From Eledone cirrhosa (taxonomy: Eukaryota): 64,000 nt of DNA. The stretch is taken from the NCBI GenBank assembly GCA_964016885.1, contig OZ024742.1:299212001-299276000 (forward strand), written 5' to 3'. Shown one piece after another: positions 1 through 64,000 of this stretch. Below the pieces are notes generated by a model. The model worked only from the letters and a program-made list of their open reading frames with translations, had not been told where the DNA came from and made no database searches. Every line of letters starts with the position of its first letter. The stretch's first letter is position 1. Both the position numbers and the translations under genes were made by a program.

Positions 1-1574
1 ACACCAACTTGCATCTCCTCTTGCCAATCTGTGGCGGAACTCACTGGATGCTGGATATGTGCCAGAAAACCTTCTATCCCAGTCTGTTGTCCCAGTTTTC
101 AAAAAGGGAAACAAATCCCTTGCCGTGAATTACCGTCCAATCTCACTCACCTCTCATATCATTAAGGTATTTGAGAGAGTGGTGAGATCGCGAATGACCC
201 ACTTCCTTGAGAGTAACAATATGCTGAACTCCAACCAGCATGGATTCCGTAATGGAAGGGATTGCCTGACGCAGCTACTGCATCACTTTGATGACATTTT
301 GAGAGCCTTGGGAGAGGGATCCAACACTGATGTTATCTACCTTGATTTCAGCAAGGCCTTTGACAGGGTTGATCATAACATTCTACTGAGAAAGCTGTCC
401 AATATTGGTGTCACTGGAAAGCTGCTGCAGTGGATCAAGAGCTTCCTGTCAAATAGAACCCAACATGTTGTAGTTGAAGGAGTCAAATCCAGCCCAGCCA
501 AAGTCAGTAGTGGGGTCCCACAAGGCACTGTGTTGGGCCCACTTCTCTTCATCATCTATATTAATGACATCACTGACATCATCAAACACAGCAACATTAA
601 AATTTTCGCTGATGATTCCAAGCTCCAAAAGGTCATCAATGGCGTGAATGACCGGATAAGCCTTCAGTCAGACCTACTGGCTGTTACCCAATGGGCGGAA
701 AAGAACAACATGTTACTGAACGAAGACAAATTCGAACTGATCCACTTTGGAAAAGAGGATGCTCTGAAACTCCCGTACTCCCTTCCCTCCGGGGAAACTC
801 TCGTGGCATCTAACAACATCAGAGACTTGGGAGTAACCGTGGACAGCAACATAAGCTGGGCCACGCATATAAGCAGCAAAGTTGACATGGCCCGCAGAAT
901 GTGTTCCTGGATCCTCAGAACCTTCCAGTCGAGAGATTCCCACACCATTATCCTTCTCTTCTCTACTTTTGCCCGACCACACCTTGAATACTGTTGTCCA
1001 CTGTGGTCTCCCCACACGAAACAAAGTATCATGAAACTTGAAGCTCCTCAAAGGGCAATCACGAAAAAGATAGATGGCATGTCAGACCTTGACTACTGGG
1101 GTCGACTAGAAAACCTGAAACTTTACTCACTCCAACGTCGCCGTGAGCGTTATATTATCTGCATGATGTGGAAAATGTTCCATCATCACTGCCCAAATGA
1201 TGTTGGCATCGCCTTCAAGATACACCCAAGGCTTGGGCCCCATGCTATCCGTCCCATTCAAAAATCTAAATCGCAACTCATAAACAACAATACGGCACAA
1301 TTATTTCACCTCAATCGGCCCTGCTCTCTTCAACATCACGCCAGGACACGTCAAAACAGAAACTGACCACACAAAATTCAAGAAGTCTTTGGACAAATTC
1401 CTCCAAGTAATCCCGGACAAACCACCCACACCCGGATATGTCTCCGCAAACAGTAATTCTCTTCTCGAATGGGCCATGGTGCCCAAATCCCGAATTGAAA
1501 GACTTCGCCAGGTGGTGCTATTAAGTTAGACATGGCCTGGGCCAATACTGGCCAAAACATTTCAAAGTTATTCA
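1..1574 (+). mobile_element. 3' part of a CR1/L2/Jockey-group non-LTR retrotransposon (LINE), truncated by the window edge
   Basis: RT ORF 59..1366 with a frameshift near 1290; the shifted frame continues to a TGA at ~1496-1498. Short 3' UTR ends in TTCAAAGTTA x2 followed by (TA)n. Confidence 0.9.
59..1366 (+). CDS. LINE reverse transcriptase (ORF2 C-terminal part, frameshifted near the end)
   Basis: Motifs NYRPISLTS, QHGFR, YLDFSKAFDRVDH, GVPQGTVLGPLLF, FADD and RPHLEYC..WSP. Confidence 0.9.
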   Translation: MPENLLSQSVVPVFKKGNKSLAVNYRPISLTSHIIKVFERVVRSRMTHFLESNNMLNSNQHGFRNGRDCLTQLLHHFDDILRALGEGSNTDVIYLDFSKAFDRVDHNILLRKLSNIGVTGKLLQWIKSFLSNRTQHVVVEGVKSSPAKVSSGVPQGTVLGPLLFIIYINDITDIIKHSNIKIFADDSKLQKVINGVNDRISLQSDLLAVTQWAEKNNMLLNEDKFELIHFGKEDALKLPYSLPSGETLVASNNIRDLGVTVDSNISWATHISSKVDMARRMCSWILRTFQSRDSHTIILLFSTFARPHLEYCCPLWSPHTKQSIMKLEAPQRAITKKIDGMSDLDYWGRLENLKLYSLQRRRERYIICMMWKMFHHHCPNDVGIAFKIHPRLGPHAIRPIQKSKSQLINNNTAQLFHLNRPCSLQHHARTRQNRN

Positions 1575-1603
1575 AAGTTAGTTACATATATATATATATA
1601 TAC

Positions 1604-1650
<47 letters not shown>

Positions 1651-1654
<4 letters not shown>

Positions 1655-2056
1655 AGTATGTATACGTACATACATATATGTATACAGACGTACAGTAGTA
1701 TGTATATACATACATGCACACATATATATATATGTACGTATGGATTCACCGAACATTTATTATAATGCTCGGTGTGTTTGTAAACAAACATCCCGAATTA
1801 AGCCGTACAGTGTCTAGCAACCATCGTTGCTCATTTGTTTAACCCTGACAAAGGAACGCTGTACTAGTTTCAAGCTTATTAGCTATCGTCAGCAACGTAT
1901 ACCTTTCTGCCAGATGATTGAACGTCTGAAAGTATATATTTTCCTTATGCATATTAACGGCTGAGCAGCCTAATTTGCATATCGAGTGAGTTAATCGGCC
2001 GGGGTACCGAAAACGATAAACCGATAAACGAAAAACGGAAAAAATGAAACGAAATT

Positions 2057-2057
<1 letters not shown>
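1651..2057 (-). mobile_element. ORF-less hammerhead-containing element (retrozyme / non-autonomous PLE-like), family A copy 1
   Basis: Highly similar to 20551..20975, flanked by (TA)n on both sides, and contains an HHR at 1856..1898. Confidence 0.75.
1856..1898 (-). ncRNA. Type I hammerhead ribozyme (minimal)
   Basis: Minus strand reads ACGTTG-CTGACGA-TAGCT aata AGCTT-GAAA-CTAG-TA-CAGCGT. Stem I is 6 bp with one G-U, stem II is AGCU/AGCU closed by U.U, stem III is the palindrome ACUAGU, and the triplet is GUA. Confidence 0.75.
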
Positions 2058-2088
<31 letters not shown>

Positions 2089-2091
2089 TAT

Positions 2092-2167
<76 letters not shown>

Positions 2168-3151
2168 AGAAAGTGAAGGAGAGAGAAAAATAACTAAATG
2201 TATCTTTAATATTCATATCAACTTGTCGGTTAAAATCTCAATTGTTATACTCCAATACGTTTTTTCTTCTGTATTTAATCGATATTAATATACAAAAAAT
2301 ATTTTCGTTTCAGTCACCAAATGACAATGCATCTCATGCAATATCTAATAGGGAGAATAAATGTCTATTATTCAGTCTGTGCTGACCGAATTATTAATTC
2401 TCTATTCGACTGTAAATTGGAAAATTGTTCGATGGACAACAGATGAAATGTAATTAGGTTTCATCGAATAATTAATTGCGTCTCGAATCAAATTTAAAAT
2501 TAACAAAAATATGAAGTCTTTAGAGTATTAGAACTAATTAGAAAAATATTATAGGTAGCTTGAAATTCTTTTGTTTATATTTATAGTTCATAGCGTTTTA
2601 TATATTACATTTACTTATATTCATTACTCTTGTAAAACCGTCCTCAAAGTTGTTGATTTTTTTGTACTAAGTTCTCACAAAGACAGTCAACTTATTTCAA
2701 GCGTGATGCAGGAAGAATTATTTTTGTTTTTATTTGATAATGATATAGGAAGAAGCAGCGCTTATAGCGTTCGCATGCCGTCTGAGAGTAGAGAGATCGA
2801 TGTTCATGATGTTCTCTTTAATTTGTTTCAGACTCGCATATTTGGAAAGGAAATGAGGCGATAAGGAAGTATCAAATGGCTAATATTGTAAGCAGATAGG
2901 ACTGGATATAGGGGTCTGTGAAGGTTGGGGTGGCTACAGTACTAAACACTACATGGATGACGATATGTGGAGAAACGAATGAGTCGAAAGTGTTGGCGGA
3001 GAGGTGCATATATTTAGTAAGCTCCGTTGAGCAGATACCATTATCGTAACGGTAGTAGAGAAAGGAGGAGACAACCCATGTGTGGGGAGGAGCTGGGCAG
3101 TGGTAGAGAATGAATGTAAACCGATTATTTGGGTGACATATTTTGGATGTC

Positions 3152-3297
3152 TAGAAGAAGAAGAAGAGCCTTTAAATTTCGGACAACCTTGCAGTGGACG
3201 TTACATTTTGAGTTCAAATCCAGCCGAGATTTGCTCATCAAAGCTGCAAAAATTGGATACATATTCTGGTCAGCTAATAAATGCAAATGGAAGCAAC
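3152..3297 (+). repeat. ~145-bp SINE-like dispersed repeat, copy 1 (copy 2 at 4454..4607)
   Basis: (GAA)n-GAGCCTTTAAATTTCGGACAACC...GAGTTCAAATCC (B-box-like)...GCAAATGGAA, near-identical at both sites. Confidence 0.7.
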
Positions 3298-4084
3298 AAC
3301 AACGCTGTTATGGATATGGGCGCAGTACTCCATTGTACGACATATAGTATAAAGTTTTGTTAATTGACAGTTAAAAATGTAAATGTACTGTTGCAAAATA
3401 AAAGCTATTTCTCATTAATATTTGCTAATTGATTTCTATAAGATAACACAGGAGAAACATTTCTTGAAAAATTAAACATTACGGAAAAATAAAAAAAAAA
3501 CATTTGAAACATATCAACATATTTTTAACGGAATGATATTAAAGAAGAATACGAACCGAGGATGGTCTATTGAACTGGATGTTGATTTCTTGTCAACATT
3601 GCGCGGCTCTGATGTAAAGAGGCTAGAAGGAAAAAAATACAATTTAATGATAAACAATGGTCAAAATAAAAGTAACAAAATATTGAAGAACAGTGCCGTA
3701 AATAGATGCTTTAAAGAGAATAGAAGCGAATAAAAGTATTTAACAATAATGATATCGGACCTTTCTTTAATTCTTTTACTTGCTTCAGTCATGCTGACGC
3801 ACCCCCTTCCAGTGATTTAGTTGATCACCTCCCCTCCAGTATTTATTTTCACAAGTTTAATACTGATTTTGTCGGTCGCTTTTTCTCGAACTGCTAGAAA
3901 ACGGGACATAAACAAACATCAAACTTAAACACAAATACAGAAATACATGCGTATACACAGATATATTAGAGAAGGTAAGCCTGTTTAATTGTTTGGCTGG
4001 ATGTTGGGAGAATGATATTTTTATTCCAAACTACGGACATGTCTTAAATTTACTATGTAAAATATATCCCCATAATTTCGAGAT

Positions 4085-4452
4085 TGTATAAATATACGTG
4101 GCCTGGGGCATCCTGGAAGCAAGGTCACTTGCTCAAAGATTTCAAGTTACTAACTATAGTCAGCCACCAGTGAAACTAGAATTTCCGTCAAGCACGGAAT
4201 AACCGCCATTTTTGACGACTTTGAGAACTACGCAACTATTTGTCGGTCTGGAATGGGAGGCGGGGTGACCTGGCTTTCTGGGAAAGGCCTAGAACGAAAG
4301 ATCTTCCTGAAACCGGACAGAAAGTTTTAGATGGTGGTTGTATATGTTCCTACAGGGGGAGGATGGCCAGAGTTCATCGGGCGTCAGAAGCCTTTCTCAG
4401 AAAGTCTCACCGTTTGCTGGGAACTGGAACGGCATCTTTAGACGCACGCTGG
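4085..4452 (+). pseudogene. Degenerate AP-endonuclease fragment of the Tx1-type LINE family
   Basis: DNA aligns by eye with ~37510..37930 (NIRGLGASWKQGH versus NARGLGSSWKQGH) and carries many indels. Confidence 0.7.
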
Positions 4453-4453
4453 G

Positions 4454-4607
4454 AAGAAGAAGAAGAAGAAGAAGAGCCTTTAAATTTCGGACAACCTTGC
4501 AGTGTAACGTTACATTTTGAGTTCAAATCCAGCCGAGATTTGCTCATCTAAGCTGCAAAAATTGGATACATATTCTGGTCAGCTAATAAATGCAAATGGA
4601 ATGCAAC
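4454..4607 (+). repeat. ~145-bp SINE-like dispersed repeat, copy 2
   Basis: Direct repeat of 3152..3297. Confidence 0.7.
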
Positions 4608-5057
4608 TCAATAAATAGAATTATAATCGGCGGCATTGTGGGAAAACTAAAGAAGAATAAAGGATATCTAATTATCGTCAAAGATCAAGTGATGTGGATG
4701 GATAATGCTAATTTCAAATATAAAAGAAATTATCCAGGCAGACTGCTATGGCTGACTTTCAGTTAGACAATAATGAAATGAATTAAATGATAGTGTGAAG
4801 GACGAATGATTTTGAGAGCTGAATATATGAGGCAGTTAATATTATGTAAATGTTACGGACATTTATTCATAGCACATACTACGGAAAGGTGGTTATATTC
4901 TCTACTATATAGTTCTTTAGCACTTTAGTTTGTTGTATTCATCCCGGTACTAAGGCCATACCGATGCATTACTTCTTTATATGAGGTGATTATATGTGGG
5001 ATTTGCTAGACAGAACCTGTGCGAGAGATCGTCGTGTATATATAAATAAATAAATAA

Positions 5058-5139
<82 letters not shown>

Positions 5140-6400
5140 GTGTATGTGCGTATGTGTATGCTTGTTTACGTTTCCTGCTTGTATATGTCTCGTAATCTAG
5201 TGATTAAACAAACAGACAATCCTCTTGCTCATGCTCGGTGAGACTGGGGTCATCCTAGGTCAGTGATCACAGAGGCATCATCATGTATAGAGCCGACCAG
5301 GTCCACCAGTACCTTCCATCGCTAGTGGTCCTGTGCCAGTCTCTTTGCATTCTTCAAGGCGAATTTTGTACTGGGGTCAATATAATCGACTAAAGTCCTC
5401 CAAGGCAGCACACTAAATGTTCCTAATCTATTGACTGAAACTAATACGATAGTAAAAGAACTATACCTGAATATCATTTCCTAGTTCGTACGAAAGGGGT
5501 GTATTGTCAGGTTTAAACATGTCTAATTATCTCGGCTCACTCCACAGTGAGTTCAAATCCTACTGAGGTTAGTATTTAACTCGATTCTTCTCTCCTTCTC
5601 TCCCCCTCTCTCTTCTTTCTCTGGAACAAATCGACAGCGTTCCTACCCGAAGAAGGATGTGTTCTGCCAGCAGTAAAATGCCCAAGGCACGTTGTGTAAC
5701 AGGACAGCGCCTGTACAATTTTACCAGGATTTGTGAGGCCTTTTACGTTTTTTTTTATTCAATCACCTGAACATCCAACAGGTGAACTGTAAATGACTGA
5801 TTATTCCAAAAAGAACGTGTATCGTGAACGTAATCCCCAATCAGAATCAGCACGGTACAATATTTAACATGGCTTGGCCTTTGTACTACAGTTAACGTCA
5901 ACCCACTTTCACTCACAAACTTTGGGTCGACCTGATCCTATGGTAATGGTGTTTGCTCAAGATACAATACAGTAAGACCCAACCCAATTCCCCATGAATG
6001 CAAAACAAGCATCCTGACCATCTGAACTTTCCTGGTGAACCAAGTCATTGTTATGATTTGGTTTATGGCGACCGTATTTAAAAATATCGATATGTGGATG
6101 TCATTGAAATCTTCAACACTATCCCTGCACGTAAAATTAATCACTTTCCTGTTAGAGATAGGTTCCTCAATACTATACGAAATAATAGAAATATTGATGG
6201 AATTAAGCTACAAGCACGTGCATACGAGTTTAAAGATTTGTCTAACAGTCTGATTTCCCATACATTGGTCTATTGTCCGGATAACATCTCATTAATATGC
6301 AGACAAGAAAACTGATAATCTCTAGTTAGCTAAGTCTGTAGTCATAGCACGAAGAATGTAGGATACGAACTGATACATTATATTCATACATACATACATA

Positions 6401-6508
6401 GTGGTGGCTGCCAACTCGTTTTCGAGTACGGCCACTACTTTATATCCATGTAGGTTAACCCCTACCGATGCGCTGAACGAGTGTGACTTGTTCTTTTTGG
6501 TAAATATC
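6401..6508 (-). mobile_element. Internally deleted copy of the ~610-bp (TACA)n-associated element
   Basis: GTGGCTGCCAACTCGTTTTCGAGTACGGCC...GAGTGTGACTT matches the start of 28701 and 29131; flanked by (TACA)n. Confidence 0.7.
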
Positions 6509-6684
6509 ACATACATACATACATACATTCATACATATTTACATACATCTTACATACATACATAAGTACGTACGTATATACATACATATATAAACTCATG
6601 CAAGTATATATATTTATAGACACATATCCATACACATCCATACACACATAGGTGTATGTATGTATATATATATAGATATATTTT

Positions 6685-6882
6685 GTTTCTGAAATTGTTT
6701 AGAAAGATTCTTTATCTGAAAACGTGTGTTGAAACCGATATTGTTATGCTTTATATGAACAACCGTCCGGTTGTGGAACCAACAAACCAACCGGAAATTT
6801 ATAAATTTAATTTATAATCAATTGGAGTGAAAGCATGATGGTGCGTGTGTTTCTTATTGGCAACATGACCCTCCCAAAGCAT

Positions 6883-6890
<8 letters not shown>
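6685..6890. mobile_element. Miniature fold-back remnant of the PLE terminus seen at 16425..16633
   Basis: 6685..6750 is the reverse complement of ~16563..16630 and 6753..6890 is a direct copy of ~16425..16576. It sits between (TA)n tracts. Confidence 0.8.
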
Positions 6891-6981
<91 letters not shown>

Positions 6982-6985
6982 AAGA

Positions 6986-7020
<35 letters not shown>

Positions 7021-7901
7021 CAAGAGAGAGTGAGAGAGAGAGACACAGAGAGAGAGAATTAGTGTTCTCTCCAACATAGCCCTATGCTTCATGAATGTAA
7101 GGTTTGTATATCGAATGTTATACGAAATGTTTTCGAATAACCATACAAAAGCCTTTTGCTATGAATTGTAAATATCGTCGCTTTTACAATGTCACCACCC
7201 ACCTAGTTCCAACTAAAGGCTTTCCATTGTTTATTCGTAACAATATAGTATATTATTCGATATACTACCCTTACATACATGGATATATGTATATATAAGC
7301 ATGGTTATCATTATTTAAACGTGTGTATTATATTGTGGCACCAGCCATCCACTGATTTTATGTCCTCTTTTCTACGTCTGGATGCCCCTCCTATCACCAA
7401 AAACTTCACAGTGTATACTGGGCGCGTGTTATCGTATATTGACTAAAACTAAAGATGTTGTAGTGTTTGATACAAATCTACTCTATAAGGGCGATAAGAC
7501 GGTGTGAGAAGAGAAGATTGTAGATGTATGAAGATGGATAATTTTGTCTCAATTGACTTAAGAAATATTGGGTAATTTTGAAGTGTTAAATGTATATAGA
7601 TATTGAAAGCCTGTGGTGTTTTGACTAAAGAAACCACTAGTCAGGGTAGTATTCTAAGCATTGGATGAAGCAGAGTTGGCATAAAGGAAGGTAAAAAGCT
7701 TCGGGAATTCGGGAAAGATTCATCATACTTCAGTATACCATTGTGAAGACTCCTACATTCAAGCCGAAATCGCAAGGCACCGCGGTCATCATGTTCGTAC
7801 CTGGCATTATACCCATTCTATATTCCTTCCCATGTATAGAGTACTAGCTTGATTTATGGTTTTTCCCAGTCTCAGCACCGTGGCCTTTCGATATATCACA
7901 G

Positions 7902-7940
<39 letters not shown>

Positions 7941-9039
7941 CACACGTAGATTTTTCTCCATAAAAATGTCTCCTTAATAAAATTTCATACCGTCTGAAGT
8001 AAACAATTGTTGACACGAAATTACCAGTTTAGCCTTTGCAGTTAGTTACAGTCTTGTGGTCAGTAATAAAGTTTGAATAATGACGAGAATCAAATACATG
8101 TCATCAGTGATACAGGATAGGACTACGATTAATTTTAAGAAAATCTTGGAAGTTACATGGAAACTTATTTACGCTTAACCAGTGATTTCATAAACGCAAA
8201 CACGTATAACTTCAGACACGTTCTGAATATATATATCTTATGTGAGAGCTTGTGTGCGCGTATATATTTGGATGTGTGCACGTGTGCAGATGTTGGCATG
8301 TGCGTGTGCCTATGATTGCGTGTCTGCATGTGTATTGCTGGTGTGTTTGTGAGTGTGTGCATTTGTACCCGCGCACGCACGTGTGTATTTGTATGTTTCT
8401 TTGTATGTCTGCATGTTGTTACTATTCTGTTAACTATATCGATGTGTTTAAATGGAATTCTTGTTCCTACACAAGTATGCATTTAGTGGTGATGTGCTTG
8501 TGCCACCATCATGCAAAGAAGAAACAAATTGAATTTTTATATAGAAATTTTATTGATGGAAACATTTCTAATAGCAACATGAAATAAAGGAATTGTTAAA
8601 TAACAGAGAAGGAAACCATAGTATATTTCACTGAAAGGTTCGAAATGCATGGTACAATTGCTCAATATGTTCGATATTTTCTAAGTCCAAGATGCATTTG
8701 TAATGGATATTTTTTCATATTTTATTAATGTTTGAAGTCGGTTAACCATGATTGACAATATAAGCGTACACAATATTTGACACACAATCTACACTTACTG
8801 CACAAAATTTAATTTTGAACTATGAAAGCAGTTGTCATCTGTACGTTAAAACATTCAATGATAAGGTGGGTGTTAAAAATAAATATATATATTCAATATA
8901 ATGTTGTTCCCTGTACATGCGTTTATATTTCACGAGAAAATGTCTATAAAATTATATATCCCCAACTCCTCGTCGTTAGCAGGCAATGAAGAAGCAGTGG
9001 AAGTGTGTTGCAGGCTTTATTTCGTTGTGTCAAAGTGTT

Positions 9040-9330
9040 TGACTTAGTGGCTTGGATTTTCGGCACGCAACCGTAAGTTCATGATTTCGATTACCAGCGG
9101 CGCCTTTTATCCTTGAGCACAACACTTTATTTCACGTTGTTATAGTCCTCTCAGCTAGCAAAAAAGAATTTAATTTCTAGTTTAAGGGATAAGAATTATC
9201 TCACACTGTGTCATGCGGAATCTCACTGAGGTCTTCATTAAGGATACACGCGTTATTGGAATGTCAAGAGAAGGCTGTTCCGGTAATTCAGACACTGCGA
9301 CACTTGTTGTTGGACCAAATGGATTTTCAT
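9040..9330 (+). mobile_element. Degenerate tRNA-derived (CORE-like) SINE
   Basis: A-box-like TAGTGG, B-box-like TTCGATT and TCCTTGAGCAcAACACTTTA core; a similar copy lies at 31297..31400. Confidence 0.5.
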
Positions 9331-9895
9331 CACACACGCGAACATGTTGTTTTCACACGTTAAAGCTACAGGAATTTATGAGGATTATCTACAATATCAT
9401 AACACTAATAATATGTCCATAAAGAAATTAGAATGGAGATTAAACATTGATTTGTAAACAACAGAACACGAGAAACAAACATTTACATCACATTCTAAAA
9501 ATACGTTTTTATGCCATTGATAGGGGAAAAAATGACAAACACGAACTTGAATTTTCCTAAATCAATATGAGTGTGGGGAATGGAATAATGGATGACTAAT
9601 TGAAAGTTTGCCAAAGAATGTCTTAAGATTTCTGCCTAACCATATTAACAGAGATACATTGGAATGTGAAGGAGAAACATAGAACAATCCTTGGATAAAG
9701 AAAAGTTAAAAAGGAAACAATGATGGGGAAACTGAATTTATTTAAAGACCATATATCATGAACCTTTGTGTACACTGGCGAAACTAGAGAGCAAGATGAC
9801 TTATCACTTGCCAAAATGGGAAATGTTAATAAACTTTACTTAGGTGTTGAATACTGTTTCTAGAGACCGTCAATCTCACATGTACACACACACAC

Positions 9896-10023
<128 letters not shown>

Positions 10024-10041
10024 CTCTCTCTCTCTCTCTCT

Positions 10042-10088
<47 letters not shown>

Positions 10089-10237
10089 AACATGTTCAAA
10101 ACCCCGACCACAGAGCCATGTGTGTGTGTGTATGTGTAGGTGTGTGTGTGTGTAAAAGGTAAACAGAAATATCAACACAATCGGTACAGTATATGTAAGG
10201 GATACATTAGGTTAACGCTTGATATAGCAGGAAGAGG

Positions 10238-10275
10238 GTCTTAACGTTTCGGACACTAGTGCTTCATCAGAAGAC
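10238..10275 (-). ncRNA. Minimal type I hammerhead ribozyme
   Basis: Minus strand reads GTCTT-CTGATGA-AGCACTAGTGTCC-GAAA-CG-TT-AAGAC. Stem I is a perfect 5 bp and stem III is the palindrome AACGUU (dimer type). Confidence 0.7.
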
Positions 10276-10387
10276 AAAATGAGAAATAAGATAGATTGAG
10301 GGAACGGGCGGGTTGGAATTGGAAAAAAACGTCTTTAGATAAAAATAACAGCTCCATTCATATGTATTTATGTGTGTGTGTGTGTGC

Positions 10388-10420
<33 letters not shown>

Positions 10421-10879
10421 TAGGTATTTCACTCTCTATCTATCTACGTATCTACCTATCCGTCGGTTTCGACAAAGAGTTTCCCACATCTTCAGTAAAC
10501 GGATCAGTTTGCTCATGATTTTAACGTGTAAGTTACTGAGCATTCTACAAAGACTTAGACTCTTAATGTAATTCTCAGAGAAATTCAGCATGATACGGTG
10601 TTACAAGTCATTTACAAAGTTTCCATCTGTCCAAGTTCACAACAATAACGACGAAACTGGACTGAATTAACTCCATATACAGCACATTAAATTACAAAAT
10701 ATTTGGTTTTGCTGTTATCTGAAGAACTGTGGTTGTTACCGCCACCATGGAAATGGTTATATATCCTATAGAGGAACGCAATGTTTAACAATAACTTATT
10801 TGATACACACGCAGACGTGGATAACAATCGTTCTAAAGGAAATGTATATAAGAATTTGTTTGTGGTTAGAAGTACTTTT

Positions 10880-10935
<56 letters not shown>

Positions 10936-11161
10936 TTTGCACATATATATATAATCCAATAGCTATGCAATTACGTTGAGATACTTAAAGAAGAAATATA
11001 GGAAAATGGATATGTTAGAGTAAATTCACAATATGTTTTTATTTGTAACATGCAAGTTGTCAAATATTTCTGTCAAGTATATGCTCATATTTCTGCGAAG
11101 CCTTCATATATATATATATTAAAATACAAATATTAATAAAATAGATCTTCTTTTGATCAAT

Positions 11162-11220
11162 TACATTTTATTATACATATTTCAGATGTACAACAGTACG
11201 TCCTCATCAGACAAAATATA
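11162..11220 (-). ncRNA. Type I hammerhead ribozyme at the 3' terminus of PLE1
   Basis: TATATTTTGT-CTGATGA-GGACGTAC tgtt GTACATCT-GAAA-TATGTA-TA-ATAAAATGTA. Stem I is 10 bp with two G-U pairs and the triplet is AUA. Confidence 0.85.
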
Positions 11221-12600
11221 AAGATACAGGACATACCCTGAGATGTTAAATGGTTAAGATTTAATCAAGGTAGTGATTAACCTAAGAGAAAGTTTAACAT
11301 TTATACCCTAATAATGAGAAAATGCGAAAACGTAATAAATTCAATAGAGAATGTGTGAGTAAGAAAAACGTTGCTTAATGTAACAGTTATAGAGATTTTA
11401 AAATGTATGATACTACAATTTATGTTTATCTGGAAAAACAGTCAATGAGAGCCACTGGAATATGATATATAGAGAGAGAAATATATGTAGAAGGACATTT
11501 TCCGAAAGTTAAACGGTTAAGTTTGAATATATTTAATTTATGCTATTTTAGGGTGAATAATCAAGATTTTATTTTTTTTTTTAAATTGCTGGTTATTTAT
11601 ATTTATTAGTTTTGTAAATTCTATAAGTGTGTTAACATTTCTAAACTTAGGAATTTTATGAGGATAACATTTAAAGGATTTAGCTGGCCAGCGGAAAGGA
11701 AAGTTTACACTGTTGAATATTTTCCTAAATGTAAACTTTACCAAAGATAATTACTGTCAACAAATTAGGTATGTAAATCTTATGAAGTACTTATTGTTAG
11801 AAATATCTAAATAACGATTATGTATATAGATATATATTAATGAGCCAGTATATTTTAGGTAAATGATAACGAAAATAAAAATAAAATATTAGATTGAGGC
11901 ATGCTAAAGTTAAATATATACCTATATATAACAGGATGTAAATGCATTAATTATTCATAGTTCGTAATAAATAATAATCAAGAAATTTAGAAGTCAACTA
12001 AAAATTATGTATAGAAAGATACAGGGAGGTATATATGGATATAAATTACGTATTATTGATACAGTATGTTTTAGGTAAATGATAACGGTTATAATTTTAT
12101 ATAATAAAGTTCGAACGTGTTATAGTTAAATACATATATATATATAAAAAAAGCAATAATAAATGCATGGATAATTCAGAGTTCAAAATAAGGTCTATAA
12201 TAATTTATAGTTTGTATATTTGCTCTATATTTGAATCATGGATATAAAAATGCAGTAGGTATATTTAAAAAAAAACGTAGAAAATATAATTACATACATA
12301 TTATAAATAAGAGATCAAAAACACATGAAAGATTCACAGTTAGAAATAAGTTCCGTAAAAATGTATGGGTTGGATATTAAACTAAAATTTAAAACTTAGA
12401 TAGGAAGATAAATATAGAGAAATAAAGAAATAATGGTATGGATCAAAGTTAATAATATTATGTTATGTATATCAATGTTCCGGCATGTTATTGAACGAGC
12501 GTTATTTCTTCTATAGATAGTTATAAGATAATGCAATATTAAATACCATTAATGTTTTTCCCTGTTGATTAAATACGTCTGACAACCAAGTTTTTAATGG

Positions 12601-14776
12601 TTAAGTGTTTCTCTCTCTTTTCTTTTCCCCCGTTTTGTGGGAGGCTAAGAATGTGGACGTAGCTTTATGGAGGCAACTAGAGAATAATTCACTCTTTTTG
12701 TTAATTAGGGTTTCATAGTTATTAATAATCAACAGGGTCTCCAATGTACAGAGCGCGCAGTTATTTGATATACTAGAGTTGCGGTAAACCCCACAGTTCC
12801 GAAGTTTAGTCCAAAGAATTGAGTATTTTAAATTCCTCTCTTTTAATGACCATATGAGCTGTGATAAAGACGTTGATGATTTCCTCTTGGAGTTCGAGAA
12901 AGAGCATTTATGGTTCGCAAATCTGGCTTTAAATGTAGAAGAAGTCGATCCTATGGAGTTGTATGTGTTGTGATCATTTTTTCGGTGCATTTATAAACCA
13001 AATTAGTATCTAGACAATTATTTTGCAAAGGGCAATCAGTTTTATTTCTACAATTACATTTTGGTTTAGTATCATTTATGTTAACTCTATTATTAAGATC
13101 ATTATGCTGGTTTTGTTTTAGGATTTTAGTGTTTAATTTGACAATGTTTTGGGCCATGTTCATAGTTGTAGAATACGAGAATTTAAATGGATGTCTATTA
13201 AAAATGGAATGGTATTTATGTTGAGTAGGGAAAGAGGTGTCCAAAGCGTTAAAGAATAATTTTGCAATTGGTGTTTTAACTGCGATCGAAGCAGGAGGGG
13301 TGAACCATATGACTGATTTAGTTCTAGTTCTTATCCTCGATTTATTTGGCGTATGGGTGTTTGAATTATAATTATTAGAGTTTATATTATATATGTTATT
13401 ATTTTTATTAAGATTAATACTTGGATTATTATTATCTACATATTCTATATTATTCATATATCCTGCTCTTTTTAACGCGTTGTAGTATTCAGCGTTTTCA
13501 TCGAATATAGCCTTATTGGCTGATATTTTATTAATTCGTTTTTGCACACTATTTACTATAGCTTTTTTTTTTACAGATTTAGGGTGATTGGAATGGTTAC
13601 TAACATAGTTTAAGTTTTCATTGGGCTTATGAAAAGGGTAATAGAAGCCAGTGTTTAAGTTAAAGGTAACGTCTTGGAAATTAACTATTTTGGTACAAAT
13701 TTCTACTTCTAACTTAAGGTCGTACATTTTAAAGAATTTTATTATACTTTTCTTTACTCTATTTAGTTCTATATTGTTGTGTTTGACCACGGTATATAAA
13801 ATGTCGTCCCTATATAAACCACCGGTAATCTCCGGCAGTTTTCTATTTATCATATTTAATATGAAAATTCCCAGAAGATCTGTGATTTGCACGGAATCGG
13901 ATGCCCCCATAGTGATATCAAAGTTTCTATCTCTATCTGAGCGGGTCCAATGTTCGTTGTTGAAGTTAATAAGAGTTCTTCTGGCGGTTAGTATTATATC
14001 TATTTCATCCGTGGTTATATCAGTATGATTATAAGCATATGAAAGAGCCTTATTTAGAAGGTTAGGTGTTATGGAAGAATAGTAACTAGTAATGTCCATC
14101 TGGATGAATTTATGGTTTTTCTTATCTTCTATATTCGTGTACCATTCTATGACTTCCTTTGTATCTTTCCATAAGCTCAAATTAGATCTCAATTTAAGAG
14201 GGGGTAATATTCTATCTATGATGTTTTTACTGATTACTCCGATATCCGATTTCGATGGAGCAATCAGTCTAACTGGCATCTCTTCCTCAAAGTTTCTTTT
14301 GTGATCCTTCAAGTTAATCCACGGCTGCCTAGGTAAGAATGGCTCGGTTCTTCCTTCTATTCCTAAATTGGTAATTAATTTGTAGGCTTCTTCATTAATT
14401 TCAGTAAGATCATCAGCCGGGGCTTTTTTGTAATTTTTCCTAAGTTCTTTTAAAATCAAGTTGTTATATTCATCTTTGCTTATCCCATATAAATTATTAG
14501 TTTTGTCCGATTTAACCAATACTTTGTTACATTTTTTATTTCCGTGATTTTTTTCTTTTAGAGTTCTAAGGTGACCTATATATGGGTTTTTCCTAAATTT
14601 AATTTTTTTTCAAAAACCTCCAGAAGTTTGTTGTATGGAGGATTCTTTCTTGATTTAAAAAAAGATTCAAAATGATTGGTGTTGGTTTTCTTTTCGGCAT
14701 CTTTATTTTCGAAATTAAAAGCTCTCCATCTCAATCTTCTTATAAATGAATTTGTCTGTTCGATAGTTTTCCTCAT
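12601..14776 (-). pseudogene. PLE RT-endonuclease ORF (three frames)
   Basis: Consecutive ORFs in the track reconstruct one PLE polyprotein, paralogous to 58121..59602. Confidence 0.88.
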
Positions 14777-14860
14777 GTATTCTTCAATCTACTATAAAAC
14801 TCATTCTTTGATATACTCATTTAATCTTGTTTAACTCTTTAATATATATATATATACATA

Positions 14861-15023
14861 TAGAAACAAGTATGACCTCGACGGCAGAGCTCAAGCTGTT
14901 TCGACGGCTATTTCTGGCTATTTCGGGGTCATACTTGTTCCTATTTCCCACTCTACTACCCTAGGTATTGAGTACTTTGGTGCGTTATGGTCCATCTGGT
15001 TCCTTACCACAATTCCTTCGTTA
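14861..15023 (+). mobile_element. ~165-bp fold-back element, family B copy 1 (others at 21415..21572 and 56175..56352)
   Basis: Arms AACAAGTATGACC / GGTCATACTTGTT followed by a shared ~80-nt tail; flanked by (TA)n. Confidence 0.75.
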
Positions 15024-15025
15024 TA

Positions 15026-15062
<37 letters not shown>

Positions 15063-15509
15063 AGGGAGAGTGAGGGAAAGAAAAAGAGTGAGGAAGGGAG
15101 AGAGAGTGGGATAAGAAAATGCATACATACATAGATACATTTAAGAGATTTATATATATATATAAATACAGGTATATAACAAAACTTTATTTGCTGTAGA
15201 TACAGCTATATATGTCTCTTTGTGAATACGTATGTATTTTTGTACCTATCCGCCCAATTATATATTTCTATGCAGTCATAAATATAAATTACACAAACAT
15301 AGACATACACGCAGAAAGGCCTTTATACCTCATACACATGCGCATATATATATATATTGTTATGCTTTGGGAGGGTCATGTTGCCAATAAGAAACACACG
15401 CACCAGTCGCTTTCACTCCAATTTATTATAAGTTAAATTTATAAATTTAAGAATTTATAAATTTCCGGTTGGTTGGTTGGTTCCACAACCGGACGGCTGT
15501 ACATATATT

Positions 15510-15552
15510 GTCAAAGTTCTTTCGTCACACATTCTATGACCTCTTCAGTAAC
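15510..15552 (-). ncRNA. Type I hammerhead ribozyme in the inverted pLTR
   Basis: GTTA-CTGAAGA-G-GTCATA gaatg TGTGAC-GAAA-GAAC-TT-TGAC. Confidence 0.7.
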
Positions 15553-16378
15553 TGGGGATTCTTTTCTTCTTTGGAATAGAATAGAAAGAACTAGGAATAA
15601 GGTTAATAGAAAAAACTCATGGTATGATAGCAATAAATACCAGAGTGTAATGTTCATCAATACAGCCCCTAGAGGTGAATTAGCTTACAAATTTAGAAGG
15701 GCCCTAGATAAACATAAACTCAATATTAAGATAATAGAAAGACCAGGTACCTCCATAAAAACACTTATTAGCAATACATACCCCTTTCAAAGACCTCCCT
15801 GTATAGATAAGAAATGTATAATCTGTAAACTAAGCCCCCATATTAACTGTAAAACTAGAAATGTAGTATATAGCATAAGATGTACTGAAGGACAACGTAG
15901 AGACAAAAATATAGTGTACATAGGTGAGACAGCTCGTAGTATAGGAGAACGGATAAATGAACACTGGCGAGCGCTTCAAGATAGAAAAGAATCATCTGTA
16001 CTCCACCAACATGCTAAAATAGAACATAAGGGTAAATTAGAGAACATAGAAATAAAAATAGAATCTACACACAGAAAAGACGCAATGTTTAGACAAATTA
16101 CAGAGGCAATAAACATGAACTCCAACCAAAATTAAATAGAAAACATGAATGGAATAGCAATATCACAACTTACAATTAAGGACAAATTGAAAACACACAC
16201 ACACATAGAACAAACAACCAACCAGTAACATGTAAATAAACAAATAAATAAACAAATATAAACACACACAGACACCCGGATGTAACACATGCGCAAACTA
16301 AGCACACAACACACACAAAAATAAGATGGCGTAGGTCAGAACAAAGGAGAGGCACAAAAACAAAGAAAAGAATCCCCA

Positions 16379-16421
16379 GTCACTGAAGAGGTCACAAAAT
16401 GTGTGACGAAAGAACTTTGAC
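16379..16421 (+). ncRNA. Type I hammerhead ribozyme in the 3' pLTR
   Basis: GTCA-CTGAAGA-G-GTCACA aaatg TGTGAC-GAAA-GAAC-TT-TGAC, with one extra G between A9 and stem II. Confidence 0.75.
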
Positions 16422-16852
16422 AATATATGTACAACCGTCCGGTTGTGGAACCAACCAACCAACCGGAAATTTATAAATTCTTAAATTTATAAATTTAACT
16501 TATAATAAATTGGAGTGAAACACTTGGTGCGTGTGTTTCTTATTGGCAACATGACCCTCCCAAAGCATAACAATATCGGTTTCAACACACGTTTTCAGAT
16601 AAAGAATCTTGCTAAACTAATTCAGAAACGAAATATATATATATATAGAATATATAGAAATAAACACAGTAAATTGTGTAATATGAATGTAGATCGATAA
16701 AATGGTGGGTGCATAGAACCTCACATAATTAGTTCCACCTTGTTGTTCACAACTGATCAATTAAATCAGGTGCGAAAAAAAGTTTATCCGAACGAAATCT
16801 TAAACGATAAATATTATGGATCAAAAAAATATTAACACAGGAACACACATAT

Positions 16853-16936
<84 letters not shown>

Positions 16937-17567
16937 ACACATATATATATATATATATACTGTTTTACGTTTTTACTCAATTACCTGTTCTAGCCATCCG
17001 GTTGAGACTATATATATATATAAGAATGTAAGTTTTTGTATAACCAACACGCGTAAAAATAAAGGATAAAACGTTTAAAATGCAATTGGAGTCTTCAAGT
17101 AGATTTATTAATAACAACTTTACCAGTTTCACATTTTGATGATTTTCAAAGCTTATGTCTAATGAAGATCCGTATCGCAACTGATGTTTTGGGAAATTAA
17201 ATTGCTTTCCGTTTTATAAAAAAGAAATTGGCTCAGATTACTATCTGTTCAAATTATAATTGGATTGATCATGGAAAATCATCTGATGAGGTATTGAATT
17301 ATGTAGGTTTTTGCGCCAAAAATTGATGATCACGTGATTAGGAATAGGATTTCTCTTGTAGAGTTTGCTCCAGAAATTGGAAGTCTCTTGCGTCAGTGAA
17401 CGGGGCTAGTCATAATTTCAAAAGGAATTCATGCCTTTTTAATTGTGTTATGTAGTCAATTTCAAAAGGAATTCATGCCTATTGATTTGTGTTATGTACT
17501 TATGTATAGAAAGGGCTGAGGCAGTTACCCTACATTTTAAAAGTATATTGGGAGATTATTTAACTGT

Positions 17568-17608
<41 letters not shown>

Positions 17609-17956
17609 CGCGTGGGGGTGTGTGTGCGTGCGTGTGTGTATTGTGTGTGTGCGTGCGTGTGTACGTGTCTGTAGAAATATTTGTTTTATTGCCTGGTGTG
17701 TCGGAATATGAAGCGGCATCTGATAGCAAGTACATACAAATAAAAAATAAAATAAAATAATAATAACAATAAAACTGGGATACCAGAGAGGGACAGAAAG
17801 TTTTCAGGTATATAGCCGGCATCCAGCGACATCCTGTACACATTATCTAGAGAAGATGCGAGTTGGTGTACACACACCTTCAGGAAACAAGCAGTATGTA
17901 TATACATATATATATACATAGATACATTCATACACACATATATATATATATATTAT

Positions 17957-18223
<267 letters not shown>

Positions 18224-18252
<29 letters not shown>

Positions 18253-18690
18253 GCCATCGCTTGGTACTTAAACATGAGCTTCACGTACGTCGCTTTTTAG
18301 TCCTGCTAAGGACTTGCATATGGCCAGCAATACCATGCATCGCATAAAATGTCACATGTCAAGCGATGTCTGTGCTTGAAGCTTTTTTAAGTGAGAAAAG
18401 GCTTTGTACGGGGCCAATCCCACTCACTGAGCATCGAATGCTATTTCCTAAAAAGAAGAACTGGTGTACATCATTGGGTGCAAACGAAGTGGCAGGTTTT
18501 ATATCAGAGCAACCTTCTCCTAGAGTAGTGTCTTAATGAAGACTAGGAGTCTCTCGCGCCACATAAAAAACAAGCTTTATTGGTTGACTCTCCTCAGTTC
18601 CTCCCCCATTTGACGGGTTTTGTTTTTCATCCCGCAGGGTGTCCAAAACACCCTCTTGGCCAAGCAAGCTTTGTGGGGTTGCCGGATCAT
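18224..18690 (-). mobile_element. Diverged relative of the ~610-bp (TACA)n-associated non-coding element
   Basis: Shares ATG.TGGCTGC.AACTCG, AGTGAG.AAAGGC, CATCATTGG, CCTTCTCCTAG and TTTGAC.GGTTTTGTTTTT...GTCCAAA...GTGGGGTTGCC with 29131..29740. Confidence 0.6.
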
Positions 18691-18691
18691 G

Positions 18692-18751
<60 letters not shown>

Positions 18752-19034
18752 TATGTATATAGATACATATACACACATCTATATAAATGTAATCTGACTT
18801 TTTCGAATATTAATAATATTTGATTCGTTTGCAATTATGCAAACAAGCCTCATTTTTAAAGCCATGTCAGTAGAATGAGCCCCCCATTGTTGCTCTTGTG
18901 TTGGCATGTAAACAGAAAAAATTCAGATTACATTTATTGTATTCAGCGATATAGAGCGAAAATGTTATACATAACGGATGGCTGGAACAAGGAACAAGTA
19001 AAAGAGTAAAAGAGTAATATATAATATATATATA

Positions 19035-19112
<78 letters not shown>

Positions 19113-19156
19113 TATATATATATATTATTTCTCACAGACCCTCCACCTCAACTCTA

Positions 19157-19192
19157 CTTTTGAAAAGCAGAAGAACTGCGAAACCGGTAAAG
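19157..19192 (+). ncRNA. Minimal type I hammerhead, U3-A8 variant, in a ~140-bp island between (TA)n tracts
   Basis: CTT-TTGAAAA-GCAG aagaa CTGC-GAAA-CCGG-TA-AAG. Stem III is the palindrome ACCGGU and the triplet is GUA. Confidence 0.65.
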
Positions 19193-20550
19193 GAACCAAA
19201 TAAATATATATATATAAAAAAAAATAAGACTCCTGTTGCATTTTCGATTTCATCTTTTTTTCTCTATATATATATACATATGTGTGTGTGTATGTGTTTG
19301 TGAAAATGATGTGAGTGATACAGATATAGAGAGTGGGGAATCATTGCAAACATTTATTTACATACGCATGTACCGCCTCTAATAGTTATTTATGTAAGAA
19401 TGTATCACATATTGATTATGCACACCCATGCTGGAGACTACACAATTTTGAAAACAACAAAAAAGAAAATGTAAATCAGAAAGGAGTAATCACTTACGTT
19501 CTTTTTAGTGTGTAATTCAAAAACGCAAAGATACAAAACAAAATATGAATAAACAAAAATATCATTTAGCCTGCTTTTAAAATAGTAATCGATACTACAT
19601 GAAAATAATTAGAGTTTTAAAATTAGCTTCTTTTCTATAATTTTGCATTTCTAAGATTCACAAGTAAACATTCGTAATGGAAATTTTGCAGACGAATAAA
19701 AAATTAGTTGGCCAATGTATTGCCTAACACTGATAGAAAATGTTATTTAAAATGTTATTTTGTTATTTTGTTCTGAATGTTTTAGCGTTGCGTGTTCCAT
19801 TCTGTATTTACTTTATATATATAAACAACACAATATTTTAAGATTATGATCTTGAAATGACATATTTCTTAAAACATGCTTATTGAATTATTTAGAGCAA
19901 AGGTTTTCAACCCATTTCGGCCAAAGTTTTGCCCTTCGAAATCATGAAACGCCCCCTACCCTATTTTTCCATTTTTCAATATACTACTGATTTTGATATC
20001 AGTAGATTACTGGGCCAAATCAAGTTATCTTAGATTATTTAAAAAATACTCGTACGAATTAAATATAAAAAAGTTTCAGTCCAAAACAAAAGCAAACTAT
20101 TTAAAATTATATATTTTTGAAATAAATAAAAACATTTGATCTCAGTCGAAAAAGCTTCTTTTTTTTTAAATTCTATATTTCACTGTTAGCTGTTGTAATA
20201 TTTTGAGTGGATAGACAATTGAAACTGCAAAGTCAAAATACAATAGATGACAAAATATGAAGAATTTCTTACCTTTCTCTGAAATCACAAACTCAGGGGA
20301 AAAACTGTACCTTGCAAAATAATATACCTCGTAGCAAAATAAGTAGTAAGGAATGAATTGAGAAGCTTGGTGACTGAGGAAGCAATATTTTTATCCCTTA
20401 TAAACATAGATACACACACACACACACTGGCATTATTAGGAGCGGTGAAAAACGATTACACGCAAAGACAAAACCATTTATCCTTATCGAGCCCTCTTTG
20501 GATTTTAGTCTTCAAATTTGTTATTATTACTATATATATATATATATATA

Positions 20551-20975
20551 AACGGAAAAAATGAAACGAAATTTCATTTCTCACTCTTAGTACGGCTGTT
20601 ACTTAAATATAAGTATGTATACGTACATACATATATGTATACAGACGTACAGTAGTATGTATATATATATATACATACATGCACACATATATATATATAC
20701 GTATGGATTCACCGAACATTTATTATAATGCTGTGTGTTTGTAAACAAACATCCCGAATTAAGCCGTACAGTGTTTAGCAACTATCGTTGCTCATTTGTT
20801 CAACACTGACAAAGGAACGCTGTACTAGTTTCAAGCTTATTAGCTATTGTCAGCAACGTATAGATTCCTGCCAGATGGTTGAACGTCTGAAAGTATATAC
20901 TTTCCCTATGCATATTAACGGCTGAGCAGCCTAATTTGCATATCGAGTGAGTTAATCGGCCGGGGTACACCGGGG
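20551..20975 (-). mobile_element. ORF-less hammerhead-containing element, family A copy 2 (circularly permuted relative to copy 1)
   Basis: Matches 1651..2007, but the block that ends copy 1 (AACGGAAAAAATGAAACGAAATTT) begins this copy; flanked by (TA)n. Confidence 0.75.
20817..20859 (-). ncRNA. Hammerhead ribozyme, G8-to-A mutated copy
   Basis: Same fold as 1856..1898, but the core reads CTGACAA. Confidence 0.6.
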
Positions 20976-20979
20976 TATA

Positions 20980-21052
<73 letters not shown>

Positions 21053-21140
21053 AATATATATATTATACACACACACACACACATATATGTATATATATAT
21101 ATATGTGTGTGTGAGTGTGTGTGTATAATATATATATTAT

Positions 21141-21171
<31 letters not shown>

Positions 21172-21255
21172 ACCTTACACACTTAAATATAAATGCATGT
21201 ATATATATACACAAATGTATAAATGTATACATGTATGTATGTATGTAGATTTATA

Positions 21256-21291
<36 letters not shown>

Positions 21292-21308
21292 GATTTGTAT
21301 GTATATAT

Positions 21309-21363
<55 letters not shown>

Positions 21364-21382
21364 AATATATGTATGTATGTAG

Positions 21383-21414
<32 letters not shown>

Positions 21415-21416
<2 letters not shown>

Positions 21417-21569
21417 CGAAGGAAATGTGGTAAGGAACCAGGTGGACCATAACGCACCAAAGTACTCAATACTTAGGGTAGTAGAGTGGGTAATAGGAAC
21501 AAGTAAGACCCCGACGGCTGAGCTAGCCGTCGAAACGGCATGAGCTCAGCCGTCGGGGTCTTACTTGTT

Positions 21570-21572
<3 letters not shown>
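21415..21572 (-). mobile_element. Fold-back element, family B copy 2
   Basis: Perfect arms AGGAACAAGTAAGACCCCGACGGCTGAGCT / AGCTCAGCCGTCGGGGTCTTACTTGTTCCT; reverse complement of 14861..15023. Confidence 0.75.
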
Positions 21573-21633
<61 letters not shown>

Positions 21634-21636
21634 TAT

Positions 21637-22110
21637 TGGTAAACGGAATAGAAAATGCTGACAAATTGTTCACAGTTGAAAAATGGTTTAATTAGGAATA
21701 AAAGAGTATTAGTGATTGTATGGGTTAGTATTCAGTTGTGGTTTTAAGTTTTTAAGTTTTTACCGGTTGCGCATTTCTAAATGCTTTTCAAAAATAATTT
21801 TGAGATAGAGTGTCCGTGCTGTTTGCTCTGATCTGATTAGTTTTGGGAATTCTACCTGTTTTTATGTTAAAAAAGTAGCTCCAGCGTTACTTTGGTGTTG
21901 CAAAAATTCTTGTGGTCAAAACAATTTTGATTGGTCGGTAGAGGTCATGTGAATGTAAAAAATTGATTTTGCGCCAAGACTGTTTCTATGTTAAAAAAGT
22001 GGCTCCAGCAAAAATTCTCGTGGTCAAAACAATTTTGATTGGTCGGTAGAGGTCATGTGAATAAAAAATTGGTTTTGCGCCAAGATTGAGAAATGACTCT
22101 TTCACAACAA

Positions 22111-22189
<79 letters not shown>

Positions 22190-22239
22190 GATGTTGTGAT
22201 AATGGTTAGCAGCGATGTGTGTCAAATGGCTATTAAGAT

Positions 22240-22284
<45 letters not shown>

Positions 22285-22463
22285 GCAGATTAATTCGTGG
22301 TGGCAGGGATGGTCAGTAAGAATGTGTCTGAAAGCAATGGGGGGTATTTTAGCATGTCAAAAGATATTTTTCAGCTTTTGTCTTATACGGAGAAGTGCGT
22401 GTGTGTGTGTGTGTGTATATAAGTCTCTTTGTATGTTGATGTACGCGTGTGTATGTGTGTGTG

Positions 22464-22501
<38 letters not shown>

Positions 22502-24586
22502 GGTGGACCAGTATTTTTCCCCCTGGTAAAATGGTGTACATTATTCGATTTTTTCAGTAAAATTTCAGTAAGATTTTCAGGTTCTCTTAATAGAACATCA
22601 AAAATCTTAACAATAAAAGGTGTGAAATGATATTCACTATATATACATACACATACATATATTCACTACATATATATATATATATATATATACATATATA
22701 CATATATATACATATATATATGCACATACATTTTTGTGTGTTGCACCATAGAGCATGTGTGTTTACGTATGTCATTGTGTTCATATGTGGGTAGAGATGT
22801 GTGCTGATGTAGGTATGTATGTTGACGTGTGTATGTTGTGGGTTCGTCTTAGGGAGAAGTGTTTAGACGGGGTCCGTATTTGTTAATGAAGTAAGATTCC
22901 TTGCTGATGCGCTGGGTGTGGGTGGCATTATCTTTAAATTTGTAGAGGGGAAAGATTCTGAAGTTGGGATGATTTTGGGCGGCACAGGTATCAATGTGTT
23001 CACTCAGTGGTATTTTCCTGTATTCCCGTATTTTAATTTGGGATCTATGGACAGTCATGCGTTGGCGGAGGCTGTTTTTGGTCTGGCCTATGTATTGTTT
23101 TCGACAACCTGAACAAGTTAATACATATATTAGATTTTCCGATGCACATGTGAAATTGTGTTTTACTATAAAACGTTGTCCATCTTTGAAATAGAATTCC
23201 GAACCCTCTATTAGGTTGATGCAAATGCCACAATTGGGTCTATCGCATTTTTTTACTGTGGGTTTCGTTGTTGTGGTTGGCAGTACTTTAGCATGTGTTA
23301 AGATTTTTTCATTGACTTGGATTGTCTTTTGCTCTTTATGATATCGTGTGTTCGTAGAATTTGGTTCATTCTATGGTCCTTTTTCAATACAGGGATGTTC
23401 TGGAGGATGGTGTCAAAGGCCTCATTGTTGAGGGGGTTGTGTGTGGAGATGTATGGAAGAGCTTTTAGTTTTGGTTGATTTACTTTAGGGTGTCTAAGGT
23501 CCTGGGTGCTGAGTTTTAGGGCACGTTGGATTCCATTGTCAATTAGTGATGCAGGGTAGTCACTGCCTATGAGTGTGTCCTTTAGTTCTTGTAGCCGTAA
23601 GTAGCAGATGTTTTTATTGGAGACTAGAGTACAGATTCTCTTGGCTAAGTTGTAGGGAATATTAATTTTAACGTGTCTAGGGTGGCAAGAGTTGAAGGGG
23701 AGATATTGCTTGGAGTCTGTGGGCTTGTAGTATATGTCTGTTTCTATTTTTTTGTTATGGATCTTAATGAGGATGTCGAGGAAGGGGAGTTGTTGATGGC
23801 TGTATTCCATCGTGAAGTTAATATTTGTGTTGAGCCCATATATAAGGGTGTGAAATTCTTTAAGTTTTTCGATGTTTTCATGCCAAAGGATGAAGCAGTC
23901 ATCTAGATATCGCTTCCAGTTCCTTTCAATGTGTAAGGGGAGGGTGTTTCCAAATTTGTTTAGGACTTTAGTGTAGACGGTGATTTCCAGGTATCCCATG
24001 ACTAGGTTGGGAGGGGGCTGTTTTCGTTCCCATAGCGGTCCCAGATTTCTGCCTGTAGGGTTTGTTATTGAAAACGAAGTAATTGTTCTCCAAGATAAAT
24101 TTGAGTCCCTCTATCACGAATTCTTTTTTGATGCGTTGTGGGAGTTCATTGTGGAAATTATCCAGCCAGAATTGGATAGCTTCTGTTCCTAGGTTGTGGG
24201 GGATGTTGGAGTATAGGTTGACTACATCGAACGTCACTAGTAGGGTTTGTTCAGAAAGTGGCATATTAGGGAGGTGATTGAGCATATCTAGGTCGTCCCT
24301 TATATAGCTTTTGATGTGCTTGAGGAAGGGTTTGAGAAGGGTATCAATGAAGTTGCTAAGACGGTGCGTTTCGCAAGCGGTGCCTGCTATTATAGGTCTT
24401 AATTTGAGATCATTGGGTGAGGGGACATTGATGACTATGTCTGTGGCTTCCTTGCATGCCTTACTTATTGATTCGCTTTTATGTACTTTAGGGATACCGT
24501 AGAAAAGGCTGGATTTACTTGTGAAGTCTGTGATGAAGCTGAATTCCTTGTTAGTGAGTCCTTCTTTGTATTGGTTGATTAGAGTT
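21637..24586 (-). mobile_element. Penelope-like element (Neptune-type RT plus C-terminal GIY-YIG), 5'-truncated and frameshifted
   Basis: ORFs 23968..24285, 23298..23999 and 22849..23058 with LVTFDVVNLYSNIP, QKSGTAMGTKTAP, WKRYLDDCF, YYKPTDSKQYL...SCHP and ESYFINKYGPRLN. Both ends lie in (TA)n. Confidence 0.9.
21757..21796 (-). ncRNA. Degenerate U3-A8 hammerhead in the Neptune-type 3' terminus
   Basis: TTT-TTGAAAA-GCATTT ag AAATGC-GCAA-CCGG-TA-AAA. A13 is mutated to C and stem I is weak. Confidence 0.5.
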
Positions 24587-24645
24587 TATATATATATATA
24601 TATATATGTTGATATATATATATATATTTATATATATATATATGT

Positions 24646-24741
<96 letters not shown>

Positions 24742-24840
24742 ATATATGTAAGGATGTTGATATGATCTATGTATATATATATTTATATATATGTTGATAT
24801 GATCTATATATATATATATATATATATAAATATATATATA

Positions 24841-25045
24841 TATTTATTAAAATAACAGATTAAATTTTAAGCAATGAATCGCTGTTTCAGAAGATCCCGT
24901 TAAGGGTGAAAGCAGCGATTCTTTGCTTAAACTTTAATCTGTTATTTTAATAAATATTTGCTCTACGGTTCTTATATATTTGATATATATTTATCCTTAT
25001 TGAACCCTCTTTGGATTTTAGTCTTCAAATTTATTATTATTACTA
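24841..25045 (+). mobile_element. Fold-back element, family C (other pieces at 20477..20532 and 61640..61752)
   Basis: ~44-bp arms TATTTATTAAAATAACAGATTAAA...GAATCGCTG and CAGCGATTC...TTTAATCTGTTATTTTAATAAATA. The tail TTTATCCTTATCGAGCCCTCTTTGGATTTTAGTCTTCAAAT is shared with the other sites. Confidence 0.65.
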
Positions 25046-28000
25046 TACCACCCCACTCTCAAGAGCGTGAAACTAATAAACCTTTGTTCATACTGCCTCT
25101 CTGTTTTGTTCCCGTTCAATTTTTTATGTATGTATATTTATATATATACATGTGTATGTATGCATACTTACATGTGTATGTAGATTTATATATATATATA
25201 TAAATCTACATACATACATATATACATACATTTACGTATGTATATAGCTATGCATTTATACATTTGTATATATATATACATGCATTTATATTTAAGTATG
25301 TAAGGATGTTGATATGATCTATGTCTTCTTTTTTTGGGGTAAGGAGAACATTTTTGTCGCCACATTTTATTACCGATGGAGTTTAAATACCACACTTCTA
25401 GCTGACCAGGTTGTCAACTTCCTCAAACACTAACGCCGGCCTGTGTGTATATATATGTGTGTGTATGTATGTGTATATATGTGTGCGTGTATGTATGTAT
25501 GTGTGTGTATGTTCACCACCATTACTTCTTCTTGTCATTTCTGTTGAAGTAGTCCTTACTTTCATTCACTTTGATATCTTTTGATTTTCTTTTATTTCCC
25601 TAGGGAATTCGTTGACAAGCTTCTTTAATTTATTTTTCTTTGTTTTCTTCATTCAAATCACTAACTGTCTAAGAGACGTACAAATATGGCTTATAAAGCT
25701 TATCAAACTAAAAGGGCCTCTAGCGCCCACAATTTTTTCAAACGCCCCCTTACTGCATAACCCCCCCCCCCTCTAACGCCCCCTCACTGCATAACGCCCC
25801 CCCCCCCCCTGTTTAGAACCATTAATTTAGAAAAACCTGTTTTGAAATTAAGCTCCAATTTCTGAAAATAGAGTGCAGTCCTGCAAAAGGTTCCACCATT
25901 ATTACAATCGTCTCTTATTTGGACTCCACTTAGATACTCTCAGTTCGTTTGCTTTATATCTTATCATCTTTGTTATGTCCAACCAGCCATGTCTCGTACT
26001 AACCACTGTGCTCAGTCTTCCCGCCCAGAACGTGGGTTCCCAATTGACTAGACAGACACAACAATTTAAAGAAGTCAGGATCTTTAAAGGCCACGAACTC
26101 TGCCCTCTCCCACAGACCTACATAATGAAAAAAGGTTAGCATGTTCGAAGGAACAGAAACTATTTTAGGTAGTAGAACATAAACTATTGAGGTAGTGAGG
26201 GTAAACTCCCCTTGCCAATGGTCTCGCATTTGTGGAGTGATAGGGAATATCATTGTTGCTGTTATTTACGTTCAAAGTCAGTTCTGTCCGAGTAAACTTA
26301 TACTCAAAGACGTTCCATGATGACAAATCCATATTTTTCAAATTTATCAACGACTAAGGCGTGCAGTGGGTTTACGCCCTTTCTAACGCCAGGATGTGAT
26401 ATGATGGAGATTTAACTGCTATTTCTAGCACTCTAATTGACTACGTGTATGCTTTCACATTGATCAGTATGTTAGCGATTAGTATGTTTTGTGTGAGGAA
26501 ATTGTGTTAGTCTATTATTCCAGTTCTTTAATATATTTGAATATACAACTTAATATCTTTCTTGTGTCTACAGTTGTTGCTACATTATAGAATAGTTCCC
26601 GCCTCTATGCATACCCCGCCCTCTTCCTTGATCAATATATACTTTCTACACCTCGAGGTTGGGGCTGTTACGTGCTGTTTCAGAACGAATTATCTTCTAG
26701 CTCTATGAAGATAAATTTAATTTGTATACAATTTTGACAAGGTGAGAAAAGGTGCAGGGAAGAGAGTAAATCAGAGTTACAAACAGATGCATAAATAGAC
26801 TTTTACTTATAGGGAGACAATCCTATGAGAGCGTTAAAACTTTCTTGATGTATTTCCAGTAAATACATTTTGATACTTTCAGAGAATATATCAATCTATT
26901 AATTTGTAATTATAAAAGAATCAATATTTGACCTAACAATTATGATTCCCTATAATCCAAAGTTTTCATATAACTTTATATCCTTGATTGACTCGATGAC
27001 ATTGCCTGTTCAATCGATACCAATTTCATCATCTAAGTAATCACGGCACGAAATCACATGAGAGAATTATCTGCTGACATAATTCAAACATTACATTCAA
27101 ATGTTAAATATTTATGGACAGCACAGCGTTGTACCTACATTGCATTCATCTTAGAATACATTCACACTATTACGTCTCTTAATACAAATTCACTTCGTTA
27201 ATATTCCATGTATAAATGGAAATATAACGACCCCCTTGCTATATCCGGTCTGACAATGAAGTGAGAAGAATATTTACAAGCGACCTGCCTGCTAACATTA
27301 TATCTCGTAGATCGTAGATTTAAATCCAAAATCTTTTATTATTTTTACCTTATAACACAATCGCTACGTGCTAAAACTACAATGGCTCATTTAGTTGATA
27401 ATTGTAAGCAAATATCTGCTACTTCTTTCCCAATGTAAAATGCTTTATTTTTTATCACGGGAAAGTTTGTATTTCAGTCAATTATAGAAAGTTTTATTAA
27501 ACTGTGATATCTTATGGTATAGCAATGCGCATCTCCGACATCCGTACTCTAACCGGTTGCCTAGTTGCATCTGATGGTAATGCCATTCCTGTGTTCCTGA
27601 TTTAGAATACTACAGCGGCGGTAATATCAATTTGTTGACCGAGCAAAGTATATAAAAGTAATTTCATTACGTTTTTAACTGTATGGTCTCGTTAGAGGAA
27701 TTAATGATTTATTCATGTTATATATTTGTTCTCTTTAGAGAAGGAGGTGAAATACGCCATGACCATTCCCAGTGTGTTCAACATTGGTCAGTGTGAACCG
27801 TTTGCCGCATGGCGGTCTCCAATAAACGTGCCCAATAGCCTAATGATTAACCGGGTGACGGATTAATTTGACTACCCAGTTAGGCCACAACAGGATTTGA
27901 ACTGAGATCGTAATGAACTGGAACAAATATCGCAAGGCATCTCATCCGAAGCTGTATCAATTCGGGAATCCACGGTTCTGGACTTGTGTTTTATTGCATC

Positions 28001-28700
28001 GACCACAAAATGAATGCAAATTTGACCGTGACATGATTTAAACTCAAGACCGCTGAGAGCGAGAACCCATAACCCGATACATACACGAATGTAATTTAAC
28101 TGCCCACTCAATTTAGTTCTCGCTTAACCGATATGGATGATTTTCAGATGAATGTGCTTTAGCCTCACACATCACATTTTACAACCGCAATTAAGTAAGT
28201 CATTTTGTTGGAATTGAAATGTTAAGTGAAACGTTAATGTTTGAATAGAACTGGAATTGAATATATGAATTATTATTGGAATAATCCAATTTAGATAAAG
28301 TTTCAGTGAGCGTTCCAGAAGGTGAATAAAATCAGACTCGAAAAAGGCACATATAATTATAAGTGTACTATTAATGCCATCATACACAGTAACGATTTTT
28401 ATGTCTAAATATTCAGATGCTGTAACATTATCATAAATAAAAATATTGCATTAGCAGAAGTATATATACACACAAATAACCATGGTCACGCAACACACGC
28501 GAAAATTGGTTATATCAAGTAATGCCTGGGCTTGACGCTTTTTACAGTGAGGAAAGGCCTTGCACTGGGTCAACCCCAATGTAAACAATTGTGTCAAGTA
28601 TCTAAACTGGAAAGGCCAACATCATTGGTTGCCATCGTGCCGCAGGTTTTACATCAGAATTTTCCTTCTCCTAGAATGATATCCAAAACGTACATACATA

Positions 28701-29740
28701 CATGGTGGCTGCCAACTCGTTTTCGAGTACGGCCACTACCTTATATCCATGTAGGAGAACCCCTACCGATGCGCTGAACGAGTGTGTCTTTTTAGTCCAG
28801 CCAGCGACTTGAAAACTCTGGTACAAACACTACACTTGTGACAATTATTGACACATAGTGCTGGGCCCATGGTACCATGTGATGACAAGTGCAGAGAGAT
28901 CTCCAGATATAAAGCAATGCCTGTGCCGTGAAGCTTTTATAGTGAGCAAAGGCACTGCACAAAGCCAGTCCCACTCTCTTAACCAAGATGATATTTACCA
29001 AAAAGAAGAACAAGTCAACATCATTGGATACCATCAGGGTTGCAGGTGTTATACATACATACATACATACATACATACATACATACATACATACATACAT
29101 ACATACATACATACATACATACATACATACATGGTGGCTGCCAACTCGTTTTTGAGTACGGCCACCGCTTTATATCCATGTAGGAGAACCCTTACCGATG
29201 CGCTGAACGAGTGTGACTTTTTAGTCCAGCCAGCGACTTGAAAACTCTGGTACAAACACTACACTTGTGACAATTATTGACACATAGTGCTGGGCCGATG
29301 GTACCATGTAACGACAAGTGCAGAGAGATCTCCAGATATAAAGCAATGCCTGTGCCGTGAAGCTTTTATAGTGAGCAAAGGCACTGCACAAAGCCAGTCC
29401 CACTCTGTTAACCAAGATGATATTTACCAAAAAGAAGAACAAGTCAACATCATTGGATACCATCAGGGTTGCAGGTGTTATATCAGAGTTTTCCTTCTCC
29501 TAGAATTCTGCCTTGACAAAGGCTAAGGGGTCATCTCTCCCGGTGATTTTGGATGGCCATTGACTCTTAAGAGCTCCTTTGCCCTTTGACAGGTTTTGTT
29601 TTTAGTCCTGCAGGATGTCCAAAGTCACCCTCCTCACCAAGAAACCTTGGTGGGGTTGCCAGTTTAGTCACCAACGACCCGACCATGAGACAGGTTGTAC
29701 TGGGATACATGTTACCAGTAGCACCAACTGGTGACCTGAC
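28701..29740 (-). mobile_element. Tandem of a truncated (28701..29050) and a full (29131..29740) ~610-bp non-coding LINE-derived element in (TACA)n
   Basis: Near-identical to the reverse complement of 57308..57917. Contains CTAGGAGAAGGAAAACTCTGA, a motif typical of non-LTR 5' UTRs. A diverged relative lies at ~28500..28680. Confidence 0.75.
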
Positions 29741-29769
29741 ATACATACATACATACATACATACATACA

Positions 29770-29801
<32 letters not shown>

Positions 29802-30956
29802 AGTATACATACACAGTTGTACTTGATTATCAATTTCCCTAACTCGAACGCAAACATTAAATTTGTGGGGTAGAAGGCTAGGGAGTGAATTTAAGCCGAT
29901 TTACCGACTGGTGTATTTTGGTGGTGCAGTCTAAGTTGGCAACATAAAGAACATAAAACCGCCTCCCTTGTGAGAGCAGTACTCTATTGTGGGCTTCCCT
30001 TTGTTTTGTAGAGAATTATTAGTTGTTGGGTTTGAAGTATTCTCTAACTTAAAGAAAAGATCCAGTCGTTGATATGCGGTCATAGCTATGTTGTAGATAT
30101 GTTTTCTCGGAAGATATACATATATGTTTGGGGATTGTAAAGCTTAGTATTTGGAATGATCCCGAGATCTCGGTTGTGAGCTATTTTTGTTTAAGGAGGT
30201 AGAATTACGATGATGGTATCTTAAGATAAGCACTGCTGGTATGTCTTTGTTACTGAGAGAGATGACATTGTCATGATTACTTAAGAATACATTTTTTCTG
30301 TAAGTCCTGAAATATTTCCTCGTTAGCAACAGTGTACCTAGTTTCTGTCACGCAATGATAACCATTTTATATATGAGAGGGTCGCTTTGGTAAATCAGCT
30401 GTGAATTAATGGGAGATTTAGATGTTTATTTTTCTAGAAACAGTGTACCTAGTGACGCAATGTTAATAATTTTATATATGAGATGGTCGCCATAGGAAAT
30501 TAGTAGTGAAATAATGTGAACGTTAGTTGTTTATTTTTCATGAATACAGACAATGAGGTACAATGCTGTTTTGATGATACATGTGTAGATTGAGCTTTTG
30601 TACTGTTGAAAGAGACAAGATTGCAATTTCTCCATGGAAGAATAATTCAATTCCATTATACGTGGATGTAGCGTTGGGCTGGCGTAATAGTAGACCTCAG
30701 GCGGGGCATTCATATATAAGCATGGTTAAGTGGGAGTAAATGTTAACAGTAATAGTCAGTAATTTATAGTGATTTATCACACACAAAAAAGAAACTCGTA
30801 CATAAAACATTACTTATTGAGTCAATCTGCACAAATTAGCTATTCAGATCACAATCACTACACTATATATTTTTTTTTTATTTTCCGTATAGAGAAAAGA
30901 GATAATGAACTTGACATTTCTATCTTTCTGTAGCTCTGATAAATGAATATAGAGTG

Positions 30957-31047
<91 letters not shown>

Positions 31048-31141
31048 TCATTTATGTATGTTTATATATATATATTTATGTATGTTTATATATATATATA
31101 TCAGTGTACCTCTTGTATAATGCCTAAAACCAGTCAAAGGG

Positions 31142-31190
<49 letters not shown>

Positions 31191-31296
31191 TGACAGTATC
31201 TTTAGAGCATCAGACAAAACGCCGCGTGTTGCCATGTTAGCTCACCTGCAGAACAAGACACTTTGGTCCAAATCCTACGTGAATATCGAGCTGTAT

Positions 31297-31400
31297 AGGC
31301 GCGTGGCTGAGTGGTTAGAAAATTGGATTCGCAATCATCAGGTTGTGAGTTCGAGGTGATGCGTTATGTCCTTTGGCAAGTGACTTTATTTCATGTTACT
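31297..31400 (+). mobile_element. tRNA-derived SINE head
   Basis: GGCGCGTGGCTGAGTGGTTAG (A box)...GAGTTCGAG (B box)...TGTCCTTTGGCAAGTGACTTTA. Confidence 0.55.
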
Positions 31401-31996
31401 CAATCTACGTGGAGTTGCAACCGATAGAGAGTATTAGCAATTGGAAAGACTAATGGAAACATTGTTTCCCTGGTCCGATCGACTGTCGATAGGGCACTGA
31501 AATGTGTTATTTTCAGGAGTTGACGTCTGGTGCTGGTTAATATTCTAGCCTTCGTCCTTTATTTAACTATTTCGAACCTCGGTCTGGATATGGATTAACG
31601 TCGCCCATATAAGTAGATGCAAATCTCACTTCAGCATAGACCATCTATATCTGTTTATATTCCTTAATACTGATAGCAATCAGATTTCGCTATCCGGCTC
31701 TGCTTGTTGCAAGATTTTTCAATGTTTCGGTGTTGATATTCACCTTCCTAACTGTATCATTCAAGTAGACTTTAACCCCTTACTGTTTACAGTACTCTAT
31801 ATAAGCTATTGTATTTTTGAGGTAAAGGCTTTACCTTACATAATTATTTCACATAATATCGAATCTATGAGACTTTGATATTATTTATTTTGAGAACAAT
31901 AATTTAAAATCAGTATGAGTGGTCAGTTACAGCTGGTTTGAACAGAAATAGGTGAGAGAATTCTGGCTGGATACGATCGGTTTAAATGCTAAAGGG

Positions 31997-32240
31997 TTAA
32001 AGAGTTTGTGTGGTTTGTGCTACACGCCTTGGGACATCACTCCATACAATGTTTTTTTGTGGGGTGAAGGAGCTGCTTTCTTCTAAACGTTCTATGTGAA
32101 TTGATAAGCGGAGACGCTGTTTCGGGATCATGGATTCGATAGCTGCCAAACAGCCCATTGCAGCAAGATAGTATCTGGTGTATGAGACTTCCATGAGATC
32201 TTGAGGATGGAGTGTGTGCCACTCTCCATACCACTCTCTG
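31997..32240 (-). pseudogene. RTE-clade LINE fragment (post-RT region)
   Basis: SILKISWKSHTPDT...IESMIPKQRLRLSIHIERLEES reconstructed across frames. Confidence 0.6.
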
Positions 32241-33061
32241 TAAAATCCGCAACATCAACCTCTACCTTCCCCAAACATTTCTGCTCCTTTTGTTCCACAT
32301 GCCACCCTCTCCTCGCTCTTTCCATTCATTGAACCCTCAACCACTTCCTCTAGCGTTAATTTAGTAAGACTTTGTATTTCTGAACCCTGTATTTCTTTTG
32401 TTTTATTTATCAACTATATAAATACACACGCACACACACACAAACACACACATATATATATATATATGTGTATATATATAATTAAAGAGTTAGAGAGAGA
32501 CCGGGTGGAATAGATATACTCTTCAACTATCAATAACCACGCCAAGGATAACTCTCAATGGCTATAGTACCGTCTATGCGCAAAACTAGACTGATATAAT
32601 ATGTGTGAGTGTGTGTGTGTGTAGTTTTTGTATATCAATATGAATGTACACATTTCTGTTCATGTCTGATTGTAGTCTTTATCGGTGCCTAGCGGGTTTA
32701 ATTAATATGACTTCTCAGTATTGAAGTATAGTAGTTATTGTTGCCAAGAGATGATAATCTGTAGAGATCCACAAAATCTGAAGGGAATTCTATTGACTGC
32801 ACAATGCTGCGTATCTCTAGTCTTTGCTCAACTTGAATTGAAGGTTTCATTATGTCGCCCGTGTTGTAATTAATATAAACTGTATATTCATTTAGTACTT
32901 CTTCCTTTTCTCTTATATGATTCCATTCTCATGAGAAAATCCATATTCTTTATAGCAGCTCTTTATTCATAGCTATCTATTCATCTTTATACTATATTTA
33001 TAGTGAGTACACACATATATAGTCACACACATACACACACAGACCCACATATACACTCATG

Positions 33062-33120
<59 letters not shown>

Positions 33121-33989
33121 ATATATATATTAGGACATATGTACATTCATGCGATATGCTATATTTGTATCTTGCACGCAAAAGCCTACAATAATTTGCC
33201 TAATAAACCTGTTTAATATAGCTGGTTTGGTCACTAGATCTACCTGTCATAACTATGCTCAACATTTTTGTATTTGTATTAAAAGTGTAATCATATTTTC
33301 GTATCCGTTGCTTCCGCTTGTTTTCTTGTAAGACACTTGGTACAGGACCATTCGTACCGACGATGAGTTAGCCAGTTGCAGCCACAATAAAACTCATTCA
33401 AACCCTCAATCTATCTCACCATTTCCAATTTCACCATCATGTAAGCGTTCTATACTCTTCACCTCTTCATACACTGACGGCTTCTAACATCATGCATGCC
33501 GTCTCCCTCACGCGACACCTTCCTGGGCTAACTCTTATACTGGCCAAATAGTTTAGTCTTTACAAGAATATAACCCAATAGGTCATCTGTCCTATTTTCA
33601 AAGAGGTAAACTTTCTGACGCTGCAAAAATTCCTTGTTGCTATCACCAGCAAAATGTCGGTGTGAAGTATTTTATTACCTTATTTTACTGTCAGACATGC
33701 TGGGCTCTACCTTCGTGATTATGAATTGTATTGATTCTAGTATATATAGTATCGACATTTGTTCGATGCACTAACAATTCTGATATCTCCCAGTCATAAC
33801 AGAAACAGTAGGTTATGAAATTAGTTCTATATAATGGAAACATATCTACTAGAGCGATACTCTGCTACATAACAGTAACAGTTATCCACCCTTGAATCTA
33901 TTATAAAAGTAATGGTGTTCTATGTAATATAAGTAAAGCTTTCAGTAGTCTCTGGTTTGAGTCGACCCCGCTAGGAGACTAGTCCTTTA

Positions 33990-34748
33990 CATTGTCGGTT
34001 GGGGGGGGGGGGGCACTGCAGACGGACCTGCCCAAGATGCGCACAGAACGACGAAACCGTTCTGCACGCAATTGTCCAATGTGCGTGCATTACTGACTTG
34101 TGGAGTTATGTCGAACTGCTACTGTCTCGTGTGGATCGAATCCAGCTATCGGCCGAGTCCATAGTGAAGATCGACACGCCACCTCCCTTAGGTCAGGAAG
34201 AGCAGGAAATTTTCCTCTGTCTGGTGGCAGTTGCGAAAGAGGTTATATGGTGGACCAGATTAAAAGGACTAAAGACAGACACTTTTCTCTTCGGCCAATC
34301 CATCATCAACTTCTTCAAGTTTCACTTGGAAAGGAAGGTGAGGGCGGAGAGAGAAGTGCTGCCCCCCAGTACATTTGCTAAAAGGTGGGTGAATGTGGCG
34401 AGAATGGCTCGTGTGAATGGGCCTACTCTGACCATGCGCCTATAGGCTGGCTAACTTGAGGAGAGAGATGTGCTCTCCCTGGGTGCCCTAGAAGCGCAGG
34501 GTGGTTCAGGATTGGTGGGGCACCCGAGTCACCCCAGGGTCGTCCATGCCCTATCGGGGAATTTATTTTGTTGTATTTATGCATAGTTTATTTTATATTC
34601 TTACATCTTCATTGTTAAATTAGTCTTGCCATTGTGCACTTTTATTCGACCTTATTGTAAACCTCCACTGTCCCTGTCTTTGTATTGTCCCCTACATGTC
34701 GGCCCTTGTGGCTAATAAATGAAATTATTATTATTATTATTATTATTG
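33990..34748 (+). mobile_element. 5'-truncated Tx1-type LINE (C-terminal zinc-binding region plus 3' UTR)
   Basis: ORF 33999..34445 (CPRCAQNDETVLHAIVQC) is paralogous to the end of 38171..40429. AATAAA is followed by a (TTA)n tail. Confidence 0.85.
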
Positions 34749-34749
34749 T

Positions 34750-35072
34750 TCTTTGAGTCTCAGTCATTGATGTTAGTTAACTGGAAAATTTGTTGAAATT
34801 AATATCAAGCCACTACCTTCAGCCTCAGATATTCAGGACGTATCGGAGGGTTCTTGCTGTTCCCAGCAAGCATGCCTTTTGAAGCGTTCCAAAAAGCGGG
34901 GCGGGGCCAATTTTCTTTAACCATCCCTGGAAACCTTTTGAGATAGTACCTAGTGCGCCTATGACAATCGGGACCACTTTGACTTTATGGCAGTTCCAAA
35001 TCCTTTTTACCTCCCACTTTAAGTCCTGGTATCGGTTAATTTTCTTCCTCTCCTTCTCATGCACTCTCGTGT
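34750..35072 (-). mobile_element. R4/Dong-clade non-LTR 3' fragment (restriction-like endonuclease)
   Basis: EKERKKINRYQDLKWEVKRIW...VVPIVIGALG...LQKACLLGTARTLRYVL. Flanked by (TAA)n on both sides, the known Dong target. Confidence 0.85.
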
Positions 35073-35273
35073 CATTATTATTATTATTATTAAATGCCAT
35101 GGTTGACGGAGGCTCGGCTCTGTAAGGTATAGTAATTTTTAACCGCTATAACAATTGTAAATTGTTTAAAACTTTAACCAAATTGTAGACAAAAACACCC
35201 TCCTCCTCGTGAGAGGAGTATTTCTGCCCGTTATTTGGCCCTTCGGGGTTAAATAACCGCTTATTGGGGTTTT

Positions 35274-37450
35274 GTGCCCAATATTTATTTTAAACAAAAA
35301 AAAAACATGGCTACAAAAAAGATTTTTCACAAGTCACTCCCACTCATTCCGTCTTCTTCTTCCTCAATCGTCACTACATCAGAGAGAAGATTATCTCTCT
35401 CCCTCCCTTCTCTAAATGTGTCTCTCTCCCTCCCTTCTCTTTCGCAAGCGACGCCAGTAAAGAAAAAGAAATATATAGTTTCGGATAGTTTCCAAGAGCA
35501 CGTGCAAAACGTGAAACATTTCTCCACGACGACGTCAACGACGAAAAATGTTTGCGGTAAATACGGAAAGCCATTTCATTCGTCTGACGTCATAAATAAT
35601 AGCAGTAGCAGTCGTAATAACAGCAGCAGCAGCAGCAACAGTGAAAAGGAAAACAACAGTAGCAGCCGCAACAGCATCAGCAGCAGCATAACCAACAAAA
35701 GCATTAGCAGCAACAGCAACAACAACAGCAGCAGCAGCAGCAGCAACAACAACAACAACCACAGCAATAGCGGCGGCGGCAGTCGTAGTACCAGCAGCAA
35801 CAACAAAAGTAACAGCAGCTCTGACGACAACAACAACAACAACAAAGAAAAATCAATCTCATTTGCAGGTATCGCAAAGAAACTGGAAACCATCCTTATA
35901 ACAAATGAGGAATTACAGGAAGTAAAGAAGATGGTGACGAAAACCGGACACCGAGCAATCTGCAAGGCAGCCGAAAATTTTTTCGAAACCCAACACCACT
36001 GTACGGTCACGTACCGTACAGTAAGCACAAAATCCCGTAGGGTTGAAAGAGCCACAGAGGCTCAAATACAAAAAGCCTTAGGGTCTGTGTGGCAGCGGAA
36101 AACGCATATCACCCGAGGCAGGAAATATGCCACCGTGGACGTTCTTTTTGCCACACCCCAGGAGGCAAAGGCTCAATCCTTAGTGACCCTAAGGAGCGAG
36201 GAAATTGTGTTGGTGCCCTCCTACTGCGGACAAAAAATTGTGAGGGTTAAACTGACCCACGTCCACCCCGAGATGGCCCCTTCTTGGCTGGCCGCGTCTG
36301 TCCTCGTCGGAATCAAGGACAAAACAACTGTACTGCAAGTACAGAAAAAAGTAAGAGAAGATTGGGTAGGCACCTCCATTGAGATGTTAATCCAAACCAA
36401 CCAGGAGTGCATCGAAGCTATCCCAGATGTGATAGACTTCGATAACGGCACTCAAATGCCCATAAGTGTTGAGGGCAAACGCCCGAAATGCTTTCGCTGT
36501 GGATCGAAGACTCACCTCAGGGTCTTCTGCAATGAGAAGACCCCGAGAAAGGAGAAAACCCCCCTCCTTCCGAAACCGGCTCCACTGCTACCAGCAACAG
36601 GACAGGCGGCAACCAGGATGGATAGGTCCGTGGCACCCATACCCACGCCAATGAAATCAAGAACAGCAGCAGCAGTGGAAGTATTAACAACAACAACAGC
36701 AATACCAACTGCAGCTGCAACAGAGACTCCACTGCAAACATCACCAACAACAACAAATGAAAGAGTGGAGCTGGTACCCTCCAGAATCGGACATGGAGTG
36801 TGAGGTGGGAGAGGGATGGCAAAAGGTTGCAAGAAGGCACAAACGCAGAAGCAGCGCATCGTCGCCTTCGAAAAGGGAGGAAAGAAATGAAAAAAGGGTA
36901 AAGGCTACTGCGAAGAATCTTACAGCAGCAACACCACCAACACCATCACCACCCACACTAGCACCACCATCACCACCGGCGGCAAACCGACCGCAAACAA
37001 CAACACCTTCAATACCACCACCACAAGCACCAACATCTCAAACACAACAACAAAACACACACACCCTGGAACAACGACAAGAAAATAGGAGAACCACACC
37101 CCACCCCCAGAAAAGCAATAAATACACACAACAAGAAACTAATTACTTACATAATTGAACACACAGACATTTCCCAGCACGACTACATAATACCAGCACC
37201 AATCAAAACACCAACGAACATATGACTGGTAAGAATAGCACAGAAGCAATACACAAACATTAAAACGAAATTCCCCAACGCAGTTGGTGATTTCAGAGAC
37301 CTAGGAGGGACACTCAACCGGAGAATATATTCGGATATACTCACAAAAGAGCCGAAAATTAGCCGAAGGGACGATTCAACGGTCCCTTCACCAGACGATC
37401 AAGTGAAAATGGATGGAGAAACCATCCTTCCTCTACGAGAAGTAAGGTAA
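35274..37450 (+). pseudogene. Tx1-type ORF1 (Ser/Asn-rich N-terminus, CCHC zinc knuckle, Pro/Thr-rich tail), frameshifted near 36760
   Basis: ORFs 35274..36803 and 36757..37158; motif RPKCFRCGSKTHLRVFC. Confidence 0.8.
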
Positions 37451-37484
37451 GTGTTCTTTCCCATCTTTTCCACTCCATTTCAAC

Positions 37485-40429
37485 ATGACCTCATTCAGAA
37501 TAGGCAGCATAAATGCGCGTGGCTTGGGGTCATCATGGAAGCAGGGCCACCTGATCAACGACCTCAGGTCACTAAACATAGATGTAGTGGCCATCAGCGA
37601 GACCAGAATCTCCGAAGCACGGGCCTTCGCACCGATCTTCGGCGGCTACGGGGTATACGCATCTCCCAGCCGTCCTGGATCGGGGGAGGAGTTGCTGTGC
37701 TTTTTCGGAGAGGTTTGGATCTCGCAATACGTGCCATCTTCCTGGACCCAGAAGGTAAGGTGGTGGTGCTAGACGTGAGCAGCGGAGACGGGCAAGCTTT
37801 CAGGCTAGTGGCCGTCTATGCCACGACAGGAGCAGGGCGGCCTGATTTCTTCCGGCGTCTGGAGACCTTTCTTGGAACGTCCCGCTCTTTAGTGTTAGTG
37901 GGCGACTGGAACGGGATCTTAGATGCACGCTGGAACTGTGTGGGATTAGCGGATAGGGGAGGAGGGTGCAAGAGCCTCACCAACCTGCTCAGGCGTTTTG
38001 AACTGTCTGACAGGTACCGATTGGATTTCCCGAATGTGCCAATGTGGACTTAGACAAACCGCATCGGGTCATCCAGATCATATCTAGATAGAGTATTCTG
38101 TAGGGAAATAGATAGGTCAAGCATAGGCTGTCCACAATTCAAGATAGTCAGCTACACGGACCACAAATTCGTGAACTGTGTGCTTGACTTAGATAGGATT
38201 CATAGACGAGGACCCGGCTACGGGAAGCTAAACGCGTCCTTACCAGCGCGCAAGGCCTACAGAGACCGGATTAGCGAACTAGTTAAGCGGGTGTTGACGG
38301 GGGCCATCGTCAACAACAAGTGGTGGTTTGCTCTGAAAAGAGCGATTAGAATAGAGTCCATTTGGTTTAGTAAAGCTTTAGCAATAGATAAAAATAGAGC
38401 AGAGGGAGAATTAGTTAGACAATTAGACGAGGTGCTTAGCAAAGGCATCGCGACCGACGTAGTTGCGGCGAAATTGGCCATTGACCAATTCTTCAATGCA
38501 AAGCACAAAGGCTGCGTTGTCAGAGCTAGGGTGCGTGCTCTCAAACACGAGGGGACGAAAGCCGTTCAATGGGCCCGAGTGGCGGAGGCGCGTCGTGGCA
38601 ACAAAGCCACGATCCGGTCTTTGGTGGACCACGACGGGCGCATGCTACTCTATCCCGGGCAGATGTGTGAAGCTTTTCAGCGACACTTCGCTCAGCTGTT
38701 CGGAGGCAGCGGTGGGCCGAGTCGAGGGATGGGCTTTAGTGTCTACCTCGACGGACTGCCGCGGCTCTCGGCCACTGAGGCGGAGTGTTGCGAAAAACCG
38801 ATAACAGCCGCTGAAGTACGGGAGGCAATGACTGGCTGCACAAGGGGTAAATCGCCTGGTTTGGATGGTCTGCCCTATGAACTTTACGTACAGATGCCAG
38901 ACTTGTTCGGAGGCCTCTTGGCGGACGTCTACTGCAACTGGCAACAGAACGGGAGAATTCCCAGCTCTGTGAGCCGAGGAGCAGTGGCGCTCCTGAGAAA
39001 GGATCCGAACAAGGGGGTTAACATAGATAATTTCAGGCCCATATCTCTGCTAAACACAGAGTTCAAGATTTTGACCAAGGTGCTAGCAAAGAGGTTGGCG
39101 TTTGACGTTGGTGGTCTGGTGGGAGAGGCGCAGACGTGCGCCATTCCCGACAGATCCATCCACGGCAACCTCCACCTCATGCGATACATCGTAGAGAGGG
39201 TAGCTAGGGAATCTGGCACGGGTGGGTCCTTGATCAATTTAGATCAGTCGAAAGCTTTCGATAGGGTCGACCATCGGTACCTAGCGGCAGTCCTGAGGGC
39301 GGCTGGCTTTGGGCCCGTCTTCAGAGGCTGGATCGCTGCCATGCACAGCGACATCTGCTCTGTGGTGAGAGTGAACGGTCACCTTTCGGAACCGTTCAAT
39401 ATCATGCGCTCGGTCCGCCAAGGATGTCCCCTCTCGTCCCCCTTGTACGTATTGACTCGCGAGCCATTACTGCACAAACTGGAGACGTTGAGCGGGGTCC
39501 CGCGCGAACTAGGGTGCGGAAGATCCGTGTCAGCATATGCAGACGATGTCACCGTAGTGGTGTCAAACGCCAAACATATCGAGGCGATCGGCACTACACT
39601 AAGAGAATACGAAGCGGTGACAGGAGCAATGATCAACCAGGAAAAGTCAGTGGGCCTGCAGCTCGGCACACGGAGAGGCAGGTCCATGCCGTGCAACAGC
39701 GTAGTCGGGCGCTGGACGCTCAGGCTACGACATCTCCACCTCTTCCTCGACGGTGATCAGGTGTGGTCGCCGTTTGCTAGACGCGTCTTTCCCCAGCTCG
39801 TTTCCTTGACTGAGCTGCATTCCTGGTTCAAGCGAAGACCGAGAGGGAGCGCTTGGATACTGGAATGTCTTCAGGCGCTCACAGCCTTCGGAAGAACTTT
39901 CGGGCCGGGGCCTATGGACAACTTCCAGAAATCCCTGGCCTGGCGGTGCTCCCAAGGAGCCTTGCCAGTTCGGGATAAACTCTACAGGCATGGAGGTGCC
40001 GTCAGCTGGGCATGTCCGAGATGCGCGCAGGGCGACGAAACCGTCCTGCACGCACTCGTCCAGTGTCCGAGAATTGCTCACTTGTGGGTTTATGTCGAAC
40101 ACCTGCTGTCGCGTGTAGGACGGATCCGGCTATCAGCTGAGTCCATCGTGAAGATTGCCCGGCCCTCTTCCTTTAGCCGGGAAGGGCAGGCAGTTTTTAT
40201 CTGTCTGGTGGCCATGGCGAAAGAGATAGTATGGTGGACACGTTTGAAAGGGCTGAAGACGAACACTTACCTCTTCGGTGATGCCCTGATTGACTTTTTC
40301 AAATTTCATTTGAAAAGGAAAATCAGGGTAGAGAGGGAAGTGCTCTCTTCCCAGCATTTTGTTGAAAGATGGGTGAGAGAAGCAAGAATGACCCGAGTGA
40401 ATGGGCCTACTCTGTGTATGTGTCTGTAA
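37485..40429 (+). pseudogene. Tx1-type ORF2 (AP endonuclease, RT, zinc finger)
   Basis: GSINARGL, VAISET, LVGDWN, GKSPGLDGL, NFRPISLLN, DQSKAFDRVDH, VRQGCPLS, AYADD and CPRC...ETVLH. Frameshift near 37670, stop at 38051, and an internal deletion near 39715. Confidence 0.9.
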
Positions 40430-40690
40430 ATTAAAGGTGGAAAACTGGGAGAGGACACTTGCCCTGGTGGTCAGGGTCACTGTGGCCTTTTAATGGGCTT
40501 TCTCCACAAATGTCCCTCCGAAGTCTCCCTCCTATTGGAGAATTTTTCTTTGTTATTTTTTATTACATCCTCTGTTTTTGTTTTTTACACGCAGAAATGC
40601 CCATTTGTACCGTCCTGTATTGTCCTGTACTGTCCTTAATGTCTACTTTATGTAAACCCTTGTGGTTAATAAAGAAGCAATTATTATTAT

Positions 40691-40864
40691 TGGCAGTATC
40701 GGTAGAGGGTTGGATTATGCTTTCCAGCATAGTTACGTCCCTTTACGATCTGAGTTCAATTCCCGGCGATGTTAACTTTGCCTTTCATCCTTTCGGGGTT
40801 GATAAAATAAAGTACCAGTAATGTACTGGGATAATTGCTGGCCTTGTGCCAAAAAGTAGAAACA

Positions 40865-40910
<46 letters not shown>

Positions 40911-41105
40911 GGGATTGGCAGTATCGGTAGAGGGTCGGACGCCATGCTTTGACGCATAGAGTTACTGCGCTTGCCATTCTGAGTTCAAATCCCGCCAAGG
41001 TTAACTTTGCCTTTCATCCTTACGGGGTCGATAAAATAAAGTACCAGTAATGCACTGGGTATTTTGCTGGCCTTGTGCCTAAAGTAGAAACAATTATTAT
41101 TATTA
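40691..41105 (+). mobile_element. Two head-to-tail tRNA-derived SINE units separated by (TTA)n
   Basis: TTGGCAGTATCGGTAGAG (A box), GAGTTCAAATCC (B box) and the central domain GCCTTTCATCCTT.CGGGGTCGATAAAATAAAGTACCAG. Confidence 0.85.
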
Positions 41106-41107
41106 TA

Positions 41108-41159
<52 letters not shown>

Positions 41160-42279
41160 GTGTATGTGTGTGTGTATGCATGCCTGTGTGTATATGTGTG
41201 TATGTTTGTGTGTTTTTGCGAACATAATAATATTTATATATTGCCTCTGATTCCAACTTTTTATTGATTTCCACGAATATTCGCCCGCTACTGTATAAAA
41301 ATACGAGATTGTTCACTGATAGATGATATCGATCTTTTTGATGTTCTTTAATACTGAAAATATAGACGAAGTAATAGAAATATTTGTTCAAGGAATCGCA
41401 TTTAAATCTATTAAATGGTTGCCCAGAAGTTTGTGGAAATTTCGTTGGGGAGAAAACTGTAACATTTGAAGGAGAGAAATTTTATGTTTTCCAGGTCAAC
41501 AGAAACGTGAGAAAATCTTGTGAAAATCAGCAGCTGCGTAACGTACGTATTTTATTACATTTGTTGAAGCATTTCATTGGCTTAATTTAATGTCTTTATT
41601 TGATAAATAAAATAATTGTTCTAAACATTACATCTAAAAGTAATTATTTCAATGTGCAGAACAGATAACAATTAGAAATCATCTGAAATATATAAGCTCA
41701 CATTTTTTAATTGTTTATATTTTGCGACTGATATACATTGTTGTCAAAATGAATACGATATACGTAGTATAAATAAAAATACATAAAATGGTATACAGTA
41801 AAATTTCTAAAACTAGAAAACCAGATATGATTTATATCGTATATATGAGTAGATAAGTAGCATTGTCTTTTTGTATTTGAAAGCGGCAGGATAACATAAT
41901 TCGGTAGAGTAAAGAACACAATACATATTTTGTCACGTTCTCAGTTCAAGCGTACTGTTTTTTAATATAATTGAATGTCTTTAACTGCAACACGTATGAG
42001 CTCATACACATACTCATATACATACATGACAATTGAACACTAAAGGCCAGAGATGTATTTCTATTGCTCAGCTAAAGCAAGTTCTAGTTACGTTTAAACT
42101 TCGTGTAGAGACTTTCCTGACTTTCCAGGTTTTCCTGACATGATTTTTCAGCTATGGCATTTATCTTTTGACTCAACTAGGCAGGTCAGTTCATTGCTAC
42201 TTTGTATAAAACATTTTTATTCTGTACACTAGAATGTATAAAACATTTTTATTCTGCACACATGGCAAAAACGTAAAAC

Positions 42280-42660
42280 AGCAAGCATGACATCATCATT
42301 CGTACCGTTTCTGATATCAAGGATTTAAGATGATTTGTCATTAATACCTTCATGAAAAGACAAGATGGCATGCAACATATTGTCTGGCATGCTAAGCGTT
42401 TTAAGGTTTTTCCGGAAATCTTTGCGATTAACAGTGTCAAAGTCTTTGGTTGAGTCGGCAAAGACTATAAACTGTTCCTGGTTTTTTCACGAACATTCTC
42501 TGCAAACTTGCGAAGGGAGAAAATCACGTTAATATTTCCCCGACCTGTGCGAAAACCACATTTATTTTGAGTCTATATATCATCAACAAGTCTGGATGTA
42601 ATTCAGTTGAGAATGACACGGGTATATTCGACATTTCAGATTTCCTGAAATAAGCGAAGA
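42280..42660 (-). pseudogene. Degenerate RTE-type RT fragment
   Basis: Minus frames give CGFRTGRG...IFSLRK and D(S)TKDFDTVNR-like remnants. Confidence 0.5.
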
Positions 42661-42814
42661 AGCTTACGAACTAGTTTTTGATCACCATATTCGAAAATTT
42701 CAGTCTGGATACCATCGTTAACAGAAACCTTAATATATTTCAGATTTCAACGTATATATATATATATATAGATATATATGTAGGACATATTCAGTAACAT
42801 ACATATTCTCTAAT

Positions 42815-42869
<55 letters not shown>

Positions 42870-42875
42870 AATAGG

Positions 42876-43064
42876 TGTGAAATCTGTCATAGACAAAAGG
42901 ACATATTCAGTAACATACAAAGGTATACATATTCTCTAATACATTCACACACACATATGTCATATGTGTGTGTGTGTGTGTAAATGTGTGTGTGAATGTA
43001 TTAGAGAATATGTATACCTTTGTATGTTACTGAATGTGTCCTTTTGTCTATGACAGATTTCACA
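42876..43064. repeat. Inverted repeat with ~80-bp arms around a (CA)/(TG) centre
   Basis: TGTGAAATCTGTCATAGACAAAAGGACATATTCAGTAACATAC... and its reverse complement; a partial direct copy lies at 42782..42825. Confidence 0.85.
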
Positions 43065-43617
43065 ATGCTTGAATAGATTCTTAATCAACACGACACACGA
43101 CACACTTCAGGTGTTTGTTTGGCAGTTTGAACTGAGATTTACTGAATTGATTTCAATAATGTGCTTCATAGTTAAATGGCCGCAATATTTAAAAGAAAAA
43201 AACATAATGTAGAAAGTGAATTAAGTGGACACTGACTGTTATTTTTACATCAGCACTGGCATGAACAAAATCCTGTTCGACACAAAGAACTAATGCTGTA
43301 GCATCGATTTAGTCGCTTGAACTTCTAAAATTAGCAGTCAATTATTCTTTAAAATCTTCCCTACAGTCCATTCACGTCAGTTAGAGCTGACTGGAGAAAC
43401 AACAGTAATAAATTGTAGTAAGTTGCTTATCTATGTCTACCATAAAACTAATTCCAATACTATATTTATTAAAAATAAAGTCACAGTCGTTTATATTGGG
43501 AGAGGGGGCATCATGCCTATGGTAGAAATGCCGTGAGATGGAATGGCAGATGAAGCGTTTATAACTGGCTTTTTCGATGAGATGCAGCTGGGATATATCG
43601 TTTAGCTTCCTCCATTT

Positions 43618-43686
<69 letters not shown>

Positions 43687-45929
43687 CCTCTCCTCTCTCT
43701 CTCTCTTTCTCTCTCTCTCCCTCTCTTTCTCTCTCTCCCTATATATATTTTTTTATTTTTTTAATTTTTGGTGGGGCTATAATTTTGTAGATAAATGAAG
43801 CGTTATCAATATATGTAAGTGCTTCAAATCATGGACTGAAGCCTCACACACTCGCTACCTCTTTTACAGTGTTTATCTAAAACATTTGGTCTCTAGGTAT
43901 TTTTCACCCTTAGTACAGTGAGATTAAACCATGATTGATTAAACGTGATTGTAAAATGAAATCCTTAACCACAGTTATGACTGCATTCACCTATACATAA
44001 ATTTAAGAATTGGCAATACACTACGTAAGCGTATTCAAGAATGTTCATAGAATTCAAAATTTGATAAGCATTTTTAAATATCTATGTTAATTATATTATA
44101 TTAATTATAGAATATATTTTGTGTTTCTTGAGAAAACAAATACAATAAATTAATTTTCTTTAAAATATAAAAAAAATTCTACCGCATAATTATTCACATT
44201 TATATACAATAGTTGATTAAAACTTTATCAAAAACTTTATAACAAAATTATGAATAAAATATGCTTAAAAATCTGCGTTTGCAAATATCAAGTAATAAAC
44301 AATGCTAAATTTTATAGGTATTCAGTAAATTTGTTTAAAATAAATTATATAAAATAAATGAATGATTGTAATTTCATAACAAAAGCTAATTATTTTAAAC
44401 TTCTTGAATAAAAGTGTAAATTACATCTAGACATATCGGAGTGTGTTTGAGAGATGAAAATAGCGAATAATTTCAGGGCCTTTGAGAATGCTGGAAGGGA
44501 AGAAGGTATCCTGAGACCAGAGACTAGGCCCGAAATATTCAAACAGTATGGTTTATTTTATGACATTTTAGAAATGCACAAATCTTTGTGGCACGTTTCA
44601 TGACAACAATTTGATATGTTATTTGGCTATTTGAAACATTTTATAAATATTTTAGTCCTTTAACAGCAATTCACCTTGTTCCTGCATTGCTGTAGTATGT
44701 AATACATGTAAACTTACTGCACAAATTTAGATTTAGAACAACACAAAATCAGATCTAGAACTACAAAGGCAGGGTCCAACTTCACTTTAAAATGATTACT
44801 GAGTACATTCAGCAAAAAAATCCACATGAATCTTGTAATAGGATTAAATTAGCCAAAGGATGTTGTCACACAAATAGAGCATTTCAACTCGGAACACAAA
44901 CAGTTGGTGCCAATATTGTTAAGCATCTCATCCGACGCTCTTACAACTCCGTCAATCCTTCGCTGAATTTGAATGCTTTAACAATTCTGCTAACTCATCG
45001 TCATAGATAAGAACTTTATCGTCTTGAATTGCTCAAAGGCAAATTTTACCTTGGCGTTATTGAACAGAGAGCGCAGAAAGGCAGAAAGAATACTTCAACA
45101 CATTTTATAATTCAAATTATTGACTCTGTTAAATCACATTTAAATATGAACATTCGTATACAATGCTATAGACTATACAGATTGAAATCCATTGTGTTTA
45201 CTTCTTAAATATACCATTGTAGACGACGAACTGAATATAGACTGTGAATGTATTCAGATTACTTAGAAATAACAGTGTTGCTCTTCTTCAAATTATATAG
45301 AGTTTAATCATTATTCGAATAGGAAAGTTTTTGAATCTTTGTTGTTACATTGTTAGATACATCATGAATTCGTGGACTCGATTTCTGGATCATGTGGTGT
45401 TTGTGTTCTTGAGCAAAACAGTTTTGCGTAGCATTTCATAATTAAAACACGCGAAAACCCTCCTGAGATGAAACCTCGTACGTGGCCAGCAAAACATGCA
45501 ACACATAGCAAAACGCTTTCATCCACACAAAATAATATATCTTCATATGCTTCGAGAAGTGTGTGTCAAATCAAAGAAGCAACCTCGTTGTGAAATTAAC
45601 ATGCACATAGCTGAGCATTCCACAGACACGTGTACCTCTAACTTATTCCTCATACAAATTCATTGGGGCACAATGTGAATGGTCCTTTGAATGGTTTGTA
45701 CAATTCATCGATGGTCTTCGGGGCTTTATGATTACAAAGTGAATATATTGTCTCAGGTAGCTCATATTCCACCTAGCAAACAAAGGAAACACTAAATCAA
45801 CGCCAAAAACAAAAGCAAGATCTCATATCACAGCATCATATACAATGTGTCTCTAGTTGGAAATTTAGATTGAAATGTCAAGTGTACAGAATCGGGAGAA
45901 CGTCGGAAAACATGTTTTACATCATAGAG

Positions 45930-46080
45930 TTTCGGCTCTTTACGTACTGAGTTCAAATCCGGCCGAGATTAGCTTTGCCTTTCATCCTTACGGGGTCGAT
46001 AAAATAAGGCACCAGTAAAGCACTGGGATCGAATTAATCGACTTTCCCCTTCCCTTCAAATTGCTGGCCTTGTACCTAGC
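45930..46080 (+). mobile_element. SINE (same family as 40691)
   Basis: GAGTTCAAATCC...GCCTTTCATCCTTACGGGGTCGATAAAATAAG. Confidence 0.75.
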
Positions 46081-46243
46081 AGATTTCTGGCAGATTTTAA
46101 GGCGAATCCTTTAAACTATGGCATATATATTATTATATAAACGGAATACTTTTTTAGCTAATTTGAAATTGAGAATTTTCATGTTCGGAGACAGCCTTCA
46201 TTAGGATATATACTGCAAGCACGATCATAAATTGTATGAGTTG

Positions 46244-46313
<70 letters not shown>

Positions 46314-46938
46314 ACTAGCCGAATATTACCCGCGCCTTGCGGCGGTTCACATATTTTTTTGTAAGAAAATGATGATTGATTATAAATCAGTGATACATTT
46401 TATGGAGAAAAACTCTGCATTTCAATATTATTCAATGTAAAATGTAATGCATGAAAAATTGGAAAATATTATTTTTTGTAATATATCAAATCAAAATTAC
46501 ATTAGTAAATCTTATTCTTATTTTGTTTCTTGTAAATAATTTTTTTCAAAATATCAATTCAAAACTTTTGTTAATAGGCATCATATCTTTTCCTTTACCT
46601 ATGGTTTAAATTTCAACCAGGGAACCCTAATAGAGGGTTAACCCCCATTAGGATGTCTTATTATTATTGAAATTTGCTGAAATTTTGTGAATAGGCATCA
46701 TATCTTGTCATTTAGCTATGATTTAAATTTCATATGAATCGAAGGGAAAAACTTTCAGCGGGGGGTTTCAGCACCCCCGGGGAACCCTTTGATTAAAATG
46801 AAATATACTTGTCCAGGTACCCTGGGCAATGTAGTTTCAGAATATATAAGTTTATAGAGGTCTATCTCCAAAACCATAGGAGGAGTTCGTGAACAAACAA
46901 ACAAACGAACAGACAGGAACTACAACTTTATATATATA
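46314..46938 (+). mobile_element. Non-autonomous Helitron-like (Lep1/HINE-type) element
   Basis: Starts ACTAG...TACCCGCG, ends with an (ACAA/ACAG)n microsatellite then ACTTTATATATA, and is inserted in (TA)n. Confidence 0.55.
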
Positions 46939-47218
46939 AATTGGTTATTGATTAGGCGATACCCGCTGATGAAGCCACATAAGCCGATTGTGCATTGTTG
47001 CATACTATATGCAGACGGATTGTGCTGTGCACCTTACTGCTGCATTAGTGCGGCCGAAACTCGAGTCCGGGAACTATTATAGGCGTCCGTTTTACGTGTG
47101 TTGTATTGAAGCGAATAGCTATGTGTATACCCTGGGAATGTATCTCACATTGCCCATGGAGTACGCTGAGATACAACCGGTCCTGGCATTGATAAATATG
47201 CTGAGTTAGTCAACTCCT

Positions 47219-47222
<4 letters not shown>
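46939..47222 (+). mobile_element. ORF-less hammerhead-containing island between (TA)n tracts
   Basis: Relatively GC-rich ~280-bp segment containing the HHR at 46962..47071. Confidence 0.6.
46962..47071 (+). ncRNA. Type I hammerhead with a large insertion in loop II
   Basis: CCCG-CTGATGA-AGCC...(~75 nt)...GGCC-GAAA-CTCGAG-TC-CGGG. Stem III is the palindrome ACUCGAGU and the triplet is GUC. Confidence 0.75.
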
Positions 47223-47271
<49 letters not shown>

Positions 47272-47319
47272 GGTATGTATGTATGTATGAATATATATGT
47301 ATATACAGTATATATATGA

Positions 47320-47350
<31 letters not shown>

Positions 47351-47436
47351 ACAGAGAATATAGAGCCATCAACTAATTATAATATATATATATATATATG
47401 TATATTATAATTAGTTGGTGGCTCTATATTCTCTGT
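47351..47436. repeat. Palindrome centred on (TA)n
   Basis: ACAGAGAATATAGAGCCATCAACTAATTATAATATA / TATATTATAATTAGTTGGTGGCTCTATATTCTCTGT. Confidence 0.85.
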
Positions 47437-49406
47437 GATATACTAAGAAAGATCAACCATTAACAAACTAAAGCAATTAGCTATTTTTATTGCTAGGAAA
47501 TATTCTTTTAAATAATCGACTTACTCTAAATTATCACAATAGTGATTCACATACGGCATTGTGTTGTTGCTTTCAGATCATTGATTTTTGTAACATACTG
47601 AGTCGTCTTTCATCCTCTTTATATTCTAGGTGGGTCTTTCGTTTAATAGTGTAATTACAACTTGCACAAGGAAATTTGCGATACGAGCGTCTGTGAGAAA
47701 ATTGGATTTCTTTTGCACTTCTTTACTTCATACGTATCAAGTTTTATCTTGTTAATTGTTACTAATTAATGTCACAGTAATAGTAAATGTGATAAGAATA
47801 GAATCTCATAACAATAACTCACTTGATCTGTATTTTTCTTATTAATGGGTGTCTGGGTTTTTTGTTTAGATTAAAATTACAGTAGAAATACAACGGACTC
47901 CAATTTAGTTTGCAGAAGTAAAGTTTTATTGCACTCACCTTCTAAAGTGAATTAAAGCATCAATTAAATTAACGTGAACTAAATATTAAAGCAAAATAGA
48001 CAAATTATAAACTAAAAAAAAAAAAATCAATCATATAACACCGTTTTGTATTGAGTTATCACAAGAACCCACTTAATATTTACATCTGCATTTCCGCTAC
48101 GAGGGACATGAAAGGACTTGACGACGACGAGTACGAAAATGAAGACGTTGGTTAAGTCCCAGATTCTTGACATCTTCCACTGTTACAGACGGCATTGTCC
48201 GGGTTTATAACCAAAGTGATAATGTTTGAGGTCGATCGATTCTTCCGTCGGCCAACACTGTCTCGGGTGACTGAGGTCTACCTCATAGATAGACAATGGT
48301 ACGTGGGTCAATTCGGTGCTCAACTAATCAACTGGTACCCTTCTTGTTGACGGGTGCGTTCATATTAGCGTGGCCCTGTGGCTTGGCCTCCACGTTTATG
48401 AATCGCACGAATGCTGTTGTGGAGCTACGATAGATGAGCGTGAAGTATATCCACTATCCGGTCGCCACAGTGTAGCTCGGCTTGATTGACGTCATCAAAG
48501 GGAGCCTTGACACGACCCATTTCCCATTGTAACTTGAGCTTGCCAACCGCGATCGTTGTGAGGGAAAAGGTCCAAGCGGAATAACCCATTTCCTGTTCGA
48601 GGAGGTAAAACTCGGAATTGATTGCAGCTTTAAGATGGGTATAATAAAAACATTATTCTGAGATGTCATTTAAAAGAGGCTGAAACTTATACAAAGTTTG
48701 CTCTTATACATGAAAATGTAATATTAATCATCGATTAAGATGGTTTTTTCCCCCCACTTGATATTTAATTCTCATCTATTTTGTTATGTTTCATGACTAA
48801 CTATAATTTAACGCACGTCTGTCTCAGCAGTGTTTTATTTGAAATTGAACTCGATGTTTACGGCTGAATATGGAAGATTTAATAGAGTTTCAGTATCGGT
48901 CAACCATAAAGGAATGTATTGTGCAGTATAATATTCCAGGGGAAATTGAATATTATATATAGAAAGAAAATATAATCTGTATATATAAAAATAGATAAAT
49001 CAGCTATCCTTATTAAAATTATTACTAGAATCAGATAGGCAAAGATTTCTTAAAGAAGATGATTATTTAGATATTGGATTCTCTTCTCCGTTTAAAGTAT
49101 TCTCTTTATATTTAACTGATGAGACGTTTCAAAAGATTGAATAAAACCACTCAAACATTCGGAATGATGTGTTGCGCTTTACCTAGTTGAAAAATGTTAG
49201 AAAGTATGGATGGACACATACATAAATCTATCCATCCAACTATCCTTACATACGTACCTATCTAAATACATACATATATACATACATAAATACATACATA
49301 CCCACATACATACATACACACATACATACATGCATGCATGCATGCATGTATACATACATACATACATACATACATACATACATACATACATACATACATA
49401 CATACA

Positions 49407-49439
<33 letters not shown>

Positions 49440-49769
49440 GTGTGCATGCGTCTCAAACTCTTATAATAACAAAGAACTCTCTATAAAAATTGAAGCGAAC
49501 CGAAGAAGGTTTATACGTCTTATGTATTTAGGTAATTTATTTTTTTAAATAGTATGGTGGAATTTGAGCAAGATTTAGCTGCTATTTCTAAAAGGTACAG
49601 TGGCCACATCCAAACTTCTACAAATAATGAACATAATTCCGGTGCCTATTATGATTTTTTTCTTGTTTAAAACTTAATTATTTATAAAGGAAAACTTTTC
49701 AGAAACATACACATTTTTGTATTTTGAATGAAAATCAGTGCTACGAAAGCTGGGACGCTCGTCCACTCA

Positions 49770-50450
49770 AAGAAGCCTGCACAGAGCACTCTATATGTAA
49801 ATGAAGTTCCACTGAAGCAGATAGAGAAGTTCAAGTATCTCCGGGCCATGTTCATGAGTGATCGAAGGCAGGAGACTGAATTAATTGCATGAATGGCAGG
49901 AGTTGGTGCTGTAATGCACCAGCTTCAGCATTCAGTAATCAGACGAAGAGAGATAGGCGTAAAAGCCAAACTCGTTACTTTCAATTTGCTATTCGTGCAA
50001 ACGGTTATAGTCAGGAATCTTGGGTAATGACCAAATGAATACGAACGCAAATAGAAGCGGCGGAAACGGGGTTCCGCAGAAGGGTCTGTGGAGTAACGTT
50101 ACTCGATAGAGTGCGTAGCTTGGGGATCGGATAATCACTCTAGGTAGAGCCGCAACTTCTCCAAATTAAGAGATCACAGCTCCGTTACTATGGGCATGTT
50201 GTTAGAATGTCACAGAAAAGTATCGCTGGACAGATTTTACGGGCGAAACCAACCGACAGGTGACCCTAGTGTAGACCCCCGAACAAAATGGTCGGATAAG
50301 ATTCAGCCGGATCAGCTGGAGACAGTTTTGGAGGCAGTACCCATTGGAAGGAATGTTTGAGGACTCTGCCCTTACGGCCCTCTCAGGAATAAGTGGGCGA
50401 TGAAAAAGAATAATAATAATAATAATAAGAAGAAGAAGAAGAAGAAGAAG
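49770..50450 (+). mobile_element. RTE-clade LINE 3' end, degenerate
   Basis: LKQIEKFKYL, QESWVMT, EAAETGFRRRVCGVTLLDRVRS and RSQLRYYGHVVRM; (TAA)/(GAA) tail. Confidence 0.8.
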
Positions 50451-50940
50451 GTTTATATTTTCTTACGGTATATGACAAGTTAATGTTTAATGCATCAACT
50501 GATTCCTTTATTGATTAATGTTTTTATCCAAACATATCAGACATCAAAACATATGCTTTTAAAAATAAATACATTAGGTGAATGCGTCATGTTATTTCAG
50601 GTTTAGTGACATTTAAATTTAGAGGAGAACCTTAGATCCATTTATTGGTAAATGTTCTAATTCCAATAAATCAATTTGTGATGTTTTGAGAAGAAAGCAT
50701 ATGGTGGATATTTAAAAATAACTGCATTTTATATTTACATCAACAAAGATTGGAAATGTAAATCTTCAAAAACATAATGAACGATATAAAAGTATAACTA
50801 TGCAAAATATTGAATATTCTGACATTTTCTTTTTCAAAAATGTGTAAACAATTTTGCATAACATAAAATAACTTTCTTCAATTTGAAATAAAATCTAATT
50901 CTTTGAAATATTTTCTGTTTTCTTATTTTAGACGACACAT

Positions 50941-51500
50941 GTCGGACGCCATGCTTTCTAGCATAGTTACGTCCCTTTACAGTCTGAGTTCAAATCCCGC
51001 CGAGGTTAACTTTGCCTTTCATCCTTACGGGGTCGATAAAATAAAGTACCAGTAATGTACTGGGTTATTGCTGGCCTTGTGCCTAAAGTATAAACAATTA
51101 TTTGCGATGGGTGGGGAATTGGCAGTATCGGTAGAGGGTCGGACATGCTTTCCAGCATAGTTACGTCCCTTCACGATCTGAGTTCAAATCCCGCCTTTTA
51201 TCCTTACGGGGGTCGATAAAATAAAGTACCAGTAATGTACTGGGATAATTGCTGGCCTTGTGCCAAAAGTAGAAACAATTATTTGCGATGGGTTTGCAAT
51301 ATCGGTAGTGCGTCGGACACCAAGCTTTGCGGCATAGAGTTACTGCCCTTAACGTTCTGAATCCAAAGTCTATCAAGGTTAGCTTTCATCCTTAGGGGGT
51401 AGATAAAATAAGGCACCAGTAATACACTGAGGTCGATTTAATCGACTTTCCCCTCCGCTCCCAATTGCGGGCCTTGTGCCTAAATAAAAAACAATTATTT
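50941..51500 (+). mobile_element. Three head-to-tail SINE units
   Basis: Repeats of the 40691 unit starting at ~50941, ~51119 and ~51293. Confidence 0.85.
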
Positions 51501-52262
51501 GTGATAACTATTACGTAGAAATGTTTTCAATCCCTCGCTTCGAAGAATAACATTTCTTAAACATTATTTGAAATAATTAGTTTATGGTTTTGTTAAATAG
51601 GTTTTGTTATGAAATAATTAGTTTATGGTTTTGTTAAATAGGTTAAAAGGTATTACAAAAATTAAATTTACTTTGTATCTTATAGATAATCTAAAAAAAA
51701 CAATACCTAGCTTATTCAACAAGGCTCGTACAAATTATTTCTGAAGGCCTCGTAACCTACGCACACCTTTTTATTCCTGGAAGAATTTAAAAAATTCTAA
51801 TCAACTGATAAAATGTAATTCATTTGAGTTTCAATATTGCAATATATGTTAAATCATGATTAAAAACAATCGTCGAACTCTTTATCCAATTTGTGAATCT
51901 ATGTATCCTGCAAAAACATATTTTCGTAAACAAGAATGTTCTTAAGACCACATTCACCATAATTAGTATAAGGATAGTAATACGAAACATTATATGGAGT
52001 TGTTTTAATCATAAGCATAACTACAAGCATTGGCAATTGTTACACCCGAGGGATTAATTATTTTCCTAATAGAATATAGGCAATTTTTATATCTATAATT
52101 TAAAGGAGAAAATATAAAGTCCATCAAGATTTCTCATCTTTATCTTTAACTCACTTAGTTTGTGAATTACCTTCTTATAACGTTTTGAGTCATGTTATCT
52201 CGGATTTAATTCTAAATTTCTTGCTCCTTAACTTTCAATGATCTTTATAATATTATTATATA

Positions 52263-53230
52263 TTAGGGTGGCCCTTAGCAATAGGTGATTTTCCGAAAGT
52301 TAGCATTTCTGTTTTAATCAGCAAAAACACGGGGTGTACAACATTTCAGCCCAATCGAACAACTGCCCGGCGACCCTCAAACACCTTGAAGTTGGAACAT
52401 AGTATGCGCAACGATTAATTCTGTTCAAAAGCGGTATACCGTTATGAATCAAATTTACCAATAGTTAATTTGAAAAGTTCCTGACATAACATGAAAAACT
52501 TAAGAAATATTAAGTTTTCCTAATAAAGCACACAACTTCTATAAGAGAAACGCATTTTTATTTAGAAAAATAATTTCAATAGAATCAAAAACATAATGTG
52601 AACACTGAACCTTATTTTTGCATAAGGTAGGTGGATTGGCAATATCGGTAGAGGGTCGGACGCCATGCTTTGCCGCATGGAGTTACGGCCCTTGCCATTC
52701 AGAGTCCAAATCCCGCCGAGGTTAACTTTGCCTTTCATCCTTACGGGGTCAATAAAATAAAGTACCCGTAATACACTGGGTAATTGCTGGCCTTGTGCCA
52801 AAAGTAGAAACAATTATTTTTGCATAAGAGAGGATTTAGTGGCAGTTGGGTATGTTTTATGGTCTTCGGTAACGATCTGTAAAACAAATTGTTTCTCAGT
52901 TTCATCTTTTATGAGAATGTTATTGTAATCCTGAATGGGTTTGATACCTCTTTCTGTAACATCATTCACAACAACTGTCTTCTCAATTTTTTCAAGTCCA
53001 CTTTTGTAGCCAGGATCATCCTTCCATGTCGAAGGGTCTTTGTCGAGCAAATCGGTGCTGATAGAAAATCTCGTGAAGAAAGAGTTTGCACCAGGAGTTA
53101 CAAAGGACGAAAACACGATGTTTGTAAAGGAAGAAAAGTCATTTTGGTGCAGAATGTACCTCTTCAGTTGATTTTTTTCTTCTTCCTATTTACCTTTTCT
53201 TCTTCACCTTTATCTGCTTCCAGCATAACT
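52263..53230 (-). mobile_element. hAT-superfamily (hATm-like) DNA transposon 3' remnant, interrupted by a SINE at ~52630..52817
   Basis: ORF 52814..53116 (DPSTWKDDPGY...VVVNDVTERGIKPIQDYNNILIKDETEKQFVLQIV). Terminus-like TTAGGGTG at 52263. Confidence 0.6.
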
Positions 53231-53254
53231 TAAGCAATATTTACCTTAACCTCT

Positions 53255-53555
53255 CCTTGCTCTCTTGGATATCCTTTTATCCTTGCTCTCCTTGCTCTCC
53301 TTGCTCTCCTTGCTATCTTTTTCTCATTGTTCTCCTTGCCCTCCCTTTCTCCTTCCTCTCCTTACTCTACTTGCTCCTCTTGCTCTCCTTTTCTCATTGC
53401 TCTCCTTGCTCTCCTTTTCTCCTTGCTCCCCTTGCTCTCCTTTTCTCATTGCTCTCCTTTTATCTATGCTCTCCTTGCTCTCCTTTTCTCATTGCTCTTC
53501 TTTTTCTCCCTTTCTCCTTCTCCTTGCTCTCCTTTTATCCTCGCTCTCCTTGCTC
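53255..53555. repeat. Pyrimidine-rich minisatellite (CCTTGCTCT-type unit)
   Basis: Degenerate tandem CCTTGCTCT / CTCCTTTTCTCATTG units. Confidence 0.85.
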
Positions 53556-55563
53556 TATTTCATAGCATCTCCACGCATGAACGCATCACTCTTTATATTA
53601 ACTTTGTCCACCCAGCACTTAGTAAAAGTCCGAGAATTCGGTTATGTATACATGATTTATATATATATATTAATTGATTATATCGGCAGTTGAGATTTTG
53701 GGAACTACAACCGCTTCCGTAGCTGAAACAGGTATGCATTCTCGTATGGCGTTTTTATTGGAACACTGAAGATATGGGATCCGTGAACATTAACAACGCT
53801 CTTATGATTATAATTTCTGCATTTATTTCTTAGGGATTTAAAGGCACATCACTTCAAATAGATAAAAACGATTCAAAGTAACGTTATTTCATAACGTTAT
53901 ATACTGTTGCTTTAAAAGCAGAGTGAATTTGAAGTAACGTTACTTCAAAACCGGATATACAGTTTTCCAGGATTTCTAGACACGTTATTTCAAATAGATA
54001 AAAGTGATTTAAAGAAATGTTATTTCACTAGAGGTCATACGGTTATACATCGTTGCTTTGAAAAGAAAGTAATATGAGGAAACGCTATTTCAATACCGGA
54101 CATAATGGTCTCCAGGATATAATGTTACATTACCCTCAAAAATATTACAACCCCCATTTTTTATACACATTGCATAACCACAAAAGCACTGATTGACTAC
54201 CACAACAAATACCGTAACCTTCTCCGACTCAACGACACGATTCTATTCTCCATCCACATTAAAGATGCCGAACAGCGTCCTAATCCACAATAAATGCAAT
54301 ACACCCACGTTGCTGAATAATGCATCAGTCAACGACTACGCGCCCTGCCCACTATCCCAGCAGAGTATTACCTGCAACACATGTGCCACCATCAAGAGGC
54401 AGAAGAAAAATCGGAACTGTCCAGGATGCGGCAATTTTCATCTCCTATCTGTTGTCGGCCAGATATGAAATGCTTTGAAAGCACACAACTCGTAAAGATG
54501 TGGCATCTGCAGCCATCCATGACACCCCTAGATGAGACAGTGAGCTTATTTGATGCTCTATTCTCGGTGGTCAATATTACGTGGCTCAAGCTACTTCAGA
54601 AAGTCCCACTAACGGCCCTAAATCAGCATAATTTATCTAGGTGTAAAAGCCAAACTTGCTATCTTCAATTCGGCGTTGGTGTCTAACGTGCAGACTGAAC
54701 CTGGTCGATGTATATCCGACCCTCTTTCTGTTAAGAAATTGATTTACTCTCCCTTGCTAATTTCACGCATTCCTTCTCATGAACATCGACGCCTGTATCT
54801 AATGAGATGCTAAGGAGATATGCAACGTCCTATATGATGACACAGGGTGGCAAGAGACCGCCTTACCCGTCGGATAAGTAGCTTACTGGGGTGGTAAATC
54901 TAATCCATCGCTCAGTTTAGCATTCGCTCAAGACCGTCGGATGACTTTTGCGGAATCCCATTCATTTCAAGCAGTCAGAACAGTTTGAAAACGCGTTCTT
55001 CCCTCCCTCCAGCTAGTCTGGATGTTGAGTTGCATTATGGGCAGTGTAAACTGCACCATCACTAAATAGTAGGGGTAAAATGGTACTTAGAGAGGGGAGG
55101 GGTTAAAATTTCAGTAGATGTAGAGGGGGGTAGATTTCTATTCTTGTAGATATAATGAGGGGCTGGGAGGGATAAATATTGCTAAATTTATATCGGGGGA
55201 CTGGATGAGACATTGTCGTATAAGATATAGAGGGGAGAGTTTGTGATGGAGAGAGAAAACTATTACGAGAGAGAGTGGTAGAGATTGTGAGGGGAGAGTT
55301 TGGAGATGATTGATATAAAGAGGGTGATTGGGAGAATGATTTGTATGTTAGCTATAGAGAGGGGGAGACTTTGGTGGTTGAAGATATAGAGAGGGGAAGA
55401 GTTTGGGTTTAGTAGATAAAAGAGATGGATTCAAAGAGAGTTTTGTGTGATACACATAGAGAGGAGAATGTTTTGGTGGATCATCATACAGAACTGGTAA
55501 TCCTGTGAGTGTACAGGTGAAACTTTAGAGTAATAGACCCTACCAATAACCATAATAAACGAA

Positions 55564-55604
<41 letters not shown>

Positions 55605-56174
55605 AAAATTACACACACACACACACACAAACATATATATATATATGAAGACAGGTTAGAGCGGTATATTGAAATATAAGAAAGTATCTGCCACATAAAT
55701 CACCATATATTGTAGCAAAATTAGTTATTAACTCGAAAAGCAAAAAATAACTTTTATCTATAAAAAGCCATAGAGTAGTCAATATGAAAAGACAATCGAT
55801 TGATTATTATGAAGGAATGAGACTACACTTTTGAAAGGGCTCTAAAATTGTGATATATATATTTTACTGTCTACTTAGAATATAACAATATAGAAAACTG
55901 TAACCGAAATGTATAATGTTTTACGATATTTATTTCTGGCGTAATTAAATCAACGTTTTACTATTTTGAAGACATATTACAAATAAGACTGGAGCTCTGG
56001 AAATAGAAATCAATTACATAAATAAAAAGGAAAAGTATTTCTAGAAATCATATAAAATAGAAATTCAAACTTCAGTATAACAATATATATATATTCTGTT
56101 ATACTTTGGGAGGGTCATGCTGCCTATAAAAACTCACGCACACTCCAATGTATAACAATATCCTATATATATAT

Positions 56175-56474
<300 letters not shown>

Positions 56475-56589
56475 TAATAAATATGTAATAGTACGTCCTG
56501 TGATGTAAATGGTGGAGGTATGGTATGAGACGGTGTTTTCCTACTCTTCAGTTTCTAGGAAAGGAGCATTACTTAACTTGTCAGAAGGG

Positions 56590-56950
56590 GATCTCCGACA
56601 TGCACTGGATAGGTTTCGGCCGAGTGCTGCACGGCGGGATTGAAAATCACTGCTGCAAAGACTGAGAAGCTCCTAAATGAGAGTGGAGGTCCCCTGAAGC
56701 AGGTGGAAAAGGTCAGGTATCATTGAAACGTGTTCACGAGTGATAGAAAGCTGAATTATGGGCAAGAATTGCAGGGCCTGGTTTAGTAGTGCGTGAGCTT
56801 TAACATTCGTTCATCAGAAGAAGGCGTAGGTGTAACAGTTAAATTCGCTACCTTCAATTCGGTATTCGTGCCAAAACTTACTTATGGTCTGGAATCTTGG
56901 GTAATGACTTAAACAATACGATGGCGAATGCAAGTCGCCGTAATGGGGTT
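56590..56950 (+). pseudogene. RTE-clade LINE fragment
   Basis: LDRFRPSAARRD*KS, PLKQVEKVRY and LTYGLESWVMT; related to the 49770 copy. Confidence 0.65.
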
Positions 56951-57307
56951 CCTCCAATGTGGCTACGGAGCAAGGTTCCTCAACAGAGTACGTTGCTCAT
57001 AGATCGAAATGACGGGAAGAAAGAAGCAAAGAAAGAAAATGAACGGACAAGACCACACAAACACCATTTCACCCCATCATCTCTCAAACCCGTTGTTCTG
57101 TCGTATGATTTAACTTGAGAGGACTACAAAAAATTGCCGGCTCGTGCAACAGAAAATAAATATTTCTGCTGGTGTGATGTATCTGTGATGAAACGAACAA
57201 ATTAGATAGACTGATGGATAGATCGGAGAGAGAAGTAAAATAATCGCGGTTCAATTCGATCTTCGAGACAGCTTTGTTTATATATATGTATGTATGTATG
57301 TATATAT

Positions 57308-57917
57308 GTCAGGTCACCAGTTGGTGCTACTGGTAACATGTATCACGGTACAACCTGTCTCATGGTCGGGTCGTACACGACTAAACTGGCCACCCCACCA
57401 AGGTTTCTTGGTGAGGAGGGTGCCTTTGGACATCCTGCAGGACTAAAAACAAAACCTCTCAAAGGGCAAAGGAGCTTGTAAGAGTCAATGGCCATCCAAA
57501 ATCACCGGGAGAGATGACCCCTTAGCCTTTGTCAAGGCAGAATTCTAGGAGAAGGAAAACTCTGATATAACACCTGCAACCCTGATGGTATCCAATGATG
57601 ATGACTTGTTCTTCTTTTTGGTAAATATCATCTAGGTTAAGAGAGTGGGACTGGGCTTGTGCAGTGCCTTTGCTCACTATAAAAGCTTCACGGCACAAGC
57701 ATTGCTTTATATCTGGAGATCTCTCTGCACTTGTCGTCACTTGGTACCATGGGCCCAGCACTATGTGTCAATAATTGTCACAAGTGAAGTGTTTGTACCA
57801 GAGTCTTCAAGTCGCTGGCTGTACTGAAAAGTCACACTCGTTCAGCGCATCGGTAAGGGTTCTCCTACATGGATATAAAGTAGTGTCCGTACTCGAAAAA
57901 GAGTTGGCAGCCACCAT
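57308..57917 (+). mobile_element. ~610-bp non-coding LINE-derived element (full copy)
   Basis: Reverse complement of 29131..29740; flanked by (TATG)n and (TA)n. Confidence 0.8.
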
Positions 57918-57930
57918 ATATATATATATA

Positions 57931-60437
57931 CCAAAGATTAATATGGTTCGTTGATTACTCAATGAATATAGTTTTACAATAGATAAAAAGCACTCTACAA
58001 AGAAGTTTTCTGGAGTTATTAATATTATTCAGAATATTAATAAATGAAGACATTTACATAATCAAAATATGTTTTATATATATTTCTAAGGTACTGTGCT
58101 TTTTTTTCAGTACGTCCTCGGGTGAATTTTAAAGACCATAAAAGAAATTTCGAAGACCTGTTAGACTTATTGCACCTTCGAAATCTGACCTTGGAATAAT
58201 TAGTAAACACATAATAGATAGTATTTTGCCAATGTTAAAATTGAGGTCAAGGCTTAACTTATGGAAGGGCACTAGTGAAGTCATAGATTGGTTCAATAAT
58301 ATCAAAATTAAGAAAAATCATAAATTCATTCAAATGGACATAGCGAGTTATTATTCCTCAATAACTCCTAACCTACTAAATAAGGCGCTTTCATATGCAT
58401 ATCGGATCTATCTAGCGACGAGATTATTATCATTTTAACGGCAAGGGGAACCTTGATCGATTTTAATAATGATTTTTGGACTAGATCTGATAGGCAGAAT
58501 AATTTTGACATTACTATGGGCTCGTCTGATTCGGCGCAAGTTACCGATCTTGTGGGAATTTTCATCCTTAATATGATAAATAGAAACCTGCCGGAGATTA
58601 CCGGTGGTTTATATAGAGACGACATATTATTTACTTAGTTAGGCATATAATAGCGAATTAAATAGAGAGAAGAAAGGAATTATAAAATTCTCTAAAAATT
58701 ATGACCTGAAATTAGCAGTAGAAAATAACAATAAAATAGTTAATTTTTTAGATGTAACTCTTAATTTAAACTCAGGCTTGTATTACCCCTTCCATAAACT
58801 CAATGAAAACTTAAATTATGTTAGCTTTTACTCTAATCATCCTAAAAGTGTTAAAAATGCAATAGTCAATAGTGTCCAACAACGAATTACCAGACTATCT
58901 GCCAATAGAACCATATTTAATAATATGGTTGTATATTACAATGAAGCGTTACATAAAGCAGGATATAAAAATAATATTGAATATGTAGAAAAAAATAATA
59001 TTAATTATAAACACAGTATTCATAATAATAATAATAATACATTAGTTAATGTGAATAACAATAACAATAGTTTAAATATGAATAATAGTAGAACACCTAG
59101 AAATAATAGTGTTAATACGAATAGTTTAGGTTATAGAAATAACATTGAATTGAATTGTAACTGTAGAAGGAAATCTGAATGCCCTTTACAAAATAATTGC
59201 CTTGACAAGAATCTAGTGTATAAATGTACCATTAAGACAAATAATAATAATACTTATAACTACATTGATGCCACTTCATCAAACTTTAAGTTTCGCTTTT
59301 CCAATCATAAACATTCGTTTTCTAATCCAGATAAACAATTTTCCACATCACTATCACAATTAATATGGTCTTTGAAAGAGAAAAATATTAAATACTCAAT
59401 TTCTTGGAGTAAATTAAAGAATTCTGATTCCTACCGTAACTCTTCCATTTAACCAGATTGCAATCTTTGCAATTTAGAGACTCTATTAATAATTACAAAT
59501 TATGGTAATTTAATTAATAAGAAGAAAGAATTATTTGGAAGTTGTCTACATAAGTCTGGAAGAACCTTTCAAGCATTATATAAATTTCGAAAAAAATATT
59601 GACTATTAATAATTCTTGAAATATTATTATATACATAACGTTTTGCCTTACCTTAAACATTGTATATCGTTTGTTTTTTTATATAGTAAATTAATCTCAT
59701 GATGAGTCTCGGTATCCTAGGTTTAGATTTAGAAAGGTCATTGTTTAACTAGAAATTTCTGAATTTGTGGTTTGAAATATCTTTTGGCTTTCAAAATACT
59801 TAAATATCTTAATGGACGAGTTATCTTCCTTTGTTTACATTCTTCGTAAATAATTTTGTTCTGTCCAAATTGCTTGCTAATGTATATTTAACATGATTTA
59901 TACAGTTTAATAATATATGAAAAATCCTTAAAGGGAAACTATATATAATAAGATGTAGTTACGGAAGTAAAATCGAAATAATAATTCTTTTAAGTGTAAA
60001 TATAACTACTAATTAATCCTGTAATGAAAAGACAACCATTGAATTGAAATGATTTTATAATGAAAATAGAATAATTCAGATAATAATTCTTACTGCTTGT
60101 GATATATGCATGGGTTTTAATAAATATCCTTATACATATTTAATAGGTATTTAAACATGCTTTAAAGATAAAATTGTTTTTGAATATTGTAACAAAATAT
60201 TTAGTAAATTAAACTATCGTTCTGGTTGCTATAGAAAATATTTTATATTGTTTAATTTTGATATATTATATTAGTATAATTAGCTTAAACATAACCAAAT
60301 ACAAAAGATATTAAAAATGTTATGGTATTTAATTTGTCGCCTATATTTGACTTAATATTTGAAAGCAACGGTCACACATCATTTCTCTTTCTTTCTTTTT
60401 TGCCGTTATTTCATCTTCTTCTTCTTCTTCTCTCTAT

Positions 60438-60514
<77 letters not shown>

Positions 60515-60829
60515 TTTTTCTTCCCTAATACGTCTATTTAGGCATTTAAATATTTATGTATGTATTTATTTATTTATTTTCTTCTTGCATTTCCTCATAC
60601 TCACCCACTTCTTATACCCATATCTCGCTGCACATCCTCTTCTTCATTAAATTTAAGTTTATCATGTTATTATTTGTGGTATACAAATGTTGAGATTTGT
60701 TGTAATAAATCACTGCCAATACTGGAATTGAACTATCAGGACCGTTGAGGTATGTCATACATCAATTCATGTATTTTATCTGACGAGGACGTACTGAAAA
60801 AACAGCACAGTACCTTCGAAATATATATA
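57931..60829 (+). mobile_element. Penelope-like element 2 (same group as PLE1), 5'-truncated, with an inverted terminal segment at 57931..58120
   Basis: ORF pieces 58121..59602 (FKDHKRNFE, FDITMGSSDSAQVTDLVG, GLYRDD, CNCRRKSECPLQNNCL, YNYIDATSSNFKFRFSNH). HHR at 60771..60829; an inverted half-HHR ends at 58120. Confidence 0.88.
60771..60829 (+). ncRNA. Type I hammerhead of PLE2, lacking the 3' strand of stem I
   Basis: GTATTTTAT-CTGACGA-GGACGTACTG...CAGTACCTTC-GAAA-TATATA-TA; homologous to 11162..11220. Confidence 0.7.
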
Positions 60830-61400
60830 ACTAGCAGTGCTACCCGGCGTTGCGGGCCGCCAACAGACCTAATCGTGGAAAAACTGCATGCCTCGACAAT
60901 ATGTAAAGAAAATAAACAGAATACTCTGATGGCTGGATAATCTTTAAGATTTTCCTCGATGAAGCAGGAAAAATGCTGGTTTTCACCTAATGCGGGCCCT
61001 AGTGATCAAGAAAATGAATTTTCTTATGTGCATAATATGCCTTTAAATTTCGGGAAAAAACGGCTAGACGCAACGCCCCCAAAAAGACCTAAGAAGCTGA
61101 AAAATTGAGGTTTTTCACCTAATGCAGGCCCTAGGCCATAAGAAAGTCGGATTTTCTTTGCTTACGGTATGAAGAAGAGACTGACTAATACATAGTTACA
61201 ATTTCAAGGAAATCGGTCTGACGTAACGCCTCAAAAAACCCATAAAATCTTTAAAAACGCAGTGTTTCACCTAATGCGGGCCCTAGGAGATAAGAAAAAG
61301 TTGAATTTCTTTATGTGCATAAAACTCCCTGAAACATAAGTAATACACATGTAAAGTTTGAAAAAAATCGGTTGGGTATTTCTCGAGTTTTAGGGATTCA

Positions 61401-61465
<65 letters not shown>

Positions 61466-61520
61466 CCTCAGGGAAGTGATGTAATGCAGACAGCTAGACA
61501 TACAGACAGTTATTATAAGG
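60830..61520 (+). mobile_element. Non-autonomous Helitron-like element with an internal ~140-bp minisatellite
   Basis: Starts ACTAG...TACCCGGCGTTGC. TTTCACCTAATGC.GGCCCTAG occurs three times (~60982, 61113, 61266). Ends with (CA)n and (CAGA) repeats. Confidence 0.55.
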
Positions 61521-61760
61521 GTGCGACGTTATATGTATGTATTTATCTAAAAAGAGAAAAACTAAGAATTATAGAGCAACATCGCTAAATCGCCTAATGC
61601 GATCTATAGAGCATTGAAAATTTAAATTTTCTTGCTCGGGATCTTAACGGGATCTTCTAAATATTTGCTCTACGGTTCTTATATATTTGATATATGTTTA
61701 TCCTTATCGAGCCCTCTTTGGATTTTAGTCTTCAAATTCATTATTATTACTATATATATA

Positions 61761-62569
61761 TATGATACATTTTATTACTAATTATATCTAAATGTTTCTT
61801 CTCTCTTCATAATGTATTTTTAACTCTGATACTGGTTCAGTCTGGTTCAACCGGATTGGTCTGTCCCAGTCATTCAATGAGCAACATCGGTGAGGTTGGC
61901 ACCCTTAACTCACGGTTGGGTGTGGATGCATTCATGTATATGTGTGTGTCCGCATGTATCTGTGTGTTTCTAAATTTATTGTTAATAACTCCCTCTGGTT
62001 GAGTAATCTTTGAAGTGTGGTGACTGCTGGAAAGCTGCCATTACTCATACTTCTCGCCTCCTTCACCACCTCTTCTACGGCTTCGATATAAATACCCCCT
62101 CCGCCTCCGTGGTATTTTCTTCGGGGTTTTAAGAGGCTTAGCTCTGTTTCTCGACTGTTATATCGCGTGACTATCTCCCCCTCCGCGTTTTGGGATTCTT
62201 TCTCACGTCGTGTAGACGCGTTCTTGAAGCTAGTAAAATGAGGTATCCTCTTGATAAGTCGGCAGACCTCGCAAGGACTCTATATCTTTATGATGTATTG
62301 TTTTTGTTTATGCCACGAAACTACGTAGTCGAGGAATCTAGGAGCAGTTTAGGTATGATACATTTTATTACTAATTATATCTAAATGTTTCTTCTCTCTT
62401 CATAATGTATTTTTAACTCTGATACTGGTTCAGTCTGGTTCAACCGGATTGGTCTGTCCCAGTCATTCATTGAGCAACATCGGTGAGGTTGGCACCCTTA
62501 ACTCACGGTTGGGTGTGGATGCATTCATGTATACGTGTGTGTCCGCATGTATCTGTGTGTTTCTACATT

Positions 62570-62573
<4 letters not shown>
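61761..62573 (+). mobile_element. ORF-less hammerhead-containing element: 593-nt monomer plus 220-nt terminal redundancy (retrozyme-like, family D)
   Basis: 61761..61980 is repeated at 62354..62573. HHR at 62246..62335; (TA)n on both flanks. Confidence 0.8.
62246..62335 (+). ncRNA. Type I hammerhead, U3-A8 variant with a long loop II
   Basis: TCCTC-TTGATAA-GTcGGCA...TGCCAC-GAAA-CTACGTAG-TC-GAGGA. Stem I is a perfect 5 bp, stem III is the palindrome ACUACGUAGU, and the triplet is GUC. Confidence 0.8.
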
Positions 62574-62629
<56 letters not shown>

Positions 62630-62719
62630 GTATATATACATATTTATATATATATATATCTTGACCTGGTGATAGCTGGTATATTTCCATAGAGATCCTT
62701 ATTTGTTGGGTGTTCCCTC

Positions 62720-63138
<419 letters not shown>

Positions 63139-63514
63139 TGTATAAAAATGGATATTTATATTTAGAAATTTCGTGGTTGAGAAACTTACACCAGAATAAG
63201 AAGCTCGTATGGGCATTATGTATTAAATGGGTTTATAGAATTAATCTTCTTATTGCTATTTTTGCTTCCATAGTTCTCTATTTGATGAAGCCTGTCTGCT
63301 TATCGGTTTTTTTCTGGGAGTTTAATTTTCACATACCTATGTTTTGAATTAACATAAACCTCCTTATTCTTTCAGACAAGTAACTATACCACTATATGAA
63401 GGCCTGTTTGTTTGGTGCAGTAAAATCTGCATGTATGTTGCTAAATAAAGACCTTGATATTTACCAAACCAAATACCAACAGAGGAAAACGAAACTGTAT
63501 AAAGGGAATATTAA

Positions 63515-63790
63515 TAATTGTTTCTACTTTTGGCACAAGGCCACCAACCCTCTACCGATACTGCCAATCCACAATAATAATGGTTTCTTATATAGGCACA
63601 AGGCCAGCAATTTTGAAGGAGGGGAATGTCGATTAAATCGATCCCAGTGCGCTACTGGTGCATTATTTTATCGACCCCGTAAGGATGAAATGCAAAGTTA
63701 ACCTCAGCGGGATTTGAACACAGAACGTAAAGGACCGTAACTCTATGCCGCAAAGCATGTCGTCCTACCCTCTACTGATACTGCCAATCC
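63515..63790 (-). mobile_element. SINE units (same family as 40691) on the minus strand
   Basis: TTTTATCGACCCCGTAAGGATGAAA...GGATTTGAAC...ATACTGCCAA. Confidence 0.8.
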
Positions 63791-64000
63791 AATAATAATA
63801 ATAAAAATAATAATAATAATAACAACGAAAACAACAACAACAACAACAACAACAACAATAATAATTTAATTCTATTAATCTCTCTCGGGTTATGAATATC
63901 TTCTTACTAATTCTTGTGTCATGCTTACTCTCCATTTTCCCTTCAGTTTTTAGGTTTAGAGAAGAATCGATTTCTTTTTCTATCCGCTGCTAAGGATCTA

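Follow-up and report, generated by a model that had tools for sequence, protein, structure and literature searches.

A truncated copy of a non-coding hammerhead retrozyme family in Eledone cirrhosa, with two fixed 3′ ends in (TA)n and a probable Hydra-type PLE partner

What is the hammerhead-bearing repeat that lies in (TA)n at positions 61761..62573 of a 64,000-nucleotide stretch of the Eledone cirrhosa genome (the window), and by which enzyme, and from which form of RNA, was it copied into place? How animal retrozymes insert, and why PLE insertions have inverted arms and a tail at one end, are stated to be open in the accessible parts of PMC7229834, PMC8557442 and bioRxiv 2026.07.22.740005. 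The element is a one-armed insertion on the plus strand, comprising 1.37 turns of a 593-nt unit between (TA)n tracts. Its first 220-bp repeat copy (61761..61980, +) spans unit positions 24-243, numbered from the predicted cleavage site, and the second (62354..62573, +) lies one period of 593 nt downstream and differs from it at three sites (61877/62470, 61941/62534 and 61973/62566). A preliminary description from the sequence letters, which had reported a near-identical 220-bp terminal repeat of this period set in (TA)n, is thus borne out with 3 mismatches in 220. The 5′ end is a truncation at +24, joined to the target via TAT, and the 3′ end, joined to (TA)n, is that of the second turn at a site here called B. 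A private T at +239 is present in both turns and in 0/224 observations at other loci. On the left, the target remnant (61751..61760) terminates another short dispersed repeat whose end, at 61658-61752, finishes in the (TA)n where the retrozyme was inserted; the right target tract occupies 62574..62659. The flanks of copies are (TA)n, where a target-site duplication is unreadable. Contigs of unrecorded type, when aligned to the element, run out into (TA)n loose ends at 61817, 61979 and 62410; since these contigs possibly derive from the assembled sample, they are not treated as independent evidence.

The element appears to encode nothing. Stop-to-stop frames within it reach at most 115 aa, the longest being on the minus strand, and Pfam showed nothing over the cut-off for the three frames tested, in keeping with the earlier remark that there is no credible ORF. 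Self-BLAST found no further match to the element in the 64-kb window, so that it is unrelated at the DNA level to the other repeats there, as had been judged by eye for one family of them; two PLE families from the window likewise have no DNA likeness to the 593-nt unit. A TATA-like box followed by a GC-rich box (62085..62094, +) may be an internal promoter.

The preliminary description placed the element in a retrozyme or PLE-type non-autonomous family, and this holds: a 23-nt ribozyme pattern has 7,458 exact matches in the 3.0-Gb assembly (control, 0), so the element is not single-copy but one of at least 7,458 units of a non-LTR retrozyme. The loci analysed were 22 top-scoring ones and 50 spanning the first 100 matches along contig C1 (the unbiased set); arms below 85-88% identity or 50-60 nt, overlapping duplicate loci and locus L092 were removed before counting. 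The 126 full units in the fetched, partly overlapping loci are mostly 593, 591 or 595 nt long. An older subfamily, with units near 590 nt and 79% identity to the young one, has 102 exact matches. The short units occur as dispersed tandem copies of variable length, at least two cleavage-junction crossings being found in one arm at 22/48 unbiased loci. The preliminary description would have been contradicted by an RT ORF always lying between repeats; none lies between units in the loci examined. A short-loop version of the ribozyme has ten matches; the four loci inspected (L189, L193, L195 and L197) are deletion copies of the 593-nt family.

The ribozyme is predicted to be a type I hammerhead at 62246..62335 (+), cleaving after 62330, where a GUC ends. 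Helix I pairs 62246-50 with 62331-35 (+). The core at 62251-57 (+) reads UUGAUAA, with U3-A8 in place of C3-G8; helix II (62258-64 with 62311-16, +) has a bulged C and surrounds a 46-nt hairpin insert; the GAAA lies at 62317-20 (+); and helix III (62320..62329, +) is a 10-nt palindrome for which pairing between two tandem ribozymes is predicted and which a double change leaves palindromic in an older subfamily. The preliminary description of one well-formed hammerhead therefore stands as to a single type I ribozyme, but not as to a canonical one, given the U3-A8 core, the bulged helix II and the 46-nt insert. Within the window Rfam gave nothing at gathering score, and between 61700 and 62700 no hammerhead at E<=10. 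Helices I and II form in the predicted fold of 62244-62337 (z -2.27; 3/200 shuffles equally good), and a wider stretch around the ribozyme folds with z -1.16. Since U3 is present in 145/145 and A8 in 143/145 unit observations, the variant core is a family trait. All ribozyme positions compared between the young and old subfamilies are identical (42/42), as against 421/541 elsewhere. In 25 loci selected by a pattern outside the ribozyme, helix III takes the form of two palindromes differing by two bases (10 and 9 loci), the single-change form being absent. Such a covarying pair could not form within a single monomer; it speaks for a double hammerhead, and we infer that ribozymes in multimers cleave in this way via the palindromic helix III. 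With one ribozyme, the window copy itself could not release a monomer, or a circle, by double cleavage. The U3-A8 core also occurs in Schistosoma Cercyon-related PLE ribozymes, a bulged helix II and a palindromic helix III are on record for Drosophila virilis Penelope, and a dimer model is given as well, in the accessible parts of PMC4209133; the 46-nt hairpin insert in loop 2 and the non-coding carrier unit set the present ribozyme apart from the PLE hammerheads treated there. Two further ideas were dropped: a spliced ORF (start codon in helix II, donor-like site at +23), because the codon is lost in the old subfamily and the frames are short; and a pairing of the second end site, A, with the ribozyme, which is predicted in some folds only and is not claimed.

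Folding of the 593-nt circle, proposed earlier as a check, gave -170 kcal/mol, with z -5.3 against 40 shuffles (minus strand, -118); four monomers folded as circles ranged from z -3.5 to -8.1. Changed pairs were retained across the subfamilies in 29/45 and 30/37 cases (null means 38% and 45%), just 5 and 2 of the retained pairs being double changes in this comparison of two lineages. As far as sequence and modelling reach, the element would thus have the features of a retrozyme, namely a type I hammerhead, tandem units, lack of coding and a predicted self-paired circle. It resembles metazoan non-LTR retrozymes, as outlined in the accessible parts of PMC7229834 and bioRxiv 10.64898/2026.07.22.740005, in its non-coding tandem units, type I hammerhead, thousands of copies and compact predicted circle, and in the co-existence of PLEs, which are proposed there as partners. 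Its 593-nt unit exceeds the 150-450 bp given in 2020 (PMC7229834) and falls inside the 51-972 bp of the 2026 preprint. Unlike those retrozymes, as far as they are described there, it has a PLE-style U3-A8 ribozyme and a strict (TA)n target, and its two fixed priming ends and inverted arms are absent from the descriptions compared.

Copies of the family have two fixed 3′ ends. Site A (+80; 61807..61817 and 62400..62410, +) is read through in both turns of the window copy, although roughly half of all arms terminate there; site B, which spans +242 to +250, lies at 61970..61980 and 62563..62573 (+), the latter being the end used by the window insertion. Among unbiased young one-armed loci, 12 end at A, 11 at B and 2 elsewhere. 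Two-armed inverted young loci combine one A with one B in 22/24 cases, or 22/22 with both ends defined; A/A or B/B was never seen and two loci had an undefined end (p=5e-7). In the old set, the junction pairs are 28 A+B, 2 B/B, 1 A/A and 11 undefined, so that 28/31 defined pairs are A+B. A two-end rule also holds in the autonomous PLEs at all loci with both ends seen: 8/8 in Neptune-like family 1, 6/6 in Neptune-like family 2 and 12/12 in the first Hydra-type family. Three bases ahead of the junction at site A, 9/54 terminal copies but 0/116 internal ones carry the target-like A in place of G (p=2e-5), a pattern that base-pairing of the cut (TA)n end to the RNA across a G-T wobble would produce. 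Other AU/GU-rich patches of equal quality in the unit are not used as ends, so pairing alone does not select the priming site. The 5′ ends, in contrast, scatter in the unbiased set. The preliminary coordinates, a start at +24 and an end at +243, are right, but the start carries no signal: +24 had looked special in 4/31 ends of the top-score set, whose query began there, and is found in 0/74 unbiased ends. Likewise, the suggested search for variable permutation and tandem arrays revealed arrays and variable lengths, but the copies are not freely permuted, their 3′ ends falling at two sites.

The hallmarks of insertion (5′ truncation, partial tandems, an inverted copy, a microsatellite target and two internal 3′ ends) match a non-autonomous PLE. 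A LINE-dependent SINE would have a single fixed 3′ end with a tail and monomeric copies; here there are two internal ends and multi-turn arms. Recombination of DNA, spreading a local duplication or a satellite-like repeat with an incidental ribozyme look-alike, would account for the tandem arrays, some of which show DNA-level homogenisation, and for the lack of an Rfam hammerhead match. It does not account for thousands of dispersed copies with fixed 3′ and variable 5′ ends, inverted arms and (TA)n targets, or for a ribozyme conserved across 21% divergence; the 7,458 ribozyme matches and the fixed-end counts of the unbiased set refute it, and we accord it next to no probability.

The form of the template is read from variants within and between arms, omitting the AT-rich columns 110-118, 196-205, 236-251 and 549-555. 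Sequence mismatch amounts to 0.54% among the turns of a single arm, 0.52% when arms are compared and 1.5-4.4% from locus to locus, and private variants are usually common to both arms and all turns. Three rare variants at locus L090 occur in all 7-8 copies across both arms, and deletions are common to both arms in L189 and L195 and to all turns in L193 and L197. In loci chosen to cross the cleavage junction at least once, 73 arms cross it 102 times and only two stops fall within 10 nt of it; such free crossing excludes a cleaved linear monomer and leaves a circle or an uncleaved multimer. The best reading is rolling reverse transcription of circular RNA, and the copies were probably made from a circle. 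Shared variants are also expected from two RNAs of one donor locus and are thus not unique to a circle, and the junction sequence is the same in tandem DNA copies, so that junction reads cannot tell a circle from a DNA-encoded multimer.

The same element and the same Hydra-type enzyme might instead rely on a linear multimeric transcript that is left uncleaved and starts at an internal promoter within a tandem array, with long arrays rebuilt by unequal DNA exchange and the ribozyme acting at another step. Young 5′ ends concentrate at +340 to +415, beside the TATA-like box (23/71, scan P<0.003), as this alternative would have it, but the cluster is broad and is missing from the old set (15/89 in the same interval). 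In the three long arrays L186-L188, neighbouring turns share variants in blocks, a pattern that one circle would not give; L090, with 4.9 and 2.7 turns, has on the other hand just two single-copy differences. In 11/56 pairs, where 5.8 are expected, the arms stop no more than 30 nt apart, a weak excess (p=0.026, one duplicated locus being counted twice). In vitro, insertion by an anole PLE was unaffected by ribozyme mutants and unprocessed RNA was used, which counts against a circle, according to the available part of PMC11167929. Conversely, strong ribozyme conservation and palindrome covariation imply that cleavage in multimers matters. On balance we regard the linear multimer as a possible but rather unlikely template, and continue to favour the circle.

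A candidate for the enzyme emerges from two small predicted helices. The helix after site A (61823..61882, again at 62416-62475, +) consists of CUC/GAG, a 2-nt 3′ bulge and UG/CA, closes a long hairpin and is a candidate RT-binding element. That after site B (61988..62004, +) has CUC/GAG, a 2-nt bulge and CC/GG, in a 17-nt geometry also present in three Hydra-type PLE families. The young and old monomers tested each contain two occurrences of the strict motif and no more, lying 6-8 nt past A and past B, and at least two motifs were obtained in 1/1000 and 0/1000 shuffles; the motif had been defined after four instances had been seen. It is absent from the end regions of three control families (two Neptune-like and one 320-nt retrozyme). 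Two sister families of Hydra type (60-61% protein identity), retrieved once the motif had been fixed, also have both helices, each next to an end of the family in question. In its most frequent young form (97 observations) the B helix keeps both stems but, owing to a UC bulge and an outer mismatch, fails the strict motif, and folding energies do not make the small B helix stable in isolation. After A, the old retrozyme and two Hydra-type families have a UA bulge, whereas the young retrozyme and the third Hydra-type family, which is rich in long open frames, have UU; a partner switch between the retrozyme subfamilies is possible on this pattern.

The candidate partner was found among the first 100 matches listed in a census of U3-A8 ribozymes (8,511 matches; control, 1,059). 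This first autonomous Hydra-type family has 968 ribozyme matches, ends at about +52 and +159, and 877-aa open frames in 3/144 scored matches. The candidate partners have DKT, CxCX5C and CxxC/CxH motifs, a C-terminal endonuclease, no CCHH and a (TA)n target, and by comparison of motifs with the accessible part of PMC8557442 they appear to be Hydra-type. They measure about 5.1-5.6 kb and have RWR for RWK, whereas the Hydra clade is described there as <3 kb. With the Hydra-clade PLEs of Craig et al. (2021; PMC8557442, as far as available) the retrozyme has in common a (TA)n target and hammerheads; it differs from them in encoding nothing and in having no overall likeness to their repeats. The lack of an ORF likewise separates it from the PLEs in the available parts of PMC8557442 and PMC11167929.

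Alignment of the stretch after B to the Hydra-type repeat beats all 1,000 shuffles in both subfamilies, that anchored at A is weak (equalled by 43 and 84 of 1000 shuffles), and that of the whole monomer is not above shuffles. Homology across the pLTR to the autonomous PLEs sampled, a handful of families, was not found, only the two helices being common, and origin of the retrozyme as a deletion derivative of a sampled PLE is not supported by these comparisons. The link to a partner thus differs from the pLTR-wide homology given for Xenopus families in the available part of bioRxiv 10.64898/2026.07.22.740005. The head-to-tail arrays and non-autonomous nature of Chlamys MRC1 are shared by the 593-nt family, but MRC1-type elements resemble their partners at the 3′ end and their clade is described without canonical hammerheads in the accessible text of Craig et al. 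(2021; PMC8557442). The occurrence of the helix at the same two places in three Hydra-type families, and its absence from the controls, make a Hydra-type RT-endonuclease dimer the likely mobiliser of the retrozyme in trans.

An enzyme from another PLE family, Neptune-like or unsampled, with the helix a matter of chance or a relic, is improbable to our minds. It draws on the many PLE families here that target (TA)n and all obey the two-end rule, on an abundant and very young Neptune-like family, and on the small number of families compared; but both subfamilies and three Hydra-type families have the motif at each of the two sites, with A- and B-type inner pairs kept, and both Neptune-like families lack it. 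Tail length, the distance between the ends, also separates the Neptune-like elements (about 34-40 nt) from the Hydra-type families (about 90-107 nt) and the retrozyme (163 nt; range 163-170 nt). The high score of an alignment with Neptune-like family 2 reflects TG/TA low complexity. Loose ends offered three leads to a partner: in two cases the pattern matched nothing, and the third was an ordinary truncated copy.

Returning to the Hydra-type enzyme, we hold it to be probable overall that the window element is a truncated copy of a non-coding hammerhead family with two fixed ends in (TA)n, mobilised by such an enzyme acting on a probably circular RNA. A locus with at least two ribozymes would be transcribed, the ribozymes would pair via the palindromic helix III and cut, and a host ligase would close the released monomer into a circle. 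A protein dimer would then bind both bulged helices of one RNA and nick both (TA)n strands; the 3′ end of one strand would anneal at A and that of the other at B, in each case to the AU-rich patch 3-8 nt upstream of the helix. Each RT would go round the template over a distance that varies, producing tail-out inverted arms, or a single arm as in the window copy.

More tentatively, and with a somewhat less than even chance of being right, the 593-nt circle may be a mimic that retains only the ribozyme and two bulged helices from Hydra-type PLEs, one dimer gripping both helices on one circle and priming each cut strand at a different site by short base-pairing, while two RTs roll round by strand displacement and the extra tail is looped out as hairpins. 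In both the retrozyme and the first Hydra-type family, the tail is predicted to fold as linker, hairpin, linker, hairpin and short linker; with the hairpins taken out, a hand count speculatively leaves about 40 nt, near classical tails, such as the 30-40 nt given in the accessible parts of PMC8557442 and PMC11167929 (the latter for anole Poseidon), against 163-170 nt here. If true, the PLE 'tail' would measure the spacing between the two RNA-binding sites of the dimer. One site per strand is near-strict here, whereas in the anole in vitro system the start site was alike on the strands; the junctions here show primer-template pairing, whereas the anole PLE primed without target homology, as far as PMC11167929 was available. 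A literature search, in which coverage of subscription papers was limited, did not find the two-helix signal or the one-site-per-strand rule. The family supplies a candidate enzyme with intact frames, a 17-nt candidate helix, two mapped starts and the one-site-per-strand rule, and the existing in vitro assay, to judge from the accessible part of PMC11167929, makes both open questions testable. If the proposal is right, a short RNA tag steers a PLE enzyme to put non-coding cargo into (TA)n.

Other elements were noted alongside. A young Neptune-like PLE fragment lies at window positions 22852-24585 (-; L131-L150; 33,476 first-look candidates, many 784-aa frames); its (TA)n ends are about 34-40 nt apart and a scan found no hammerhead. 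A Neptune-like family (L279-L285) has a U3-A8-like core, ends at about +105 and +147 and poor helix I pairing. Hydra-type PLE fragments occupy 12604-14609 (-) and 58643-59449 (+), and two Hydra-type B helices lie 285 nt apart in the same orientation elsewhere (G000:C18:20413491 and 20413776), possibly a short non-autonomous derivative of that Hydra-type family. Ribozymes near 11215 (-) and 60774 (+) belong to a C3-G8 hammerhead family whose two ends are separated by about 90 nt, the first being followed by a simpler hairpin, ACUC/GAGU, and an abundant PLE at 15461-16132 (+; L151-L180; 66,264 first-look candidates) has a C3-G8 hammerhead after its ORF. A second non-coding U3-A8 retrozyme family (L252, L278, L290-L298) has units some 316-324 nt long and its ends near +134 and +167. 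Judged by eye on their translations alone, LINE-type RT fragments lie at 2-1363 (+) and a two-ORF LINE-like element at 35253-40426 (+). A 655-bp repeat at 28688-29773 and 57275-57929, its copies 94-97% identical, is flanked by (CATA)n.
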